The notes beneath the pieces were generated by a model. That model had not been told where the DNA came from, did no database searches, and saw only the letters and a program-made list of their open reading frames with translations. This document shows, piece by piece, positions 1-64,000 of a stretch of DNA of 64,000 nucleotides (positions are counted from its first letter, which is position 1; each line of letters opens with the position of its first letter). Both the position numbers and the translations under genes were made by a program. Origin of the DNA: Seleniivibrio woodruffii (lineage in GTDB: Bacteria; Chrysiogenota; Deferribacteres; Deferribacterales; Geovibrionaceae); contig NZ_JAJUIS010000009.1 of assembly GCF_029267515.1 (NCBI RefSeq), positions 41,747 to 105,746 on the forward strand, read 5' to 3'.

Positions 1-1242
1 GAAGGAATCTATCTGTTCGACGACGCAGGCAGAAAATACATAGACGCAGTATCGTCATGGTGGGTGAATCTTTTCGGGCACAACAACCCCAGACTCAAAA
101 AAGCCATTTCCGATCAAATGGATAAGATAGAGCATGTGATTTTTGCCGGCATAACCCATACGCCTGCGCAAACCCTTGCGGACGAACTTGTCAAGCTAAC
201 ACCGGAAAAACTGACTAAGGTGTTCTTTGCCGATATCGGTTCCGCCGCGGTGGAATCGGCTATGAAGCTGAGCTACGGATACCGCTACAACACAGGCAAT
301 ACAAAAAAGAACCGCTACATGTACCTCGACGCAGGATACCACGGCGAAACACTTGGCGCACTCTCCGTCTGCGGCGAGGAACTTTATACAGAACTTTTCG
401 GCAACATAATGATAGAGAACGTCCGCGTCCAGGGACCGGACTGCTACCGCTGCCCGTTCGCTAAAGAACGCTCATCCTGCGATGCAGAGTGTTTCTGCCA
501 TATGGAAAAAGCCATGGCGGAAAACCATGACCGCATCACAGCCGTTATCCTTGAACCACTGCTCCAGTGCGCTGGCGGATTTAAGATGTATCCGCCGAGA
601 TATCTGCAAAAGCTGGTACAGGCGGCTGAGCATTACGACATTCACACTATTTTTGATGAGATAGCCTGCGGGTTCGGCAGAACGGGAACAATGTTCGCTC
701 TGGAACAGGCTGGCGTATGTCCCGATTTTTTATGCCTCTCAAAAGGGATAACATCCGGTTACCTGCCTCTCAGCGTCGTTATGACCCATGACGGCATCTA
801 CGACGCTTTTTACGATGACTACACAACGCTGAAAGCCTTCCTCCACAGTCACAGCTACACAGGCAACCCGCTCGCCTGCGCCGCCGGAGTGGAGACCATG
901 AAAATATTCCGCGAAGACAAAGTTGTTGAAACGAACGCAAAAAAATTCCACGCCATGCACGAATATCTTGATAAAAAATTCCTCGGCAAACCTCATGTGG
1001 GAGAAGTGCGCCACCTCGGATGCGTTTCAGCCGTAGAACTCGTTAAAGATACTGATACAAAAGAAAAATTCGAATGGAAAGACAGAACCGGATTCCGCAT
1101 ATTCCGCAAAGCAATTGAAAAAGGCGCGTACCTGCGCAATCTGGGCGACGTGATATATTTTATGACCCCGTATGTCATAACCGAGGATGAGATGATAAAA
1201 CTTGCTGATATAGCTTATGAATCCGTTTATGAGGTGCTGTGA
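1..1242 (+). CDS. bioA: Adenosylmethionine-8-amino-7-oxononanoate aminotransferase; 5' end lies outside the window
   Basis: Frame 1 is open from nt 1 (EGIYLFDDAGRKYIDAVSSWWVNLFGH...), so the listed 64..1242 ORF is only the part after an internal Met. Class-III aminotransferase motifs DEIACGFGRTG and LCLSKGITSGYLPLS. Followed by bioD with a 1-nt stop/start overlap. Confidence 0.9.
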   Translation, partial: EGIYLFDDAGRKYIDAVSSWWVNLFGHNNPRLKKAISDQMDKIEHVIFAGITHTPAQTLADELVKLTPEKLTKVFFADIGSAAVESAMKLSYGYRYNTGNTKKNRYMYLDAGYHGETLGALSVCGEELYTELFGNIMIENVRVQGPDCYRCPFAKERSSCDAECFCHMEKAMAENHDRITAVILEPLLQCAGGFKMYPPRYLQKLVQAAEHYDIHTIFDEIACGFGRTGTMFALEQAGVCPDFLCLSKGITSGYLPLSVVMTHDGIYDAFYDDYTTLKAFLHSHSYTGNPLACAAGVETMKIFREDKVVETNAKKFHAMHEYLDKKFLGKPHVGEVRHLGCVSAVELVKDTDTKEKFEWKDRTGFRIFRKAIEKGAYLRNLGDVIYFMTPYVITEDEMIKLADIAYESVYEVL

Positions 1243-1844
1243 TGAGAAAACTGTTCATATCAGGAACCGACACAGGGATCGGAAAAACACATTACTGCGG
1301 ACTGCTCTGTAAGTATCTGCTGGAAAAAGGCGATTCCGTCTGCTATGTAAAACCCGTACAGACCGGGTTTCCCGAAGACGACGACAGGCAGACAGTTATA
1401 AACATGTCCGGTCTGAAACCGGAGCACGCCTATACGCTCAACACGGCTAAGTTCCCCGCTGCGCCGTATCTTGCGTTCGATGATTTTCCCTATGAAAATA
1501 CTATAAAAAAGATAAACGGCATAAGCGGTTACGACTGGCTGGTGGTGGAAAGTGCAGGCGGTCTCATGGTGCCTCTGGACGAGGGATACATGAACTATGA
1601 CATAGCGCGGGACTGCGGGCTGGAGACAATCGTTGTTGTGCCCAATCAGCTCGGATGTATCAACCACGCCATGCTCAACCATTATTTTCTTGAAAAAGAG
1701 GGGCTGCCTTTCGCAGGGTTCGCGGTCAACAACCACTTTGCGGCGGCAAAATCGGATAAATTCAACATTGCAATTCTGAACGACCTGACGGACGATGCCG
1801 TCAGGTCTGTGTTCAGCGATGTTATGGAAATTGTGGAGCTCTGA
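1242..1844 (+). CDS. bioD: Dethiobiotin synthetase
   Basis: N-terminal P-loop ISGTDTGIGKT, ~200 aa. ATG 1242 overlaps the bioA stop TGA (1240-1242); GAGG lies 7 nt upstream. The listed ORF begins 3 nt earlier at GTG. Confidence 0.9.
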   Translation: MRKLFISGTDTGIGKTHYCGLLCKYLLEKGDSVCYVKPVQTGFPEDDDRQTVINMSGLKPEHAYTLNTAKFPAAPYLAFDDFPYENTIKKINGISGYDWLVVESAGGLMVPLDEGYMNYDIARDCGLETIVVVPNQLGCINHAMLNHYFLEKEGLPFAGFAVNNHFAAAKSDKFNIAILNDLTDDAVRSVFSDVMEIVEL

Positions 1845-1847
1845 TTC

Positions 1848-2285
1848 TTAAAGAAGTGACTGCACGCCGTATCTTGAAGCTACGGAGATGAAGTCGCCGG
1901 ACATTTGCTGGTTGGCTTCCTTCACCTTCTCGTATACTTCCTGCAATTCTTTGTTATTGTATGACTGCATAGCGCCGGAAAGCTCTTCCATGGCGCTTTT
2001 GTCATATGTGCCGAGGAATTTTTCACGCGCTGTTCCTTTGATATAGCTAAGAAGCGAATCACTCTCGTTTGATCCTGACGACTGAACGTAGTCCTCAAGA
2101 ACGGAAAGCGCCTTCGCGGATATGTCAACTGTGTCGGCAAAGCCTGTGGGCTTGGACTCTTCGCTTTCGCCGAAGAAAGTTTTCAGCGCCGTAAGGCTGT
2201 CTACGTCTGATGTTTTTGATGAAGAGGATGTCTCTGCTTTATTTGTGAGATCCTGTGTCGGGTAATATTTTCCTGAAATTATCAT
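1848..2285 (-). CDS. Hypothetical acidic, Ser-rich protein with no recognisable domain
   Basis: 145-codon ORF at the tail of the minus-strand TPR-exbB-exbD-tonB-midA run. No TM segment or signal peptide. Convergent with bioD. Confidence 0.45.
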   Translation of the reverse strand: MIISGKYYPTQDLTNKAETSSSSKTSDVDSLTALKTFFGESEESKPTGFADTVDISAKALSVLEDYVQSSGSNESDSLLSYIKGTAREKFLGTYDKSAMEELSGAMQSYNNKELQEVYEKVKEANQQMSGDFISVASRYGVQSLL

Positions 2286-2340
2286 CTTAGCCCCCTGTAA
2301 ACTTTGTTCTGAGGACTAATAAGCATGTTGCGTGCCAGTT

Positions 2341-3474
2341 TCAGGCGGAAAAAACTTTCCCCATCTCGTCAAGCACCTCTTTAGCGGAGCGGGTATACTT
2401 AAAATCATTACTGATATCAACGTTTTTACCCTGCACAAACACCTGAAAATTGGTACCGAAACCGCCTTCAGGCATTATAAGCGCCTTGACGGACTGCTTT
2501 TGCAGGTCTGTTTTGCAGGCGGAAATCTCTTCCAGTATGCCGGACTGTACCAGATACAGCCATTGGGGCATATACGCAAGAGGGTTGAGCCCATTCTGCG
2601 AGCCATAAAGCGACAGAGAGGTGAAATCCACGAATGCGGTTATGTCCTGATAGCCTATGCGCTCAAAGAAATCGTTGTTCTGTGTGTGGCGGTAATAGCA
2701 GGTGACTGTTCCGTCCCGTCTGTAGGACTGATAGAGCATTGGTGCTTCAAAACCGTAATCGATGGTGACAACAACAGCCTTGCCCAACTTTTCTGCCAGC
2801 GCGTGCACCCAGCCGACCATATCAAGATTGATGTCAACTATCTGGGTCTCCACAACTTTCAGATTGATAGCGTCAAGAAACTCTTTGAGGCGGGGAGTCG
2901 AAAGCTCATCGGGAAAAAAGCGCAGCTTTCCGTCAACCTCTTTAACGTAAAGCTCTTTCAACTCGTCGTTCATGCGTATAACGCGGTGAACGGGGAATGC
3001 GTCCACAAGCTCGTTGCTGTAGAACACGCCGGAAAAATTATTCAGCTCTTCAAAGCTCTTCCAGACGACCTTGCCCTTATGCTCTTTCTCAATGAGCTCT
3101 TTCTGACGTTTAATGAGGTATCCGCTCTTCTCTATAATGGTGTAAGACAGTATGTCATATATCTCTTTTTCGTTCACTTTCAGATAGTTGAGAATGTCGT
3201 TGGCAAGCATCCCGCTGCCCGCACCCATCTCGCAGAAGGCGTTTTCCAGTTTCAGAGTTTTTATCATGTACACAAAGGATTTCGCCAGGGTGCGCCCGAA
3301 AGATTCGGATGCGTTTACTGAAGTATAGAAACTGCCCTGCTGTCCGAAGGGGTTCTCTTTCTGATAGTATCCCATCCCCTCTTTGTAAAGGGCGATGTCC
3401 ATAAATTCGGCAAAGGTTATCTGTCCTTTTTCGCGAATCAGGTTCTCAACGTAGGTTTGAAGGCTTGTATCCAC
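2341..3474 (-). CDS. SAM-dependent methyltransferase, MidA/NDUFAF7 (DUF185) family
   Basis: 377 aa. N-terminal ITFAEFMDIALY...GYY and SAM motif I CEMGAGSGMLANDIL are typical of the family. The start overlaps the tonB-like stop by 1 nt. Confidence 0.75.
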   Translation of the reverse strand: MDTSLQTYVENLIREKGQITFAEFMDIALYKEGMGYYQKENPFGQQGSFYTSVNASESFGRTLAKSFVYMIKTLKLENAFCEMGAGSGMLANDILNYLKVNEKEIYDILSYTIIEKSGYLIKRQKELIEKEHKGKVVWKSFEELNNFSGVFYSNELVDAFPVHRVIRMNDELKELYVKEVDGKLRFFPDELSTPRLKEFLDAINLKVVETQIVDINLDMVGWVHALAEKLGKAVVVTIDYGFEAPMLYQSYRRDGTVTCYYRHTQNNDFFERIGYQDITAFVDFTSLSLYGSQNGLNPLAYMPQWLYLVQSGILEEISACKTDLQKQSVKALIMPEGGFGTNFQVFVQGKNVDISNDFKYTRSAKEVLDEMGKVFSA

Positions 3475-4208
3475 TATCTCACTCTGAAATATAATGTTAT
3501 TTCCGCAGATTCGGCATCTGCGTTCAGAACGGCATTAAACTTCAATTTGCGCACAAAGTCAATGGCAAGCCTTTCGATATTTGAATCGGTTCTGTTTAAA
3601 AGGACTATGGAATATGTGTTTCCGCTGCGGTCAACCTTAAAGCCAACACGCACATTAGTATTTGATGTTAAAGAGAAAGAAGGCTTTTCAGGAACGTATG
3701 TCAGCTTTCTGTTTCCGCCGAGATTCTTAATTTTAAAGAAATCGTTTGCGTCCTGCGCGCCCGCGTTTTTGCCGGAGGACTGCTCACCTGCAGACTGGCT
3801 TTCTGAGCGGTGATATTTTTCCGCCTCGGAGGCTATCTCAGTCTGCAAAGCAGAATCTGCATACGAACTTCCCGATTTAGCGGTTGTGTTAAGATTCAGT
3901 TTAGGCATGGCTATTTTTGCCAGATCAGCCGTTGACACTTTAGGTATCTCAATCTCAGGCACAGAGGAGGCGGGGGGAGGAATAATGTTCCCCGCAATTT
4001 TTTCGCCCTCTTCCGCCGCGCCTTCATCGGCTTCCGCGGTTTCGGGCATCTGAGGCATAACCTCCTCTTTGGGAGCGGGGGGCACAATCTCAACGTCTAT
4101 GATTTTGCTTTGAGGTTTCTCACGTTTCGCAACACTGAGTCCGTGCACGTTCAGAATTATCAGAATATGCAGCAGCAACGAAAGGATGAGAAAGAGTGTA
4201 AATCTCAA
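3474..4208 (-). CDS. TonB-like energy transducer
   Basis: N-terminal TM helix (FTLFLILSLLLHILIILNV), a Pro/Glu-rich spacer (PPAPKEEVMPQMPE...) and a C-terminal beta-rich domain. Sits directly after exbB-exbD. Confidence 0.7.
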   Translation of the reverse strand: MRFTLFLILSLLLHILIILNVHGLSVAKREKPQSKIIDVEIVPPAPKEEVMPQMPETAEADEGAAEEGEKIAGNIIPPPASSVPEIEIPKVSTADLAKIAMPKLNLNTTAKSGSSYADSALQTEIASEAEKYHRSESQSAGEQSSGKNAGAQDANDFFKIKNLGGNRKLTYVPEKPSFSLTSNTNVRVGFKVDRSGNTYSIVLLNRTDSNIERLAIDFVRKLKFNAVLNADAESAEITLYFRVR

Positions 4209-4211
4209 ATG

Positions 4212-4613
4212 TTACTCCTGTTCCTCAACAGCGATGGCAAACTTTGTATATCCCGCCTTGCGGCTGGCATCCATAACTGTTACGACCTGTCCGTGGGCAA
4301 CCTCTTTATCCGCTTCAATTATGACGGTTGCGTCCGGCGCTGTCTTTTTAAACTCAACCAGAAGCGGTTCAACGCCTGTAAGCTGCACTGTCTGATCGTT
4401 AACGGTTATGATCCCGTCCTTTGTCATTACGACGCGTATGTTCTCAACAATGGGCTTTTCATCCCCTTTTGCCGCGGGGAGATTCACGTCTATGGAGTTT
4501 GTGAAGTTGAAAGACGTGGACACCATCAGAAATATAAGCAGTATGAATACGATATCTATCAGCGGCGTAACGTTTATTTCAGGATTCTTCTTTTCGTCTC
4601 TGGAGAATTTCAT
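4212..4613 (-). CDS. exbD: Biopolymer transport protein ExbD/TolR
   Basis: 133 aa with the signature NVTPLIDIVFILLIFLM, a single TM and a periplasmic domain. Confidence 0.9.
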   Translation of the reverse strand: MKFSRDEKKNPEINVTPLIDIVFILLIFLMVSTSFNFTNSIDVNLPAAKGDEKPIVENIRVVMTKDGIITVNDQTVQLTGVEPLLVEFKKTAPDATVIIEADKEVAHGQVVTVMDASRKAGYTKFAIAVEEQE

Positions 4614-5231
4614 TTAGTCCTCTTTAACGACCGCGTTCATTATCCTGCTTGCGGATTTTTCAAGCTCAGTTGTAATGCGTTCACTTCGGAAACGCACAAA
4701 ATAGTAGACAGCCATTGTGGGGATAGCAACGCAAAGACCTGCCGCCGTTGTTATCAGCGCTTCGGCAATACCCGCCGCAAGCGGCTGTGCGTTTCCCGCA
4801 CCATAAGTTGCAAGAGCCATAAAAGTTTTTATCATACCGAATACAGTACCGAGGAATCCCAGCATAGGAGCTATAGTTGATATCGCCTGAAGTGTCGGCA
4901 GAAAGCGTTCAAGACGTTTCGCCTGAAATCTGCCAGATTCCTCCGCAGTCTCAGCAAGCCTAGCGAAAGGCAGGTTCAGGTTTTTCAGAATATCAGAGGC
5001 TATTATGGATATAGAGGATTTATTCTCGGCACACATGGTCTTCGCGGCTTCGATGTCCTTGTTGTTCAGCTTATCCATCAGCCTTTCCATGAAGTCTTTG
5101 GGGACAAAGTTCGATTCACGCAGGCTCACCAGCCTTTCAAAAAAAACAGCAAGAGCAATGACCGAGAGCAGCACTATAGGGTACATCAGCACCCCGCCCT
5201 TTTGCATCAGCTCCATATTCAACTCGAACAT
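4614..5231 (-). CDS. exbB: MotA/TolQ/ExbB proton-channel protein
   Basis: 205 aa with three TM segments and the conserved C-terminal block LGFLGTVFGMIKTF...AGIAEALITTAAGL. Abuts exbD with no spacer. Confidence 0.9.
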   Translation of the reverse strand: MFELNMELMQKGGVLMYPIVLLSVIALAVFFERLVSLRESNFVPKDFMERLMDKLNNKDIEAAKTMCAENKSSISIIASDILKNLNLPFARLAETAEESGRFQAKRLERFLPTLQAISTIAPMLGFLGTVFGMIKTFMALATYGAGNAQPLAAGIAEALITTAAGLCVAIPTMAVYYFVRFRSERITTELEKSASRIMNAVVKED

Positions 5232-5258
5232 AAATATCCTCCTTGGGAAGTGTTTATC

Positions 5259-7904
5259 CTATTTCTTAATTTTTTTGCGCATTATGTCCGCCTCTTCCTT
5301 TCTGCCCAGATTGTCATAGGCGGCGGCGGCTTTTTCGAGGCTTTTCGCGGCATATTTCGAGTTCGGATACAGATAATATCCTTTAAGAAGCGTCGCAGCG
5401 GAAGTCTCGTAATCTTTAGAGTTGAACTGCGCCGAACCGCTGTAAAAATATGCCAGCGGCAGAACGGCGGGATTTGCATCCTTTATAAGCCCATCAAGGA
5501 ACGTTTTTTCAGCGGAGAGCTGGGCGGCTGTGAGCATAGAGAAATATCTCTCAAGCCCGTTCACATAAACCTCGGCATCCCTGTTCCTGAAATACATGAC
5601 CGCGGGTTTAAGCTCGTTGGGGGTATTCTCCAAAGCTATCAGCTTAGCATAGCTCAGTTCCCTGTAACGGTCGGAATTTTTTGCCAGATCCTCAAAAATT
5701 GCCTTTGCCTCATCCGGTTTGGACGTTTGCAGACATTCGGCTTTAAGAAAAAGCCCTTCGTCGCTGCGACCGTCTTTCTGCATCATCTGGGCATCATCAA
5801 GACACTGCTCAACTCTGCCTGTATCGCGGAAAAGCTGTCCGCGCAGCAGATAAGCGTCGCGTTTATAAGGTGAAACGTCATAATTGTCGAAGAAATGGTT
5901 AAGCAGCATTGTAGCAAGGCGGGTATCCTTTGCGTCCAGCGCCATTTTTGCGGTTTGCAAAACAAGAAAATCTTTTCTGTCAAACGACTGCCGAACCTGA
6001 GTTATCTCCCGCGCCGCATCGTCGAAACGCTTGTCGTCTCTCATGGCGGTGTATGAAGTCAGGATGCCGTACCAGGCGTCAAAGCTGTGCTGTCCGCCAT
6101 CCACAAGACTGCGGAATCCGGCGAGAGCTTCCTGATATTTTCCCAGCGAGAAAAGCGCTTTGGAACGCACCAGCCTGTATTTCGTCCTGTTGCCGTCTGT
6201 GAGTTTAAGCACCTGCTGATACTGCCCGGCAAGCATCATATTCTCAAGATAAGCATCCATGAATCTTTCGTCTTTAGAGTTCCTGCTGAAAACCTCTCCG
6301 GCGGACGAACTGTCGCCGAGTTTCAGGTATGTCAGCATCAGCAGCAGGTCGCTCTGCACATCCTTGGGAGTGACAGGGTTAAGCTGTGCCAGAGCTTCCT
6401 TATAGTTCTTTCTGTTATAAAGTATGGATGCGCGGACAAACGCCGCATCGTTGCCCTTAACGCCGTCAACGCTCTTCCATGCGGAATCGAGGTCTTTCTT
6501 CTCTATGAATATCTTGCCCTTTAGCACACGGCAGTAGTCCGTTGTGCAGGGCTGGATAAGCATAAGCGCGTCGTCGTATCTGCCGTCCAGATAATATATC
6601 TGCCCCAGCATGTACCTTGAGACCATAAGTTTCTGTTCGTCCTGCGAAAGTTCCATGAACCGCAAAAAATATCTCTGCGCCCTGCCGGTGTCTATGGTGG
6701 AATAGGCAAGTCCGCGGTAGTAATAGGCAGAATTTATCAGGTCACGGTTGAAGATGATGCCGTCAATCTGACGTATGGCGTTCATCTCATCCCCTTTGGA
6801 GAGATACCATATGCCTCTGTAAAATCTGTTGTAATCGTTGTTTATCTTGCTTTCGAACACGAACTTGTCCAGAAATGTCAGGTCGATGTCGGGGAAATTC
6901 CTTCCGACATAAAAAAAGAATATATTAAGTCTGTCCTCGTCGGAATCCAGAGACGAGAGCACTTTCTCAGCCTCTTTATAGTTACCTTCCGCAACCGCTA
7001 TCTTTCCGTAAATAACGTTCTTCATGTTGTCGGCTGTGATGCTGTCATAGTTGTCTATGGCGCATTTCACATCTCCGCGCACAAGACAGGAATCCGCCAG
7101 CAGGGCAAAAGTATTGCCGCCGGCGTTGGCAGAGTTCTTCATAACTTCGTCAAACCTGCCGAGGCTGTATTCAGCCGTTATCAGGAAATCGTAGAATCTC
7201 TTGTCCTTGGACGTTATGTCGCTGTGGGCATTAAAAGTCTCAATGACTCTTTCGTATCTTTGAAGCTGAAGAAGGCTGTAAAGCCAGCCGTAGAGCGAAT
7301 ACGGAGTAACGTTTTTCAGACCGGAGGCGAAGATGTCCGCCTCTTCGTATAGTTTAGTGTCCAGATAATACTGCATTATCCTGTCGGAAGCCACGCCCGC
7401 GAACGGGCTATCGCTGTATGCGACACCCTTCATGATGTCCATGGATTTGCTTATGGAGCCTGTTTCAAGGAGCGCAAACGCATAGACCAGATTGACTTCC
7501 TGTTCATACTGAGTCTTCGCTATTTTAGGGTAATATTTGTCATAGGACTGGATTACAGAAAGATACTGTTTGTCCAGATAGCCTTTCACGATATTGTTGC
7601 GATAGGCTTTTTCTCCCACGAAAACAGAGGACAGGGACGTTCCGAAGCTGCCGGAATACATTCCGCCAGGATCGGCAGACTGATATGCCTTCGAATCGAC
7701 CTGTTTAAGTTCGAAGCTCTCCTGCTTCAGATAGCTGTCGAAACCGGATTGCACGCTGAACGAAACGGACACTTGCTTGAAAGAGGGACGGATTGAAAAA
7801 TCCGTCAGTTCTTTTCCTGTGAAGGCGAAGTCCGGCAGAGTTACAGCCGCCTGTGCCGCGTTGTTCAACACTAAAAGAGCTATTGTAGCAGTAATTTTTT
7901 TCAT
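5259..7904 (-). CDS. Secreted tetratricopeptide-repeat protein (881 aa)
   Basis: Signal peptide MKKITATIALLVLNNAAQA. The rest is repetitive helical hairpin sequence with Y/A/L spacing typical of TPR. First large gene of the exbBD-tonB operon. Confidence 0.7.
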   Translation of the reverse strand: MKKITATIALLVLNNAAQAAVTLPDFAFTGKELTDFSIRPSFKQVSVSFSVQSGFDSYLKQESFELKQVDSKAYQSADPGGMYSGSFGTSLSSVFVGEKAYRNNIVKGYLDKQYLSVIQSYDKYYPKIAKTQYEQEVNLVYAFALLETGSISKSMDIMKGVAYSDSPFAGVASDRIMQYYLDTKLYEEADIFASGLKNVTPYSLYGWLYSLLQLQRYERVIETFNAHSDITSKDKRFYDFLITAEYSLGRFDEVMKNSANAGGNTFALLADSCLVRGDVKCAIDNYDSITADNMKNVIYGKIAVAEGNYKEAEKVLSSLDSDEDRLNIFFFYVGRNFPDIDLTFLDKFVFESKINNDYNRFYRGIWYLSKGDEMNAIRQIDGIIFNRDLINSAYYYRGLAYSTIDTGRAQRYFLRFMELSQDEQKLMVSRYMLGQIYYLDGRYDDALMLIQPCTTDYCRVLKGKIFIEKKDLDSAWKSVDGVKGNDAAFVRASILYNRKNYKEALAQLNPVTPKDVQSDLLLMLTYLKLGDSSSAGEVFSRNSKDERFMDAYLENMMLAGQYQQVLKLTDGNRTKYRLVRSKALFSLGKYQEALAGFRSLVDGGQHSFDAWYGILTSYTAMRDDKRFDDAAREITQVRQSFDRKDFLVLQTAKMALDAKDTRLATMLLNHFFDNYDVSPYKRDAYLLRGQLFRDTGRVEQCLDDAQMMQKDGRSDEGLFLKAECLQTSKPDEAKAIFEDLAKNSDRYRELSYAKLIALENTPNELKPAVMYFRNRDAEVYVNGLERYFSMLTAAQLSAEKTFLDGLIKDANPAVLPLAYFYSGSAQFNSKDYETSAATLLKGYYLYPNSKYAAKSLEKAAAAYDNLGRKEEADIMRKKIKK

Positions 7905-7917
7905 TTACCCTTGTTTT

Positions 7918-8049
7918 TCAGTTGCTTTGCTGCTGTGACTGATCCGGTGAAGTGGGGTTTGCATCGGAGCATCCGCCCTCGCATCCCACAATTCCGCTGA
8001 ACGCGGAAACCAGAAGCACGGCAAGTATGAATCTTTTAACTGAATTCAC
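7918..8049 (-). CDS. Small lipoprotein precursor (43 aa), below the ORF-track cutoff
   Basis: Translation of the minus strand gives GTG-NSVKRFILAVLLVSAFSGIVG|CEGGCSDANPTSPDQSQQQSN-stop. It has a basic n-region, a hydrophobic h-region and the lipobox IVGC. GGGAG lies 6 nt upstream of the GTG. The start overlaps the last 14 nt of surE, and the stop is 13 nt before the TPR gene start. Confidence 0.5.
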   Translation of the reverse strand: MNSVKRFILAVLLVSAFSGIVGCEGGCSDANPTSPDQSQQQSN

Positions 8050-8803
8050 CTTCGTCTCCCTTATCTTTCAAATGTTTATACATCTTATGATCCGTCATGT
8101 CAAACATCAGCGGAGTTACGCTGACAAAACCGTTGGAAACAAGGTAGTCGTCGGAAGTTTCGTCCATATCGGCTTCCTTCTTCTCCCCTGTCAGCCAGTA
8201 ATAGCTGTATCCTCTGGGGTCCCGTCTTTTCTCGAAGGTGTCAAGGAAACGCGCATTGCCCTGTGTTGCAAAGCGCCATCCCTTTATATTCTTCATAGAC
8301 AAGGCAGGAACGTTTATGTTCAGTACAGTGTTCTCAGGCAGGTCGGAGTTGTGCAGGTATTTTGCGAAATATGCACCCACCTGTGCGGCGTGTGAAAAAT
8401 CGAATTTTTCCTTTGTGGCAAGGCTGACAGCAATGGAGCGGATGCCTAGCATAGCCCCCTCTGTCGCGGCGGAAACCGTTCCTGAATAGATCACGTTGCT
8501 GGCGACGTTTGCGCCGTGGTTGATGCCGGAAACAATGAGATCCGGGGCTTCCTTCATAATGTTTGTAAGGGCTATCTTAACGCAATCGGCGGGAGTGCCT
8601 TTTATGCCGTATCCGAAAAATTCACCGAATTTATAGAAATCCGTAACGCGCAGAGGGTCTGCAATGGTGATTGCGTGCCCGACGGCTGACTGCTCTGTTA
8701 TGGGTGCAACAACGGTTACGTCCGCAAACTCTTTCAGAGCTTTGTACAGCGTGTAGATACCGTCTGAATATATGCCGTCGTCGTTCGCAAGTAAGATACG
8801 CAT
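8036..8803 (-). CDS. surE: 5'/3'-nucleotidase SurE
   Basis: MRILLANDDGIYSDGI N-terminal signature and the GINHGAN motif; 255 aa. Confidence 0.92.
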   Translation of the reverse strand: MRILLANDDGIYSDGIYTLYKALKEFADVTVVAPITEQSAVGHAITIADPLRVTDFYKFGEFFGYGIKGTPADCVKIALTNIMKEAPDLIVSGINHGANVASNVIYSGTVSAATEGAMLGIRSIAVSLATKEKFDFSHAAQVGAYFAKYLHNSDLPENTVLNINVPALSMKNIKGWRFATQGNARFLDTFEKRRDPRGYSYYWLTGEKKEADMDETSDDYLVSNGFVSVTPLMFDMTDHKMYKHLKDKGDEGEFS

Positions 8804-8931
8804 ACAGCCTCCAATTACACTTCAATAATAATTAGCATATATCAAACTTAATGATTTATCAAGAAGATAAACACTTGTTTAGTTAATATTACCCGAATTT
8901 TATATTATTACAGCAGGAGGGGTGAGCGGCG

Positions 8932-8958
8932 CAAAAAAAAGAGGGGCAAATGCCCCTC
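8932..8958 (-). terminator. Intrinsic terminator downstream of elbB
   Basis: On the minus strand, GAGGGGC-AUUU-GCCCCUC is followed by eight U, 15 nt after the elbB stop. Confidence 0.65.
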
Positions 8959-8972
8959 CGTACTTACTTTTC

Positions 8973-9656
8973 TCAGCACCCGGAAGTAAGGTTGTTCACC
9001 ATCCCCGTGAGTGCCTGCATTGTCTTTTTAATTGCCTCGCCGACCTCTGCAATATCAGCGGCAAGCATATAGGCAGGGTTGGTGATTATGTTAAGGTGTG
9101 CATCGATTATTACCTCTTTAACTGGGCTTTCGATGTGCTCCGCTCCCATGGCGTTTATGGCGTTTGCCGTGCCGGGGTCGTTGCCGATCGTGAGCTTAGC
9201 TCTGACGCCTGAGTCCTCAAGGGCTTTCGCAACGACAACAGGCGCTATGCAAACCGCCGCAAGGGGTTTTTTCGCATCGACTGTAGCCTTAATGAGCCGT
9301 TTCACATCGGGGTTTATGGAGCATTTCGCACCGTCGAAAGCAAAGGACACAAGATTTTTGGCAGCACCGAAGCCTCCCGGAAAAAGAAGAGCATCGAAAT
9401 CGTCCACGGTCACTTTCGAGATATCGGTTATATTTCCTCTGGCGATCCTTGCGGATTCCTCCAGAACGTTTCTTTTCTGCCCCTGTTCCTCCTGTCCGGT
9501 GAGATGGTTCACAACATGAGCCTGACCCACATTAGGAGCCATAATGAGAAGTTCGTTGCCGTATTTTTTCAGGTAATACATTGACAGCACAGCCTCGTGT
9601 ATCTCAGCACCGTCATAAACCCCGCATCCGCTCAGCACTATTCCTATTCTGGGCAT
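8973..9656 (-). CDS. elbB: DJ-1/PfpI-superfamily protein, ElbB-like
   Basis: MPRIGIVLSGCGVYDGAEIHEAV... N-terminus and the nucleophile-elbow context AAVCIAP; ~220 aa, matching ElbB. Confidence 0.8.
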   Translation of the reverse strand: MPRIGIVLSGCGVYDGAEIHEAVLSMYYLKKYGNELLIMAPNVGQAHVVNHLTGQEEQGQKRNVLEESARIARGNITDISKVTVDDFDALLFPGGFGAAKNLVSFAFDGAKCSINPDVKRLIKATVDAKKPLAAVCIAPVVVAKALEDSGVRAKLTIGNDPGTANAINAMGAEHIESPVKEVIIDAHLNIITNPAYMLAADIAEVGEAIKKTMQALTGMVNNLTSGC

Positions 9657-9721
9657 GATATCCTCCTATGGTTTATACAGATAATATTATAGTGTATCAG
9701 GCTTTTTTCAAGAGAACAAGT

Positions 9722-10879
9722 TCAGTTGGAAAAACAGATGTCTTTGATGTCGGAAAGGGAGTTTACGGGTACAAGAACGCGGCTTATGCCGGGATAATCC
9801 GCCGTCATGCGGCAGAGCAGATCTATCTGGGAATCGTCTATCTTTCTCTTTTTATCGAATGATGTTATCTGGAGTTTAAGAATTATACGGTTTTCGTCGT
9901 CCGCTGCCGCCACAAGATTTTCCGCCATCTCGTAAAGCACGTCCACCGCTTCGTCGGTCTCCTTGCGCATCTCGGTTGCTATCTGGTCGTGATATCCCAT
10001 CACGGCGAGATAGTCGAAACCGGCAGCAAGCATGGACTGTATACTCTGTGAATACCAAGCCAGCCCTTTTGTTTTGTCTATGGGCGTTTCATAGTAAACG
10101 TTTGCGGCAAATTTCATATCAGGATTTACAGCCATCGCAGAGCTTTTCAGTTCACCGAAGAAGTCCATCAGCTTTGCGTTCTTCCATCTTACCCAATACA
10201 GAAAAGTTTCACCGCAGGCATTTGAAACGCGTGTGACCGGATAGCTGCCGCTGCATGAAAAGAGTGTGTCGTAAGCCAGCTTATTACCTGTTTCAGCCTC
10301 ATAAAGAGCCACTGCGTCATCCGAAGCGCCTTCCGCATAGCGCATGATGAAATCGTCCTGAAACAGGATGCCGTCTATATCGTATTTCGCGAGATCTGCA
10401 AACAGCCCTTTAAGCTCAGCTCTCACCTCTTTGTCAAACACCGACGCTCCGTAACCCTCGGCAGTACCCTCAGGCGTGAAGACTTTTTCCATATGCTCCG
10501 GGGTTTTGAGAAAACTGAGGGAGCGTGTCGCCATCCATGCGTATATCCTCATACCGTTTTTTCTTGCCGAAACCGAAGCCTCGCCCAGAACGTCGCGAAC
10601 AACGCAGGCTCTGTCCGTTTTGAAATACACTCCGCTTTTGCAGTCCGCGTTCTCTCCGGCGAAATGATACCTGTCTCCTCCGTTGTGGAAAACACGCAGC
10701 ATCACCGTGTCGTAACCCTTGGCTTTCAGCCCGCTGAAAAAAGCATCCATATCACCGTCGTAGCTTTTGTTAAGCACGAACACCTGAACACCGTTTATGC
10801 GGGGATTCTGCTCCGAAGAAAAAGAAAGCCCTGCCGAAAAAAGCAGGGCTGTTATGATCAGAAAGCGTGTAAGCATCAT
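9722..10879 (-). CDS. Secreted GHL13 / PgaB C-terminal-like polysaccharide hydrolase-fold protein
   Basis: Signal peptide, then blocks resembling the PgaB C-terminal domain (GVYFKT...VRDVL...GMRIYAWMATRSLSF). The call rests on motif resemblance only. Confidence 0.5.
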   Translation of the reverse strand: MMLTRFLIITALLFSAGLSFSSEQNPRINGVQVFVLNKSYDGDMDAFFSGLKAKGYDTVMLRVFHNGGDRYHFAGENADCKSGVYFKTDRACVVRDVLGEASVSARKNGMRIYAWMATRSLSFLKTPEHMEKVFTPEGTAEGYGASVFDKEVRAELKGLFADLAKYDIDGILFQDDFIMRYAEGASDDAVALYEAETGNKLAYDTLFSCSGSYPVTRVSNACGETFLYWVRWKNAKLMDFFGELKSSAMAVNPDMKFAANVYYETPIDKTKGLAWYSQSIQSMLAAGFDYLAVMGYHDQIATEMRKETDEAVDVLYEMAENLVAAADDENRIILKLQITSFDKKRKIDDSQIDLLCRMTADYPGISRVLVPVNSLSDIKDICFSN

Positions 10880-11793
10880 TTTTTCATTATGTCGGGATTA
10901 TATCCTGTTTTTGCTTTTATCTCTTCGGCTCTTGCAAGCGCTTTGTCATAAGCAAGGGGAGTACCGCATCTGAGCCTGTACCATACGCCTTTCTCGCCGA
11001 GATCAACCTGAACAAGCTGCAGGTCGTTCACCTTGGGACTCATTCTCTGAAACTCCTCTTTTGCAAGATCAAGACTCTTAAATGATGCAAGCTGAACGTA
11101 ATATTCTCCTGTCTTACCGCTGGCTTCAGCCTTTTTCTCAGCAGCGGGAGCGGGTTTTGCAGCAGCCTTGGGAGCTTCTTTTTTAACGGCGGGTTTAGCG
11201 GGTTCGGCTTTAACTGCCGCTTTCGGAGCTTCCTCTTTAACAGCGGGCTTGGGAGTTTCAGCCTTAACCGCTGGTTTAGGAGCTTCTGTCTTAACGACAG
11301 GTTTTACAGGTTCCGCTTTAACTGCAGGTTTATGTTCTTCTTTTACAACGGGTTTGGGAGCTTCCTGTTTTACAGACGGAGCTGGAGTCTTTGCAGGTTC
11401 CTCTTTCACAACAGGTTTTGCAGGTTCCGGCTGTTTCATCGGTTCAGCGTGTTTCGCAGTTTCCACAGGGGGCGAAGTAAGAACCGAATCTGGTTTTTCC
11501 GACACAGGTTTCGGAGCCTCCTGTGCCGCAGGTTCATTGTGCTCCACAGTGGTTCCATGTCCGTCAACGGTAAATGATTTTCCGCTTTCAGGATTTGTCA
11601 TATCCTCCGGCTTAACCTGCTCTGTGGTTTTCGCATCCTTTCCGGAGCGTTTCAGCTTATCCGCAAAGAATGCAACGCCTGTGACAAGCGCTGTGAAAAT
11701 TATAAAAAAGACGATAAACAGCACTATTGTGTTGCCAAAACTCTTTTTGCCTTTTTCCGGTGTCTGTTCCGTGTTCTTTTCCTGTTCGCTCAC
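10876..11793 (-). CDS. SPOR-domain membrane protein with a Pro/Ala/Lys-rich linker
   Basis: GTG start, one TM (IVLFIVFFIIFTALVTGVAFF), a long PAKVE repeat linker and a C-terminal SPOR-like domain (YYVQLASFKSLDLAKEEF...WYRLRCG). 4-nt overlap with the downstream gene. Confidence 0.8.
   Translation of the reverse strand: MSEQEKNTEQTPEKGKKSFGNTIVLFIVFFIIFTALVTGVAFFADKLKRSGKDAKTTEQVKPEDMTNPESGKSFTVDGHGTTVEHNEPAAQEAPKPVSEKPDSVLTSPPVETAKHAEPMKQPEPAKPVVKEEPAKTPAPSVKQEAPKPVVKEEHKPAVKAEPVKPVVKTEAPKPAVKAETPKPAVKEEAPKAAVKAEPAKPAVKKEAPKAAAKPAPAAEKKAEASGKTGEYYVQLASFKSLDLAKEEFQRMSPKVNDLQLVQVDLGEKGVWYRLRCGTPLAYDKALARAEEIKAKTGYNPDIMKK
11131..11430 (-). repeat. Degenerate tandem coding repeats, (A/E)PKP(A/V)VK(A/E)E units
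   Basis: About 100 residues of KPVVKEE / KPAVKAE variants inside the SPOR gene. This also creates the spurious 235-aa antisense ORF 11168..11875. Confidence 0.8.
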
Positions 11794-12119
11794 TGTACCA
11801 TCCTGTCAGGAGCACAGGCACCCGTTTTGCGGATGTCCGCTCACTGTTTTCAATAGTTTAATATTATCAAAATAGCGTGCCGCGCACACTGTTATAATCG
11901 TAAATCATTCGGATTAACTAAAGTTAATCTTTAGAAGAATCTGCATATCCGGAGATAATACTCCCATTCTGTCAAAAAGACAAATACAGACAGTCTTTGT
12001 TCAAACGAAGTTGGACGAAGAAAATATTATCAGTTAATCTTTTTTTATTCAATATCGCATTTTTGTAAAAAACTGATGCAAACCTTAGTTAAAAAGCATA
12101 TACTCAAAAAAGGTTAAAT

Positions 12120-13235
12120 ATGGATGATTATAAACATAACAAAGATTTGACAAACTTATTGCACGACAGTTATCCGGTTCTGTTCGCTGTTTCAGAAACA
12201 GTGCATGAAATGCTGTTTATTTTAGACCATGATCGCAGAATCGTCTTTTACAACAAACAATTTTCGGATTTCGCAGAAAACAATCAACTTAATCCGGCAA
12301 CAGGCGTAAGACCGGGCGATATTTTCAGATGCGTCAACGCCCTCGAAAATGCTGACGTATGCGGAGAAACAAAGTTTTGCCGTTATTGCGGAGCATATCA
12401 GGCGATAACGAACGCGGCTGAAGGCAAACGTCAGCTTGAGCAGTGCCGTATAAAAGCTGAAAACGGACTTTCATACGACCTGAAGGTCAGCACGTCAAAG
12501 CTAAACATTGATAACAGACTGTTCACTCTTTTCTGCGTTCTGGACGTCAGCGCGGAGCATAGAAAACAGGCACTTGAAAAAATATTCTTCCATGACATAA
12601 ACAACCTTGCCGGCGGGCTAACACTTATAGTCGATTTCATCGACAGTTATGCGAAAAGAGATGACCTTAACGCCATAAAAGAGACCACTTCTCTTCTGAC
12701 AGGCGCCATGAGCAGCCTCAACAATGAACTGCGCTCCAGCTACATGCTTGCTTTGGCGGAAAAAGATGAACTGGACGTTATGGAAACATCATGCAATATT
12801 CAGAAAATACTCGTATCTGTCGCCGCTTTTTTCAAAGAAACCACATTGGACAAAAGCATAACGTTCGTCATTGAATCCGACAGAGAGGAAACTTTTGTAA
12901 ACACTGACGAAAATATTCTCAAGCGGGTTGTAACGAATATGACCAAAAACGCTGTTGAGGCTTCCAAAGACGGCGACAGTGTCGTCGTAGGCAGCAGGAT
13001 GACCGAAGACAGACTCATAATATACGTTCAGAATAACTGTGTGATGAAAGAGGAGATCAAAGCATCCATTTTCCAGCGATCTTTCTCAACAAAAGGCATA
13101 GGGAGGGGACTCGGTACATACAGCATGAGACTGCTCACCGAGAGGTATCTTAAAGGAGCCGTATATTTCAGCTCTACAGAGGAAACGGGAACGATTTTTT
13201 ATATTGAGATTCCGCTCAGCCTCTCAGATCTATGA
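12120..13235 (+). CDS. Soluble orphan sensor histidine kinase (Cys-rich PAS-like domain plus AgrC/HPK10-like core)
   Basis: No TM segment. N-terminal PAS-like region with C71-x9-C81-x5-C87-x2-C90. H-box FFHDINNLAGG, N-box VVTNMTKNAVEA and G-box FQRSFSTKGIGRGLGTY. No response regulator is adjacent. Confidence 0.8.
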   Translation: MDDYKHNKDLTNLLHDSYPVLFAVSETVHEMLFILDHDRRIVFYNKQFSDFAENNQLNPATGVRPGDIFRCVNALENADVCGETKFCRYCGAYQAITNAAEGKRQLEQCRIKAENGLSYDLKVSTSKLNIDNRLFTLFCVLDVSAEHRKQALEKIFFHDINNLAGGLTLIVDFIDSYAKRDDLNAIKETTSLLTGAMSSLNNELRSSYMLALAEKDELDVMETSCNIQKILVSVAAFFKETTLDKSITFVIESDREETFVNTDENILKRVVTNMTKNAVEASKDGDSVVVGSRMTEDRLIIYVQNNCVMKEEIKASIFQRSFSTKGIGRGLGTYSMRLLTERYLKGAVYFSSTEETGTIFYIEIPLSLSDL

Positions 13236-13500
13236 TGGTTCCAAGCATCTCGTCCTGAGCTCGCAGAGCCTCCACGTTGAACTGAAACGCCCTCTTCTCA
13301 ACCATCATATCCGTCATTTCCTTTGCAGCGTCAACACCTGACCACTTGATGTCCACCTTGTCCATAGCTTCGTCAGAAGCAGCCGTCAGAGGTGTTTTAT
13401 AACCGGGCGTGTTAATATTGGCAACGTTGTTTGCTGTCCCGTCAAGAGCGTCAATCTGTGTCTTCATGCCGTTAAGGCTGTTATACAATCCTTGTATCAT
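13216..13500 (-). CDS. Flagellar rod-family mini protein (94 aa)
   Basis: N-terminus MIQGLYNSLNGM...ANNVANINTPGYK (rod/hook N-terminal signature). C-terminus EMTDMMVEKRAFQFNVEALRAQDEMLGTIIDL (rod C-terminal signature). The ATG at 13500 is preceded by AAGGG; the listed ORF starts 24 nt upstream at GTG. The 3' end overlaps the kinase 3' end by 20 nt. Confidence 0.6.
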   Translation of the reverse strand: MIQGLYNSLNGMKTQIDALDGTANNVANINTPGYKTPLTAASDEAMDKVDIKWSGVDAAKEMTDMMVEKRAFQFNVEALRAQDEMLGTIIDLRG

Positions 13501-13520
13501 ATGTTCCCTTCTGTTATAAT
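13492..13520 (+). promoter_or_regulatory. Sigma-70-type promoter for the CoA-binding protein gene
   Basis: TTGTAT (13492-13497), a 17-nt spacer and TATAAT (13515-13520), 22 nt before the ATG at 13543. It lies inside the first codons of the divergent mini-rod gene. Confidence 0.5.
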
Positions 13521-13542
13521 ACACTTAACTCGGAGGATTTCA

Positions 13543-13962
13543 ATGACCAATCTTACAGACGAACAGCTCAGGGAGCTTATTTCAAACGCAAAAACAGTCG
13601 CCATCGTCGGCGCTTCAAACAAACCGGAGCGCGCCAGCAACGGAATAATGAAATTTCTTATGAAAAACGGTTATAAATGCGTACCGGTCAACCCCATCGA
13701 AAAAGAGGTTCTCGGCATTCCCACTGTGGACAGTCTTGACGAACTTGATTTTGAACCGGACATAGTGGATATCTTCCGCCAGAGCGCATTTGCCGCAGAG
13801 GTTGTGCGCGAGGCAGCAGGAAAAAACGCAAAACTCATCTGGCTTCAGGAGGGCGTGCAGTCCGAAGAAGCAAGGAAAATCGCAGCATATGTAAATATTC
13901 CTTATGTCGAGGACAAATGTATATTCAAAGAATATCTGCGTCTGGGACTCGCAGGAAAATAA
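13543..13962 (+). CDS. CoA-binding domain protein (YccU/YneT-like)
   Basis: TVAIVGASNKPERASNGIMKFLMKNGYKCVPVNP Rossmann-like CoA-binding signature. GGAGG lies 7 nt upstream of ATG 13543; the listed ORF has a 17-codon upstream extension. Confidence 0.85.
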   Translation: MTNLTDEQLRELISNAKTVAIVGASNKPERASNGIMKFLMKNGYKCVPVNPIEKEVLGIPTVDSLDELDFEPDIVDIFRQSAFAAEVVREAAGKNAKLIWLQEGVQSEEARKIAAYVNIPYVEDKCIFKEYLRLGLAGK

Positions 13963-14750
13963 TTAATGCGGCGGTGGTTGCCGCCGTTCTCTTTTTTTCC
14001 TATGGGAACACCTGCGCCGAAACACTGAACATCGGCATACTGAAAAACGATTTTTTCAAGTCTCCGGAAGAGTTGCGCCGCTTCGCAGCTTATGTTCAGC
14101 AACAGAACAAATACACAGGCTACAAAATAATAGAGTCAGACTCGCCGCAGGGTTTTGCAGAAACCATATCGGAAAAGCGTGTTCAACTGGCATTCATATC
14201 TGTCTATCCCGCTGTGCTTATGCAGAAATATCTCGGCAAAGCTCCGGATATGATAGTCTCAACACACGATACCATCTATATTAAATCGTGTATCTTCGTT
14301 CTCAAAGACTCACCCGTGAAATGGGTGAGCGACCTTAAAGACAAAACAATTGCTTTTCCGTCAAGACACTCTACCGGAGGGTATTATCTTCCTGTGGAAT
14401 ATGTCGAAAAAGTTGTAGGGACAGGGCATTTCAAAGAGCTTTTTCCAGACAAATGGGACGACGTGTTCACTCAGGTATATCTGAAAAAAGCGGATGCAGG
14501 AGCAACGCAATACACAGATTACGAAGATGTGCTGCCGCCGCTTTACAGGTCTGTTTTCCGCACCGTTGCCGAAACGGAAAGCATTCCGGGACTGTTTCTT
14601 TATATCCGCAGCGGAAAAGAAAAAAAGAAACTGATACGCTCCGTTCTCTCTTTTTCCTCTGACAGAAAAACCGGCGAATCCGTTATCAATGGTTTTTCTC
14701 CTGTGGATTTCGACTGGAAAACGCTCTACAAAAGCGTTACAGTACGCTGA
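13917..14750 (+). CDS. Periplasmic PhnD/SsuA-type substrate-binding protein
   Basis: Signal peptide (RRKIINAAVVAAVLFFSYGNTCA) followed by a PhnD-like fold (LNIGIL...LAFISVYPAV...IAFPSRHSTGGYYLP). The ATG start overlaps the upstream gene by 46 nt; a GTG at 13974 is an alternative start. Confidence 0.7.
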   Translation: MYIQRISASGTRRKIINAAVVAAVLFFSYGNTCAETLNIGILKNDFFKSPEELRRFAAYVQQQNKYTGYKIIESDSPQGFAETISEKRVQLAFISVYPAVLMQKYLGKAPDMIVSTHDTIYIKSCIFVLKDSPVKWVSDLKDKTIAFPSRHSTGGYYLPVEYVEKVVGTGHFKELFPDKWDDVFTQVYLKKADAGATQYTDYEDVLPPLYRSVFRTVAETESIPGLFLYIRSGKEKKKLIRSVLSFSSDRKTGESVINGFSPVDFDWKTLYKSVTVR

Positions 14751-14841
14751 AAAAACACTTTCCTTAACAATTTTAAAAAAATATGGACAAAACCGACCAT
14801 GCTGTTATAATGCGTATTCATTAACACAGACAAAGGTTCTT

Positions 14842-16014
14842 ATGAAAAAATATATATATCCGGCAATAGTTTCCGCATTTCTTATAGTTAATTCCGCAGC
14901 AGCGGACGAAAAACCGAATAATAACGTAAGGGGTATCCTCGGACAGACAGGCATAGGACTGAAAGAGAACACATCCGAAACGCAGACTCAGGAAACAGCC
15001 CCGATTGCAGACCCTGTTAAGTGGCAGGACAATACCAGATTCTCCAAACAACCGCAGAAACCTGCAGCAGATAAACCCGCAGCGGTCACCACAGATAAAA
15101 AATGCTATTACGTTACATCCCAGGTTACAAATATCAGAAACAACCCATCTTTTCTGTCTGAAAGAACAGGAATATATAAAAAAGGCAGCTATATCTGTGA
15201 AGAAAACCGTATCGGAGACTGGATAGACACAGGCAAAGGCTGGGTTAACACAAAGTTTCTCTCGGCAAAAATGCCGGAGGATATAGCAAAACAGGAAGTT
15301 AAACCCGCGGCGGCAGAAGAAGAAACAAAAACACGCATGACTGAGTATAACTACGACAATCCTGTTGCATCGCAAAAAACAACGAAACAGCAAAAATCCT
15401 CTGCAAAAACCATAGAAACGGTTAAACCCGCAAAACAGGAAAACAAAGCCGTCTATAAATACATAGCAGGCGGAAAAGTCAACATACGTTCACTTGCAAA
15501 TATCAACTCCGACGTTGTGGGACAATACCAGAAAAACGAAAAGGTAGAGGTTCTTGAGACCGAAAACGGATGGATACGCACAAATATCGGCTGGGTGAAT
15601 ATGGAATATGTTTCCGACAAATCCACCGATGAAAAAACAGTTCAGAAAGAAAAAGCCAAAGACAAGATAATCAAGTGTATGTACGTTTCATACAAAAAAG
15701 CTAACATCAGAAAAACGGCATCCAAAAGGGCAAAACTTGTGGGCGATTATGACGCAGGTGAAAAAGTATGCCTTTACGAAATTGATGACGACTGGGGCAG
15801 AAGCGAAAAAGGATGGGTTAACCTCGCCAACCTGAAAGACGTGAAATGCTTCACGGTGGCTTCCAAAACACTGAAAGCACGCAAAAAACCCGATGCAAAC
15901 GCAAAGGTTCTCAAAACCTACAGCCGCGGAGATACCGTGTGTGAATACGACCGCAAATACGGCTGGGTAGATACCGGCAAAGGCTGGGTTGCTGCTGAGT
16001 ATCTCGAACGCTAA
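14842..16014 (+). CDS. Secreted protein with four SH3b repeats
   Basis: Start moved to MKKYIYPAIVSAFLIVNSAAA (signal peptide). There are four ~60-aa repeats of the form Y.V....NIR......S..VG.Y..G..V...E....W......GWV....L. Confidence 0.75.
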   Translation: MKKYIYPAIVSAFLIVNSAAADEKPNNNVRGILGQTGIGLKENTSETQTQETAPIADPVKWQDNTRFSKQPQKPAADKPAAVTTDKKCYYVTSQVTNIRNNPSFLSERTGIYKKGSYICEENRIGDWIDTGKGWVNTKFLSAKMPEDIAKQEVKPAAAEEETKTRMTEYNYDNPVASQKTTKQQKSSAKTIETVKPAKQENKAVYKYIAGGKVNIRSLANINSDVVGQYQKNEKVEVLETENGWIRTNIGWVNMEYVSDKSTDEKTVQKEKAKDKIIKCMYVSYKKANIRKTASKRAKLVGDYDAGEKVCLYEIDDDWGRSEKGWVNLANLKDVKCFTVASKTLKARKKPDANAKVLKTYSRGDTVCEYDRKYGWVDTGKGWVAAEYLER

Positions 16015-16034
16015 TAATAATATAGCAAATCTTT

Positions 16035-16069
16035 AAACCGCCCTTCGGAAACGTTCGGGCGGTTTTTTT
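16035..16069 (+). terminator. Intrinsic terminator after the SH3b gene
   Basis: AAACCGCCC-(13 nt)-GGGCGGTTT followed by a T-run. Confidence 0.8.
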
Positions 16070-16090
16070 GTATCTTTTTAAAGTTTTATA

Positions 16091-16142
16091 TTGACAATCA
16101 ATATCAATAAATTTAAATATACCCCATACCCCTATAGGGTAT
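16091..16142 (+). promoter_or_regulatory. Promoter plus inverted-repeat operator of the metal-efflux operon
   Basis: TTGACA (16091-16096), 17 nt, TAAATA (16114-16119). Next comes a tandem ATACCCC ATACCCC, then the dyad ATACCC-CTATA-GGGTAT (16126-16142) over the expected transcription start. This resembles the G/C-tract dyads bound by CsoR-family repressors. Confidence 0.6.
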
Positions 16143-16161
16143 ATAGTTAGCGGAGGGCATT

Positions 16162-16437
16162 ATGCGTCAGTGTATCGACATACCTAAGGTTCAGACAAGA
16201 CTGAAAAAAATTGAAGGGCAGCTAAGAGGCATTTCGGAAATGGTTGAAAAGGATGTCCCGTGCGAGGATATCCTCATCCAGATAAATGCCGCAAAAAGCG
16301 CCCTGCACAAGGTGGGTAAAATGGTTCTGGAGGGACACCTTCACCACTGCGTTTACGACGGAATCAAACACGGCGACGCTGAAAAGACAATCGACGACTT
16401 TGCAAAGGCAGTGGAACACTTTTCACGAATGGGGTAA
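16162..16437 (+). CDS. CsoR/RcnR-family (DUF156) metal-sensing repressor
   Basis: 91 aa with [15 protein letters not shown]. Ligand positions C34, H59 and C63 give the x-C-H-C pattern of Cu(I)-type CsoR. Confidence 0.85.
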
Positions 16438-16444
16438 GAAATTA

Positions 16445-18310
16445 ATGAATGTTATCAGAGATTTTATTGAAAACGATGAAAAAAGGACAATGCTTTTTCT
16501 TGGGCTGTCTGCGGTTTCTCTTGTTCTAAGTTTTTTCAAAATAGTTGATATCCGTCCTGACATCGCATGGGTGGCTATCATCCTTTGCGGTCTTCCAATC
16601 ATCAAAGGAGCCATCACAGGACTGTTAACCGAATTTGATATAAAGGCAGACGTTCTTGTTTCAATAGCTCTTGCGGCATCTGTTATCATAGGGGAGATAT
16701 TTGCCGCAGGCGAAATAGCTTTCATAATGGCACTGGGCGCCATGCTGGAAGAACGCACAGTTGCAAAAGCCAGGGCGGGAATAGAAAAGCTGGTTCACCT
16801 CACCCCCCGAACGGCAAGGGTTGTAAGAAACGGGCAGGAGAGCGTTATACCCGCGGAAGAGGTTCATGTTGACGACGTTCTGCGTGTGCTGGCTGGCGAA
16901 ACGATCGCTGTTGACGGCACAATCATTTCAGGACAGACCTCCGTTGACCAGTCTATTATGACAGGCGAAGCTCTTCCCGTTGACAAAAGTGTCGGGGACG
17001 AGGTTTTCAGCGGCACTGTAAATCAATTCGGCACTTTTGACATGAAGGCTGTAAAGGTTGGAGAGGACAGCTCTATCCAGAGGATGATAAGACTGGTGGA
17101 ATCAGCTGATGCTGGCAAAGCAAAGATAGTCGGCATGGCGGACAGATGGGCAACATGGATAGTCGTTATAGCTCTTGTTTCGGCGGCTGGCACATGGTTT
17201 GTCACAGGCGAAATAATCCGCGCGGTCACAATTCTTGTTGTTTTCTGTCCTTGTGCCCTTGTGCTTGCAACGCCCACAGCAATAATGGCGGGTATAGGCA
17301 ATGCGACAAAATACGGTATTCTTGTGCGTGAAGGCGACGCTCTGGAGAGGCTTGCAAAAGTTTCCAAAATAGCTTTCGACAAAACCGGCACCCTCACCTT
17401 CGGAAAACCGGAAGTGACATATTTCAAAAGCTGCCGCGAAGGTCTGAGCGACGAAGGACTGCTCCGGTACACGGCGGCGGCAGAACAGCGCTCCGAACAC
17501 CCTCTGGGCAAAGCCGTCACAGCCCATTACAGAAAAGTATCGTCAGATATCCTACCCCAGCCGCAGGATTTCAGCCTTAAAGCGGGCAGAGGTGTCAACG
17601 CTGCGGTGGAAGGCTCAAAAATACTCGCAGGAAATGCTGAAATGATGGCTGAAAACGGGATAGAACTACCGGACGAGGTCGTAAACGATGCCGTAAAGCA
17701 CAGAAATGAGGGTTGTACTGTAATTTATGTAGCAAAAGACGGCAAAGCGGCAGGGTTTGTAGCACTTTCCGACGTAATACGCCCCGAAACCAGGGAAATA
17801 GTCCGAAAACTTCGGGGAATCAACGTTGAAAGCGTTCTCCTGACAGGCGACCATATGCACGCAGCAAACTTTATCGCACGGGAAGCCGGCATAAATAACG
17901 TGAAATTTGACTGTCTGCCGGAAGACAAAATGGCAGCTATAGATAGATACCAAAATGCAAAAGAGATGGTTTGCATGGTGGGAGACGGCATAAACGATGC
18001 CCCGGCTCTTAAAAAGGCACACGTTGGCGTGGCGATGGGCGGAATAGGAAGCGATATTGCAGTTGATGCAGCAGACATTGCGCTGGTTGGCGACGATATC
18101 AAAAATATCCCCCACCTGTTGAAGTTGGCAAAACGCACCATGGGCACGATAAAGCTGAACCTTACACTGTCGATGCTGCTCAATTTCGTTGCGATAATCC
18201 TTGCTATGATGGGTACGCTGAACCCGATTATGGGTGCGCTGGTACACAACGCAGGGTCGGTCGCGGTGATACTCAATTCCGCAGTGCTGCTGAAGTTCAG
18301 GTCGGCATAA
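16445..18310 (+). CDS. Heavy-metal-translocating P1B-type ATPase with no N-terminal metal-binding domain
   Basis: Start set at ATG 16445 (MNVIRDF...), 8 nt after the repressor stop. The listed ORF start at 16286 lies inside the repressor gene. Motifs: [28 protein letters not shown] and a last helix with HNAGSV. Confidence 0.9.
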
Positions 18311-18339
18311 ATTTTTATCGCAGATACGGAATAAGTTGC

Positions 18340-18368
18340 TTGACAAGAATTGTATAAAACTGTATAAA
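18340..18368 (+). promoter_or_regulatory. Sigma-70-type promoter of tRNA-Leu
   Basis: TTGACA (18340-18345), 17 nt, TATAAA (18363-18368), about 28 nt before the mature tRNA 5' end. Confidence 0.55.
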
Positions 18369-18396
18369 CCCCCTTACCGCTGATGAAGCAGTAAGC

Positions 18397-18481
18397 GCCG
18401 AGGTGGTGGAATTGGTAGACACGCAGGTTTCAGGTACCTGTGGGAGTTAATCCTGTGGGGGTTCGAGTCCCCCCCTCGGCA
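18397..18481 (+). tRNA. tRNA-Leu (anticodon CAG), type II with a long variable arm; CCA not encoded
   Basis: Acceptor stem GCCGAGG/CCTCGGC with discriminator A. Anticodon stem CAGGT/ACCTG with loop TTCAGGT. T-arm GGGGG-TTCGAGT-CCCCC. Confidence 0.9.
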
Positions 18482-18491
18482 TACAAAAAAA

Positions 18492-18520
18492 GCCATACCC
18501 AAAAGGGTGTGGCTTTTTTT
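18492..18520. terminator. Bidirectional intrinsic terminator after tRNA-Leu
   Basis: An A-run, then GCCATACCC-AAAA-GGGTGTGGC, then a T-run. It can terminate transcription from either strand. Confidence 0.75.
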
Positions 18521-18727
18521 GTATTCTGCCTTGGTGTGACTCGAACGGATGCGAACTCCGACCGATAAGGAAGGATGAGCCGACAGGATGTCGGCGGAAG
18601 TGAGCAGACTGGTCTTTTTGGCTGGCTGTACGATGCAGGCAGACAAAAAACGAGTCCCCGCCGAAGGCATATAATGCTATAATATTGACAAACATAAAAC
18701 CTAACGTTATGCTAATTAAGAGGGTTT

Positions 18728-19342
18728 ATGGAACGTATTAACAAAAAAAAAGAATTTTACTACCCAAATGCGACACTTTATCTAGACGATATACAAGAAA
18801 TATATGGCGCTTTTATTAATAATTGCAAAGAAGCTAAATTAATATCTGGCGAATATTCAATTTCAGATATAGCAGAGCTGGAGCAATTAGTTAGCAAATT
18901 TCCAAACGGGAAATTTCCAAATATTCAAATTATTGGTTCGTCACCATATGCTAGATTAAATATTGAATGTAATTATTTAGGGTCTGAATTAAATGGTTCT
19001 GAAAAAGCTCATATTGAGAATAAGACAATAAAGATTTTATCAAATAGAAAGAACTTTTTTTATTATCTTGATTCCATAAATCCTTATTTATCAAGTTTAC
19101 TAATAATCTCTTCAATAATATTAAGCATGAGAAGTGGTGAACTTCACGTTATTTTGTATATATTGACTTTTGCTTCATTATTTATACCACTCTATACTAA
19201 AAGACGTTTTTTCCTATATACTCATGCAAAAGGAGAAAAGCCTTCATTTATATCTAGGAATAAAGACCAGTTAGTTTTGAATCTAATCATAATGGTACTT
19301 TCTTCATTATTCACTTGGGCAATTACTAAGTATACGCAATAA
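18728..19342 (+). CDS. Hypothetical membrane protein in an AT-rich islet
   Basis: 204 aa with a ~110-aa soluble N-terminus and 3 predicted TM segments. RBS AAGAGGG and two TATAAT boxes upstream. It is far more AT-rich than its neighbours, and I recognise no family. Confidence 0.55.
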   Translation: MERINKKKEFYYPNATLYLDDIQEIYGAFINNCKEAKLISGEYSISDIAELEQLVSKFPNGKFPNIQIIGSSPYARLNIECNYLGSELNGSEKAHIENKTIKILSNRKNFFYYLDSINPYLSSLLIISSIILSMRSGELHVILYILTFASLFIPLYTKRRFFLYTHAKGEKPSFISRNKDQLVLNLIIMVLSSLFTWAITKYTQ

Positions 19343-19412
19343 CCCTCCCCCGTTATTCCCCCTTGCCAACAAAAAAGCATGGTAATACACTGAGCCGGAA
19401 TGGAGGTGCGCC

Positions 19413-20147
19413 ATGCCAGATTACAACGAACGCTACAGACGGCAGATGATGATGAAGGATTTCACACCTGAAAAGCAGGACAAGCTGAAAAACGCTTCCG
19501 TTTTCGTGGGCGGAATCGGCGGACTAGGCGGTGCTACGGCGGCATACCTCGCCTGTGCTGGAATAGGCAGGATGGTGATATCCCATTACGGCAACCTCAC
19601 CGAAACAAACATGAACCGCCAACTGCTGATGGACATCAACCGCGTTGGCGAGCCCCGCGTTGACATTGCATATGAAAACCTCATGAAGATTAATCCTGAA
19701 ATGAAACTGGAGATGTACAACGTCCGGCTGGACGAAGAGAAGGCAAAGGAACTCATATCTGGCTGCAATATCGCCATGTCCGCACGACCGAACTTTCCCG
19801 AACGCCTTGCCATGAACAAGGCTTGCGTTGACCTGAACGTTCCCATGGTGGAAGCAGCCATGGACGATATGTACGGGTACCTCTTCACTGTCATCCCCTA
19901 TGAAACCGCGTGCCTCGCCTGTAATATGCCGGAAAATGACAAGGACTGGAAAGAGCTTGGGTTCGGCGTTCTCGGCGCTGTATCCGGCACGATAGGCTGT
20001 CTGGCGGCTGTTGAAATGATAAAAATCATTACAGGACACGGCGAACCGCTGAACGGGCGCATGATGCACATAGATTTCATGAAAATGCGCACGGTCATGC
20101 CGAAACTCAAGCGCAATCCCACCTGCCCCGTCTGTTCACATAAATAA
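19413..20147 (+). CDS. ThiF/MoeB/HesA-family E1-like adenylyltransferase
   Basis: GGIGGLGG nucleotide-binding loop and two CxxC pairs (CLAC..., CPVC). GGAGG RBS. Confidence 0.85.
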   Translation: MPDYNERYRRQMMMKDFTPEKQDKLKNASVFVGGIGGLGGATAAYLACAGIGRMVISHYGNLTETNMNRQLLMDINRVGEPRVDIAYENLMKINPEMKLEMYNVRLDEEKAKELISGCNIAMSARPNFPERLAMNKACVDLNVPMVEAAMDDMYGYLFTVIPYETACLACNMPENDKDWKELGFGVLGAVSGTIGCLAAVEMIKIITGHGEPLNGRMMHIDFMKMRTVMPKLKRNPTCPVCSHK

Positions 20148-20206
20148 GGTTGTAAATTCCTCTGCATACATTATGCTTATGGTATGATTTATTCGGAGGA
20201 ACAAAA

Positions 20207-21619
20207 GTGAGAAAAACCAAGATAGTTGCAACCATCGGACCCTCTTCATGCGATAAAGAAACCCTTTCACAGCTTATAGATGCGGGGCTGAACGTAGCCC
20301 GCCTTAATTTTTCCCACGGCACACACGAATCCCACGGAGAAATGATAGACACCATCCGCGAACTATCCGCGAAAAAGGGTGCCGCCGTCACCATTCTGCA
20401 AGACCTATGCGGTCCCAAGATACGTCTGGGCGTGCTGCCGACGGAGGGCGTTGCGCTGAAATCCGGTGAAACCTGCCTGCTGGCATCCGAAGAGCACGCG
20501 GGTGAAAATATCCTTCCCGTACAGTATCCGAACCTTTCGGAAGACCTCAGCGTAGGGGACAGAGTGCTCCTTGCCGACGGAGCGATGGAACTTAAAGTAG
20601 AAGCCATTGAAGGACATATCGTAACCTGCCGCATTTTGAACGGCGGGACTGCATACACGAAAAAGGGCGTTAACATGCCCTCGACAAACCTCAGCATCGT
20701 GGCGTTCACAGATAAAGACCGTGCCGATCTTATGTTCGGACTGGAAAAAGGCGTTGACGCGGTGGCACTGTCGTTTGTGCGCGGCGCGGCAGACCTCGTT
20801 AAGATACGCTCCATACTGGCGAAACAGTCCAATCCGCCGCTGTTGATAGCTAAAATAGAAAAGCCGCAGGCGGTGCAGAACATCGACGAGATACTCCCTA
20901 TGGTGGACGGAATAATGGTTGCCCGCGGCGACCTCGGCGTGGAGATGCCGCTTTATGACGTGCCGGTCATACAGAAACAGATAATCAAAAAAGCCCGCAA
21001 AGAGGGCAAGATAATCATAACCGCCACCCAGATGCTGAAAAGCATGGTTGACAACTTCCGCCCCACCCGCGCGGAGTGCACCGACGTTGCAAACGCAATG
21101 TTCGACGGCACATGCGCGATAATGCTTTCCGAAGAAACGGCTTCCGGCGCATACCCTGTGGAGGCGGTGAACGTTATGAACAAACTGGCGGAAGCGACCG
21201 AATCCCACATTAACTACGAAATGGGCGTTGACAGCTCATCCGACGGTGTTCACACAAAATCCGTTTCATGGGCTGTGGGACGCTCTGCAAGCTGGCTTGC
21301 TAAAGACCTTGGTGCCAAAGCAATCGTAGCCTACACTGAATCCGGCTTCACAGTCTCCTCCGTGGCGCGTTTCCGCCCCGTATGCCCCATCCTCGGACTG
21401 ACACCCAACGAGCACACATACCGTAAGCTGAACATATTCTGGGGAGTGATTCCCGGACACTGCGGCGGTTTCACGGATATTGACGAGCTTTTTGCCAACG
21501 CGGCGGAGTTCGCCGTTGCAAAAGGGCTGGCAAAATCAGGCGACAGAATAATAATAACCGCAGGAACGCCCCTCGGTGTACGCGGTTCAACAAATATGGT
21601 GAAGGTATTTGAAATATGA
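20207..21619 (+). CDS. pyk: Pyruvate kinase
   Basis: MRKTKIVATIGPS..., MVARGDLGVE and the full 470-aa architecture. GTG start with GGAGG upstream. Confidence 0.93.
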   Translation: MRKTKIVATIGPSSCDKETLSQLIDAGLNVARLNFSHGTHESHGEMIDTIRELSAKKGAAVTILQDLCGPKIRLGVLPTEGVALKSGETCLLASEEHAGENILPVQYPNLSEDLSVGDRVLLADGAMELKVEAIEGHIVTCRILNGGTAYTKKGVNMPSTNLSIVAFTDKDRADLMFGLEKGVDAVALSFVRGAADLVKIRSILAKQSNPPLLIAKIEKPQAVQNIDEILPMVDGIMVARGDLGVEMPLYDVPVIQKQIIKKARKEGKIIITATQMLKSMVDNFRPTRAECTDVANAMFDGTCAIMLSEETASGAYPVEAVNVMNKLAEATESHINYEMGVDSSSDGVHTKSVSWAVGRSASWLAKDLGAKAIVAYTESGFTVSSVARFRPVCPILGLTPNEHTYRKLNIFWGVIPGHCGGFTDIDELFANAAEFAVAKGLAKSGDRIIITAGTPLGVRGSTNMVKVFEI

Positions 21620-22032
21620 GAGAACTACACGATATCACAGGTTCGCTGTCGGTAACGATAATCGTATGTCTTGTCATTCTTGGCATGGCCGCGTTTCAGT
21701 ATGCCCAGATAAAGGGGATAGTAAACATCAAACGTCAATTGCTGGTAAAGCTGCATTTCTACCTTACGCCCGCTCTGTTCGCCGTTCTGCTGGTGCACTT
21801 TTTCACAACTGACAAGCGCCCGCTGGTGCTTCTTTCGGGGCTTCTTCTGCTGGCGGCAACAGCTCTCACAGGCATAGCCCTGAGGATGAAAAAACTGCGT
21901 GCGCACAGCTTTAAGCCAATGGTCTACATGAAGATTTTCCTGCTGTGCATTGCGCTTCTGCTAACTGCATACGGACACAACTCACTGGACGAGCACAGGC
22001 AGGACACCGCTTATCAGGACAAAACAGATTAA
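21616..22032 (+). CDS. Small integral membrane protein (4 TM), function unknown
   Basis: The ATG overlaps the pyk stop (ATGA). 138 aa with four hydrophobic helices. Confidence 0.55.
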   Translation: MRELHDITGSLSVTIIVCLVILGMAAFQYAQIKGIVNIKRQLLVKLHFYLTPALFAVLLVHFFTTDKRPLVLLSGLLLLAATALTGIALRMKKLRAHSFKPMVYMKIFLLCIALLLTAYGHNSLDEHRQDTAYQDKTD

Positions 22033-23047
22033 GCAGTTTCTGACGGCGCTCTTTCTTCTTTCGTTATTCTCCGCCGCACACGCAGCAGAAAGCTGGACGC
22101 TGGCGTTCTATCTTGCCGACGGGGTTAATTTCTACCGAGAACAGCAGGAGAATGTGCAGGAGATATGCCGGAATAAGCCGGAAAACGCTAACATCATCTT
22201 TTTTCATGACCGCAAAAAGAACAGCGACGACAGGTCGAACCTGAAAGATATCACCTATGTTTCCGACTGCAACGGATTCATCAATGTCTCAGGCATTTCC
22301 GAGAATTCATACAATATAGATACCCTGAAAGCCTTCTTTTCTTATGTACATAAAAACTACCCCGCGGACAGATATTTCTATTCCATAACTGCGCACGGGG
22401 TTCCGCCTTATATGAACGACAAAGGTTCCCTGAACGCATTGCAGATACGCGGCGCACTGAAAGGCATAGAACCGGACGTGCTGGGGCTTGACATGTGCTA
22501 CATGGGCAGCATCGAAAGCCTTCTGGTGCTTAACAACACGGCAGGATATATAGTCTCCGCATCCACCACCCTGCCCGCCAGCGGAAACGATTATGCCACG
22601 TTTACAGAGTATTTCGCGAAACATAAAGGCGTGTCTTCAAAGGATGCGGCACGGGCATACCTGAACGGCTATAAAGTATCATACAGCAGCGGCACCGAAC
22701 CACTCACTGTGTTCATAACAAAAACCGGAGATGAGCTTAACAGAACGGTCGGTCTATTCTACCAAAAGGTCAAAACGGCTGGCGTACGCCCTTACAACAG
22801 ACTGCCGGAAAGCGCAGTGACGCTGTTCGGCATAAACGGGGATTTCAAAGAACTTATGGACGCATATAAAATTGATTATAAGCGTGTTTTCACAGAGACT
22901 TACAGCATCAATTCATCACTTAAAGGTGCAGGCATCTATTTTCCTGTGCGCCGTAAAATCCTCAACGAAACTCTCTACGGTTACAGGCTTTCCCTTCGCC
23001 AGAACGGCATAAGAACTGAATGGGCAGACGTGCTTCGGCTGTATTAA
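22028..23047 (+). CDS. Secreted C11 (clostripain-like) cysteine peptidase homologue; start codon uncertain
   Basis: SWTLAFYLADG, AHG (candidate His) and GLDMCYMGS (candidate Cys) resemble the C11 dyad context. The frame is open from 21965 and encodes a signal peptide (KQFLTALFLLSLFSAAHA) upstream of the listed GTG at 22154. The only start-like codon with an SD (AGGA, 8 nt) is ATT at 22028. Confidence 0.6.
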   Translation: MKQFLTALFLLSLFSAAHAAESWTLAFYLADGVNFYREQQENVQEICRNKPENANIIFFHDRKKNSDDRSNLKDITYVSDCNGFINVSGISENSYNIDTLKAFFSYVHKNYPADRYFYSITAHGVPPYMNDKGSLNALQIRGALKGIEPDVLGLDMCYMGSIESLLVLNNTAGYIVSASTTLPASGNDYATFTEYFAKHKGVSSKDAARAYLNGYKVSYSSGTEPLTVFITKTGDELNRTVGLFYQKVKTAGVRPYNRLPESAVTLFGINGDFKELMDAYKIDYKRVFTETYSINSSLKGAGIYFPVRRKILNETLYGYRLSLRQNGIRTEWADVLRLY

Positions 23048-23090
23048 TCAGACATATTAAGTACAAAATATTCATTGATTTTTAACATCA

Positions 23091-23513
23091 GTGTCCGATA
23101 TTAAAGCAATGATGAAAACTCACAATACGGTCAGGATAGGCGGAAGCGTGATTCAGCACAGTGCCGATATCACAGACTCAGACCTTCAGCTTGTTTTCGA
23201 CTACCTTTTCCATAAGCAATGTTTCAGAATATGGGAGATGGGCGGAAAAAGCTGCCTGCGCACGGACTATACAATATATCCCGTATCGGCAGATAACCCC
23301 GAATCTCTCTGGCAGTTCGAATCGCTTACAGACAAGGCTTTTGTCCATATCGAAAAGACGTTCAATCTCCGCGAAATGCTGCGCATAGCATCAAAGGCAC
23401 TGACAGTGGCTCTGGCGCTGCGTATGCTTTCCGCCGATCTTCTGCCCGCATCGCTGGGGCATCACAGAGAGCAGGATAACATTATTATCCTGCAAAAACA
23501 GACGGCATTATAA
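23091..23513 (+). CDS. Hypothetical cytoplasmic protein (140 aa)
   Basis: ORF with a GTG start (alternative ATG at 23109), 44 nt after the peptidase gene. No recognisable motif. Confidence 0.4.
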   Translation: MSDIKAMMKTHNTVRIGGSVIQHSADITDSDLQLVFDYLFHKQCFRIWEMGGKSCLRTDYTIYPVSADNPESLWQFESLTDKAFVHIEKTFNLREMLRIASKALTVALALRMLSADLLPASLGHHREQDNIIILQKQTAL

Positions 23514-24084
23514 AAATACCGCTGTCGTTTTTCCGCCTGAGAATCTAAGCCGGAAACCAGCGGATACTGTATACGGTATACGATAATTTTGAACCAAGGA
23601 AAGGAAACGGCATATAAAAGAGCAAAAAATGCAGAAAGCCCGACACAATTTCATAAAACATTGTTTAATTTCAGACAACACAACGTTTTTTAAATATTTT
23701 TTCAAACAAACAGTTTTGAACACATGCAAATCATACTAATACGCATATAGTATTACGTCAAAACATACGATAGATACCCAAGAGTCTATATTATTATTAA
23801 TATTCAGATTTAAACGATTACATATTTAAAAGATATGAATTTAATAAAAAACATCCAAAATCTGAATCTACACTTTTGCGATTTTTGAAAACCGTTTGAA
23901 TCGGTGTTTTAAAAAAAATCAACTAAGAATCGTCTATTGCATTTAATTATTTTGTATGTATTTAGATACTAACGGTCACAAACACATTAATACAGACCGA
24001 ACTATTCATTATTTGCATACGTTTGAAGATTCCTATTATTGCTTACGTTTCAGATTTTCTAATTTTAACTTTTTGAGGTTTAAA

Positions 24085-25188
24085 ATGTCTGATAACACTC
24101 TGTTCAGCACAGGGCTCCACAGACGTGATTTCCTGCGTCTTACCGCAGGTCTGACCGCTCTGATGGGTCTTCCTTACGCTATGCACACAAAGGTTGCTGA
24201 GGCGGCCACAGCGGACAACAGACCGCCTGTAATCTGGCTTCATTTTCAGGAATGTACAGGCTGTTCCGAATCGCTTATCCGCTCCGGTCACCCGGATCCT
24301 GCGGCACTCATCCTCGACCTTATCTCGCTTGACTATCACGAAACACTGATGATAGGTTCCGGTCATCAGGCTGAAAAATCACTTGAAGACAGCATGAAGG
24401 CAAACTGGGGCAAATACATCCTCGTTGTTGAGGGCGCGGTTCCCCTTGCCGAAGACGGCATCTACTGCAAAGTGGCAGGCAAAAAAGCTGTGGACTCTCT
24501 TAAAGATGCAGCAGAAGGCGCTGCCGCTGTTATCTGCATCGGCACCTGCTCATCTTTCGGCGGTGTTCAGGCTGCAGACCCGAACCCCACACAGGCTGTA
24601 TCGGCTGCAAGCCTTGTTAAGGACAAACCCGTTATCAACGTTCCCGGATGTCCTCCCAGCCCCTATAACCTGCTTGCGACAATCCTTTACTATCTGACAT
24701 TCAAAAAACTGCCCAAACTCGACAAACTCGGCAGACCCGAATTTGCATACGGCAGAAGAATACACGAACACTGCGAACGCAGACCCCACTTTGATGCGGG
24801 CAGATTTGCCGAACAGTTCGGCGATCAGGGTCATTCAGAAGGCTGGTGTCTGTTCAAACTCGGCTGCAAAGGTCCCGTAACTTTTGCAAACTGCTCTGTT
24901 CAGCGTTTCAACGACGTTGGCGTATGGCCTGTTTCCATGGGTCACCCCTGCATAGGCTGTACAGAACCCGACGTTATGTTCCACACGTCAATCTATGACA
25001 AAGCACAGATTCACGAAATCACTCCGCCCGATTTCTACCCCAACGCCAACCCCGCACCCCGCGGAAAAGGTGCTGATCCGGTCACAACCGGCGTTATCGG
25101 TATGGTGGCAGGCGCCGCAATCGCTGCAAGTGCGATAATGGCGAACAAGCTGCCTAAAGGAGGGGATGATGAAGAAGACAAGGCGTGA
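24085..25188 (+). CDS. hybO: [NiFe] uptake hydrogenase small subunit (group 1, Hyb-type)
   Basis: Start set at ATG 24085 (GAGG RBS). Tat signal HRRDFLRL, VIWLHFQECTGCSES proximal-cluster motif and a C-terminal TM anchor. Confidence 0.92.
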   Translation: MSDNTLFSTGLHRRDFLRLTAGLTALMGLPYAMHTKVAEAATADNRPPVIWLHFQECTGCSESLIRSGHPDPAALILDLISLDYHETLMIGSGHQAEKSLEDSMKANWGKYILVVEGAVPLAEDGIYCKVAGKKAVDSLKDAAEGAAAVICIGTCSSFGGVQAADPNPTQAVSAASLVKDKPVINVPGCPPSPYNLLATILYYLTFKKLPKLDKLGRPEFAYGRRIHEHCERRPHFDAGRFAEQFGDQGHSEGWCLFKLGCKGPVTFANCSVQRFNDVGVWPVSMGHPCIGCTEPDVMFHTSIYDKAQIHEITPPDFYPNANPAPRGKGADPVTTGVIGMVAGAAIAASAIMANKLPKGGDDEEDKA

Positions 25189-26140
25189 TTTCCTGAAGAC
25201 TGCCGCCGCCGGCGGAGCGCTTATGCTCGCTCCCCTTTCAGCAAGCGCGCAGCAAGAAATCAAAGCCGATGACGAAGCCGTAGGCATGTTCTATGACTCG
25301 ACACTTTGCGTCGGCTGTAAGGCGTGCGTTTCAAAGTGCAAGCAGGTCAACGACATGGCGGCAGCACCTATGCCCGGCGACAACGACAGGGTATGGGACG
25401 CTCCCAATGACCTTGACTACCGCACAAGGAACATCATCAAACTTTACAAGGATGAACAGGATCCCACAAAGCACGCATATGTAAAATATCAGTGTATGCA
25501 CTGCATCAAACCTTCATGCGTTTCCGCATGTCCCGTTTCCGCAATGCAGAAAGAAGCAGGCACAGGTATTGTTTTTTATGACAAAAACATCTGCATCGGC
25601 TGCCGTTACTGTCAGGTTGCCTGTCCGTTCAACATTCCCAAATTTGAATGGCCGGAAACCTTCCCCAAAATAGTGAAATGCGACCTTTGCAAATTCACCA
25701 ACCTTAAACTGAAGAACATTCCCGCCTGCTGCGAGGTATGCCCCACGAACGCCGTTATCTTCGGCAAGCGCAAAGACCTTCTGGCAGAGGCGAAACGCCG
25801 TCAGGCAGAGAACCCCGGAAAATATGAGAAACATATTTACGGTGAGTTCGAAGTGGGCGGAACAAACGTTATCTACCTTGCGGGCACTTCATTTGACAAT
25901 CTCGGATTCCCCGAACTGGAAAAAGAATCCGCTGCTCTTATGTCCGAGCACGTTCAGCACACGGTATACAAAGGCTTCATAGCTCCCGTGGCGCTTTACG
26001 GTTTCCTTGCTTTCGTGGCGCTGCGCAACAGAAAATCCGCTGAGGAGGTTGCACACGAACACGAGCTTGAGCACGAACTTGAAGTGGAAATCGAGCACGA
26101 GCTGGAAAAAGAGAAACACGAGAAGGAGGGCAAACACTAA
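25166..26140 (+). CDS. hybA: Hydrogenase 4Fe-4S ferredoxin-type electron-transfer subunit (HybA-like)
   Basis: Tat signal KTRRDFLK, four Cys clusters (CVGCKAC, CMHCIKPSC, CIGCRYC, CDLC...CCEVC), a C-terminal TM helix and a His/Glu-rich tail. Overlaps hybO by 23 nt. Confidence 0.88.
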   Translation: MMKKTRRDFLKTAAAGGALMLAPLSASAQQEIKADDEAVGMFYDSTLCVGCKACVSKCKQVNDMAAAPMPGDNDRVWDAPNDLDYRTRNIIKLYKDEQDPTKHAYVKYQCMHCIKPSCVSACPVSAMQKEAGTGIVFYDKNICIGCRYCQVACPFNIPKFEWPETFPKIVKCDLCKFTNLKLKNIPACCEVCPTNAVIFGKRKDLLAEAKRRQAENPGKYEKHIYGEFEVGGTNVIYLAGTSFDNLGFPELEKESAALMSEHVQHTVYKGFIAPVALYGFLAFVALRNRKSAEEVAHEHELEHELEVEIEHELEKEKHEKEGKH

Positions 26141-27354
26141 TGGCCGGACATCACGACGAATATCAGGTACATAGGGCGAAGATCCTTACTCCTGCCTTCT
26201 ATGTGCTTCTTTTCTTTACGGTTCTCGGTTTCCTGCTCATCGCGTACAGATTTGTGATGGGTATCGGCGCCGTTTCAAACCTTTCAGACGGTTACCCATG
26301 GGGTATCTGGATCGCTTATGACGTTGCAACCTCAACAGCTTTTGCGTGCGGCGGCTACGCCATGGCGCTGGTAATTTACATCATGAACAGGATGAAGTAC
26401 CACCCCCTGATCCGTTCGGCATTGGTTACAAGTATGTTCGGTTACATGCTTGCAGGTATGTCCGTTATGGTTGACGTTGGTCGTTACTGGAACGCATACA
26501 GCTTCTTCATCCCTTCGCGCTGGCAGCCGAACTCGGTAATGTTCGAAGTTGCGGTCTGTATCATGGCATACAACGTGGTTCTTATCATCGAAGTTCTGCC
26601 CGCGATACTTGAGCGCTTCATACATATGAAGGACAACAGATTCCCCAAGCTGAAACACTACGCTATGATAATCTATCCGAAACTTGATAAGGTGCTGATA
26701 TTCATAGTTATACTTGGTATCACCCTGCCCTCTATGCACCAGTCTTCACTCGGTTCGATGCTCATCATCGCCAAGTCCAAGCTGAACCCCATATGGCATA
26801 CGGAGATACTTCCCCTGCTGTTCATCATCAACGCCCTTTACATAGGCTATGCAACAGTTATTTTTGAATCATTCGCCTCTTCAATGGCTTTCAGAAGACC
26901 CTTTGAAAAAGAGGTTCAGCAGCTTTCAAGAATAATCCCTTATGTAACAGGCATATGGCTGACAGTACGTTTCATTGACCTGTATGTGAGAGGTCAGCTC
27001 AGCGCTGCCTTCGCCGGAGACTTCTACTCATGGATGTTCATGGCTGAGATGCTGCTGATTCTCACAGGTACATACATCCTGATGTGGAATCAGTACAGAA
27101 GATCCCCCAGAATGGTTTTCATCGCTGCGATGTTCCTTCTGATAGGCGGAGGCTGGTTCCGTTTCAACGTATACCTTATCGGATTTAAACCTCACGGCAA
27201 CTGGAGCTATTTCCCCTCGCTGCCGGAGTTCTTTATCACCATCGGTCTCGTGGCTTTCGAGATACTCGGCTATATGGTGCTTGTAAAACTGTTCCCCATC
27301 ATGCCTAAGGTTCACGGACACGAGGCAACTGCGGAAACAGCAAAGGCTCATTAA
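26140..27354 (+). CDS. hybB: Hydrogenase integral membrane subunit (HybB/NrfD family)
   Basis: 404 aa with about 10 TM helices. TAATG overlap with hybA. Confidence 0.85.
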   Translation: MAGHHDEYQVHRAKILTPAFYVLLFFTVLGFLLIAYRFVMGIGAVSNLSDGYPWGIWIAYDVATSTAFACGGYAMALVIYIMNRMKYHPLIRSALVTSMFGYMLAGMSVMVDVGRYWNAYSFFIPSRWQPNSVMFEVAVCIMAYNVVLIIEVLPAILERFIHMKDNRFPKLKHYAMIIYPKLDKVLIFIVILGITLPSMHQSSLGSMLIIAKSKLNPIWHTEILPLLFIINALYIGYATVIFESFASSMAFRRPFEKEVQQLSRIIPYVTGIWLTVRFIDLYVRGQLSAAFAGDFYSWMFMAEMLLILTGTYILMWNQYRRSPRMVFIAAMFLLIGGGWFRFNVYLIGFKPHGNWSYFPSLPEFFITIGLVAFEILGYMVLVKLFPIMPKVHGHEATAETAKAH

Positions 27355-27374
27355 TTTTTTAGGAGAAAACGAAG

Positions 27375-29057
27375 ATGTCCAATAGAATCACAATCGACCC
27401 TATTACCCGTATTGAAGGACACCTCCGCATTGACTTCGAAGTGGAGGGAGGCAAGGTTTCAAAAGCATGGTCCTCCGCGCAGATGTGGAGAGGTATCGAA
27501 AAAATTCTTCAGGGAAGAGACCCCAGAGACGCATGGGTTTTTGCGCAGAGATTCTGCGGCGTTTGTACCACAGTACACGCTATCAGCTCTATCCGCTCAC
27601 TTGAAAACGCACTGAACGTTGAAGTGCCCCTTAACGCTCAGCTCGTGCGCAACATTATCATCGCACAGCACTCCGTACAGGATCACATCGTTCACTTCTA
27701 TCACCTGTCTGCTCTGGACTGGGTTGACATAGTTTCAGCTCTTTCCGCAGACCCCAAAAAGACAGCACAGCTTGCCCAGTCCATCTCAAACTGGCCCGGC
27801 AACAGCGAAACAGAGTTCAGAGCCGTTAAAGAAAAACTGACTGCCTTCGTTCAGACAGGCAGACTCGGCATCTTCGGTTCAGGATACTGGGGACACCCCG
27901 CAATGAAACTTCCGCCCGAAGCTAACCTTATGGCTGCCGCACACTATCTGAAAGCACTCGACTATCAGAAAAAAGCTGCCGCTGCCGTTGCTATCCTCGG
28001 CGGAAAGAACCCCCACATTCAGAACCTCTGCCTCGGCGGTGTCGCAACAGCAATCAACATGGACAACGAAGCAGCAATCAACATGGAGCGCATCGCACTG
28101 CTCAGACAACTCATGACCGAAACAAGAGACTTCGTTAAAGAAGTTCTTTTCAACGACGTTGTGACAATCGGCTCTCTGTACAAAGACTGGTTCTCATACG
28201 GACGCGGCGTGGATAACTACCTCGCTGTGCCTGAGTTCCCCCTTGACAGCAAAATGACTAAATTCGATATGTCAGGCGGTATCATCCACGGCGGAGACCT
28301 TAAAAACTTCCGTAAACTGACAACTCACACTGACGAAGCTCTCATCAAAGGCATCACTGAGTCCACAGCTCACGCATGGTACAAAGACGACAAGCCTAAA
28401 CACCCCTTCGAAGGTGTTACAGAGCCTGAATACACAGACTTCAACCCCGACGGCAAATACACATGGTGCAAGGCGCCCAGACTCGACGGCAGACCTGTTC
28501 AGGTTGGACCCGTTGCTCAGATACTCGCTTCCTATGCGGCAGGCGACAAAGAGGTCAAAGCCCTTGTTGACGCAGTATGCAGCAAACTCGGAATCAGCGT
28601 TAACGCCCTTCAGTCTACAATGGGACGTCACGTCACACGCGCCATCCGTTCCGTTATCATGGCTGAAAAATCACTCAAATACCTCGACATGCTCGTTGAA
28701 AACTACGGCAAAGGCGACACAGTTTACGCTAACCACACAGAACTGCCCAAAGGCGAATATCAGGGTGTGGGCTTCCACGAAGCACCCCGCGGAACCCTGT
28801 CTCACTGGATGGTTATCGAAGACAAAAAACTTAAAAACTATCAGGCAGTTGTTCCTTCAACATGGAACGCAGGACCCAGAGATGAAAACGGCGCAGCAGG
28901 ACCCTATGAAGCAAGTATTCAGGGCAACCCCGTTGCTGACGCACACAAACCTCTGGAAGTAATCAGAACTGTTCACTCTTTCGACCCCTGTATAGCATGT
29001 GCAGTGCACTCTATCGACCCTGAGGGCAAAGAGATTACAAACGTGAGGGTTAGATAA
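27375..29057 (+). CDS. hybC: [NiFe] hydrogenase large subunit
   Basis: ITRIEGH, RFCGVCTTVH and C-terminal DPCIACAVH, followed by a 15-aa extension that the maturation protease removes. All Ni-ligand positions are Cys, with no in-frame TGA. Confidence 0.93.
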   Translation: MSNRITIDPITRIEGHLRIDFEVEGGKVSKAWSSAQMWRGIEKILQGRDPRDAWVFAQRFCGVCTTVHAISSIRSLENALNVEVPLNAQLVRNIIIAQHSVQDHIVHFYHLSALDWVDIVSALSADPKKTAQLAQSISNWPGNSETEFRAVKEKLTAFVQTGRLGIFGSGYWGHPAMKLPPEANLMAAAHYLKALDYQKKAAAAVAILGGKNPHIQNLCLGGVATAINMDNEAAINMERIALLRQLMTETRDFVKEVLFNDVVTIGSLYKDWFSYGRGVDNYLAVPEFPLDSKMTKFDMSGGIIHGGDLKNFRKLTTHTDEALIKGITESTAHAWYKDDKPKHPFEGVTEPEYTDFNPDGKYTWCKAPRLDGRPVQVGPVAQILASYAAGDKEVKALVDAVCSKLGISVNALQSTMGRHVTRAIRSVIMAEKSLKYLDMLVENYGKGDTVYANHTELPKGEYQGVGFHEAPRGTLSHWMVIEDKKLKNYQAVVPSTWNAGPRDENGAAGPYEASIQGNPVADAHKPLEVIRTVHSFDPCIACAVHSIDPEGKEITNVRVR

Positions 29058-29058
29058 T

Positions 29059-29547
29059 ATGCAGGTGGTGGTCTTCGGAGCAGGAAATCTGCTTCTCAGC
29101 GACGAGGGGCTTGGTGTTCATCTTGTTAAAAGGATGAATGAAAAATATGAAACCTCAGACGATGTCGAGTTCTATGACGGCGGGACTATGGGTATTCTTG
29201 CCACCCATAAACTTGAGGAGACCGCCCATGTGATTATCGTGGACAGCCTCGACGCGCAGGGAATACCCGGCGAACTCAGGGTTTACAAAAAAGAGGATAT
29301 CATGCTGGAGAAAATTCCCGCAAAGATGTCCCCCCACCAGATAGGGCTTCAGGAGGTACTTACACTCAGCGAGCTGAGAGGAAAAGCACCGGAAACGATA
29401 ACATTCTACGGCGTTATCCCTGCAAGTCTGGACAGCTCTGTGGAGCTTAGCCCTGAGGTTGAAGAGAGGCTCGACGAGATTGAGACTCTTATAGTTGACG
29501 AACTTAAAAGGATGGACATTAATCTGTCGCCCGTTATAGCGGCATAA
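29059..29547 (+). CDS. hybD: Hydrogenase maturation endopeptidase
   Basis: 162 aa with VVFGAGNLLLSDEGLGVH...DGGT...IIVD, typical of HybD/HyaD. Confidence 0.9.
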   Translation: MQVVVFGAGNLLLSDEGLGVHLVKRMNEKYETSDDVEFYDGGTMGILATHKLEETAHVIIVDSLDAQGIPGELRVYKKEDIMLEKIPAKMSPHQIGLQEVLTLSELRGKAPETITFYGVIPASLDSSVELSPEVEERLDEIETLIVDELKRMDINLSPVIAA

Positions 29548-29566
29548 TTTCCCATACCTCTTCTAT

Positions 29567-29604
29567 GGGAGTGATGAAATAACCCCCTTCATCACTCCCT
29601 TTTT
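29567..29604 (+). terminator. Intrinsic terminator of the hyb operon
   Basis: Perfect 12-bp stem GGGAGTGATGAA / TTCATCACTCCC with a 9-nt loop, then TTTTT. Confidence 0.85.
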
Positions 29605-29640
29605 AATTTCTCCCATCTCTGCGAGGAGTCAAACGACGAA

Positions 29641-29739
29641 GCAGTCTGATACTTATTCTTTGTATTTCCACTGCTTTTCCTGTATATTCCCAACATCATA
29701 TCAAGGAGCGAACATGCCGCCCATAGCACCCTCAGTGTC
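29641..29739 (+). repeat. 99-bp direct repeat, copy 1 (promoter, RBS and first 9 codons of the downstream methyltransferase gene)
   Basis: Base-for-base identical to 29905-30003. Contains TTGTAT-17-TATATT, AAGGAG and ATG 29714. This copy reads MPPIAPSVS-IS-stop (29714-29749). Confidence 0.95.
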
Positions 29740-29745
29740 AATTAG

Positions 29746-29784
29746 TTGACGCATTTTTTTCCTTCCTTGGAAAAAATACGTCAA
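29746..29784 (+). repeat. Long imperfect hairpin at the start of the 165-bp insert
   Basis: TTGACGCATTTTTTTCC-ttcctt-GGAAAAAATACGTCAA forms 15 bp with one bulge and one mismatch. The stop codon of the truncated 11-codon ORF lies in its left arm. Confidence 0.85.
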
Positions 29785-29904
29785 CGCTCCAATCGGCAAA
29801 AGCCTCGCTCCGCTCACGTTCCACTCGTTCAACCGATAAATCGGTGTCACTCGCTCCACGGGTTTCATCCTGAAACCTGAACCGTCACTGCTAGCGCAAG
29901 CGCG

Positions 29905-30003
29905 GCAGTCTGATACTTATTCTTTGTATTTCCACTGCTTTTCCTGTATATTCCCAACATCATATCAAGGAGCGAACATGCCGCCCATAGCACCCTCAGT
30001 GTC
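29905..30003 (+). repeat. 99-bp direct repeat, copy 2 (functional gene start)
   Basis: Identical to 29641-29739. The promoter-like TTGTAT (29924-29929) and TATATT (29947-29952) precede ATG 29978. Confidence 0.95.
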
Positions 30004-31177
30004 GGTTCAGGTGACACCTGCCGCAGAGAAGAGCATAAAAAAAGGACATCCGTGGGTGTACGCCGACGCAGTGCTGAAAACCAGCCGCGAAGCAGGCGCA
30101 GGGGACATCGCCGCCATATTCAGTGCAAAACGCGAATTTATAGGACTGGGGCTGTACGACCCCACATCTCCAATACGCATACGCATCCTCTCAACCAAAC
30201 CGAAAACCACCATAGATGAGGCATGGCTGAAAACCGCCATGCAGAATTCCATATCAAAAAGACAACATCTTATAGATGATAAGCTCACTGACGGTTTCCG
30301 CCTTATACATGGCGAAAACGACGGTTTGCCCGGTCTGGTTGCGGATATTTATCGTAACGTTCTCGTCATAAAACTCGATACGACCGCATGGATGCCCCAT
30401 CTGGAGCTTATCTGCATGGTATTCAGAGAACTTATAAGCCCACTTACCATAATTCTGAGGCTATCGCGCACAGTGGCTCCGCAGTACGGATATTCCGATG
30501 GCTGTCTGCTGTACGGCGAACCGGTCGGCGGCGCGGTTATATTTTCGGAAAACGGCATACTCTTCGAGGCAGACCCTGTGAAAGGGCAGAAGACCGGATT
30601 CTTCCTTGACCAGAGAGATAACAGAGCGAGAGCCGGAAAACTGGCAAAGGGCAGAGACGTTCTGAATATATTTGCATACAACGGCGGTTTTTCTCTCTAT
30701 GCGGCTAAGGGCGGCGCAAAGTCCGTCATAAGCCTCGACATCGCTCCGCAGGCTCTGGAAGCGGCTAAACGCAATTTCGCACTGAACCCCGACCTCACCT
30801 GTCTCCACGAGACCCTCTGCGCGGACGCGTTCGAGGCTATGAAACAGCTTGCGGACAAAGGCAGAAAATTCGGAATGGTGATTGTCGATCCACCCTCTTT
30901 CGCGCGAAAACAGGCGGACGTACCAAATGCGCTTGCGGCATACGAAAAGCTGACAAAGCTGGCGGTAAACCTCACGTCAAAGGATGGCATCCTTATTTGT
31001 GCATCATGCTCGGCGCGGGTTGGTGCAGATGATTTCTTCGAAACGGTTCTCAAAACCGTGAAGCGTTCGGGACGCTGCTTTAAAGAAACGGAAAGAACGA
31101 GAAACGCCCCCGATCATCCGGTCGGATTCAACGAGGGCGCTTATCTGAAATGTATCTATTTAAAAATTACTTCCTGA
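29978..31177 (+). CDS. RlmI-like class I SAM-dependent rRNA methyltransferase (PUA-like N-domain plus MTase)
   Basis: Start set at ATG 29978 (AAGGAG RBS). KKGHPWVYADAV N-terminal signature, DGLPGLVADIY, FFLDQRDNR and the VLNIFAYNGGFS SAM motif. Confidence 0.8.
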   Translation: MPPIAPSVSVQVTPAAEKSIKKGHPWVYADAVLKTSREAGAGDIAAIFSAKREFIGLGLYDPTSPIRIRILSTKPKTTIDEAWLKTAMQNSISKRQHLIDDKLTDGFRLIHGENDGLPGLVADIYRNVLVIKLDTTAWMPHLELICMVFRELISPLTIILRLSRTVAPQYGYSDGCLLYGEPVGGAVIFSENGILFEADPVKGQKTGFFLDQRDNRARAGKLAKGRDVLNIFAYNGGFSLYAAKGGAKSVISLDIAPQALEAAKRNFALNPDLTCLHETLCADAFEAMKQLADKGRKFGMVIVDPPSFARKQADVPNALAAYEKLTKLAVNLTSKDGILICASCSARVGADDFFETVLKTVKRSGRCFKETERTRNAPDHPVGFNEGAYLKCIYLKITS

Positions 31178-31180
31178 GAT

Positions 31181-31624
31181 TCAGTTAATCATTAACTCAA
31201 GGTCTTCAAGGGTCTGGGAACCGTATTCCTCGTCCTCCGGATCGCCTTTGCTGTTGTAAACTTTAGTATATGGAACGGCGTCTATCTTCATCATCTCTTT
31301 GTGCAGAGCCACGGAACCCGTAAAAAACCGGAAAGGGAATTTCTCTTCTTTGATGGTAGATTCAGCGTATCTCTCATCGGCAGGCTTCGTTATACCTATA
31401 ACCTGAATATTATGCTTTTTTATGAAATCCGGATTGTTTCTAAGCATACGCATTTCGCGCATACAGTGAGGGCACCAGGGAGCCCAGAAAACGACTACGG
31501 TTTTACCCTTAAATGATTTAGAAAGGTTGACTATATCTTTGGTATCAACCGTTTTCAGCGGTTCGGCAAAAAGATTGAGTGAAAGCAAAAAAACCGCAAA
31601 TATAAGAACTGTTATTGTACGCAT
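31181..31624 (-). CDS. Secreted TlpA/ResA-like thiol-disulfide oxidoreductase
   Basis: Signal peptide and thioredoxin motif VVVFWAPWCPHCMREM. Confidence 0.8.
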   Translation of the reverse strand: MRTITVLIFAVFLLSLNLFAEPLKTVDTKDIVNLSKSFKGKTVVVFWAPWCPHCMREMRMLRNNPDFIKKHNIQVIGITKPADERYAESTIKEEKFPFRFFTGSVALHKEMMKIDAVPYTKVYNSKGDPEDEEYGSQTLEDLELMIN

Positions 31625-31686
31625 ATTTCCCTCAATAAAAAAATATACGCAAACATACTCCCATGGCGGTATTAAATCAATATAAA

Positions 31687-32685
31687 CTATTTTCTATATA
31701 CCGAAAACCCTACATACAACAGTATCAGAATCCATATGAAAGCTATAGGCACCAGCACCTTGAGATAGAAAGGCCAGTCAGCGAAACCGAAAAACTGTTT
31801 TTTCTCATAAAGCCCGATGTCCAGCGACCGCATAAGCTCGTATATGCTGATATAGCTTACAGGCATTATCCATCCGGCATAGTTGCCGTCTTTCAAAACC
31901 TGCGAATCGCGCGGAATATTAGTAAGAATGTTCTGCATATCCGTTACAGTCTGCTCGTCCGCGTTTTTACCAGCCAAAAAAGCCCATTCAGGATAAAGTC
32001 TTGTGCTGTGAAGAAGCGGCAGTCCGTCGGAAACGCTGTTTATAACCTTTATATCACTGAGCTTTATCCTGCCCTTTTTCGCCATGCTTTCAAGGATGCC
32101 GGAACGCACACTGCCCATATCCGCGCTTCCGGCAAGAACATAGTCAACAACCTTGTCCTGCGTACCGGTAAAGACAACCTTGAAGTCTTTGTTCTCTTTC
32201 AGCCCGGCATCGCGAATCTCTTTCAGCCCCATCCAATATGCACCGAACCCCTCCGGATCGATACCTGCAAACACTTTTCCTTTGATATCCCTGAAATTAT
32301 TTATATCTTTTCTGTCGGCGCGGGTGAAAACAGCAGACGAAAAATAAGAAACCGTCTTGCCGTTGTATTCCCTGAGTTCCGTAAGCATTATCCGTGCGCC
32401 GTATTTCTCTTGAAGGATAACGGCTTCCGCCGGCTGGGTTATAACGAAATCAAGCTGCCCGGTCTCCATCAGCCTGCGCATCTGCTCAAACCCGAAAACC
32501 GGCATAAGGTAAAATGAATATTTCGTCTGTTGCTGTTCAAGATAGGCAAGTGTCGGCGACCACATCTGATATGCTTCCTGAATACCGTTGTAAGCCCTGA
32601 CCCCCACAGTGAAAACCTTTTCCCTGTCAGCGTGAGCAAAATTCGTAATGAGTACAAACATAAACAAAAGAATCATTTTGCGCAT
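31687..32685 (-). CDS. PhnD-type substrate-binding protein with a C-terminal membrane anchor
   Basis: Signal peptide, PhnD-like core (FTVGVRAYNG...LDFVITQPAEAV...FAGIDPEGFGAYW) and a C-terminal TM helix VLVPIAFIWILILLYVGFSVY. Starts 13 nt after the kinase gene. Confidence 0.7.
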   Translation of the reverse strand: MRKMILLFMFVLITNFAHADREKVFTVGVRAYNGIQEAYQMWSPTLAYLEQQQTKYSFYLMPVFGFEQMRRLMETGQLDFVITQPAEAVILQEKYGARIMLTELREYNGKTVSYFSSAVFTRADRKDINNFRDIKGKVFAGIDPEGFGAYWMGLKEIRDAGLKENKDFKVVFTGTQDKVVDYVLAGSADMGSVRSGILESMAKKGRIKLSDIKVINSVSDGLPLLHSTRLYPEWAFLAGKNADEQTVTDMQNILTNIPRDSQVLKDGNYAGWIMPVSYISIYELMRSLDIGLYEKKQFFGFADWPFYLKVLVPIAFIWILILLYVGFSVYRK

Positions 32686-32697
32686 AAAATTCCTCGC

Positions 32698-34674
32698 CTA
32701 GGCAGTGAATTTCGGCAGAACCACTGTGAACATCGCACCTTCAATTGTGTTTGAAGCGGAAATTCTGCCTTTCATATGGTTCTCTATTATGGCTCTGGTC
32801 ATATACAGACCGATTCCGGTACCCTCTTCGTTCTGTTTCGTGGTGAAATAAGGTTCAAACATCCGCGCCATAACTGCCTCGTCGATGCCGCCGCCATTGT
32901 CAGATATGGAGAAAGATATTTCATGTTCATCGGTTTCGAGGATTATATCTATTATTCCTTCATTAATTTTTCCGGCACGTATCTCTTTTATTATAGCGTC
33001 CTTTGCGTTCTGAATGATGTTCAGCACAGCCTGTTTCATCTCACCAGGAAATCCGCTTACAATCGCCGTATCAGCCAGTTTCCCTGGGTTTTCGCATACG
33101 CCTTCCGCATATACAAAAATATCGCTGCCACTCCTGCATGTATAGTTAAGCGATATGCCGTTGTATTTCATCTGGGCGTTTATCAGCCTTATAACCTCCA
33201 CCATACTGGTTATGATTGAAAACTGTTTTTCCGTTTTGTCCGCACGGAAAAAGTTGCGGAAATCGTCTATAGTGGTGGACATATGCTGGAGCATAGTCAT
33301 TATCTTCTCTTCAAACTCGTTCGCCTCTTCCATATCCAGATTGCCTTCGCGCTGACCTATAACATAGCTCTGAACAGCAAGCCCTATTATGTTCAGGGGC
33401 TGCCGCCACTGGTGGGCTATAGCGTTCACCATACGTCCCATATCGACAAATTTCTGCTGTTCGAAAAGGAGCTGTTCGTTCTTCTGTCTCAGTCCGGTTT
33501 CAAGTTCAACCATGTTTTTCAGCTTAACGTTCATGTCCTCAAGCTCGGTTTCACGCTGCTTTATACGCTTTATAAGCTCGTTGTACGCAGAAACAAGATC
33601 CCCGATTTCGTCACTCCTTTTTATGGGAAGAAACTGATCATAATCAAGTGATTCCGCCTTTCGCACAGCGACCTGAAGCTCTTTCAGAGGCTTTGTAACG
33701 GCAAGATTCAACAGGAAAAAACTGACGGGCACCACAAGCACCAGTACAAAAAAGGAAATCATTATAAATCCCATAAGGATGCTCTGGCGTATGTCCCGCA
33801 CTGCGTAGTCGTGGGCGGAGAATCCGAAATCCACCGAGGTATCCCCGTCTATCACCCATTTCTGGAAATACACGTTCATACCGTCTGAACGCTGTATGCG
33901 CTCGGCTGTGGTGAAACTTTCGGGAAACAGTGTCGTATGATCCGTGTCAGGTCTGAATGAACTGTCAAAAACTGTCCATCCGTTGATATAATATGTGAAG
34001 CCCATTCCCGTTGCCGCCTCAACCTGACGTACAAAGGATGAATCGAGAAAATCAGCTGACATAACGGTCATACGGCTTCCGCCGCGGACAGCCTCTGCTG
34101 CGTACTGAACAGTCAATACGCCGGATATGTCGGTAAAGCTGTACCCTCTGCGGACGTGTCTGGAATTTGCCAGAAAATCTTTTATAAAATCAACTCCGCC
34201 GAAACCGCTCATTATTTCGCCGTTTTTAATTATTACCGGTTTACCCGCATAATCCATGTAACCACCGTAATAGTCACCGTTTTCTCTGAATGCAAAGACC
34301 CGCAGCTTCATTTCGCTGTCATAAACAGCCAGAGCCCCTACGTTTCCAAGATTCGCCATCTCCGACAGCTTGGATGCCTCGCGGAAAAGCCCAGTTTCGG
34401 TGGAAAAATCCATTATTCCCAAATAATCCGAGCCGGATATCACGTCTGTATATTTAAGAAGATCAACCTGCAAACTTTTGATTTTTTCATTCAGAACTGA
34501 AAAAGAAGTGCGGAAGGAAGACGCTGTACGCCAGTTGATATTTGACACAGTCATAGAATACAGTGTAACTGCAAAAACCGCGCACATTAACAGTATTGTG
34601 AGCATCACAAAAATAAACAGTTTTGTTCTGACACTCTTAATTTCCGGAATAATCATCCAGCTTTCTCCGGGCAT
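32698..34674 (-). CDS. Membrane sensor histidine kinase with a large periplasmic domain
   Basis: TM, ~270-aa periplasmic region, TM, HAMP, coiled coil, H-box AIAHQWRQPLN and an ATPase domain (DNGGGI..., GTGIGLYM). Confidence 0.85.
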   Translation of the reverse strand: MPGESWMIIPEIKSVRTKLFIFVMLTILLMCAVFAVTLYSMTVSNINWRTASSFRTSFSVLNEKIKSLQVDLLKYTDVISGSDYLGIMDFSTETGLFREASKLSEMANLGNVGALAVYDSEMKLRVFAFRENGDYYGGYMDYAGKPVIIKNGEIMSGFGGVDFIKDFLANSRHVRRGYSFTDISGVLTVQYAAEAVRGGSRMTVMSADFLDSSFVRQVEAATGMGFTYYINGWTVFDSSFRPDTDHTTLFPESFTTAERIQRSDGMNVYFQKWVIDGDTSVDFGFSAHDYAVRDIRQSILMGFIMISFFVLVLVVPVSFFLLNLAVTKPLKELQVAVRKAESLDYDQFLPIKRSDEIGDLVSAYNELIKRIKQRETELEDMNVKLKNMVELETGLRQKNEQLLFEQQKFVDMGRMVNAIAHQWRQPLNIIGLAVQSYVIGQREGNLDMEEANEFEEKIMTMLQHMSTTIDDFRNFFRADKTEKQFSIITSMVEVIRLINAQMKYNGISLNYTCRSGSDIFVYAEGVCENPGKLADTAIVSGFPGEMKQAVLNIIQNAKDAIIKEIRAGKINEGIIDIILETDEHEISFSISDNGGGIDEAVMARMFEPYFTTKQNEEGTGIGLYMTRAIIENHMKGRISASNTIEGAMFTVVLPKFTA

Positions 34675-34904
34675 ACCGTCACTTGGTTTAACGGAACGGA
34701 ATATATTAAAAAGCTAACCTTTGACTATGCTTCTATGATTCAATTTTATATTATTTTAGAAATATTCACAATAGATTTAGAAATAATCCCCTTAGTAAAG
34801 CTCATATGTCAGTATTTAATTAATCATAGATTCATAAATTCAACTCTCCATTATATAAAATATTGTGCAATCACAACAATATATATAGTTATTACAATAC
34901 TCTG

Positions 34905-34961
34905 TGGCGAAAAACAGCCACAGCACAAACGCAACACAGCCCAATTGGCTGATTTTCGCCA
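34905..34961. promoter_or_regulatory. Pair of 16-bp dyads; candidate enhancer (UAS) for the sigma-54 promoter
   Basis: TGGCGAAAAACAGCCA (34905-34920) and, on the opposite strand, TGGCGAAAATCAGCCA (34946-34961). Their centres are 41 bp apart and ~150 and ~109 bp upstream of the -24 GG. Confidence 0.5.
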
Positions 34962-35060
34962 TACAAGAACCAGTATAAAAATGCGCATCCGGCTCTCGAA
35001 TATTTTTTTAAGGCTTTGACAGCAGATATTTACAAAACACGCACATGGATTTTACAATTT

Positions 35061-35076
35061 TGGCACAGGCATTGCT
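35061..35076 (+). promoter_or_regulatory. Sigma-54 (-24/-12) promoter
   Basis: TGGCAC-AGGCA-TTGCT, with GG at 35062-35063 and GC at 35074-35075 at the correct spacing. Confidence 0.75.
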
Positions 35077-35086
35077 CTAATAATTA

Positions 35087-35281
35087 CTGAAACGTACGCA
35101 ATAGGTATCAGATTTAAACATGGGTTCGGCGTAATGCCGAGGGGGAGTGTCTTGTATTCGGCGGGCGAAATGCCCGCTGACAGGACAAAAAGAAACAAAT
35201 AGCCACAAATAAATAGATGCATAGGCGGTATCAACCGCTTTTCGCCCTGCTGAGGTCTCCAATACCGGCAGGGCTTTTTTA
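35087..35281 (+). ncRNA. Candidate sigma-54-dependent small RNA (~195 nt), unrecognised family
   Basis: No credible ORF. Stems at 35125-35141, 35158-35180 and 35223-35240, an A/C-rich unpaired stretch at 35181-35222, and a terminator at the 3' end. The 5' end is inferred from promoter geometry. Confidence 0.6.
35244..35281 (+). terminator. Intrinsic terminator of the candidate sRNA
   Basis: GCCCTGC / GCAGGGC stem, extendable to 9 bp, followed by TTTTTT. Confidence 0.8.
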
Positions 35282-35322
35282 TATCCCCTCTTTTTGTTTA
35301 TATACGTCTTATTACATCGTCA

Positions 35323-35381
35323 GAATTTTGATTTCTAGGGTCATGTACACTCACGTACACTCCCCGTCTAAATCAAAATTC
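35323..35381. repeat. 12-bp perfect inverted repeat enclosing two 10-bp tandem repeats
   Basis: GAATTTTGATTT (35323-35334) and AAATCAAAATTC (35370-35381). Inside are GTACACTCAC and GTACACTCCC (35345-35364). Confidence 0.8.
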
Positions 35382-35568
35382 TTCCTTGTACTACTCGCAT
35401 CTAAACAAAAATCTGCTTGAATCCTCGTTCTGCTGCGTCACTTCGTTCATCGCGAAGATAAATAAAAAATCCGGCTTCGCGAGGAGCGAAAGAGACGCGG
35501 CGATCTCATCTTAGTTTGCTTTTATACTCTATCTCTAAATGCGTTAAATGGTCTATACGAAAAACAAA

Positions 35569-36933
35569 TCAGACCAAACCGTATTTTTCCAGCTTATACC
35601 GCAGAGTGCCCCTTGGAATATTCAGCAGTTTCGACGTCCGCAGGACGTTAGCACCCGTAATGACAAGTGCTTCGGAAAGAAGCTGTTTCTCGACACTTTC
35701 AATGGCTGATTCAAAATCCATACCATCAGGCGGTATATGCAAATTGCTCTGGGTTCCGATTTTCGGTTTTTCGCCTGATATCTCACGCGGAAGCATGTCC
35801 GGCGTGATTATCTCACGGCTGTACATGATACAGATCCGCTCGACGATATTCTTCATTTCACGGATATTTCCCGGCCATGGATAAGCCTTGAACAGTTCCA
35901 GCGCCTCTTTCGAAACCTCGCGAATATCCTTTTTAAACTCGGTTCTGTAACGTTTTATAAAATGGTCAAGCAGCGGTGCGATATCCTCCGTCCGCTCTCT
36001 GAGCGGCGGCAGAGACAGCGGAAAAACATTAAGCCTGTAAAACAGATCTTCCCTGAACTCTTTGTTGTTTATTGCCTCACGCAGATCCTTGTTTGTGGCT
36101 GCAATTATACGCACGTCTATATCTATGTTTCTGGTGCTGCCCAGTCTGCGTATCTTTCTCTCTTCCAGCACACGCAGGAACTTAACCTGCAAATTCATAT
36201 CCATTTCGCCTATCTCGTCAAGAAACACAGTGCCGCCCGCTGCCTCTTCCAGAAGTCCGGTTTTTCTTGTCTTGGCATCGGTGAACGCTCCCTTTTCGTG
36301 CCCGAAAAGCTCTGATTCCAGAAGGTTATATGGAAGCGAACCGCAGTTTATGTCTACAAACGGCTTGTCCTTTCTTGGAGAAAGATTGTGTATCGCTCTG
36401 GACACAACCTCCTTTCCCGTGCCGCTCTCACCGGTAATAAGCACTGTGGCTGTCTCGTGCTTTGCCACCTCGCGTATCTTCATGAAAACATCCGTCATGG
36501 CAGGGCTTACACCGACAACCTCCGGCAGAACAGAACCGTCCCGTTTAAATGATTTCAACTCCCGTTTAAGGCTTCTTGTTTCCAGCGCAAGCCGAACGAT
36601 AAGGTGCAGCGCGTCCGCTTTGAAAGGTTTTTTGATATAGTCGTAGGCGCCCATTTTAAGCGCCTCCACGGCGCTTTCAACGGTTCCGTAGCCTGTTATG
36701 ATTATTACCAGAATTTCTGGATCTATCTCTTTCATCTCACGCAGTATGTCTATACCGCTGTCCCTGCCAAGGTTCAGATCGAGCAGAACAAGGTCGATAT
36801 CGCCCTCGGTCAGCATATGTATCGATTCGTGCCTGTTCTGGGCAACGGCAACGTCGTAACCTTTAAGCGTGAGAGTTCTTTCGAGATTTTCGCGAATAAA
36901 AATTTCATCATCGACAACGAGTATTTTTTCCAT
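35569..36933 (-). CDS. NtrC-family sigma-54-dependent response regulator
   Basis: Start set at MEKILVVDDE (ATG 36933). Receiver domain, AAA+ domain with GESGTGKE and ESELFGHEKGAFTDA, and a C-terminal HTH (LNIPRGTLRYKLEKYGL). Confidence 0.92.
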   Translation of the reverse strand: MEKILVVDDEIFIRENLERTLTLKGYDVAVAQNRHESIHMLTEGDIDLVLLDLNLGRDSGIDILREMKEIDPEILVIIITGYGTVESAVEALKMGAYDYIKKPFKADALHLIVRLALETRSLKRELKSFKRDGSVLPEVVGVSPAMTDVFMKIREVAKHETATVLITGESGTGKEVVSRAIHNLSPRKDKPFVDINCGSLPYNLLESELFGHEKGAFTDAKTRKTGLLEEAAGGTVFLDEIGEMDMNLQVKFLRVLEERKIRRLGSTRNIDIDVRIIAATNKDLREAINNKEFREDLFYRLNVFPLSLPPLRERTEDIAPLLDHFIKRYRTEFKKDIREVSKEALELFKAYPWPGNIREMKNIVERICIMYSREIITPDMLPREISGEKPKIGTQSNLHIPPDGMDFESAIESVEKQLLSEALVITGANVLRTSKLLNIPRGTLRYKLEKYGLV

Positions 36934-36965
36934 ATCAAATCCATGCGAATAATTGGGTGAAATAA

Positions 36966-36993
36966 AGTATAGGCGATTATGAAAATATAGCAA
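36966..36993 (-). promoter_or_regulatory. Possible internal sigma-70-type promoter for the activator gene
   Basis: On the minus strand: TTGCTA (36993-36988), 16 nt, TATACT (36971-36966), 32 nt before the ATG. Confidence 0.4.
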
Positions 36994-37001
36994 GAAAAAC
37001 A

Positions 37002-37017
37002 TGGCGGTTTTTCGCCA
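37002..37017 (-). promoter_or_regulatory. Third copy of the 16-bp dyad, possibly also an attenuator hairpin
   Basis: Reads TGGCGAAAAACCGCCA on the minus strand, immediately after the kinase stop codon (37018-37020). As RNA it forms AUGGCG-AAAAAC-CGCCAU followed by GUUUUUCUU. Confidence 0.45.
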
Positions 37018-37932
37018 TCAACCCAGATTGAAAGTTATAAGAAACTCGGTACCCTTTCCCACCTCGCTTGAAACCGTTATCTCGCCGCCGTGTCTGCGCA
37101 CAATATCGCGCACCACTGAAAGCCCTATGCCTGTTCCGCCCTGTTTGTCTGTGAAAAACGGTTCGAAAATCATATGAACTTTTTCTTCCGGTATGCCGGA
37201 GCCTGTATCTTCGAAATGAATATATATCTTATTATCAGCAGTTTTAGCGGTCACTGTCAGATTTCCGCCACTTTCCATTGCCTGAACGGCGTTTATCACA
37301 AGATTATGAAACGCCTGCCGCAGTTTGCTGCCGTCCGCAAGGATATGCGGTATGCCCGGTTCTATCTCTGTGCGAACCACGACCCTGTTTATTACACAGA
37401 GCTTATGGTTGAGCATCAGCACTTCCGAAAGAACGACAGCAATGTCCTCTTCGCCCATGGCGCGGACATCACTTCCTGAATATGTGAGAACATCCGTAAG
37501 CATCTGCTCAAGACGTTCAATCTCAGATATCGCCATCCTAAGAAGATGCCTTTCATTCTCGGCACAGCTCAGCCTGTCGTGGATATCGTCCAGCAGAACA
37601 CCGATTCCCGTGAGAGGGTTGCGCATCTCGTGCGCCAGAGAGGGCATTATTTCACCCAGAGACATAAGTTTAGAGGCACGTTCGCGCTCAGCGGCGTTCT
37701 CAAGAATAACGAGTCTGTGCCCGCTTTCACCGACGTTTTCGGATGTCACGGAATAGTCGGATGCCAAACCGCCTTTAAAGAGGCGCAGTGTTTCCCCGTC
37801 CGCAACATTTTTAAGTTTTGCGCCGGCATCCGTCTCTTTCAGAAGCAGACTGCCGACCCCGTCAGCATAGACAGTGTCCCCGTTTCCGTCGATAATAATA
37901 ATGGCTCTGTAAAACTTCAGAAATCTGTTCAT
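37018..37932 (-). CDS. Soluble histidine kinase with a short PAS-like N-terminus
   Basis: No TM segment. ~85-aa N-terminal region (IIIIDGNGDTVYADG), H-box LAHEMRNPLTGI and an ATPase domain (DTGSGIP..., GGTGIGLSV). Confidence 0.88.
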   Translation of the reverse strand: MNRFLKFYRAIIIIDGNGDTVYADGVGSLLLKETDAGAKLKNVADGETLRLFKGGLASDYSVTSENVGESGHRLVILENAAERERASKLMSLGEIMPSLAHEMRNPLTGIGVLLDDIHDRLSCAENERHLLRMAISEIERLEQMLTDVLTYSGSDVRAMGEEDIAVVLSEVLMLNHKLCVINRVVVRTEIEPGIPHILADGSKLRQAFHNLVINAVQAMESGGNLTVTAKTADNKIYIHFEDTGSGIPEEKVHMIFEPFFTDKQGGTGIGLSVVRDIVRRHGGEITVSSEVGKGTEFLITFNLG

Positions 37933-39564
37933 CTACACCCTGAATCTTTCCACCATAGTGTTAAGATGTGCCGCCTGCTGTGCAAGCTGATCTATCGTAC
38001 TGTTAACTTCTGTCATAGTGTTTACGTTCTGTTCCAGCCCTTCTGACATCTGCACAGCGTTTTCGTTTACGTTCTGGATACCCTCGCTCTGTTCGCCGAT
38101 AGCAAGCCGCACGGCACCGATGCTGAGATTCACGTCGGTAATTGCATCCACAATTTTTCTGAACGAAGCATCCGTTTGCTCGATAAGTTTATTGCCCTGT
38201 TCAATATTCTTCTCTGCGTCGCCCATTTCAGTGGACGCGGACTTTGTATCCGCGACAAAAGTTCTGATTATAGAACCAATCTCAGATGTTGCGGACTGGG
38301 TTCTTTCCGCCAGTTTGCGCACTTCGTCGGCAACAACGGCAAAGCCCCTGCCCGCCTCTCCAGCTCTTGCCGCCTCGATTGCGGCGTTGAGCGCCAGAAG
38401 GTTGGTCTGGTCGGCAATATCGCTTATCACGTTGAGAATTTCACCTATCTGTCCCGAAGAGGTAGTAAGGTTTTCGATGGTTTCGGAAAGTTTTCCGGTG
38501 GAATGTGTAATGCCCGCCATTCCTTTTTTCACCATTTCAAGTTTTTCCGCACCGTCTTTCGTACTGTCCACAGCCTCGTTCAGTGGAACGGAAGCCTGCT
38601 GTATATTGTCCACCATGACGTCACTGGTGGCACCTATCTCGCTTATGGCGGAAGCTATGGATTCAACCTGACGGGAGCGCTCCATAAAGGTCTCAGTCAT
38701 ATTTCTCATAGTGGAGTTAAGCTCCTCCGCACTTACGCTGACCCCAGCGGCATTCTCCTTAACGTCGGATACTATTTCCTGAATACTGCTGACGAAGCTG
38801 TCGAAATAGCCTGACATCTCGCCTATCTCGTCTTTGGTTTTTATGTTTATGCGGCGGGTGAGGTCTCCCTTGCCGCCTGTGAAATCTTTAAGAACATGTA
38901 TAAAGCTGTAAAGCCTTTTGATAACCGCTGTGTGCACGAAAAAGTATATCAGACCTGACAGAACGGCTATTGAGATTGACGTGAAATAAACCCAGAATGC
39001 TGCGGAACTTACCGCAGTTCTGTTAATATCGGAAGCCAGTTCATATTCGTTTGTGATGGAGGATATCAGAAGCTCTATTTCGTTGCTGTTTTCGCTGGCA
39101 ATACCGTCTATCCTGTCATCAAGCGCAGCAAACGTTTCGTTGTCCGCTCCGTTTTTTACGGCGTTGAAAAGTTCACCTTCAACAACCTCTTTCTGTTTCG
39201 CGAACATAGCCAGAATCTTTTCAATATTCGCCTTTTCCTCGTCAGTATCTGCATATTCACGGAAGGTCGGCGTCATCTCTTCTATATCTTTGTAATATCC
39301 GTTCAGTTCTTCCAGAAGTTCAGGGGCAACCTGCATGGAATCTTTATCGACTATTACGTCCATCGCAGCCAGTGCTATGCCGCTGTTATAAGTTTTCAGT
39401 TGATTAACATCCAGTATCTGTCTCGCCCTTTCATCCTGCGTTTCCGAAGCGGATTCTGCGCCGGACAGTTTTATGCCGAGATACACGGCTGTGAACACAG
39501 AAACTACGAATAATACAGAAAAAAATAAATTAAGTTTTGCCCTGATAGTCATGTGGCACCTCAA
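37933..39564 (-). CDS. Methyl-accepting chemotaxis protein (helical periplasmic domain, HAMP, signalling domain)
   Basis: Two TM segments flank a ~170-aa helical domain. Contains the highly conserved hairpin tip ...[40 protein letters not shown]. Its TAG stop is immediately followed by the kinase ATG. Confidence 0.9.
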
Positions 39565-39629
39565 AAAATCAAATAATCACCTAATTGACTATACCGATTC
39601 AATCTTAATTTAACAAGTGAATGTTCCTC

Positions 39630-40823
39630 TCATATTCTCCCTTTGCGGCGCAGCCAGATAAAGAGAAACGGCCATATAACCAGCACAAAGAGAGATACGC
39701 AGGCAATGAGCAGACCGTAAAATCGCAGAGGGTCTGCATGGGGCAGTGTCACAAGCCACATGCTGAGAGCGCCCGCCATGAACTGATAAAAAACCATGAA
39801 CGACGAAGCGGAACCTATGTCCGTGCGTACCTGTTCAAGAACAAGGCTGGAACTGACAGGTCTGTTGAACCCTGTGAAAAAAGCGAAGATGAACATCCCC
39901 GCAGCAAAGAACTCATATCCGCGGTGATTGAACAGCAGAACGAAGAGACCGCCCGCAAACGCACCGATAAATCCGACAGAAAGCATAAGCGACTGTTTCA
40001 GCCTGACCGAGAGCTTTGCGCTTGCAAAAGAACCCGCCATGGCACAGACGGCGTTCATGCCGAAGAGGATACTGAAAAGCTGACCGGAAAGCCCGTAGAT
40101 ATTGATATATGCGATGGGTGAAAACGCTATGAATCCGTAAAAAGGGGAGATGGAAAGTCCCATAACCGTGGTTGCTGCAGCATATTCCCTGTTGAACAGC
40201 AGAGACTTATACCGCAGAAACATCGAAAGCACGCTGCCCTTTATAAACTCTTTCGCCGTCTCCTCGTATCCCATTGCGATAATTGACGTTATAAGTACCA
40301 TGGCGCCCTGAGTGAAGAATATCAGTCTCCACGAACCAAACCCAAGCAGCATCGTACCTATGGACGGCGCCACCATGGGCGCAACGGCGAGGATAACACC
40401 GATGTACGCCAGCGCTTTCTGACGCTCCGCACCATCATATTTATCCCTGCATATCGCCATGACCATCGCTGATGGTGCAGCGGCACCCATACCCTGAATA
40501 ACCCGGAACATTATCAGCATGTAAGGATTCGCGGAAAGTCCGCACAGAAAGCTGGACGCCACGAACAGCCACAACCCGAAAAGGAGAACAGGTCTGCGCC
40601 CTATCCTGTCCGAAAGGGGACCGAAAAGCAGCAGAGACGAGCTGAAAGACGCAAACCAGAGCACCAGTGAAAGGTTCACTACGGAAACATGGACGTTCCA
40701 GTCGGCGGCTATCTTAGGGATGGCGGCAAGATACATATCGGTAGCAAGAGGAGGCGTTGCGCCTATCAGAGACAAAAATATAATATAAAGTGACGGATTT
40801 TTTATTTTGAATGAACTGAACAT
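39630..40823 (-). CDS. MFS transporter, Bcr/CflA-like drug-efflux subfamily
   Basis: 397 aa, 12 TM segments, with the motif LSDRIGRRPVLLFGL between TM2 and TM3. Confidence 0.85.
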   Translation of the reverse strand: MFSSFKIKNPSLYIIFLSLIGATPPLATDMYLAAIPKIAADWNVHVSVVNLSLVLWFASFSSSLLLFGPLSDRIGRRPVLLFGLWLFVASSFLCGLSANPYMLIMFRVIQGMGAAAPSAMVMAICRDKYDGAERQKALAYIGVILAVAPMVAPSIGTMLLGFGSWRLIFFTQGAMVLITSIIAMGYEETAKEFIKGSVLSMFLRYKSLLFNREYAAATTVMGLSISPFYGFIAFSPIAYINIYGLSGQLFSILFGMNAVCAMAGSFASAKLSVRLKQSLMLSVGFIGAFAGGLFVLLFNHRGYEFFAAGMFIFAFFTGFNRPVSSSLVLEQVRTDIGSASSFMVFYQFMAGALSMWLVTLPHADPLRFYGLLIACVSLFVLVIWPFLFIWLRRKGRI

Positions 40824-40894
40824 GGAAACCTTCTCTCCAAATAATATAGAACACTTACGCTATATCAGGTATACTACATCTGAGGCAATATACA

Positions 40895-41875
40895 ATGGAT
40901 AAATCATATATAACATATAGTTTTATACTATCAGACACAAACGGATGGATAGACACCGACCGCACCCACCCTTCGGAAAATATCGCAAGAAGGCTTTCGT
41001 GGGTGCACATGGAAGCCGACAGCGGGAGAACAAAAGACTGGCTTTACGAACAGGAAAACATTGACCAGCTTGCCATAGACAGCCTTCTGGAAGAGGACAC
41101 ACGTCCACGCACCGTTTTTTATCAGAACGGATATATGCTGAACCTGCGAGGAGTGAACCTCAACACAGAGCAGGATCCGCACGACATGGTTTCCATAAGG
41201 CTTTTCATTCAGCCGGACAGGATAATCTCCACATCAAAGCGCCAGTGCCACGCCGTTGAAGACATCGCGGCGGCTCTTAAAGCCGAGGACGCTCCGAGAA
41301 CATCCGGTGAGTTTGTCACCCTTCTGCTGGAACTGCTTACAGAGCGTGCTGAAAGCTACATAACAGACCTTAAAGACGGCACATACGAGCTGGAATACAA
41401 AATCATCGATGAATCGGATATAAATCAGCGCAGGCAGATATCAGAGATACGGCGCGCTGTTATAACCTTCACCCGATATTTCTCACCGCAGAAAGATGCC
41501 GCAGCAAAACTGGCATCGGCAAAAGGCTGCCTGTTTGACGCTTCTCAGGAACAGCGTATTCAGGAATGTATCAACAAGATAAGCAAATTCATAGAGGATC
41601 TGGACGCGTTGGACAACAGGTGCTACGTTCTTCAGGACGAAGTTGCAGCCATAACCAACGACCGGATAAACAGGAACATGTATTTCATTTCGATGATGGC
41701 GGCTGTTTTTCTGCCTGTAACGTTTCTCACAGGGCTTTTCGGTGTAAACCTCGGCGGGATACCAGGCGGAAAGAGCGAAAAAGGATTCATAGTATTCATT
41801 GTTGTGCTGGTGCTGGTGATAATCATTCAGGTGTACGCATTTAAAAGATCGGAAAGGTTCAATCGCAAACCATAA
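40895..41875 (+). CDS. zntB: CorA-superfamily divalent-metal transporter, ZntB-like
   Basis: Cytoplasmic N-domain plus two C-terminal TM segments with LFGVNLGGIPG (the GVN variant of the CorA GMN motif). Confidence 0.8.
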   Translation: MDKSYITYSFILSDTNGWIDTDRTHPSENIARRLSWVHMEADSGRTKDWLYEQENIDQLAIDSLLEEDTRPRTVFYQNGYMLNLRGVNLNTEQDPHDMVSIRLFIQPDRIISTSKRQCHAVEDIAAALKAEDAPRTSGEFVTLLLELLTERAESYITDLKDGTYELEYKIIDESDINQRRQISEIRRAVITFTRYFSPQKDAAAKLASAKGCLFDASQEQRIQECINKISKFIEDLDALDNRCYVLQDEVAAITNDRINRNMYFISMMAAVFLPVTFLTGLFGVNLGGIPGGKSEKGFIVFIVVLVLVIIIQVYAFKRSERFNRKP

Positions 41876-42125
41876 GGGAACACAGACGGAAGTCTTTGCA
41901 TAAAGTCAGACCGGCTTTGTCCAGAGCGGTATCAATACGCTTGCGGGTCTTTTTTTCACCAAGCCTGTCTGAAGTGACATAAAACACCCTTTCGGTTATG
42001 ACAAACATTATTTCCGAAATGCCCTTCTGTTTCTTCATTTCATCAATAAACGCAAAGACGCAGGGGACACATACGGTGCCGTATTCAAACCCCATCCCTT
42101 CGACATGTATTTTGTATTTTTCCAT
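41859..42125 (-). CDS. Hypothetical small protein, possibly a divergent HMA-like fold
   Basis: MEKYKIHVEGM...CVPC... loosely resembles the beta-alpha-beta start of heavy-metal-associated domains. Weak RBS. The 3' end overlaps the zntB 3' end by 17 nt. Confidence 0.3.
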   Translation of the reverse strand: MEKYKIHVEGMGFEYGTVCVPCVFAFIDEMKKQKGISEIMFVITERVFYVTSDRLGEKKTRKRIDTALDKAGLTLCKDFRLCSLMVCD

Positions 42126-42328
42126 AAAGTTCACCGTTTGGCTGTTAATATATACTTTTTTGCGGATTTTTCAAATAAGACATTTTTTATCCTTTTTCGA
42201 TTAAATATTCCTGCAAGTGCTTTTTCCGGTATCTGCTACCAGTTTCTATGGCGTTCGGAACACATTTTTTAGAGGACAAACGTCGATATTTTTGTTATCA
42301 TCCAGTCAACACAAACAGAGGTTTTTAT

Positions 42329-43924
42329 ATGAAGTTAAGCATTATGCAAAAACTCTTTATTCCCACTTCAGTGGTTTTTCTAATCATAATAGTATCTTTT
42401 ATAACAAATTGGATTGTAATAGAGGGGCAGGAAAAGGATGCACTTATTGTAAACCTTGGCGGGCGCCAGCGTATGCTCACGCAAAAAATGACCAAAGAGG
42501 TTCTGATATACGAACTCGGCGGCGCTTCGCAAGAAGATGTGAAAAAAAGTATCACAGGTTCCGTCAAAAACTTCGATATGACCCTTAAAGGGCTTATAAA
42601 CTCCGGCGAAGTGCCCGTTTCAAACGACCCGGAAGGCGAAAAGGTCTTCATAAACGCTGTAGGCGAACCTGCGCACGGTCAGCTTGAAAAAGTTGCACAG
42701 CAGTGGACAACTTTTTCCGGTAATATTACAAAATATCTTGAATCAGGCGACAAACAGGCGCTTGAATACATTATGCAGAACAATATGCCCCTGCTGGCTG
42801 AAATGAACAAAGCCGTGACCATGCTTCAGGAGGCATCCGAATCAAAAGTTACGAACATGCTCCGTATGCAGCTTTTCTTCACAATAGTGATAATAGCATC
42901 TGTTCTTCTGCTTATGCTTGCCTCAAAAATAATGATAGGATTTATTAACAATTTTAAAGACAGAATGCGCGATATCTCCGAGGGTGACGGTGACCTGCGC
43001 CTCAGGCTGAACGTTAAAAGCCACGACGAGATAGGCATTGCAGCGAAATACGTTGATCATTTCATAGACACTGTGCATCGCGTCGTATCATCAACAATGC
43101 GCAACGCAGACGAAACATACGAATCAAGCATCAGGCTCTCGTCAACGGCAGAATCCCTTTCAAACAACATACACCAGCAGATGGAGCTGGTTTCAAAAAG
43201 CGGCGAGCTTACCTCCGAAGTCGGCAACGAACTGGACATGACCGAGGAGATGGCTGTCACCACCACAGAGGTAATAGAAAAAGGCAACAGACAGCTTGAG
43301 GAGTTCACCGTTCATCTGAACACTTTCTCCGCATCCATCGTTCAGGACAGCAAAAGGCAGTCTGAGCTTTCCGAGCGCATAAAGGCGCTGAACGAACAGA
43401 TGGCGCAGATTTCAAGCGTTCTGGGCATGATAGCAGACATTGCCGACCAGACAAACCTGCTGGCGCTTAACGCATCCATAGAGGCGGCGAGAGCAGGCGA
43501 ACACGGACGCGGATTTGCCGTTGTTGCGGACGAGGTGAGAAAACTCGCAGAACGCACTCAGGCGTCGCTGGGCACTATCAATTCGACAACAGGCGAGCTG
43601 GTGGACAGCGTTGAATCCATAAGCAAAGAGACAGACAAACTTTCCAAAAAGATACTTGGCGTTGCTGATCAGTCCAACGACCTGATAAATCTGGCAAACA
43701 GCACAAAAGACGAGCTGAGTGTGTCGCTGAACACCTCCGCAACTCTTGTGGGCAAAACAACGCTCATAGCCACGAGAACTAAAGAGCTTATACAGATAAT
43801 GCAGCAGCTTTATGATCTTTCGGAACGCAACACCCATGCCGGTGACGACGTAAGTCAGATAGCCGCGTCACTTAATGCGAAGGCTATGGAGCTTTCCTCC
43901 ATGCTGAAACACTTCTCCGTATAA
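42329..43924 (+). CDS. Methyl-accepting chemotaxis protein with a PilJ/NarX-type periplasmic sensor
   Basis: Start set at [12 protein letters not shown] (AGAGG RBS). [16 protein letters not shown]-box-like motif, HAMP and the conserved MCP tip ([40 protein letters not shown]). Confidence 0.88.
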
Positions 43925-43933
43925 AAACAGACA

Positions 43934-43960
43934 GGGCGGTGTCACTCACCGCCCTTTTTT
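43934..43960. terminator. Bidirectional terminator between the MCP and photolyase genes
   Basis: GGGCGGTG-TCACT-CACCGCCC followed by TTTTTT. The hairpin overlaps the last codons of the photolyase gene. Confidence 0.7.
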
Positions 43961-45291
43961 ATTTCATCTATTTTGTCAATATAACCAGCCACATCGAACT
44001 TTGACCGACAGCCGTTTCGGTTCATATAGCGTATCTTCCCGTAAACGGGTCGCTCCGTCCATGCCCTGTCGTGCACTCCGGCAACGCTCCACGCCACGCC
44101 CACATATCCGTTCGGGTCGCGCCCGTCCAGCGCATAGGTGTCGTTCAGCAGAAGAGCGTATCTGAAAGCTGCTTCAGGGTCAGCCGTCCACTCAAGGATC
44201 TTCTTCGCCCAGTACATCCGCATATAGCCGTGCATACGCCCCGTCAGACGCAGTTGATCCTGTGCTGCGTTCCACAGGGTGTCGTGGGTTTCAGCCAGCT
44301 CAAACTGTTCGTATGAATAAACATAATCACGTCTGTCGTCTCTGTGTTCATCAAGGGTTTTAAGCGCCCATGAATCCGCACCGTCAATACTGTCGTAATC
44401 TGGATTATATAAGCAGTAGTTGTCCGTAAGTTCACGCCGCACGATAAGCTCTTCAATGTATGCGTCCTTATCTGCATCCGGCGCATCCGCCGCCAGAACG
44501 TTCAGCGCAGCTCTTTGGGGGGCGATCTGACCGAAATGGAAATACGGGGACATCATGGACTGTGCATCAAAATTGGGGTTATTCCGTTTTTCGTTATAGA
44601 AAGAGAGCTTTTCGTCTGTAAACTCATGCAGTGTTTCTGCACCCGCCTTTGATCCTGCTGTCACAGGGAATAATCCGTCATACGGATACAGCGTCTCCGC
44701 CCTCTTCCAGTCCGGCGCCTGAACAGTCTCAGAAAAAACAGCCTCCTGTCGGTTCATCTGCGGAAATTCCGTAAGAAATTCACCCAGAAGCCTGTGTATC
44801 TTAGGGCGTATGGTTCTCGCGGCATACTCCTGCTTGTCCGAAGCAACTCGGCAGGGAACAACGTTGTGCGCATCCACCTCTATGACGGGAATGTCAAGCG
44901 CTGACGCGACCTCCTCCCGCCATGCCATAGGCACCTTGAGCGGCATGAAATCGCATATCAGAGTGTCAGCTTTTTGGTATCTAACGAATTTCGGAATCTC
45001 TTCCTGCGGTCTGCCAATGAGCAGATAAAAAGGGATGTTGAGGGCTTCAAGCTCCTTCGCGGTCTCTTTCAGCCCGTTTATCATGAATCTGTAATGATAT
45101 GAATTGCCGTTGGGAAAGCCCGGAGCCAGACAAAAAACCACAGCAAACGCGCTGTCCGCCGACTTTGCCAGCTCTGCGGCATAGACGAGCGCCCAATTGT
45201 CCCGCGCCCGCTGGTCTCTGGACATCCAGTAGACCGTCCTGCCCGCCTTCGACACCTTCCCGTTCAGTGAGTATGTACGTCTTATATCCAT
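43942..45291 (-). CDS. phr: Class II CPD photolyase
   Basis: 449 aa with YWMSRDQRARDNWAL near the N-terminus and MHGYMRMYWAKKILEW plus a C-terminal FAD-binding region, typical of class II enzymes. Confidence 0.88.
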   Translation of the reverse strand: MDIRRTYSLNGKVSKAGRTVYWMSRDQRARDNWALVYAAELAKSADSAFAVVFCLAPGFPNGNSYHYRFMINGLKETAKELEALNIPFYLLIGRPQEEIPKFVRYQKADTLICDFMPLKVPMAWREEVASALDIPVIEVDAHNVVPCRVASDKQEYAARTIRPKIHRLLGEFLTEFPQMNRQEAVFSETVQAPDWKRAETLYPYDGLFPVTAGSKAGAETLHEFTDEKLSFYNEKRNNPNFDAQSMMSPYFHFGQIAPQRAALNVLAADAPDADKDAYIEELIVRRELTDNYCLYNPDYDSIDGADSWALKTLDEHRDDRRDYVYSYEQFELAETHDTLWNAAQDQLRLTGRMHGYMRMYWAKKILEWTADPEAAFRYALLLNDTYALDGRDPNGYVGVAWSVAGVHDRAWTERPVYGKIRYMNRNGCRSKFDVAGYIDKIDEIKKGGE

Positions 45292-45302
45292 AAGACACTA
45301 TA

Positions 45303-45899
45303 CTATACAATAAGCGAAACCGCCACTCCCCACATTGTGCAGCATACGATTCCATCGAGCATACGCCAAACTATCGGTTTTGCGAAAACTCTCGCAAGTG
45401 CGGAACCGAAAAGAACAAGGGTGAAGAACCACACAACAGAGGCTGTTGAAGCGCCAAGTCCGAAAAAATACCGTCCGCTGCCCATGAAACCTGCGCTGAT
45501 ACTGCCCACCAGAAGCACTGTGTCCAGATAGACATGGGGGTTGAGAACCGTCACGGCAACTGTGGCAAGCAGTGTCTTTTTTATGCTGGAATCTGTCTTT
45601 TCATTCAGTTCCATCCTGCGGTCGGAAAACGCAGACCTTAGAGACAGAAGACCGTACCAGAAAAGGAAAGCCGCGCCGCCCCATGTTGCAATCTTCATCA
45701 GAAGCGGATTGGATGCAACAAACGAACCCACTCCGGCAACTCCTGTCATGATGAACAGTACGTCGAAAACAGCGCATATCAGCGCCACCTTGAAGTGATG
45801 GTTCCTCTTTACGCTCTGGGTAAGAACGAACGCGTTCTGCGCGCCTATCGCTATTATCAGTCCGGCTCCGGTCGAAAATCCGCTTACAAATGCAGTCAT
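45303..45899 (-). CDS. argO: LysE/ArgO-family basic amino-acid exporter
   Basis: GAQNAFVLTQSVKRNHH N-terminal signature, 6 TM segments, ~200 aa. Divergent from an ArgP-like LysR gene. Confidence 0.8.
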   Translation of the reverse strand: MTAFVSGFSTGAGLIIAIGAQNAFVLTQSVKRNHHFKVALICAVFDVLFIMTGVAGVGSFVASNPLLMKIATWGGAAFLFWYGLLSLRSAFSDRRMELNEKTDSSIKKTLLATVAVTVLNPHVYLDTVLLVGSISAGFMGSGRYFFGLGASTASVVWFFTLVLFGSALARVFAKPIVWRMLDGIVCCTMWGVAVSLIV

Positions 45900-45937
45900 T
45901 TTGCTCTCCTTTCGTCAGAAAACATATGACATCTGAT

Positions 45938-45964
45938 ATGAAAAGTAAAATTAATTGTTTTCAT
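45938..45964. promoter_or_regulatory. Candidate LysR-type (ArgP) binding dyad in the argO/argP divergent region
   Basis: ATGAAAA-N13-TTTTCAT perfect 7-bp inverted repeat, 39 nt upstream of the argO start and 29 nt upstream of the argP start. Confidence 0.35.
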
Positions 45965-45992
45965 AATACATAAGTTTTGCTAATATTAGTCT

Positions 45993-46874
45993 ATGTACGA
46001 TTACAAACTGCTGGAAGCCTTCTGTGCCGTCGTCGAGTGCGGCGGGTTTGAGAAGGCGGCTGAAAAACTCTTTATAACCCAGTCGGCTGTGTCACAGCGC
46101 GTGCGGCTGCTTGAGGATGCGGCAAAGTCCGTTCTCCTTGTGCGCTCCAACCCGCCGACACCGACAGACACCGGCAAAGCGTTCATAGCTCATTTCAACA
46201 AAGTAAGCTCGCTTGAGCGGGAGCTTGAGAAAGCACTCAGTCACGAGGAGGACTGCGGTTTCACAAGTTTATGTATCGGGCTTAACGCGGACACCCTTGC
46301 CACATGGTTTTTCGATGCCGTTGAGGATGTTGTCAAAACAGAAAGGCTACTGCTGAAACTCCGTGTGGACGATCAGGAGGTGACGCACTCCATGCTGAAA
46401 AACGGAGAGGCTTCGGGATGTATCAGCACCAGAAGCACCCCCATGCAGGGATGCAGTGTGCATTACCTCGGCAAAACAACATACAGGATGTACGTTTCGC
46501 CGGAAAAACATAAAGAGTGGTTTCCGAACGGTTTCACAGCAGAGGCACTGCAAAAGGTGCCAGTCATAATATACAACGAACGGGACACTCTCCACACACA
46601 GATGTTCCGCAATGCGCTCGGTACGGAGAACATCAGCCACCCCAGCCTTTACATCCCGTCCGTCGAAAAATATCTTGATGCGGTGATACGCGGATTCGGC
46701 ATAGGCATGATGCCCGATCAGCAGTGCCGGAGATACTTCGAAAACGGATTGATAGAAGACGCGGCGGCACCTTACACCGTTGAGGCGCACCTTTACTGGC
46801 ACAGGTGGAACATCGGATCAAAACCGCTGGATGCGCTGACCAAAGCGCTGATTCGCTATTGTAAAGATGCGTGA
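45993..46874 (+). CDS. argP: LysR-family regulator, ArgP/IciA-like
   Basis: N-terminal HTH LLEAFCAVVECGGFEKAAEKLFITQSAVSQRVRLLE closely follows the ArgP pattern. Divergent from argO. Confidence 0.75.
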   Translation: MYDYKLLEAFCAVVECGGFEKAAEKLFITQSAVSQRVRLLEDAAKSVLLVRSNPPTPTDTGKAFIAHFNKVSSLERELEKALSHEEDCGFTSLCIGLNADTLATWFFDAVEDVVKTERLLLKLRVDDQEVTHSMLKNGEASGCISTRSTPMQGCSVHYLGKTTYRMYVSPEKHKEWFPNGFTAEALQKVPVIIYNERDTLHTQMFRNALGTENISHPSLYIPSVEKYLDAVIRGFGIGMMPDQQCRRYFENGLIEDAAAPYTVEAHLYWHRWNIGSKPLDALTKALIRYCKDA

Positions 46875-46916
46875 TGTAATATATTCTGAAAATTATTTGT
46901 TTGTTTGGAGGCATCT

Positions 46917-47939
46917 ATGAACGTTCACGATATAATCAGAAAAGTACGCGACAGAGAGGCATTCACCCACGCGGAAGTGGTTTCTATGCTGGAAATAGAC
47001 CCTAAATCACGGGAGGCACACCTGCTCATGGGTGAAAGCGTCAGATTTTCCCGCGAACTGACGGATAACACAGCCGAGGTGCACGGGCAGTTCGCCCTTA
47101 ACCTTGCGCCCTGCCCTGTGAACTGCCGTTTCTGCGCATTCGCCGCGAAATACGGTATATTCAAAGAACCTAAGGAACTCACCGTTCAGGAAGCTGTTGA
47201 ATATGCGAAAGGCTTTGATAATGCAGATGAAAACGCCGCCGTCTTCCTTATGACCACAGCAAACTACGACTTCGGGAAATTTATAGAGATTTCGCAGGAA
47301 GTAAGAAAAATACTCCGTCCCGAAACCCTCATGATAGCCAACGTGGGCGATATGTCCCCTGAACAGGCTGTTAAAATGAAATCCGCCGGATATAACGGCA
47401 CATACCACGCCATCCGCATGGGCGAAGGCGACAGAACGAACGCACCCGTTAAACAGCGTCTGAAATCAATCCGTGCGTTTCAGGATGCTGGCCTTATCGT
47501 CGGCACCTGCGTTGAACCCGTAGGACCGGAACACACCAACGACGAGATAGCCGAAAAGATACTCCTTGCAGCATCCTTTGACCCCGCTTTCAGCGGAGCC
47601 ATGCGCAGGATAACAATCCCCGGTTCCGACCTTGAACAGTACGGAATGATATCCGAACTGCGTCTGGCACAGATTGTGGCAGTGACACGCATAGCGACAC
47701 CTGCGACAGTGGCGGGCAACTGCACCCACGAACCGAACGTCCTCGGCGCTTCGGCAGGAGCTAACCTCTTCTGGGCAGAGGTGGGCGCAAACCCAAGAGA
47801 TACGAATGAAAAAACGGAAGAGAACAGAGGCATGTCAGTTGCGGACTGTTCGAAACTCCTTGCCGAAGCGGATTGGCAGGTGGGCAAACGTCCTTCCGTA
47901 TATTATAAAAAGTCTCACTCAGTTTTCGCAGAGGTATAA
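46917..47939 (+). CDS. Radical SAM enzyme, BioB/HydE/ThiH-like
   Basis: CPVNCRFCAF (CxxxCxxC) about 70 aa from the N-terminus, ~340 aa. ATG 46917 lies 5 nt after GGAGG; the listed ORF begins at TTG 46905. Confidence 0.75.
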   Translation: MNVHDIIRKVRDREAFTHAEVVSMLEIDPKSREAHLLMGESVRFSRELTDNTAEVHGQFALNLAPCPVNCRFCAFAAKYGIFKEPKELTVQEAVEYAKGFDNADENAAVFLMTTANYDFGKFIEISQEVRKILRPETLMIANVGDMSPEQAVKMKSAGYNGTYHAIRMGEGDRTNAPVKQRLKSIRAFQDAGLIVGTCVEPVGPEHTNDEIAEKILLAASFDPAFSGAMRRITIPGSDLEQYGMISELRLAQIVAVTRIATPATVAGNCTHEPNVLGASAGANLFWAEVGANPRDTNEKTEENRGMSVADCSKLLAEADWQVGKRPSVYYKKSHSVFAEV

Positions 47940-47940
47940 C

Positions 47941-48567
47941 ATGCTCGACAGTACACAGATAATCCTTTTCTGCTCAACATCTCTACTTCTCGCCATAACA
48001 CCGGGTCCTGACATCATTTATGTCATAACCCGCGGCATAACACAGGGACACAAGAGCGGCATGGCAGCCGCAGCGGGATTCTCTCTGGGCAATATAGCCC
48101 ATACCACCTTCGCAATAGTTGGACTGTCGGCAATAATCCGCTCCAGCGCATTGGCGTTCACCGCCATAAAGATAGCGGGCGCGCTCTATCTCATATACAT
48201 AGGCTGGAAAACATTCACCAGCAAAGGCGGAGCGTCCGCGGAAAAAGATACTAAGATATTAAGCCCAAAGGCTGTTTTTATACAGAGCATCACCGCGAAC
48301 GTTCTTAACCCGAAAGTAGCGCTGTTCTTCATCGCCTTCTTTCCGCAGTTCGTCAAACCGCAGAACGGACACCCCGCCATACAGATGGCGCTTCTGGGGC
48401 TGCTGTTCATCATATGCACCTTTATAGTCTTCTCCGCATGTGCGCTTTTCAGCGGACAGATAGGTGAAAAGCTGAAAAACTCCAAAGGCGCAGGTCTTCT
48501 GAACAAAGCGGCGGGCGCTGTTCTTATGGGGCTTGGCGTGGCGCTGGCTTTTTCAAAAAGATCATAA
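47941..48567 (+). CDS. LysE-superfamily exporter, RhtB/LeuE-like
   Basis: Start set at MLDSTQIILF (GAGG RBS), 2 nt after the radical SAM stop. AITPGPDIIYVITRG signature, 208 aa, 6 TM segments. Confidence 0.85.
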   Translation: MLDSTQIILFCSTSLLLAITPGPDIIYVITRGITQGHKSGMAAAAGFSLGNIAHTTFAIVGLSAIIRSSALAFTAIKIAGALYLIYIGWKTFTSKGGASAEKDTKILSPKAVFIQSITANVLNPKVALFFIAFFPQFVKPQNGHPAIQMALLGLLFIICTFIVFSACALFSGQIGEKLKNSKGAGLLNKAAGAVLMGLGVALAFSKRS

Positions 48568-48611
48568 AAACTTGATGTAATTTTTATTACAAAAAGATAT
48601 AATTGTCTCCG

Positions 48612-49292
48612 ATGAATACGAATTATCAGGCATTTAAACTCGGAATAAAGGAAGGACTGCCCATAGCGATAGGCGTTGCGGCATACGGCATTGTTTACGG
48701 TATGCTGACACAGGGCGTTCTCACCACATGGGAAACCGTTATGTCGTGCATGGTGGTTTTCGCAGGCGTGTCGCAGATTATGGCACTTGAAATGTGGAAC
48801 GCTCCTCTTCCGGTTTTCGCAATAATCCTGTCAACCTTCATAGTCAACATACGCCACATCCTCATGGGCGCATCGATATATCCCTATGCGGAAAAAGAAA
48901 AAAAATGGGTTAGTTACTTCAGCCTGTTTTTTATGGTGGATGAAGGATGGGCACTCACAATGGGCAAGATGGCGCGCACGGCGGAACGCATAGGCTACCT
49001 TGCCGGAACCGGATTCATCCTCTATTTCCTCTGGCTGGCTTCCGCCATGATAGGCAGACAGGCGGGCGCTTTCATACCCTCACCCGAAAAACTGGGTATA
49101 GACTTCGCGCTGTCGGCGGTATTCATAACAATGGCAGTTTCCGGCTTCCGCGGCAGAAAGGATATTCCTGTTGTGGTTGTTGCAATAATAGTTTCATGTC
49201 TTTTCGAGCATTTTGTGGGCGGCAAATGGTATATACTCGCAGGCGGGATAGCCGGCGGACTTACAGCATGGGTTAGCTATGGACAAGACTAG
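48612..49292 (+). CDS. azlC: Branched-chain amino-acid exporter, large subunit AzlC
   Basis: FKLGIKEGLPIAIGVAAYGIVYG... typical AzlC N-terminus. The start could instead be TTG 48603. Confidence 0.85.
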   Translation: MNTNYQAFKLGIKEGLPIAIGVAAYGIVYGMLTQGVLTTWETVMSCMVVFAGVSQIMALEMWNAPLPVFAIILSTFIVNIRHILMGASIYPYAEKEKKWVSYFSLFFMVDEGWALTMGKMARTAERIGYLAGTGFILYFLWLASAMIGRQAGAFIPSPEKLGIDFALSAVFITMAVSGFRGRKDIPVVVVAIIVSCLFEHFVGGKWYILAGGIAGGLTAWVSYGQD

Positions 49293-49575
49293 TTTTCTGA
49301 CCATCCTTGGGATGGGTGCGGCAACATATCTCACACGTGTTCTTGGTTTTTACATCGCAGGGAAGGTGAATCTGACCCCCAGATTCCGCTACGCTCTGCA
49401 AAGCATTCCCATAGCGATTCTGGTTTCAATAGCGGCTCCGTCGATTATAAAAGGTTCCGTGCCGGAGATACTTTCGGCAATGGTTGTCATAGGTACGGCG
49501 ATAACCGGACGCGGACTTCTCTTCTGTCTCGCAGTGGGCATCCTCGCAATTAACTTCTTCCGTTACGTTTTTTAG
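49279..49575 (+). CDS. azlD: Branched-chain amino-acid exporter, small subunit AzlD
   Basis: 98 aa, 3-4 TM segments. Overlaps azlC by 14 nt, the usual azlCD arrangement. Confidence 0.8.
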   Translation: MDKTSFLTILGMGAATYLTRVLGFYIAGKVNLTPRFRYALQSIPIAILVSIAAPSIIKGSVPEILSAMVVIGTAITGRGLLFCLAVGILAINFFRYVF

Positions 49576-50393
49576 AAAGGCAGCGATTCCAGCAGTTTTC
49601 CTATCTTTTCAACTGATTTTTTTACCTTTGCATCGGTCATAAGGTCGCGCTTATCCTTCAATATCTCCCCAAGCTCTTTGCCAAGGGTATTTCTCAGGTT
49701 TTTGCCCGCTTCTGAAACTGATTCGGGAAGAGCGTTTTTCGCCGAGAGCAGACGCATCGTGTCGGCAACGGAGGTCATACGGGGTATCAGCTTTTTCACT
49801 GCTTCAACAAAAAGCTCGTTGGCGTTCACAAATTTTCGCACAGTCTCAGCTTTTTCCAGAGCCGACGCGTAACGCTTAGCCAGTGAATCGAACTCTTTCA
49901 GCACAGCCTCAAGCTCCGCCACCTTTTCACCGGAAACGGCGGTGGTCTCCGCATTCAGCTTCTCCGCCATAGCGTTCACCGAGCTTGCGAAAGACTGGGC
50001 AACAGCATCGAAACTGCCTTCTTTTTCCATTGCGCCCATAAAAAGCGGGTTATCAGTCAAAACCTGATAAAGCTCCTGTTCAGCTTTTTTAAACTCCGGA
50101 TCGGTCAAAAATTGTGCCGTTGCCGAATATATATTAGATATTCTGCGACCAAAGCAGTCACCTGTCTTCTCAGCCATCTCCCGCAGTTCCGCGCTTGCTG
50201 TGCCAAGGGTCATAAGCTCTGCGTACTTCTCACTTACAGCCTCAAGTTCGCCGTACTGTGCCTTAACTTCATCCGCGCAGGTCTTCATAGCGGAGATAAA
50301 TTCATGTTTCTCTTTCGCAGCCTCCATAGCCGCGGCGTATTTTTCCGCAGTCTCATGGTGACGCTTCATAACATCTGTGACATTTGCGCTCAT
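49572..50393 (-). CDS. Hypothetical all-helical, Ala/Glu/Lys-rich protein (273 aa)
   Basis: Long ORF 60 nt downstream of ctaB on the same strand. No TM segment, signal peptide or recognisable motif. Confidence 0.55.
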   Translation of the reverse strand: MSANVTDVMKRHHETAEKYAAAMEAAKEKHEFISAMKTCADEVKAQYGELEAVSEKYAELMTLGTASAELREMAEKTGDCFGRRISNIYSATAQFLTDPEFKKAEQELYQVLTDNPLFMGAMEKEGSFDAVAQSFASSVNAMAEKLNAETTAVSGEKVAELEAVLKEFDSLAKRYASALEKAETVRKFVNANELFVEAVKKLIPRMTSVADTMRLLSAKNALPESVSEAGKNLRNTLGKELGEILKDKRDLMTDAKVKKSVEKIGKLLESLPF

Positions 50394-50453
50394 TACGCAC
50401 CTCCGCTGTTTCAGAAAAAAGATGATAGCCTGTTACGCTTTATACTGCAAGGA

Positions 50454-51290
50454 TTAATGAATCATCAGCCTGTCGCCGATGATGAGCAGAAAGAAAAGTA
50501 ACGCCGAAAGATTCAGCGAACCGAAACGAAGCGACGGTCTCTTCGCATAGCCGAAGATGAAAATCAGCACGGGCACAACTGCCGCGATGCTTGCCGCAGC
50601 GGTGAATCTGCTGCTGTATACTTCTGAAAAAGGGATAAAAAGCAGTGCCGTAAGATATGCCACAGCCCATACCAGAACGAAAAGTCGGCTTTTGTCCGCA
50701 CCGTATGAGAATGTCAGAGTTTTAAATCCTGCATTCTTATAGTCCTCCGCATGTATATCCGCAAGGATGGCGAAATGCGGAGTCTGCCAGAGATAGAGTA
50801 CCGCTGTGACAAGCAGTATATCCCTGTCAAAAGGACTGCCGCCCGCCATACAGTAGCCGAGCACAGGGGGCATGGCACCCGCCAGCCCGCCAAGCATAAC
50901 AGAAAAAGGGGACACCTTTTTCAGAGGCGTATAAACAAAATTATATCCGGCGACAACCAGAAAACCGATAGCCATTGCCCACAGACTGCCGCTTAAAACA
51001 ATGAAGCTGAATCCGATGAGAATCAGAACCACCGCGAGCGCCAGAACCTCTTTCGGAAGAATATACCCGCCCGGCAGAGGTCTCTGCATGGTGCGTTTCA
51101 TGAGTCTGTCGCTGTCGCGCTCCTGATACTGATTCAGCGCGGAACAGCCGAACGACAGAAAAACAGACGCGCAAACTGCGTACAGGTGCGTCAGACCGAT
51201 ATGGTGAAAAGAAAGGCAGGTCCCCGCAAATGCGGAAAGACCCACCATTGATGATAATCTTACCCTGACAAGATGCTTTATGCTGAGCAT
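50454..51290 (-). CDS. ctaB: Protohaem IX farnesyltransferase (haem O synthase)
   Basis: UbiA-family motifs NQYQERDSDRLMKRTMQRPLP and a second Asp-rich region; 8-9 TM segments. Abuts coxB with no spacer. Confidence 0.88.
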   Translation of the reverse strand: MLSIKHLVRVRLSSMVGLSAFAGTCLSFHHIGLTHLYAVCASVFLSFGCSALNQYQERDSDRLMKRTMQRPLPGGYILPKEVLALAVVLILIGFSFIVLSGSLWAMAIGFLVVAGYNFVYTPLKKVSPFSVMLGGLAGAMPPVLGYCMAGGSPFDRDILLVTAVLYLWQTPHFAILADIHAEDYKNAGFKTLTFSYGADKSRLFVLVWAVAYLTALLFIPFSEVYSSRFTAAASIAAVVPVLIFIFGYAKRPSLRFGSLNLSALLFFLLIIGDRLMIH

Positions 51291-52499
51291 CTATTTCAGA
51301 GTGCTGATATATTCTATCAGCGCCTTAATGTCGTCGTCGCTGAGCTGACCGTATTCCGGCATTGAAGGTTCATAGCCTTCAACAACGTACTCTGACGGAT
51401 GTTTTATGGAGCTTATGATATACTCCACGTTGGCTGTCACTTCCATCTTTTTGCCGTCTTTTGTCACAGCAGTCTTTCTGTCCATCAGCCCTTTAAAGCT
51501 GGGACCCACAAGTTCGCTTCCGTCAACGGAGTGACATCCGGTACAGCCTTCCCGTTCAGCAATCTCCGCGCCTTTGGCTCCGAGTTTCGCCGTGGGCTTG
51601 CCGCCACCTTTGAAATATCCGATTATCTTGCCCAACTCCTCTTTCGTCAGTTCAAAGGGAGGCATCATATCCTCATAACCTTTGACGATGTCCGCCGCTG
51701 GCTGTGTAATTGATTTTTCAAGGTACATGTCGTCCGCTTTAACGGTCTTTTCTTTGCCGTTTTCAACAACAACGGTATCACGTCCGTAGATACCCTTAAA
51801 GCTGGGTCCCACAAGATCCGTGCCGTCCGTTGTATGGCAGTCGAAGCAGCCGTGTTTTTTGAGCAGTTCTTCGCCCTCATCGGGAACTTCCGCTGCGGCG
51901 GAGGCATTCAGCCATTTGTCGAACTCCTCTTTCGGAACCACGACAACCTTTGAAAGCATGTATGCGTGACGCACGCCGCAGTATTCGGCGCACTGAATCT
52001 CATATTCCGCCGGTTCGCCGCTGTTGAACCATACATAGGTGTGCATACCCGGTACAGTATCCATCTTTACACGGAATGCCGCCACATAAAAGCTGTGGAT
52101 AACGTCAACGGATGTCAGGTCAACCTTGATTGGAGTGTCCGCAGGAACGTACAGCTTGTCGCTGGTCTTTCCGTTGGGATATTCGAACTTCCAAGACCAC
52201 ATGCGGGCGGTGCATTTCACCTCGTAGCTGTTTGCCGGAGCCTCCCGCAGAGCCTTATAGCCTACCCATCCGTACCAGAACATAGCGCCCACGATAATGC
52301 AGGGAACTACTATCCAGATAATTTCCGCAACGAGGTTCCCCTCAATCTGCGCGGGAACGGGGTTGCGCTTTTTGCTGTATCTGAAAAGGAAATACAGCGT
52401 CACCGCAGTTATAAGGAACAGGATGACAAAAGATACCCCGAATATGAATTTAAATGCCGTATCAACCTTGCTGACGGCATCGATAAGTGTCGCGTCCAT
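51291..52499 (-). CDS. coxB: Cytochrome c oxidase subunit II fused to two c-type haem domains
   Basis: Start set at ATG 52499 (GGAGG 6 nt upstream). Two N-terminal TM segments, the CuA site CAEYCGVRHAYM, then CFDCH and CTGCH. Confidence 0.88.
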   Translation of the reverse strand: MDATLIDAVSKVDTAFKFIFGVSFVILFLITAVTLYFLFRYSKKRNPVPAQIEGNLVAEIIWIVVPCIIVGAMFWYGWVGYKALREAPANSYEVKCTARMWSWKFEYPNGKTSDKLYVPADTPIKVDLTSVDVIHSFYVAAFRVKMDTVPGMHTYVWFNSGEPAEYEIQCAEYCGVRHAYMLSKVVVVPKEEFDKWLNASAAAEVPDEGEELLKKHGCFDCHTTDGTDLVGPSFKGIYGRDTVVVENGKEKTVKADDMYLEKSITQPAADIVKGYEDMMPPFELTKEELGKIIGYFKGGGKPTAKLGAKGAEIAEREGCTGCHSVDGSELVGPSFKGLMDRKTAVTKDGKKMEVTANVEYIISSIKHPSEYVVEGYEPSMPEYGQLSDDDIKALIEYISTLK

Positions 52500-52500
52500 C

Positions 52501-52800
52501 TCAGCCTCCCCTGTACGCAAGATCGAAGAACGTCATGCCTATGAAGATGGCGAGTATCAGAAAACACAGAAAGACTATCCCCTGCATAAACCTGCTCTCG
52601 TATTTCATATGCATGAAAAACATTATGACCAGCAGCGCCTTTGTTGTTGCCAGCGCAAGCGCCGCAGCAACGTTCATAAAGCCGAGGTCAATGCGTGATA
52701 CCGCAACTGTTATCGCCGTAAGCATAAGCAGCAGACCGAGGATTATCCCCGCAGTCTTAATGCTCAGTATATGGTGTTTATGTTCATGATTTTCGCTCAT
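52501..52800 (-). CDS. Small oxidase subunit IV (CoxD/CyoD-like)
   Basis: 99 aa, 3 TM segments, His-rich N-terminus MSENHEHKHH. Positioned between the subunit III and II genes. Confidence 0.65.
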   Translation of the reverse strand: MSENHEHKHHILSIKTAGIILGLLLMLTAITVAVSRIDLGFMNVAAALALATTKALLVIMFFMHMKYESRFMQGIVFLCFLILAIFIGMTFFDLAYRGG

Positions 52801-52807
52801 ACCGACC

Positions 52808-53407
52808 TCACAACACAAGATAAAACAGGGGAAACAGGAAAATCCAGATGAGATCCACTATGTGCCAGTAAAGCCCCGCGTTCTCCAGTTTCACAAAATC
52901 CTGCTGATTGATAACGTCCTTTTTCATGAACCACACCATCACCGAAAGAAGTATCGCGCCGATGATAACGTGTACGGCGTGAAGTCCCGTCATGAGGAAA
53001 TACAGCCCGAAAAAGATGTTCTCGCCGTGGGACATCTCCCGCAGATGGGGCGAGTCCGGCCATATGCCGTGGTGGAACTTAGCCCGCCACTCTATCGTCT
53101 TGTTTATGACGAAAATACCGGCACAGGCTATCGTCAGATACGTAAAGTTTACGGCGAGCTTCTTTTTACCCTGCTGGATAAAGGTTATCGCCGCCGCTAT
53201 GGCAAAGCTGGAGAAAAGCAGGACAACCGTGTTCAGCGTACCTATAACAACGTCGAGCTGCTTGCCGCCCACATGGAAATCCGCCCTGTACTCGTGGAGA
53301 TATGCCGCATAGAGCACGAACATACCGCCGAAAAGCAGAACCTCTGTGAACAGGAACAGCCACATGCCGAGCTTCGCGCCTGCGTAGTCTTTGTGTGTGT
53401 TACTCAT
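52808..53407 (-). CDS. coxC: Cytochrome c oxidase subunit III
   Basis: 199 aa, 5 TM segments, with LFLFTEVLLFGGMF and HAVHVIIG blocks. Confidence 0.88.
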   Translation of the reverse strand: MSNTHKDYAGAKLGMWLFLFTEVLLFGGMFVLYAAYLHEYRADFHVGGKQLDVVIGTLNTVVLLFSSFAIAAAITFIQQGKKKLAVNFTYLTIACAGIFVINKTIEWRAKFHHGIWPDSPHLREMSHGENIFFGLYFLMTGLHAVHVIIGAILLSVMVWFMKKDVINQQDFVKLENAGLYWHIVDLIWIFLFPLFYLVL

Positions 53408-55019
53408 CCGGCGTTACCCCCTGAAAATCATAGGGTTTGCGGGAGGTGTCCGGCTCCTTGTCAAAGTTGAGCAGAGGCGGCGGAGTAGGTATCGTCCATT
53501 CAAGTGTAGCGGCACCCCACGGATTGCGCCCTTTCAGCTTTTCTCCTTTCGTAAAGCCCCTGATGAGGTTTACAAGCATTATGATAACACCCACGGCAAG
53601 AATCCACGAACCGACGGTGGATATCACATGTCCTTCCTGATACTGAGGCAGATAGTCGTAATAACGTCTTGGCATCCCCTCAAGCCCGATGATGAACAGC
53701 GGGAAATAGAGGAGGTTGAAACCTATGAACAGAATATAGAAGGCTACCTTCGCCACCGTTTTGTTGTACATCCTGCCGTAATATTTCGGCAGCCAGTAAT
53801 GCGCCGCGGCGAACATACCGAAGCCTGTTCCGCCAAAGATAACATAGTGGAAGTGGCTTACCACAAAATATGTGTCGTGTACATGGATGTCAGTGCCAGC
53901 GGAACCGAGGATAAGCCCCGTAAGACCGCCCACGGAGAACAGGAAGATGAAGCCCAGTGCATAAAGCAGAGGCGGATCGACGGTTATGGAACCTTTGTAA
54001 AGGGTCGCCGTCCAGTTGAACACCTTAATAGCCGATGGGATGGCGACAACAAATGTAAGCAGCGAGAAGATAAGCACCGCCGTGTCGCTCATGCCTGATG
54101 TGAACATATGGTGCGCCCACACCAGCGAGCCTGCAAAGGCTATCATAAGGCTGGAAAAGGCTATAGTCTTATACCCGAAAATAGGTTTGCGGGCAAAAAC
54201 GGGGATAATGTCGGAAACAACACCCATGGCGGGAAGAATCATGATGTACACCGCGGGGTGGGAGTATATCCAGAAAAGGTGCTGATAAAGGATGGGATCA
54301 CCGCCCTTGTTCGGATCGAAAAGCCCGACGCCAAGCACCCTTTCAGCAAATATCAGAAGAACCGTTATACCAAGCACAGGGGTTGCAAGCACCTGAATCC
54401 AGCCCGTCGCATATAACGACCATGTGAAAAGAGGAATCTTCGTCCATGTCATGCCCGGAGCGCGCAGCCTGTGGATGGTTGTAATGAAGTTAAGTCCGGT
54501 TAGTATTGATGAAAAACCAAGGATGAACACCGCAATAACAGCCACGGAGACGTTGGTTGTGGTGAACTCCGAAAAAGGCACATAGAAGGTCCAGCCGGTA
54601 TCCGGTGCGCCGCCCCCTGTAAACAGGGACACAAGCGCCAGTATGGTTCCGCCTATGTACAGATACCAAGAAAACAGGTTGAGACGCGGAAACGCCACAT
54701 CCTCCGCCCCAAGCTGTATGGGCAGCACCAGATTGCCGATAGCGGCGGGGATGCTGGGGATAACCACGATGAAAATCATGATAACCCCGTGCAGAGTGAA
54801 TACGGTGTTGTAAGTCTGCGCGTCCATTATTGTTCTGCCCGGCGCAATAAGCTCAAGGCGTATCGCAAGCCCAAGGCACAATCCGGCGATGAACATCGCC
54901 AGAATAACATACATATACATAAGCCCGATGCGCTTATGGTCGGTTGTTGTCAGCCACGCCATAATACCTGTGCGGCCGTTTCCCGAATCCTCCCAGAATG
55001 AAAGAGAGTTACTGCTCAT
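53400..55019 (-). CDS. coxA: Cytochrome c oxidase subunit I (haem-copper oxidase, A-type)
   Basis: Start set at MSSNSLSFW (ATG 55019). TTDHKRIG, WAHHMFTSGM and 12 TM segments. Confidence 0.93.
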   Translation of the reverse strand: MSSNSLSFWEDSGNGRTGIMAWLTTTDHKRIGLMYMYVILAMFIAGLCLGLAIRLELIAPGRTIMDAQTYNTVFTLHGVIMIFIVVIPSIPAAIGNLVLPIQLGAEDVAFPRLNLFSWYLYIGGTILALVSLFTGGGAPDTGWTFYVPFSEFTTTNVSVAVIAVFILGFSSILTGLNFITTIHRLRAPGMTWTKIPLFTWSLYATGWIQVLATPVLGITVLLIFAERVLGVGLFDPNKGGDPILYQHLFWIYSHPAVYIMILPAMGVVSDIIPVFARKPIFGYKTIAFSSLMIAFAGSLVWAHHMFTSGMSDTAVLIFSLLTFVVAIPSAIKVFNWTATLYKGSITVDPPLLYALGFIFLFSVGGLTGLILGSAGTDIHVHDTYFVVSHFHYVIFGGTGFGMFAAAHYWLPKYYGRMYNKTVAKVAFYILFIGFNLLYFPLFIIGLEGMPRRYYDYLPQYQEGHVISTVGSWILAVGVIIMLVNLIRGFTKGEKLKGRNPWGAATLEWTIPTPPPLLNFDKEPDTSRKPYDFQGVTPDE

Positions 55020-55917
55020 CCGAACCTCGCTTTTTTCTCTTTTTTCCGCCAAAGAACAGATACGAAGCAAACATTGCTATAACCAAAAGTACCACTATGC
55101 CGGAAACCTTCATAACGTCGAAAACGTATTTTTTGCCCTGCGGGTCATAGCTGAAACAATATGCAACCAGCTTTTTCACCGACAGACCGGGGGTTTCCTT
55201 CTCCGCTTCCACAACCGCCATGGTCATTTCGAAAGGCAGAATGTCCGTTCCGTAGAGATACCTGACTATCTTTCCGCTCTTTGAAACTGATATGACAGCA
55301 ACAGGGTGGAGAAAGTCCCTGTCTTTCCGCTGGAAACGGAAGCCTAGTGCGTTCATGAGTTTGTCTATATTCTCTTTTGAACCTGTCAGAAATATCCAGC
55401 CGCTGTCCGGCACAGTTCCGCCGGCTGCCTTCATGTAGTTGACCTTCTTTTCAGCGGCTGTTTCAGGAGTATCGAACTCGTCGAAGCTGACGGAAACAAC
55501 CTGAAATGTTTCGCCCGCCTTCATCTTAACCTGCGGGATGATATCAGCAAGCCGTGACTGCAGAAAGTTGCACACGTTGGGACAGCTATAGTAAACAGGA
55601 GCGAAAAGCGTAGGTTTGTCTACTATGTCTTTCAGCGTGACTGTTCTGCCGTCAGAGGTCTGAAACTCAAGGTCAAGCGGTATAACGGAGCCGAGATGCT
55701 CCGTAACACCTACATTCGCCTTCTCCTGTGGTGCCGGATCTTTGTGCACATGCTCGTGCGCGGGTTGCGCATTATCTTCTGCGGGCGCATCCTCATGGTG
55801 CATATGCTCCATAGTTTTTTCGCCGTCCGCGGCAAAAACCGGACGGACAGCGACCAAACCTGCAAGACATACTATCGCCAGAAAGATACCCGCAAACCTT
55901 AAAGTTTGCTTTATCAT
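55009..55917 (-). CDS. SCO1/SenC-family copper chaperone with a His-rich N-region and C-terminal TM
   Basis: Thioredoxin-like core with YYSCPNVC, a His-rich stretch MEHMHHED...HEHVHKD and a C-terminal helix. Overlaps the coxA start by 11 nt. Confidence 0.85.
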   Translation of the reverse strand: MIKQTLRFAGIFLAIVCLAGLVAVRPVFAADGEKTMEHMHHEDAPAEDNAQPAHEHVHKDPAPQEKANVGVTEHLGSVIPLDLEFQTSDGRTVTLKDIVDKPTLFAPVYYSCPNVCNFLQSRLADIIPQVKMKAGETFQVVSVSFDEFDTPETAAEKKVNYMKAAGGTVPDSGWIFLTGSKENIDKLMNALGFRFQRKDRDFLHPVAVISVSKSGKIVRYLYGTDILPFEMTMAVVEAEKETPGLSVKKLVAYCFSYDPQGKKYVFDVMKVSGIVVLLVIAMFASYLFFGGKKRKKRGSDEQ

Positions 55918-55921
55918 AGGC

Positions 55922-56224
55922 TTATTTCAGTTTTGAGATGTAATCAGCCAGAGCTTTGATCTCTTCGGGGTTCAGCTTTACCACCTGAGCTTTCATAACG
56001 GCTTTCTTCGCTCCGCCGCCTGTGCCCGCCTGATAGGCAATGAGATCAGCTTCAATATCTTTAGCCGGCTGACCTTTGATAACTTCGCTCACTCCAAGAG
56101 CTTTTTTGGAACCATCGGGACCGTGGCAGCCTTTACATTTAGCATAAAGAGCTGCGCCGTCCGCAGCGGCAATGGCTGTTGAAACTGCGGTGAGAAATAC
56201 AATAAATCCGATTGTCTTTTTCAT
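55922..56224 (-). CDS. Monohaem class I cytochrome c (c553-like)
   Basis: Signal peptide, CKGCHG and a distal Met (AVMKAQ); 100 aa. First gene of the oxidase operon. Confidence 0.85.
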   Translation of the reverse strand: MKKTIGFIVFLTAVSTAIAAADGAALYAKCKGCHGPDGSKKALGVSEVIKGQPAKDIEADLIAYQAGTGGGAKKAVMKAQVVKLNPEEIKALADYISKLK

Positions 56225-56309
56225 GGTTATTTACCTCGCTAACAAAATAGGAGACGTAATTAATTTTATATTTTAAAACGCCATACGTCAAATAAACATT
56301 GTAAAGGCG

Positions 56310-56945
56310 CTATTCAATTTGTTTATTCAGTCTGTAAAGTACCGCCTCAGTTATCTCGAAACTGCGGCAGTCAATCTTCATTTCCTTCATAGCGTCCGCA
56401 AGACCTATAAAAGCTGAATCGTATATGCTTTTGTGTGTGATGTTCATGGGAATAAAGGCGTTCTCCTCGCACACGGACATTGTCATCGCACGGCGGCAGG
56501 CTTCGGAGTCAGCACTTGTGACCGAACGACAGACAAGGGGACGAACGGAGTGAATGAGACATTCGCCCTCGCTGCCCAGAAATCCGCAGGGAATGTTAGC
56601 AACGATGCGCTCCTGCTCGTCATACCCGGCGATATGCACTTTTATATAGCGCAGCTTTGATTTAAGAGTTTCCAGACTTTCCTCAGAGAGGGATGATAAA
56701 AGATATTCCGCAATGCTGTCCGCCTCAAGGCACAGAACGGGAACGTGGACACGGCAGCAATGGCTGCACCCTCTGCGGCACTGCATATGGGACGCTTCCT
56801 GTCCGGAAATGTCCTTTGCAGCCCTCTGCTGTGCCAGTAAATGTATCCTCTTCATAGTTTCCGCCGGGCTTTCACCCGCTTTTACGGATCCGATGACGGA
56901 CAAGTAAACTGTTTCGTGGAAGTCATATATTCTTATGCCTGCCAT
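56310..56945 (-). CDS. YkgJ-family (CxxCxxCC) Zn/Fe-chelating cysteine-cluster protein
   Basis: CRRGCSHCCR motif plus downstream Cys residues (CGFL...C...C). Confidence 0.7.
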   Translation of the reverse strand: MAGIRIYDFHETVYLSVIGSVKAGESPAETMKRIHLLAQQRAAKDISGQEASHMQCRRGCSHCCRVHVPVLCLEADSIAEYLLSSLSEESLETLKSKLRYIKVHIAGYDEQERIVANIPCGFLGSEGECLIHSVRPLVCRSVTSADSEACRRAMTMSVCEENAFIPMNITHKSIYDSAFIGLADAMKEMKIDCRSFEITEAVLYRLNKQIE

Positions 56946-57051
56946 GAAATGATTATAACACAGTCAACTATACATATACAAGATTGATAGTAAAGAAATT
57001 TAGCCCATATAACGATATGAACGCAGGATTAAATTATTAACCCAGAATTAA

Positions 57052-58614
57052 CTATGCGTCCTGCTCCGCAGACTCTTCATCCGCGAGGTTTTTTGGAACG
57101 CAAACACGGAAAAGAGAGCCTTTGTTCTGCTCTGATTCTATCTCAAGTCTGCCTCTGTGTCCCTCCATGATTCGTGAGATTATGGAAAGTCCCAGCCCAG
57201 TTCCGGAAAACTCGCGTTTAACATTGGTTGCCCTGTAAAAGCGTTTTGTGACCTTTTCAATTTCATCCGCAGGAATTCCCACGCCGGAATCCTCAACCTC
57301 TATAACGTTGTATTCGCCGAGGTCTTTCAGTCTTACTTTGATGAATCCTCCTCCGCGGCTGAACTTAACTGCGTTTGATATCAGGTTTGCAAAGACGTGA
57401 CGGAACGATTCCGCATCTGCATAAACAACTGCCTCGTCTGAAATCTCCGATTCAAAACTGATGTTTTTATCGGCTATCTCCTTTTCATATTCCGCTGCAA
57501 TCTCGGAAACCAGCCTGCCGATGTTCAGCGGCATAAAGTGATAAGGATACTGATTACTGTCCAGACGGGACAGCGTGATTATCTCGCTGAACAGAGTGTT
57601 CAGCAGTCTCGCGCTTCTTGCTATTGTTGTAAGCGACTTCTCTTTCACATCCGGCGAACAGTCCAGCCCCTGTGCAACGAGCAGTTCGGAATAGGAAATT
57701 ATCTTCGTCAGCGGCGTGCGCAATTCGTGGGCAAGTGAATCAAGGATATCGGATTTAAAACTGTTTATGGTTTTCAGTTCGTCGTTTCTGGTCTGCAAAA
57801 CACCGAGAACAGTTTTATACTGCTCTGTGACACGGGCAAGCTGTTCTTTGAGTCTGTCCTCATTCTCAAGGATACTGTGCCGCATCATCTCAAACGCTTC
57901 CGAAAGCTCCTGAATTTCGTCTCCGGTCTTTATAGTAAGTTTTTTTGTGAAATCTCCGGTCTTGTATGAACCCGCCGCATCTGTCAGGGTTGAAAGGTTT
58001 TTAAGAACTGTCATGCGGAGAAGCAGCGTAAGGGTGAGCACAATACCAAAAAACGCGGCGAATCCGGTTATAAGATAGTTCCTGTTGTTCACCGCCATTG
58101 CTTTTTCCAGCGCCTTCATGGGGATAGTTACAGATATCCCGCCGCGCAGGTCGCCGATCCTGTATCCCTGATAGTCGTGGCACTCCATGCACGCCTTATT
58201 GACATAGAGCGGTGCCATGTAACGGTAAAAACGTTCTTCTCCGAGGGTGATTATCTCCTGATGCTCTTTCGCTCCCTGAGCGAAAAGCCCAAGTGCACGC
58301 ACTTCGTATTCGTCCGGAGCGTTTTCCGGGTTGATAAGCTGCATACTGGTGATGTGAAAACGGAAATCCGTCATACGCGCAGCATAGGTGGATAGCTGTT
58401 TAGTGGCAACTGCCGGAACAGGCTTTATCTGATCGCGGTTTTCCGCAACCCACTGGCGAGTGACAACTATCATGTCGAACATGGTCTTCGCCTGTGTATG
58501 CGCCTGCTGAAGCAGTATTTTTTTCTGACTCTCCATGAACACGTTAATCATGGCAAGGATTATGACGATGGTCACCAGTGTTATGCTGATAATCAGCTTA
58601 ACCGTGAGTCTCAT
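57052..58614 (-). CDS. Sensor histidine kinase with a DUF3365-like c-type haem sensor domain
   Basis: TM, extracytoplasmic domain with CMECH, TM, HAMP, H-box LAHELRTPLT and an ATPase domain (DSGVGIP, GTGLGLSI). Confidence 0.85.
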   Translation of the reverse strand: MRLTVKLIISITLVTIVIILAMINVFMESQKKILLQQAHTQAKTMFDMIVVTRQWVAENRDQIKPVPAVATKQLSTYAARMTDFRFHITSMQLINPENAPDEYEVRALGLFAQGAKEHQEIITLGEERFYRYMAPLYVNKACMECHDYQGYRIGDLRGGISVTIPMKALEKAMAVNNRNYLITGFAAFFGIVLTLTLLLRMTVLKNLSTLTDAAGSYKTGDFTKKLTIKTGDEIQELSEAFEMMRHSILENEDRLKEQLARVTEQYKTVLGVLQTRNDELKTINSFKSDILDSLAHELRTPLTKIISYSELLVAQGLDCSPDVKEKSLTTIARSARLLNTLFSEIITLSRLDSNQYPYHFMPLNIGRLVSEIAAEYEKEIADKNISFESEISDEAVVYADAESFRHVFANLISNAVKFSRGGGFIKVRLKDLGEYNVIEVEDSGVGIPADEIEKVTKRFYRATNVKREFSGTGLGLSIISRIMEGHRGRLEIESEQNKGSLFRVCVPKNLADEESAEQDA

Positions 58615-59306
58615 TTTTTGATCTTGTAGCCAACGCCTGAAACGGTCTTGATGATATCCGGGTTTTTCGGGTTTATCTCAACCTTCTGGCGCAGGTTTTT
58701 GATGTGTACGTCGAGGCTTCGTGACCACGAGTATATAGAGTTTTTACCCCAGATGTCGTTCACTATGGTATCGCGGGAGAGTACCTGTCCTGCCTTCTCT
58801 ATAAAATATACCAGAATGTCGTATTCTTTCGGGGTAAGGCTGATTTTTTCACCTCTTATAAACACCTGCCTGTTGGCTCTGTCTATGTGCATATGATGAA
58901 AAACAGTGTCTTCGCTGTCATCCCCTTGAACAGGACCGGTCTTTTCCGCACGGCGCAATATTGCCTTTACGCGGGCGATAAGTTCAATATTCTCAAACGG
59001 TTTTGTCATATAATCGTCCGCACCGTATTCAAGGCAGACAACCTTGTCGGAAACGTTGTCGCGGGCGGAGAGTATGAGAATAGGCACGTCCAGCTCGCTT
59101 CTGATAATTTTACATATCTGCTGACCGTCAATATCCGGCAGGTTGAGATCAAGAATTATCATGGCAGGGTTGTTCTCTCTGGCAAGAAACAGACCGGTTA
59201 TACCGTTCTGAGCTGTAAGTACATTGTATTTTTCGAGATTGAGAAGTAATTTAAGAATATCAAGAATTTCCTGATCGTCGTCAATAACCAGAATAGTCGT
59301 ACTCAT
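58611..59306 (-). CDS. OmpR/PhoB-family response regulator
   Basis: Receiver domain (ILVIDDD...ILDLNLPDIDG) plus a winged-helix output domain (...IKTVSGVGYKIKK). 4-nt overlap with the kinase gene. Confidence 0.92.
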   Translation of the reverse strand: MSTTILVIDDDQEILDILKLLLNLEKYNVLTAQNGITGLFLARENNPAMIILDLNLPDIDGQQICKIIRSELDVPILILSARDNVSDKVVCLEYGADDYMTKPFENIELIARVKAILRRAEKTGPVQGDDSEDTVFHHMHIDRANRQVFIRGEKISLTPKEYDILVYFIEKAGQVLSRDTIVNDIWGKNSIYSWSRSLDVHIKNLRQKVEINPKNPDIIKTVSGVGYKIKK

Positions 59307-59377
59307 CAGTCACCCTGCGCAAAAAAATTAAGAGCATTAATTTATAATCTTAACATTCTTTCATGAAAAATGCAAAG

Positions 59378-59417
59378 TTCTCCGCACAAACAGATGAAAA
59401 ACTGTCCGTGCGGAGAA
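59378..59417 (-). terminator. Hairpin terminator after the Cache-type MCP gene
   Basis: Perfect 10-bp inverted repeat TTCTCCGCAC / GTGCGGAGAA with a 20-nt loop, 5 nt after the MCP stop. On the minus strand it is followed by CUUUGCAUUUUU. Confidence 0.6.
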
Positions 59418-59421
59418 TAAA

Positions 59422-61107
59422 TTAGCCTCTGGTTTTGAACTTACTCACCATGATATGAAGGTCGTCCGCCTGCTTCTGGAGGTCGGCAACGGTTGTAGTT
59501 ACCTGCGCCAGAGCGTTCGAGCTTTCGTCGATACCGGAAGAAATAACCTGCGCATTGTCGTTTATGTTGGCAATGGCTGTCACCTGCTCCTGAATGGAAC
59601 TGTTAATCGTCTGGTTTGTAGCGTTAATGTTCCCGACAGATTCAACTATCTGCTCAAAAACGTTTTCTGTGTTTTCAATAGCCTTTGCGCCTGAAACGAC
59701 TTTATTGGTCGCCTCCTGCATGTCGCTGGTGGCTGTTTTCGTTTCGTTCTGAAGGCTTACAATGATGTTCTCTATCTCTTTTGTGGCGCTCTGGGTGCGT
59801 TCCGCCAGTTTACGAACCTCGTCGGCAACAACTGCGAAACCGCGCCCGTGTTCACCGGCTCTTGCCGCTTCGATGGCGGCATTGAGAGCAAGAAGGTTTG
59901 TCTGGTCTGCGATATCGTTAATAACGTTTGTAATGTTACCTATTTCAGAAGACGAGTTCGCAAGGCTGTCTATGGTTCTGCCCAGCTTTTCTACCTTTTC
60001 CCTGATTCCCATCACCTCTGAAACAGAGCTTAAAAGCTGTTCCTTTCCGCTTCTTGTGAGTTTTTCTGCGTTCGCAGCCTGATCGTTCGCCTCGCCTATG
60101 GACTGCATAACCTGTTGGGAAGTTACGCTTATCTCCTCTGTTGCGCTGGCAACGGAAGTGACCTGACTTGCCTGATCCTGAAACGTAACCGTAAGCTCCT
60201 CTGTTGTGCTCGCAAGCTCTGTGCTGGCAGAGGCAACGTTTTCGGAGCCCTCTTTAACTATGGATATGATCTCGTTAAGTTTCCCTATAAATTTATTGAA
60301 ATGCTGAGCCATTTCACCCATTTCATCCTTTGAAAGAACTGGCAGATCGCGGGTGAGGTCGCCCTCGCCTTCAGACACTTCTTTAAGAAACTGGTTGATA
60401 GCTTTAATACTTTTTGTAAGCACGCTTGAAAGGAAGAATGCCACTATTACTATGCCTGCGGTGATGAAAGCGGACATACCCATTATTATGAAAATGGTTT
60501 TTCTGATAACGGAGTTAAGGTGTGCCTCTTTTGCGTTAACAGCGTCCTGAATATCGTCAACATAGAAGCCGGTACCCATTACCCAGCCCCACTTTTTAAG
60601 TGCTACCGCGTAGCTGAGTTTTTCCACTTCAGTATTTTTTGAAGCCTTGAACCACTGATAGCTGACATATCCGCCGCCCTTGTCCGCTGCGGCGATGAGC
60701 TCTTTGAATATGTATACGCCGTTCTTATCCTTCATCTCTATGAGATTCTTTCCGACAACCTCCGGCTTTGCTCTGTTCGCAAGGGCGATACCGTCATGGT
60801 CATTAAGAAAGATATAGCCGTCGGCGCCGTAATTAAGTTCCTGAATTTTTGCGGCAGCCTTCGCCTTCGCTTCCTCATCGTCAGCGGAAGCGTTGTCGTA
60901 TATATCTTTAATGGACGATATTGACAGATCTATGTACTGTTTCAGTTCCTGCTCTTTCGCAGTGCGCATACTCTCTCTGAAATCAGCGATCTCCGATTCC
61001 CCTATCTTTTTCAGCTGATAATAGGTGAATATACTGAGGAACAGTGCTGTAAGAAGTACGGGAACAACTGCCATCAAAGCAATTTTGTATCTTATAGAAA
61101 GACTCAT
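59422..61107 (-). CDS. Methyl-accepting chemotaxis protein with a Cache-type (sCache_2-like) sensor
   Basis: Start set at [11 protein letters not shown]. Periplasmic block [19 protein letters not shown]...GGGYVSYQW...[17 protein letters not shown] and the conserved MCP tip. Confidence 0.88.
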
Positions 61108-61215
61108 TGTGCCTCCGGAAAACAAATAATTAGTTGTGTTTATTCTGACAATTGTTACTTTTTATTCACTAAATTTCAAGCAAAATTACTATCCGCTTGA
61201 AATAACCGTTCTTTT

Positions 61216-62409
61216 ATGTTCAATAGAAGCATGAAGACAATAATACTTAAAAAGTTCAAAGACAAACTGGCAAGAAATAAAAATCCGTGGATATTTTCCG
61301 GTGCTGTTCATTCCGCTGAAAAAGGAATAGTCAACGGCGAAGCGGTGAAGGTTCTTGATTCTGACAAGCGCTTCGTGGCCTACGGATTTTACAGTGAACA
61401 CAGCGCAATAGCCCTCAGACTCTTTTCATGGGACGAAGAGGAAACATTTGGTGCGGATATCTTCAGAAAAAGACTTTCATGCGCTCTAGCAGCCAGAAAA
61501 CGCCTGATAGATGCCGGCAGAACAGACAGCTTCCGACTGCTTTACGGCGAAGCGGACGGACTGCCCGGCTACGTTGCCGACATATACAACGGTCATATCA
61601 GCCTGCAGGTGAACACAGCTTCGGCTGTGCACTATCTGCCAATGATGAAAGACGCACTCATTGATACTGTCAGCCCGCTTTCCATATACGCACGCCCCGC
61701 TGACGAGCTGGCAAAGAAAGAGATGATACGCTGGCAGGAGCAGTGCATCCACGGAGAAACGCCCGACAGCATAATAATAAAAGAGAACGGACTGAAAATT
61801 TCAGCAAGCCTGAAAAGCGGCCAGAAAACCGGATACTATTTCGACCAGAGGGAAAACAGGCGTATAGCCGCAGAGTATGCAGAGGGTCAGGACGTTCTGG
61901 ACTGTTTCTGCTACACAGGCGGGTTTTCACTGAACGCCGCCGCAAAAGGCGCAAAACACATAACAAGCGTGGACTCCTCCGCGGACGCCCTTGCAAACCT
62001 GAAAGAAAATTTCAGACTGAACGGATTTGACACGCCGGAAACCGTTAAAGCAGACATTTTTGATTATCTCCGCGAAAGAAACGCGGATTCTGTAAAACAT
62101 GACATGGTCATCCTGGACCCGCCAAAGCTGGCAAAGTCGCAATCCGCTGTGGAACAGGCTTTGCGCGCATATAAAGACCTGAACATGCTGGGACTGAAAA
62201 AGGTGAAAAACAACGGAATATTCTTCTCTTTTTCATGCTCAGGCAGGGTTTCAAGGGAAGATTTCATAAAATCCATAGCATGGGCTGCAAAAGACGCCGG
62301 AAGAACCCTCAGAATAACAGGTTTTCTCTCGCAGAGCGGCGACCACCCGATAAACCCTTTTTTCCCTGAATCAGAATATCTTAAAGGCATTACAGGCATA
62401 GTTGAATAG
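61216..62409 (+). CDS. Second RlmI-like class I SAM-dependent rRNA methyltransferase
   Basis: NPWIFSGAV, DGLPGYVADIY, YYFDQRENR and VLDCFCYTGGFS parallel the paralogue at 29978. The start may be ATG 61231 (MKTIILKK). Confidence 0.8.
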   Translation: MFNRSMKTIILKKFKDKLARNKNPWIFSGAVHSAEKGIVNGEAVKVLDSDKRFVAYGFYSEHSAIALRLFSWDEEETFGADIFRKRLSCALAARKRLIDAGRTDSFRLLYGEADGLPGYVADIYNGHISLQVNTASAVHYLPMMKDALIDTVSPLSIYARPADELAKKEMIRWQEQCIHGETPDSIIIKENGLKISASLKSGQKTGYYFDQRENRRIAAEYAEGQDVLDCFCYTGGFSLNAAAKGAKHITSVDSSADALANLKENFRLNGFDTPETVKADIFDYLRERNADSVKHDMVILDPPKLAKSQSAVEQALRAYKDLNMLGLKKVKNNGIFFSFSCSGRVSREDFIKSIAWAAKDAGRTLRITGFLSQSGDHPINPFFPESEYLKGITGIVE

Positions 62410-62513
62410 CCCCTTTGTCATAATTTTGTGATTTATTGTTTTTCCGGTCAGTTTTTTATAGACTGCCGCACATTATTTGTATTATAAGTACAGATTATTT
62501 TTTTCGGTGGATA

Positions 62514-63608
62514 ATGAGCAGCGCAAACGACATAGTGAGACTGGAAAGCATTTCAAAATCATTCGGCGGACACGGGGTTGTACACAACCTCGATCTCTGC
62601 ATAAAAGACGGCGAGTTCGTAACCCTTCTGGGACCCTCAGGCTGCGGAAAAACTACACTTCTGCGCATCATAGCCGGTCTTGAAACTCAGGACTACGGCA
62701 GGGTATTCATAGGCGGCAAAGATGTAAGCATTATTCCGCCCAACAAGCGCGAGGTGAACACTGTTTTCCAAAGCTATGCCCTGTTCCCCCACATGACGGT
62801 ATACGACAACGTGGCTTTCGGACTGAAAATGAGCAAAGTTCCGAAAGACGAGATAAAAGAACGCGTTAAAGAGGCGCTGGATACGGTTATGCTTGGAAAC
62901 TTTGCAGACCGTATGCCCCAGAATCTTTCGGGCGGTCAGCAGCAGAGGGTTGCAATAGCAAGGGCGATTGTCAAACGCCCCAAAGTGCTCCTTCTGGACG
63001 AGCCGCTCTCCGCACTGGACTTCAAACTCCGCAAACAGATGCAGACAGAGCTGAAACACATTCAGCGCAAGCTGGGAATAACCTTTGTTTTCGTAACCCA
63101 CGATCAGGAGGAGGCTCTCTCCATGTCTGACCGGGTTGTGGTCATGAACGAAGGGGTCATCCAGCAGGACGGGTCGCCCAAAGAGGTCTACGAAAACCCT
63201 AAAAACATGTTTGTTGCAAAGTTTGTGGGTGAGATAAACGTTCTGCAGGCTGTCATAGAAAAGACCATTAACGGTAAACTGCGCGCCAACGTTGAAGGCA
63301 GGCAGTGCCGCCTTACCAAAAAACACACATACGTCGAGGGCGACAGCGTAAAGCTGCTTCTGCGCCCGGAGGACATCCGTCTGGAACATATTAAAGACGC
63401 GGACAGCGACTATCCGCTTCAGGGCATAATAGAAGAGACCACATACAAAGGCGCGACGCTGGATTCCATCGTGCGTCTGGACAGCGGAACGGTTATCATG
63501 GCGAGCGAATTTTTCGATGAGGACGACCCCGAATTTGAATATAAAACAGGTGAAAAGGTCGCCGTTAAATGGGTTGACGGCTGGGAGGTACTGCTTCCCG
63601 ATGACTGA
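62514..63608 (+). CDS. potA: Spermidine/putrescine ABC transporter ATPase
   Basis: Start set at MSSANDIVRLE. Walker A GPSGCGKTT, LSGGQQQRVAIARA, Walker B LLLDEPLSALD and a C-terminal TOBE-like domain. Confidence 0.92.
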   Translation: MSSANDIVRLESISKSFGGHGVVHNLDLCIKDGEFVTLLGPSGCGKTTLLRIIAGLETQDYGRVFIGGKDVSIIPPNKREVNTVFQSYALFPHMTVYDNVAFGLKMSKVPKDEIKERVKEALDTVMLGNFADRMPQNLSGGQQQRVAIARAIVKRPKVLLLDEPLSALDFKLRKQMQTELKHIQRKLGITFVFVTHDQEEALSMSDRVVVMNEGVIQQDGSPKEVYENPKNMFVAKFVGEINVLQAVIEKTINGKLRANVEGRQCRLTKKHTYVEGDSVKLLLRPEDIRLEHIKDADSDYPLQGIIEETTYKGATLDSIVRLDSGTVIMASEFFDEDDPEFEYKTGEKVAVKWVDGWEVLLPDD

Positions 63609-64000
63609 AAAGAACCGTTTTAAAACCTTTTCCATAACCCTCATCTCAGTCTGGCTCATCCTTCTGGTTCTTGTGCCGACACTGATGGTTCTGGCTGTCA
63701 GCTTGATGACCAGCAACACTCCAGGTGAGATTTCACCCGTTTTCACGCTGAATAACTACAAAGCCATACGCGACCCGCTCTTTCTGCAGGTGCTCGCGGA
63801 CTCTTTCGAAATGGCTTTCGTAACCACGGCTCTGTGTCTGCTGATAGGCTACCCTTTTGCTTATAACCTTTCAAAATACAGGGGAAAATTCAAAAGTCTT
63901 CTGCTGGTGCTTATCATCATTCCTTTCTGGACAAGCTCCCTGATACGTACCTATGCAATCATCATAATAATAAAGACCAACGGAGTGCTGAACGGTGCTC
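63601..64000 (+). CDS. potB: Spermidine/putrescine ABC transporter permease; 3' end lies outside the window
   Basis: ATG 63601 overlaps the potA end by 8 nt. Open to the window edge (MTEKNRFKTFSITLISVWLILLVLVPT...IIPFWTSSLIRTYA). Absent from the ORF track because there is no stop in the window. Confidence 0.85.
   Translation, partial: MTEKNRFKTFSITLISVWLILLVLVPTLMVLAVSLMTSNTPGEISPVFTLNNYKAIRDPLFLQVLADSFEMAFVTTALCLLIGYPFAYNLSKYRGKFKSLLLVLIIIPFWTSSLIRTYAIIIIIKTNGVLNGA

Follow-up and report, generated by a model that had tools for sequence, protein, structure and literature searches.

A two-component system that drives a sigma-54-dependent small RNA (sRNA) and regulates its own synthesis is a familiar type of circuit, represented by CbrB-CrcZ, GlrR-GlmY and LuxO-Qrr. 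In Pseudomonas, CbrB drives the sigma-54-dependent transcription of crcZ. The GlrR protein of Enterobacteriaceae has several sites of the form TGTC-N10-GACA 100-200 bp upstream of the GlmY promoter. LuxO of Vibrio activates the Qrr sRNAs, and one LuxO site also mediates luxO autorepression. In Geobacter sulfurreducens an activator gene is reported to be located beside the sigma-54-dependent C4-dicarboxylate transporter gene dcuB (PMC2725144), and a comparative genomics study of the sigma-54 regulome of Desulfovibrio vulgaris placed four non-coding RNAs in activator regulons (PMC4641369). The text of the latter study contains no match to the TGGC-N8-GCCA dyad or to the sRNA described here, and no earlier description turned up in a literature search covering the motif, the RNA and sigma-54 sRNAs of Deferribacteres or Geobacter.

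The locus analysed here lies in a 64-kb window, that is the whole stretch of 64,000 nucleotides of Seleniivibrio woodruffii DNA under study. Like CbrA/CbrB-CrcZ, it encodes a kinase and an NtrC-family activator; the position of the Pseudomonas sRNA gene immediately downstream of the activator corresponds to the layout of the related loci L002, L161-L164 and L166-L168, and the sRNA shares with CrcZ a long A-rich single-stranded stretch. It resembles the GlrK/GlrR (QseE/QseF)-GlmY system in having an sRNA gene that adjoins a two-component operon, a predicted sigma-54 promoter and upstream dyads, and LuxO-Qrr in the combination of an NtrC-family response regulator, a putatively sigma-54-dependent sRNA and dyad sites. 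The likeness to DctB/DctD-type systems is found in the orthologous loci, where dCache_1 kinases occur and the activators are predicted to act on DASS or TRAP-DctP genes via a -24/-12 promoter and two upstream dyads. As set out below, the three palindromes at this locus are very probably docking sites of the neighbouring two-component regulator, as judged from their sequence and distribution.

Palindromic sites and the recognition helix of the activator

The dyad scan of Seleniivibrio covered the 64-kb window and yielded, among others, the following full sites:

34905-34920, plus strand: site 1, predicted distal upstream activating dyad, TGGCGAAAAACAGCCA, matrix score 19.8 bits
34946-34961, minus-strand reading TGGCGAAAATCAGCCA, plus-strand reading TGGCTGATTTTCGCCA: site 2, predicted proximal upstream activating dyad, the best matrix match of the window with 22.3 bits
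37002-37017, minus-strand reading TGGCGAAAAACCGCCA: site 3, putative autoregulatory dyad, matrix score 21.0 bits
30224-30239: fourth full dyad, TGGCTGAAAACCGCCA, within a PUA/SAM-methyltransferase coding sequence, 19.7 bits

The initial annotation had described sites 1 to 3 as TGGC-N8-GCCA dyads agreeing with site 1 at 15 or more of 16 positions. All three 16-mers were recovered at the positions and on the strands given there, each has the dyad form, and sites 2 and 3 both match site 1 at 15/16; the palindrome of site 1 is even longer than 16 bp (CTGTGGC...GCCACAG, 34902-34923). The pattern TGGCGAAAANCNGCCA occurs exactly at 34905, 34946 and 37002 in the window. With up to two mismatches allowed, six matches were obtained compared with 0.62 ± 0.83 in shuffled sequences, and none of 100 shuffles reached six. 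Five TGGC-N8-GCCA dyads are present in the 64 kb, three flanking the regulator gene and two inside coding sequences (30224 and 49032), against a chance expectation of about 0.9 per window of this size. The annotation had also stated that only half-sites occur elsewhere. The half-sites exist, at 30310 and 32076, but the full dyad at 30224-30239 had been missed. This dyad has a matrix score on par with that of site 1 and no promoter close by; it is possibly an additional site or a chance occurrence, and was left outside the circuit.

The genes and the promoter surrounding site 3 are:

35569-36933, minus strand: response regulator and sigma-54 activator with a receiver domain, an AAA+ sigma-54 interaction domain and a Fis-type HTH_8 domain
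36966-36993, minus strand: predicted sigma-70-type promoter of the activator gene, TTGCTA-16-TATACT
37018-37932, minus strand: cognate histidine kinase of 304 residues, HisKA and HATPase, kinase core only

By its sequence, the activator is a DctD/AtoC-like member of the NtrC family of sigma-54 activators. It matches the Sigma54_activat (5.5e-71) and HTH_8 (3.8e-08) domains, contains a Walker A motif and carries the variant loop GAFTDA instead of the canonical GAFTGA. The closest solved structures are Aquifex NtrC1 and NtrC4, and the recognition helix is PRGTLRYKLEKY. An alternative start codon at 37002, inside site 3, was rejected, as the receiver domain begins 26 residues in and the orthologous start corresponds to the ATG at 36933. 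The 304-residue kinase lacks the dCache_1-HAMP sensor, whereas its orthologues, 798-820 residues long, have HAMP, HisKA and HATPase after a periplasmic dCache_1 sensor. Two further candidates were discarded: the divergent kinase of 658 residues as the true partner of the activator, with a similarity of 27% to the ancestral kinase compared with 38% for the 304-residue kinase, and a chemoreceptor as the lost sensor of the kinase, which bears no meaningful resemblance to the ancestral dCache protein.

The dyads co-vary with the recognition helix of the regulator. This was assessed at 155 homologous loci, 93 with a PRGTLRYK helix and 62 with other helices; the Deferribacterales loci came from exact-protein look-ups, the metagenome scan giving only homologues of 70% identity or less. 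The sequence PRGTLRYK(L/M)EKY is found in the HTH of all 93 homologues with at least 52% identity, from Deferribacterales to Geobacterales, and is absent from all 62 homologues with at most 48% identity. Within 300 bp of the orthologous genes, the density of perfect TGGC-N8-GCCA dyads is 1.10 per kb. The remainder of these loci has 0.066 per kb, which corresponds to a 17-fold enrichment near the genes; beside the 62 non-orthologues none was found in 35.7 kb. At least one nearby dyad is present at 45 of the 93 PRGTLRYK loci in its perfect form, and at 65 of them if one mismatch is allowed. Across these loci the unconstrained centre of the dyad shows a clear R-A-W-W-T-Y pattern, and the family consensus is TGGC-S-R-A-W-W-T-Y-S-GCCA. 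The orthologous locus L163 has half-sites TGTCG/CGACA instead.

A matrix constructed without Seleniivibrio ranked 34946, 37002 and 34905 as the top three positions of the 64 kb (19.8-22.3 bits), and no mononucleotide shuffle attained the score of these sites. The co-occurrence with the helix at the 155 loci, the independent matrix, the conserved placement of the sites and the joint movement of dyads and inverted cassette described below all favour the proposal of the initial annotation that the dyad is the recognition sequence of the adjacent NtrC-type regulator, through which it would act on the sRNA promoter and on its own expression.

Upstream dyads, promoter and small RNA

Downstream of sites 1 and 2, the following elements were assigned:

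35061-35076, plus strand: predicted sigma-54 (-24/-12) promoter, TGGCACAGGCATTGCT, with a predicted transcription start at about 35087
35087-35280, plus strand: predicted small RNA of about 194 nt
35475-35491, minus strand: terminator-like hairpin that follows the activator gene and is convergent with the sRNA

In the 64 kb, TGGCAC-N5-TTGCW is matched exactly at one place, by the promoter sequence TGGCACAGGCATTGCT, whose TGGCA...TTGC is invariant across seven aligned loci. As is typical of enhancers, two 16-bp dyads lie within roughly 80-200 bp upstream of this -24/-12 element. Measured from centre to centre, sites 1 and 2 are separated by 41 bp; relative to the second G of the -24 GG (35063), their centres lie 150.5 and 109.5 bp upstream. 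Both values agree with the spacing of 41 bp and the distances of about 150 and 109 bp noted earlier. Distances between dyad and -24 range from 85 to 224 bp in the orthologous loci; that of site 1 resembles the other measured sRNA loci (150-156 bp), with the exception of L168 (188.5 bp). The spacing between the two upstream dyads varies: Deferribacterales have 41, 70-71 or 79 bp, Geomonas and Desulfuromonadales about 22 and 62 bp, and the spacing is frequently non-integral in helical turns. The four helical turns ascribed to sites 1 and 2 are thus correct for the 41 bp of Seleniivibrio but do not extend to other loci. An IHF consensus between dyads and promoter was sought across the loci, and none was conserved.

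The sRNA is conserved and covarying, and its promoter is conserved. Its parts are an A-rich single-stranded linker, an invariant AGAUGCAUA at 35215-35223, and a penultimate hairpin that precedes an intrinsic terminator (35244-35280); the fold z-score is -3.8. The covariance model matched the window at 35158-35283 with 128 bits, and there are ten orthologous sRNA copies; in the alignment 93% of cells are paired and eight pairs show compensatory changes. The invariant AGAUGCAUA, the A-rich linker and the U-tailed terminator may count as Hfq-type features. No Rfam 15 model matched at E ≤ 1 in window positions 33000-38000, and none reached the gathering score in L161, L163 and L164. A second sRNA type, found in Desulfuromonadales, had no Rfam match either, only c-di-GMP riboswitches turning up in that search. 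The covariance model detected no paralogous copy besides this one in the window, where a search for targets complementary to the invariant AGAUGCAUAG gave none as well. An origin of the sRNA from a transporter 3' UTR was considered on account of a 32-bit covariance match located at the 3' terminus of the L165 DASS gene; it was rejected because the alignment comprises the terminator only and the invariant core is absent.

The dyad sites stand in a conserved order. Ten sRNA-type loci of Deferribacterales share the succession of kinase stop codon, dyad, 7-8 nt, sigma-70 -35/-10 element, activator gene, two dyads, -24/-12 promoter and sRNA of about 190 nt. Within this common order, the cassette of dyads, promoter and RNA alone is inverted in Seleniivibrio. 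The gene order of L168 equals that of the window, but with the cassette co-directional with the activator; in the window and L001 the inversion is confined to this cassette, and both upstream dyads have moved along with it. No inverted repeats that would form a recombination signature were found on either side of the inverted cassette. At L165, L169 and many loci of Desulfuromonadales and Geobacterales, the corresponding slot holds similar dyads and a -24/-12 promoter too, and there they precede a DASS or TRAP-DctP transporter gene. The signal of the ancestral system was probably an organic acid, considering the dCache_1 sensor and the DASS/TRAP transporter targets.

Taken as a whole, the dyads are likely, with good confidence, to be the sites through which the regulator drives the sRNA promoter and its own expression. 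The 16-bp dyads would be operator or enhancer sites for dimers of the response regulator encoded at 35569-36933. Phosphorylation by the partner kinase would lead to assembly on sites 1 and 2, from where the regulator may contact sigma-54 RNA polymerase at 35061-35076 through DNA looping. ATP hydrolysis by the regulator would then open the promoter and give rise to the structured sRNA of about 194 nt, whereas binding to site 3, 8 nt upstream of the regulator's own -35 element, would provide autoregulation. Regulator binding and sigma-54 dependence are inferred from the comparison of sequences, as are the direction of autoregulation and the role of the sRNA proposed below.

Site 3 and alternative readings of the dyads

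Site 3 starts at the base next to the kinase stop codon (TGA, 37020-37018) and ends 8 nt ahead of TTGCTA-16-TATACT (36993-36966, minus strand), where the initial annotation had placed it. This position is kept in all Deferribacterales loci, and in many Desulfuromonadales loci a dyad was seen by eye in the matching position before a -35-like element. Across eight loci the dyad keeps a common register with the -35 TTG and the -10 element, and a regulator-type site lies beside the regulator's own predicted sigma-70 promoter, as would be the case for an operator. In L161 and L162 a second dyad, TGACGAATTTTCGCCA, covers the -35 element and the spacer of the activator promoter, and because of this overlap repression at site 3 is favoured. 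Autoregulation via site 3 is judged somewhat more likely negative than positive. With its centre near -52 of a sigma-70 promoter, a dyad could also serve activation and not only repression.

Site 3 had also been suggested as an RNA attenuator hairpin. In that case its main role would be to close the kinase transcript at its 3' end, as an intrinsic terminator or attenuator (AUGGCG-AAAAAC-CGCCAU and then GUUUUUCUU), separating kinase from activator expression without binding a protein. A consensus scan indeed flagged site 3 as terminator-like (six pairs, four of them G-C, tail GTTTTTCTTG), its hairpin is predicted at -9.1 kcal/mol, and L002, L164, L166 and L167 also have a U-rich tail after the dyad. 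On the other hand, this stability does not exceed that of shuffles (z = -1.1, with 29 of 200 folding equally well), most of the hairpins at the orthologous loci being no better than shuffles, and about half of these loci lack the U-run although the dyad is kept: the run is absent from L161 and L162 (CACATAATC) and from L163 (GTTAATAG), and poor in L165. A stable G+C-rich hairpin with a conserved U-run was thus not found at site 3. The conserved feature is the distance to the -35 hexamer, which is relevant to DNA-level control and not to termination, and in the window sites 1 and 2 have the sequence of site 3 without lying at the end of a gene. The RNA reading is therefore improbable as the main role of site 3, but the site may have a weak dual role in Seleniivibrio.

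A different regulator might read the dyads, for instance an unlinked partner of the orphan kinase transcribed divergently from 34674, with that operon and not the sRNA as the target. The intergenic region of sites 1 and 2 is indeed shared: both lie upstream of the divergent kinase gene (32698-34674), at 230-290 bp from it, and from a sigma-70-like match at 34999-34972 (minus strand) transcription would begin beside site 2. In L168, however, the orphan-kinase gene is downstream of the sRNA and co-directional with it, which puts the dyads outside the upstream region of that kinase, and in L002, L161-L164, L166 and L167 it is absent from the locus while dyads, promoter and sRNA are kept. As the dyads track the recognition helix of the adjacent activator across phyla, this assignment is very unlikely. 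Least probable of all, to the point of being nearly negligible, are chance palindromes or a dispersed repeat without a regulatory role. About one TGGC-N8-GCCA per 64 kb is indeed expected by chance, and the dyads in coding sequences at 30224 and 49032 might be such cases, but sites 1 to 3 are near-identical copies within 2.1 kb, each intergenic, around one regulator gene. The shuffled sequences reached neither the observed count nor the matrix scores, the enrichment beside orthologous genes recurs in other orders and phyla, and the register with the promoters is conserved. Nor were the many scattered intergenic copies of a REP-like palindrome found within the 64-kb window.

Relation to known systems

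Recognition of the dyads by the adjacent NtrC-type activator may be part of a larger change, which is put forward tentatively here, the joint reading being rather less likely to hold than to fail. An organic-acid-type system of dCache kinase and NtrC-type activator would have had its single direct output switched within the same slot, with the enhancer dyads and the -24/-12 promoter retained, from a DASS/TRAP transporter to the new sRNA of about 190 nt in a subclade of Deferribacterales, and independently to a different short RNA with an anti-Shine-Dalgarno CCUCCU terminator loop in some Desulfuromonadales. In Seleniivibrio, inversion of the cassette, loss of the kinase sensor and translational coupling of the kinase to a chemoreceptor gene would have been added. 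If this is true, the sRNA would be the system's sole route, exerting post-transcriptional control of carbon or energy metabolism like CbrAB-CrcZ. The locus also presents an evolutionary case, one enhancer-promoter slot being predicted to serve a transporter gene or an sRNA depending on the lineage. The predicted motif TGGC-SRAWWTYS-GCCA belongs to widespread uncharacterised sigma-54 activators of Deferribacterales, Desulfuromonadales, Geobacterales and Syntrophobacterales, whose regulons thereby become predictable genome-wide. The RNA represents a new sRNA family outside Rfam in Deferribacterota, a phylum for which no riboregulator was found described in the literature searched.

Compared with CrcZ, the RNA is shorter, with about 190 nt and one A-rich linker versus six A-rich motifs in about 400 nt. 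The recognition motif differs from that of CbrB, there is no sequence or Rfam relationship, the cassette of the window is inverted relative to the activator gene, and Hfq/Crc sequestration is at most putative here. In contrast to GlrR-GlmY, the dyads are TGGC-N8-GCCA, two sites instead of three are present, the RNAs are not related, and an overlapping sigma-70 promoter is not apparent; the activator scores 363 bits with the NCBIfam GlrR model, below the cut-off of 763, and is thus not a GlrR orthologue. With the LuxO model it likewise scores 363, far under the cut-off of 800. The LuxO site is TTGCA-N3-TGCAA, and the Qrr RNAs are unrelated, about 100 nt long and present in several copies, whereas the window has one sRNA copy. 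The difference from DctB/DctD-type systems is that the window and nine related loci have an sRNA in the transporter slot, and that the Seleniivibrio kinase is without a sensor domain. The sigma-54 non-coding RNAs of Desulfovibrio vulgaris are alike in the evidence and in the kind of circuit, but differ in phylum, regulators, motifs and RNAs. The current understanding of such circuits is thus unchanged, and the locus adds to CbrB-CrcZ, GlrR-GlmY and LuxO-Qrr a new, predicted example of an ordinary circuit kind in a little-studied phylum.

Dyads, promoter and gene neighbourhood

The host of the window is a Seleniivibrio (Deferribacterota), and the NtrC-type regulator shares 94-96% identity with proteins from S. 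woodruffii and from a Seleniivibrio MAG. On the minus strand the order is MFS transporter, chemoreceptor, 304-aa kinase, site 3 and regulator; a plus-strand cassette convergent with the regulator gene consists of sites 1 and 2, followed by the -24/-12 promoter and a stretch of non-coding DNA (the sRNA).

Features of the window (coordinates, strand, description)
30224-30239, fourth dyad TGGCTGAAAACCGCCA, inside a PUA/SAM-methyltransferase CDS, 19.7 bits on the family matrix
31687-32685, minus, phosphonate-binding-type periplasmic protein, separate gene 3' of the orphan kinase
32698-34674, minus, orphan kinase, 658 aa, HAMP-HisKA-HATPase, left of the cassette
34905-34920, plus, site 1, 16-mer dyad TGGCGAAAAACAGCCA
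34946-34961, minus, site 2, 16-mer dyad TGGCGAAAATCAGCCA
35061-35076, plus, sigma-54 promoter TGGCACAGGCATTGCT, sole exact TGGCAC-N5-TTGCW match in the window
35244-35280, plus, intrinsic terminator of the sRNA, end of the non-coding stretch
36933-35569, minus, response regulator, 454 aa, receiver, sigma-54 interaction and HTH_8 domains
37002-37017, minus, site 3, 16-mer dyad TGGCGAAAAACCGCCA
37018-37932, minus, histidine kinase, 304 aa, kinase core alone
37933-39564, minus, methyl-accepting chemotaxis protein
39630-40823, minus, MFS transporter

The three 16-mers were checked in the window sequence and found exactly where the initial annotation had placed them. The geometry it described also held, with the centres of sites 1 and 2 lying 41 bp apart and 150.5 and 109.5 bp 5' of the -24 G. 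Site 3 was likewise correctly located between the kinase stop codon (TGA, 37020-37018), which its first base directly follows, and a TTGCTA-16-TATACT element (36993-36966, minus strand) that begins 8 nt past its end. With up to two mismatches allowed, the dyad pattern occurs six times in the 64-kb window versus 0.62 +/- 0.83 times in 100 dinucleotide-preserving shuffles, none of which attained six. Elsewhere only half-sites had been reported; the two named are present, but the complete dyad at 30224 contradicts the claim. It scores on par with site 1 (19.8 bits), and the homologous locus L001 retains a corresponding dyad, TGGCTGAAAACGGCCA. No -24/-12 promoter was found near the window copy, which could be either a product of chance or an additional binding site.

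The periplasmic protein aligns at 130 bits with the N-terminal portion of the tetrathionate sensor TtrS. Together with the orphan kinase it has the look of a split TtrS-type sensor, and no response regulator adjoins the pair; in locus L168 the same pair follows the sRNA. The cognate kinase is a core alone, whereas its orthologues comprise 798-820 aa with dCache_1-HAMP, and in L161 and L162 it is shorter still (216 aa). Its ATG follows the TAG stop of the upstream chemoreceptor gene with no gap, and in L001 the two genes overlap by 1 nt. The sensor has been lost from the Seleniivibrio kinase, whose gene is tightly coupled to that of the chemoreceptor. The latter was considered as the displaced sensor and rejected, being without homology to the lost one.

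Recognition helix and motif among homologues

Homologues of the regulator were gathered from 169 loci, and a full-length product could be extracted for 155. The recognition helix PRGTLRYK(L/M)EKY is shared by every one of the 93 homologues at 52% identity or above, which belong to Deferribacterales, Desulfuromonadales, Geobacterales and Syntrophobacterales; the 62 with at most 48% identity (Bdellovibrionota, Nitrospirota and others) carry different helices. Up to 300 bp from the ends of the orthologous genes, the density of perfect TGGC-N8-GCCA dyads is 1.10 per kb, 17-fold above the 0.066 per kb of the remainder of the same loci, and not one was found in 35.7 kb beside non-orthologous regulator genes. 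The eight central positions, left free in the search, are still patterned, giving the family consensus TGGC-S-R-A-W-W-T-Y-S-GCCA. A weight matrix trained on non-Seleniivibrio loci alone placed its top three positions in the window at 34946 (22.3 bits), 37002 (21.0) and 34905, followed by 30224; no mononucleotide shuffle attained 19.8 bits. This co-variation of motif and reading head is the strongest evidence possible without experiment, and together with the matrix it supports the initial proposal that the dyad is the predicted recognition sequence of the adjacent regulator.

At L163:3441-3456 and 4880-4895, half-sites of the type TGTCG...CGACA (TGTCGAATTTTCGACA, TGTCGGAAATCCGCCA) occur despite an identical recognition helix, suggesting that the third half-site base tolerates change. 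The sigma-54 contact loop of the regulator (residues ~212-217) reads GAFTDA rather than the canonical GAFTGA, as in 60 of the 93 orthologues; the remaining variants include GAFTNA, GSFTGA and GAFTSA.

Conserved layout and the proposed roles of the dyads

Ten Deferribacterales loci are of the sRNA type (the window, L001, L002, L161-L164 and L166-L168), with regulators 72-95% identical to that of the window. All ten share the series kinase stop, dyad, 7-8 nt, sigma-70 promoter and regulator gene, and all ten have two dyads, a -24/-12 promoter and a ~190-nt RNA with terminator. The sigma-70 -35 element is TTGCTA, TTGATA, TTGCAT or TTGACG, spaced ~17 nt from a TATAAT-like -10. When eight kinase-regulator intergenic regions are aligned, register is kept by the dyad, the TTG of the -35 and the -10, while the remainder diverges. 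By eye, the regulator gene of many Desulfuromonadales loci likewise has a -35-like TTG with a dyad a few bases 5' of it, and often another dyad 62 bp upstream of the first.

Relative to the -24 G, the distal upstream dyad of the measured sRNA loci sits at 150-156 bp, except in L168 (188.5 bp), and the proximal one at 85-118 bp. The four-turn spacing stressed earlier stands for Seleniivibrio; it is not a conserved feature, since other sRNA loci have 70-71 bp and L165 has 79 bp.

Sites 1 and 2 could instead serve the divergent orphan kinase gene, a reading that is argued against by an inversion. L168 (regulator 77% identical) has the gene order of the window (chemoreceptor, kinase, regulator, sRNA region, orphan kinase, periplasmic binding protein), but its dyads, promoter and sRNA are co-directional with the regulator gene, an arrangement shared by every other non-Seleniivibrio locus. 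The inversion seen in the window and L001 affects the ~0.4-kb cassette alone; the flanking genes retain their orientation, and both dyads remain 5' of the promoter, which argues that dyads, promoter and RNA would form a single functional unit. Inverted repeats flanking the cassette, as an explanation of the inversion, were not found. For site 3, a terminator or attenuator hairpin had been offered as an alternative. All TGGCG...CGCCA dyads can indeed fold as a short hairpin, followed at site 3 by GUUUUUCUU. However, this hairpin has no stability advantage over shuffles (z = -1.1), L161, L162 and L163 lack the U-run and L165 has a weak one, and it is the spacing to the -35 element that is conserved. 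The hairpin is thus not supported, and site 3 is concluded to be a predicted operator for autoregulation of the internal sigma-70 promoter, in line with the link to autoregulation first suggested.

NtrC-type proteins at sigma-70 promoters usually repress (glnAp1/glnL, pspF, luxO). Two dyads precede the activator gene in L161:3423-3463 and L162:3423-3463, and the second, TGACGAATTTTCGCCA, overlaps both the -35 and the spacer of the sigma-70 promoter, suggesting that repression there works by occlusion. The fixed position of site 3 near -52 would also suit activation via the alpha subunit. On balance, we lean towards repression as the mode of autoregulation at site 3.

The small RNA and the proposed ancestral system

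The non-coding stretch folds better than 200 of 200 shuffles (z = -3.8) and has no Rfam match. Searched with a covariance model built on its 3' 128 nt, the window gives a single hit (35158-35283, 128 bits), as does each of the nine other sRNA loci (69-129 bits), and the Desulfuromonadales loci give none. In the ten-sequence alignment 93% of cells pair, compensatory double changes occur in 8 of 22 pairs, and the covariation score is 0.353 versus at most 0.121 for slid controls; no conserved open reading frame was found. The sRNA is a real, conserved RNA. Three of its parts are conserved: a linker that is A-rich and unpaired, the invariant AGAUGCAUA that immediately precedes a GCGG...CCGC hairpin, and a terminator with a U tail. 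Such features would be expected of an Hfq-type trans-acting sRNA.

Directly after the terminator, window 35291-35411 contains nested inverted repeats, one being TTTTTGTTTATATACG / CGCATCTAAACAAAAA and the other a perfect 13-nt pair (AGAATTTTGATTT / AAATCAAAATTCT), which jointly would form a long hairpin in the spacer of the convergent sRNA and activator genes. In some orthologous Desulfuromonadales loci another short untranslated RNA of ~110-240 nt lies 3' of the activator gene, from a sigma-54 promoter (L083:4169-4342, L089:4563-4712, L094:4563-4802, L097:4524-4637). Its 3' end is a conserved terminator with an invariant, anti-Shine-Dalgarno-like CCUCCU in the terminator loop; it has no Rfam match and is unrelated to the Deferribacterales sRNA. 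Several Desulfuromonadales loci carry c-di-GMP-I-GGC riboswitch aptamers (RF03167, 62-67 bits) just 3' of the activator gene (L032:7559-7649, L018:7497-7588), with similar sequence in L014, L017 and L021.

In L165 and L169 (regulators 68-70% identical) the dyad-plus-promoter slot would drive a ~580-aa DASS transporter, as it would in many Desulfuromonadales loci, and in Geobacterales a TRAP DctP protein; L165 shares the neighbours CorA, redoxin and methyltransferase with the window. Because orthologous kinases have a dCache_1 periplasmic sensor and the targets are DASS and TRAP proteins, the ancestral system looks like a DctB/DctD-type organic-acid sensor controlling uptake. This role fits a report from Geobacter sulfurreducens of an activator gene adjoining a sigma-54-dependent dicarboxylate transporter gene (PMC2725144). 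In one Deferribacterales subclade the predicted direct output of the system is now the sRNA.

Circuits of this type are known from CbrAB-CrcZ, GlrKR-GlmY and LuxO-Qrr, each of which the proposed circuit would resemble in its mode of working. Membership of the regulator in AtoC, GlrR, LuxO or NtrC was rejected, as its scores are far under the equivalog cut-offs (AtoC 472/714, GlrR 363/763, LuxO 363/800, NtrC also far below). Its dyad is unlike the recognition sites of the known systems' regulators, the sRNA is unrelated to their RNAs, and no published description of this motif or this RNA was found in the literature searched. What the analysis adds is a predicted recognition motif that can be used for a widespread group of activators, an sRNA family that is new, and a clear instance of a two-component system whose output has switched between transporter gene and sRNA. 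The comparisons support the finding as real, together with the main interpretation of the initial annotation, for a kind of circuit that is already well known and similar to that of the activator-dependent non-coding RNAs inferred in Desulfovibrio vulgaris (PMC4641369).

Follow-up and report, generated by a model that had tools for sequence, protein, structure and literature searches.

A predicted sigma-54-dependent non-coding RNA gene next to a two-component activator gene in the Deferribacterales

What is made from a -24/-12 promoter which stands in an intergenic gap and is followed by no evident protein gene? The question is raised by a 64-kb stretch of the Seleniivibrio woodruffii genome, hereafter called the window. 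The original prediction placed the promoter and a structured RNA in an unusually long gap beside the gene of an NtrC-type activator, and indeed the gap measures 894 bp (34675-35568) and the stop codon of the activator gene is found about 288 bp past the U-run of the RNA. We compared the locus with related loci (numbered L001 and so on). Our sequence comparison indicates that the promoter belongs to a previously undescribed gene for a non-coding RNA of about 194 nt, located beside the gene of a two-component activator.

Promoter and structure of the predicted RNA

The sigma-54 promoter TGGCACAGGCATTGCT (TGGCAC-aggca-TTGCT, positions 35061-35076, plus strand) had been picked out by eye as the only one of its class. 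A scan of the 64 kb agrees, as this is the sole exact match to TGGCAC-N5-TTGCW; a second candidate with one mismatch is located at 2322-2337 on the minus strand. By itself and without conservation an exact match of this kind is only suggestive, with 0.08 matches expected per shuffle and at least one match in 8 of 100 shuffles. The promoter call is convincing because the promoter is conserved and not because of the match alone. TGGCA and TTGCT are invariant in 11 aligned homologues and are kept in the three homologues added later. The GG and the GC are invariant, the spacing is correct and the promoter lies directly 5′ of the predicted RNA, whose start is predicted near position 35087. In the window a sigma-70-like sequence (TTTACA-18-TACAAT, 35029-35058) overlaps the sigma-54 promoter, an arrangement which would resemble the dual promoter of glmY. 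Since its hexamers are not kept in L001-L003, we treat it as a chance occurrence in A+T-rich DNA.

The predicted RNA (35087..35280, plus strand) is supported by conservation, by a covariance model and by its fold. The covariance model, termed R1, scores 128 bits at the RNA of the window, and a 199-nt stretch has a folding energy of -67.9 kcal/mol (z = -4.05 against dinucleotide shuffles). Four stems including a terminator had been predicted from the window and all of them are present. Compensatory base changes, proposed as a check on all four, are found in H2, H3 and the terminator; H1 is shared only with the nearest sister clade. In clade A, the clade of the window, H1 (UUCGGC / GCCGAG, 35125..35141) varies only in its loop, including an indel of 1 nt. 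The hairpin is kept in clade B with one compensatory pair and is not alignable in clades C and D. Next to H1 follows a purine-rich stretch GGGGGAGUGUCU (35142..35153), which is kept in clades A, B and C.

The 3′ part of the RNA starts with hairpin H2 (35159..35179), a G+C-rich stem of 9 bp formed by CGGCGGGCG and UGCCCGCUG. In this helix 92% of the cells are paired and three of the nine pairs have changes on both sides. The stretch between the second and third stems had been described as A-rich and unpaired. This linker (35180..35215) is predicted to be unpaired also in our analysis, and while its sequence is variable, its A-rich composition is conserved; in the window 66% of the 32 nt preceding GAUGCAUA are A. 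The element GAUGCAUA itself (35216..35223) is invariant in all 14 homologues and is a candidate seed or recognition element. Its mean predicted unpaired probability ranges from 0.46 to 0.87. For clade A the value is about 0.5, because some bases of GAUGCAUA are paired to the 5′ domain in the minimum-free-energy fold; the long-range pairing of this fold, GAUGC with the 5′ GGUAUC, is not kept in the other clades. Hairpin H3 (AGGCGGU / ACCGCUU, 35223..35240) is 96% paired, and in clade C a C-G pair closes it in place of U-A. The RNA ends with an intrinsic terminator (35244..35280), whose 9-bp stem (35244-35274) carries a 13-nt loop with UCUCC and is followed by six T residues at 35275-35280. It was missed by a terminator scan because the loop limit of the scan is 8 nt. 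The terminator helix is 97% paired, five of its nine pairs are compensatory and the U-run is invariant.

Taken together, the three 3′ helices are 94.8% paired, compared with about 34-55% when the partners are slid. Changes on both sides are seen in 9 pairs and 38 cells, and none of 500 shuffles reached the observed covariation score. Together with the lack of a conserved open reading frame (see below), the terminator and the conserved structure point to a discrete non-coding transcript.

Conservation beside the regulator gene and putative activator sites

Homologues of the RNA are present in 14 Deferribacterales loci. One and the same gene for an NtrC-family response regulator immediately precedes them in every case (14/14), and it is the constant neighbour while orientation and flanking genes differ among the loci. 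In 92 sources with about 1.05 Mb, the covariance model detects a single copy in each of the 14 loci and none elsewhere; in particular no homologue was detected beside the regulator genes of Denitrovibrio or the Desulfuromonadales. Weak hits in L085 (28 bits) and L004 (20 bits) turned out to be a terminator and site hairpins. A scan of metagenome contigs with AGATGCATANGCGG-N4-8-CCGCTYYT, in a collection which evidently does not hold the JGI samples carrying L084-L086, gave five matches, all of them spurious (high-G+C coding DNA, no promoter).

The boundaries of the conserved segment are sharp. Among the four genomes of clade A the pairwise identity is 89% for the promoter and 94-96% for the RNA; it is 43% in the 67 nt upstream and 70% in the 20 nt downstream. 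Conservation begins at the -24 element and ends after the U-run. The original prediction had staked itself on the conservation of promoter and stems in relatives, and, H1 apart, they are kept across the 14 loci, whose regulators are down to 72-77% identical to the one of the window. The RNA gene is convergent with the regulator gene in clade A and co-directional with it in the other 10 of the 14 loci. No inverted repeats which could explain the inversion were found around the inverted module. In the eight loci of clades C and D the RNA gene is followed by a NiFe-hydrogenase operon, which ends towards it in convergent orientation. In L087 and L088 a co-directional gene for a 658-aa histidine kinase follows about 100 nt past the RNA.

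The regulator (35569..36933, minus strand), the presumed activator, belongs to the NtrC/AtoC family and has the Pfam domains Response_reg, Sigma54_activat (AAA+) and HTH_8 (Fis-type HTH). Its best-scoring NCBIfam model is AtoC, at a score under the cut-off of that model. The motif GAFTDA replaces the canonical GAFTGA. This replacement is family-wide (64 of 82 motifs counted) and is shared by the homologues which adjoin sigma-54 promoters. The cognate histidine kinase (37018..37932, minus strand) has 304 amino acids and consists of the kinase core without a sensor domain; in L088, whose dCache-HAMP kinase has 798 aa, only residues 527-798 are matched by it. Clades B and D have the full dCache kinase. 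By tblastn neither Hfq nor CsrA nor RpoN was found in the 64-kb window or in the related loci, which is uninformative for the whole genome.

Two putative activator sites precede the promoter. The distal site UAS-1 (TGGCGAAAAACAGCCA, 34905..34920) is a palindrome of the form TGGC-N8-GCCA. It precedes the -24 element by 156 bp; the proximal site UAS-2 (TGGCTGATTTTCGCCA, 34946..34961) precedes this element by 115 bp and is an inverted copy of UAS-1 with 15 of 16 bases. UAS-1 is exactly conserved at equal distance in all four clade-A genomes and the 25 bp between the sites have diverged. The window contains five TGGC-N8-GCCA palindromes compared with 0.9 expected. In 13 of the 14 loci two such palindromes are located, at fixed distances, 90-195 bp upstream of the promoter; the co-directional clades have equivalent pairs at about -161/-90 or -195/-123. 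A third site TGGCGGTTTTTCGCCA (37002..37017) overlaps the stop codon of the kinase gene about 70 nt upstream of the start of the regulator gene. The site at this kinase-regulator junction is kept in L001-L003, L087, L088, L094 and L096, and its position suggests a possible autoregulation.

The same module also operates without the RNA. In Denitrovibrio, the Desulfuromonadales and Geomonas, homologous regulator genes have the tandem sites and a sigma-54 promoter behind them, and the output is either a DASS transporter (L004, L085) or the TRAP transporter dctPQM (L058). In L085 and L004, the nearest outgroups, the DASS transporter gene takes the same position after the regulator gene. Because the same tandem sites and promoter follow homologous regulators elsewhere, it is very probable that the RNA gene is activated by the regulator encoded next to it. 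The control by the neighbouring activator, as originally proposed, is supported by the linkage in 14 of 14 loci, by the tandem palindromes and by the same sites before sigma-54 transporter promoters, and we strongly infer that transcription of the RNA depends on this activator. Since the module of the relatives turns on a di/tricarboxylate transporter, the signal is probably the availability of organic acids.

Known RNA systems and alternative explanations

The original prediction did not recognise a named RNA family, and our search leads to the same result. We ran 4227 Rfam models at gathering and E-value thresholds on the window, on the gap and on 16 related loci. The only match at gathering level in the window is a tRNA, there is none above the gathering score at the RNA, and the gap and five related loci gave chance-level matches only. 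The sole Rfam alignment of any length is to the atoC RNA (RF01733) at 35193-35280, with 20.1 bits (E = 1) compared with a gathering score of 50. In clades B-D nothing was found for this model at E ≤ 1 (five loci scanned), and in 11 further loci with homologues of the regulator it stayed below its gathering score. The atoC RNA motif, reportedly from the work of Weinberg and colleagues of 2010, is similar in having a hairpin and a terminator with a C/U-rich (CCUCC-like) loop and before these an A-rich segment containing AGAU, and some of its representatives are near response-regulator genes in the Desulfuromonadales. However, its eight members are deltaproteobacterial, have about 90 nt and a TATAAT-like start, and are not preceded by a -24/-12 promoter. 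In view of the score, the source alignment and the description, we reject membership in this family.

In its layout the RNA would belong to the functional class of sigma-54-dependent small RNAs encoded beside their own activator, that is, Pxr/Nla19, CrcZ/CbrB, GlmY/GlrR and Qrr/LuxO. The enterobacterial GlmY adjoins the genes of GlrK/GlrR (QseE/QseF) and is activated by GlrR from upstream sites. Our RNA resembles it as a predicted sigma-54-dependent RNA in the range of about 150-200 nt beside a two-component system with an NtrC-family regulator. GlmY differs in lying upstream of glrK, in being a decoy for RapZ and in having the homologue GlmZ, and our RNA has no match in Rfam. The Vibrio RNAs Qrr1-5 are under the control of sigma-54 and the NtrC-type regulator LuxO, qrr1 adjoins luxO, and they act by Hfq-dependent base-pairing with a conserved single-stranded seed. 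The predicted control and the position beside the regulator gene are shared, whereas the Qrr RNAs have about 100 nt and several paralogues; here there is one copy per locus without sequence similarity to them. The gene of the myxobacterial Pxr is also located directly downstream of an NtrC-type regulator gene, where a separate sigma-54 promoter with enhancer sites is predicted for it, and Pxr is also a multi-stem-loop RNA with some stems conserved and others lineage-variable (PMC5568312). Yet Pxr has about 108 nt instead of about 194 nt, there is no similarity in sequence or by covariance model, and in the window clade of the Deferribacterales the RNA gene is inverted relative to the regulator gene.

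The CbrA/CbrB system with CrcZ and CrcY ties carbon-source sensing to post-transcriptional control, and it suggests another mode of action. In the manner of CrcZ the linker could sequester Hfq or another RNA-binding protein and thereby lift the repression of mRNAs whenever the two-component system is active. In Pseudomonas crcZ lies directly downstream of the activator gene cbrB and requires CbrB and RpoN, and the RNA can arise by read-through from the activator gene as well (PMC5113210). The layout is the same here in the ten co-directional loci, in which the RNA may likewise be produced also by read-through, and inverted in the window clade, and the terminator has a U-tail. The linker before GAUGCAUA, predicted to be unpaired, has an A content of 38-72% among the 14 homologues, with 44% or more in 13 of them. 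CrcZ, however, has about 400 nt and several Hfq/Crc-binding AAnAAnAA motifs, and this motif occurs zero to three times per RNA here and in only 3 of the 14 homologues. Four or more consecutive ARN triplets are found within the linker in only four of them. Further, there is a single possible CsrA-like site, ACAGGAC, which L088 and L096 no longer have, and what is conserved is not the linker sequence but GAUGCAUA followed by a hairpin, along with the helices. We therefore regard protein titration as unlikely, while ranking it before the other alternatives.

Less probable still is a cis-acting leader or attenuator, whose terminator would govern read-through into a downstream gene or, in the window, into the convergent activator gene, giving an antisense RNA to its 3′ end. 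The kinase gene behind the RNA in L087 and L088 would suit such a role, and in the window a read-through transcript would reach the regulator gene after 288 nt and be antisense to it. But a co-directional downstream gene is missing in 12 of the 14 loci, which have the convergent regulator gene (clade A) or the convergent hydrogenase operon (C and D). The terminator is strong with an invariant U-run and a covarying stem, and no alternative anti-terminator pairing is conserved. The antisense role which the original prediction had entertained has to be given up as a conserved function, since the RNA gene is convergent with the regulator gene in one clade and co-directional with it in the others. 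A gene for a small protein or a dual-function RNA, with translation from the AUG within GAUGCAUA or of another short ORF, is highly improbable. This AUG is invariant, is preceded by an A-rich unstructured region and opens an ORF reading MHRRYQPLF... in clades A and B. The ORF, however, has 4 codons in L086 and 14 in L082, reads MHMRFRRF... in clade D and elsewhere crosses H3 and the terminator without a stop inside the RNA; a Shine-Dalgarno sequence is lacking. In the window the plus strand offers only the four-codon MGSA and the ORF 35217-35420, which runs through the terminator, in line with the original judgement that no plausible coding sequence follows the promoter. Nor do the homologous regions contain the small ORF that would speak against an RNA gene: none is common to the 14 loci compared, indels of 1, 3 and 4 nt interrupt the other ORFs, and the changes in the stems are compensatory for pairing and not synonymous. 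Finally, the sites and the promoter could be left over from a lost transporter gene with functionless sequence downstream, given that the module drives a DASS transporter from the same position in the nearest outgroups. Such a decaying relic is hardly credible, as the RNA is the best-conserved intergenic part, is retained in 14 genomes despite the divergence of their regulators and has compensatory substitutions, and as promoter and sites survived an inversion.

Proposed mechanism and biological meaning

We consider it likely that the locus is a stand-alone gene of a small regulatory RNA which is transcribed as the output of the adjacent two-component system and acts most likely in trans. The comparison of sequences shows that the promoter and its sites are present, that the structure of the RNA is conserved, that it does not code for protein and that its gene is linked to that of the regulator. 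We suggest that the regulation proceeds in the following way. The input would be the availability of organic acids, judged from the transporters of the relatives. The phosphorylated regulator would bind to the palindromes at 34905 and 34946, contact the sigma-54 RNA polymerase at 35061-35076 and drive open-complex formation. Transcription would then begin near 35087 and stop at the intrinsic terminator, giving an RNA with a clade-specific 5′ domain and a conserved 3′ domain of H2, the unpaired A-rich linker, GAUGCAUA, H3 and the terminator. Most likely the RNA would base-pair in trans via GAUGCAUA and its neighbouring bases. As the complement UAUGCAUC would span an AUG, occlusion of start codons is the expected effect.

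No UAUGCAUC was found at start codons in the window and in about 170 kb of related Deferribacterales DNA. The top duplex among 208 start regions of the window (-27.2 kcal/mol, at 2332) is spurious, since it faces a methyltransferase gene from the strand which does not code and adjoins the second sigma-54-like promoter. With respect to the features of Hfq-type small RNAs, the terminator with U6 is present and GAUGCAUA is invariant; the accessibility is only 0.46-0.87, and no target was found in the DNA searched.

The logic of the module in the relatives is that of the control of C4-dicarboxylate transporters by DctBD of Rhizobium and Pseudomonas (PMC4482717). In these relatives dctPQM or a DASS transporter is driven from a sigma-54 promoter with tandem sites, under a dCache kinase and a regulator of the NtrC family. 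Here, in contrast, the predicted output is a small RNA, the regulator scores best with AtoC (below the cut-off) and the kinase of the window is without sensor. More tentatively, we can imagine that a carboxylate-sensing module was rewired in one lineage of the Deferribacterales, so that the small RNA became its sole adjacent output and controls carbon or respiratory metabolism globally at the post-transcriptional level. No riboregulator would then have been described before it in the phylum Deferribacterota. In the window clade the module would in addition have been inverted, and the loss of the periplasmic sensor from the kinase would imply a new input signal.

To our knowledge, GlmY, Qrr, CrcZ, NrsZ and Pxr, all from proteobacteria, make up the short list of sigma-54-dependent small RNAs encoded beside their activators. 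The locus would extend it independently to another phylum, one that has been little studied, and the comparative signal is unusually clean with its sharp boundary at the -24 element, its covarying helices and an activator site shared with transporter promoters. The covariance model, the predicted regulator-binding motif TGGC-N8-GCCA and the candidate seed GAUGCAUA are now at hand, and S. woodruffii, for which the comparison gives 94% identity in the regulator and 96% in the RNA, is cultivable. In evolutionary terms we appear to see a substitution: the same sensor, regulator, sites and promoter lead to a transporter in some lineages and to a small RNA in others. The locus may thus be a concrete case of how transcriptional circuits gain a post-transcriptional output.

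The promoter and the element downstream of it

At 35061-35076 (+) the sequence TGGCACAGGCATTGCT matches the sigma-54 (-24/-12) promoter pattern, and, as the original prediction held, it is the sole exact match to TGGCAC-N5-TTGCW in the window, both strands considered. From dinucleotide shuffles 0.08 matches are expected, and 8 of 100 shuffles contained one or more, so that the promoter match alone is suggestive, not decisive. With one mismatch allowed, the window holds four matches against 2.6 expected. Transcription is predicted to start at 35087, placed about 12 nt past the GC of the -12 element.

The promoter lies in an intergenic gap of 894 bp, whose unusual length and neighbours are as had been described. 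One flank is a HAMP histidine kinase gene (658 aa, 32698-34674, -), the other the gene of an NtrC-family response regulator (35569-36933, -) with the domains Response_reg, Sigma54_activat, AAA_lid_14 and HTH_8; its true start is the ATG at 36933. The predicted structured element of about 195 nt was recovered with its four stems, the terminator among them (194 nt, 35087-35280, +): hairpin H1 (35125-35141), the G+C-rich 9 bp hairpin H2 (35159-35179), an A-rich stretch, hairpin H3 (35223-35240) and a terminator stem of 9 bp with a 13-nt loop (35244-35274), after which comes T6 (35275-35280). This stretch has a folding energy of -67.9 kcal/mol (z = -4.05). The terminator is absent from the output of the terminator scan only because its 13-nt loop exceeds the 8-nt loop limit of the scan. 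Between this terminator and the regulator gene, outside the conserved RNA, lies a perfect 13-bp inverted repeat, AGAATTTTGATTT and AAATCAAAATTCT (35322-35334 and 35370-35382, 35-nt spacer).

A second sigma-54-like promoter, TGGCACGCAACATGCT (2322-2337, -), carries one mismatch in the -12 element. It is located about 35 nt upstream of the Shine-Dalgarno sequence and ATG of an unannotated minus-strand open reading frame (~1850-2286, ~145 aa). Just before it stands CTGAAAC-TGGCACGCAA, similar to the CUGAAAC-GUACGCAA at the 5′ end of the sRNA.

Conservation and covariation of the RNA

A protein-guided scan with one genome per species placed the window within the Deferribacteraceae, near Seleniivibrio. 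The regulators most similar to that of the window were those of the MAG UBA6793 (L003, 98% identical), Seleniivibrio sp. (L001, 94%) and a further Deferribacterales MAG (L002, 92%), followed by Denitrovibrio (L004, 68%) and by Desulfuromonadales and Geobacterales (55-68%). The entire gap can be aligned in L001-L003. Pairwise identity among these loci and the window (group A) varies sharply along the gap: the 67 nt before the promoter reach 43%, the promoter itself 89%, the predicted RNA 94-96% and the 20 nt past the U-run 70%. Within the RNA the differences fall only in hairpin loops, one junction and the A-rich linker, with indels of 1, 3 and 4 nt.

A protein search yielded further regulators, 70-77% identical to that of the window, and their contigs were fetched. 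Ten of these more distant loci have a -24/-12 promoter, perfect or nearly so, located 170-200 bp past the regulator stop codon. The RNA after it measures about 180-196 nt and has its 3′ half in common with the window RNA. Promoter and RNA are thus kept in 14 loci including the window, which form group A, group B (L087, L088), group C (L081, L082, L096) and group D (L083, L084, L086, L094, L095). The sole constant neighbour of the RNA gene is the regulator gene. The two are co-directional in groups B-D and convergent in group A only. On the far side lies the 658-aa kinase in groups A and B. Groups C and D have a convergent NiFe-hydrogenase operon there, whose 3′ end abuts the sRNA terminator (L081-L084, L086, L094 and L095).

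In the window the NiFe-hydrogenase operon (23956-29547, +; small subunit, Fe-S protein, NrfD-like protein, 560-aa large subunit, HycI protease) and the sRNA are about 5.5 kb apart. The kinase, phosphonate-binding-protein and methyltransferase genes appear to have been inserted between the two in clades A and B. A perfect 99-nt direct repeat (29641-29739 and 29905-30003, 264-bp spacing) duplicates the start of the PUA/SAM-methyltransferase gene (29924-31177, +), namely its first codons and the sequence upstream of them. The copies are separated by 165 nt of unrelated sequence; the explanation may be a small insertion accompanied by a long duplication, or an artefact of assembly.

Compensatory changes were found in an alignment of the 3′ domain (A5, 13 distinct sequences), which supports H2, H3 and the terminator. 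In these three helices standard pairs make up 94.8% of the cells, a share that falls to 34-55% if the 3′ partners are shifted by 1-3 columns. Both sides have changed, with pairing kept, in nine pairs (38 cells), and 0 of 500 column shuffles reached the observed paired fraction or covariation score; RNAalifold agrees. Covariation is clearest in the terminator, whose arms are, by group, CCCUGCUG/CGGCAGGG, CCCCGAUG/CAUCGGGG, CCCCGGCG/CGCCGGGG and CUCUGGAGA/UCUCCAGAG. Of the four stems originally described, H1 is common to groups A and B only, with one compensatory pair, and the 5′ domains of C and D form different hairpins. Every homologue has the A-rich linker between H2 and H3, predicted unpaired and not conserved in sequence; the GAUGCAUA that follows it is invariant (14/14). 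With a covariance model built from the 3′ domain (R1), the 14 loci score 103-130 bits, and no second copy was found in the window or the other 78 loci; two weak matches turned out to be a terminator and hairpins formed by the sites.

The comparison of homologues revealed no conserved open reading frame, in line with the prediction that no plausible coding sequence follows the promoter. The four-codon MGSA frame of the window has 19 codons in L003. The frame that starts at the AUG of GAUGCAUA (35217-35420) is without a Shine-Dalgarno sequence, has 4 codons in L086 and 14 in L082, differs in sequence in group D and otherwise reads through H3 and the terminator. Substitutions in the stems keep pairing, not amino acids.

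Proposed mode of action and known RNA families

The universally conserved unit is GAUGCAUA beside the unstructured A-rich segment, then H3 and the terminator with its U-tail. An unstructured segment with a conserved motif, a hairpin and a U-tailed terminator is the usual layout of trans-acting base-pairing sRNAs. We therefore suggest, as an inference, that the sRNA acts in trans by base-pairing through GAUGCAUA, whose predicted accessibility is moderate (0.46-0.87). Its complement UAUGCAUC contains AUG, so that pairing over a start codon would be the simplest prediction. No start codon of the window or of some 170 kb of related DNA was found to carry UAUGCAUC; as the search covered about 2% of each genome, this has little weight. 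The top match in a duplex scan of the window's start regions was on the wrong strand and gave no target.

Antisense action on the 3′ end of the activator upon read-through, which the convergent arrangement in the window had suggested, fails as a conserved mechanism since the RNA gene is not oriented alike in all clades. A role as leader or attenuator fails too, 12 of the 14 loci being without a co-directional downstream gene. Nor is a sponge like CrcZ supported: CrcZ depends on several AAnAAnAA motifs (PMC5113210), and the motif occurs in just 3 of the 14 homologues.

Rfam searches of the window, the gap and the related loci matched no family to the RNA, as expected from the prediction that it belongs to no named one. 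The best partial alignment, to the atoC RNA (RF01733), reached 20.1 bits against a gathering score of 50 and was rejected; that RNA is a deltaproteobacterial element of about 90 nt with a TATAAT-like start and is absent from the related loci. One of the two closest functional parallels is CrcZ, which lies downstream of cbrB and needs CbrB and RpoN (PMC5113210). GlmY/GlrR and Qrr/LuxO come next, as further members of the class of sigma-54-dependent sRNAs encoded beside their activators. With these systems the RNA has the regulatory architecture in common, but no sequence or defining motif. A full-text literature search on regulatory RNA in Deferribacterota turned up none. Judged by sequence comparison, this is a genuine and strongly conserved feature, a predicted sRNA that represents a new family of a known kind.

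The probable activator and the local output of the module

Two putative activator sites, 16-bp palindromes of the form TGGC-N8-GCCA, precede the promoter. The distal one, TGGCGAAAAACAGCCA (34905), is 156 bp upstream of the -24 element; the proximal one, TGGCTGATTTTCGCCA (34946), is an inverted copy of it at a distance of 115 bp. The four group-A genomes keep both without a mismatch, whereas the intervening 25 bp diverge. In groups B, C and D the palindrome pairs stand at about -195/-123 and -161/-91. Of the 14 loci, 13 have two sites with no more than one mismatch, and L086 has a single, degenerate palindrome. Five such motifs occur in the window against 0.9 expected, and 1 of 100 shuffles attained that number of five.

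A third site, TGGCGGTTTTTCGCCA (37002-37017), overlaps the stop codon of the partner kinase gene about 70 nt upstream of the regulator start. It adjoins a sigma-70-like TTGCTA-N17-TATACT. Its conservation at the kinase-regulator junction in eight loci (window, L001-L003, L087, L088, L094, L096) suggests autoregulation of the activator gene. A further match, TGGCTGAAAACCGCCA (30224-30239), lies inside the methyltransferase coding sequence and occurs with a varied N8 core in L001-L003; it may reflect coding constraint (AWLKTAM), not a binding site.

Many loci of Desulfuromonadales and Geobacterales have this motif too, mostly as a tandem pair, before exact -24/-12 promoters directly downstream of homologous regulator genes. 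We conclude that the activator of the RNA promoter is very probably the neighbouring regulator. Its sigma-54-contact loop reads GAFTDA, the canonical form being GAFTGA. GAFTDA is a family-wide variant (64 of 82 motifs in the window and related loci; GAFTNA 11, GAFTGA 6, GAFTSA 1), present too in homologues beside transporter promoters. Conserved promoter, sites, structure and linkage to the regulator support the original reading of an activator-controlled sigma-54 sRNA.

The partner kinase of the window (37018-37932, -) is only 304 aa long. Compared with the 798-aa dCache-HAMP kinase that occupies this position in L088, it corresponds to residues 527-798 (41% identity) and so lacks the periplasmic sensor, HAMP and PAS parts. 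Its ATG immediately follows the stop of a gene for a 543-aa methyl-accepting chemotaxis protein (37933-39564, -), an arrangement also seen in L003. L081 and L082 have short kinases as well (216 aa).

In the Desulfuromonadales and Geobacterales loci, in Denitrovibrio and in L085 the promoter is followed by a transporter gene, a DASS (Na_sulph_symp/CitMHS) carrier in Denitrovibrio and L085 and dctPQM in Geomonas (L058), and the partner kinase is a dCache-HAMP sensor of about 800 aa. This layout of kinase, regulator and transporter follows the logic of DctB/DctD-type carboxylate systems (PMC4482717), yet the window regulator scores best against the AtoC model of NCBIfam, below its cut-off. From this comparison of loci we conclude that the sRNA holds, in its lineage, the place of the transporter gene in the relatives. 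In evolutionary terms, an sRNA instead of a transporter would be the local output of this two-component module, and in the clade of the window the module is inverted.
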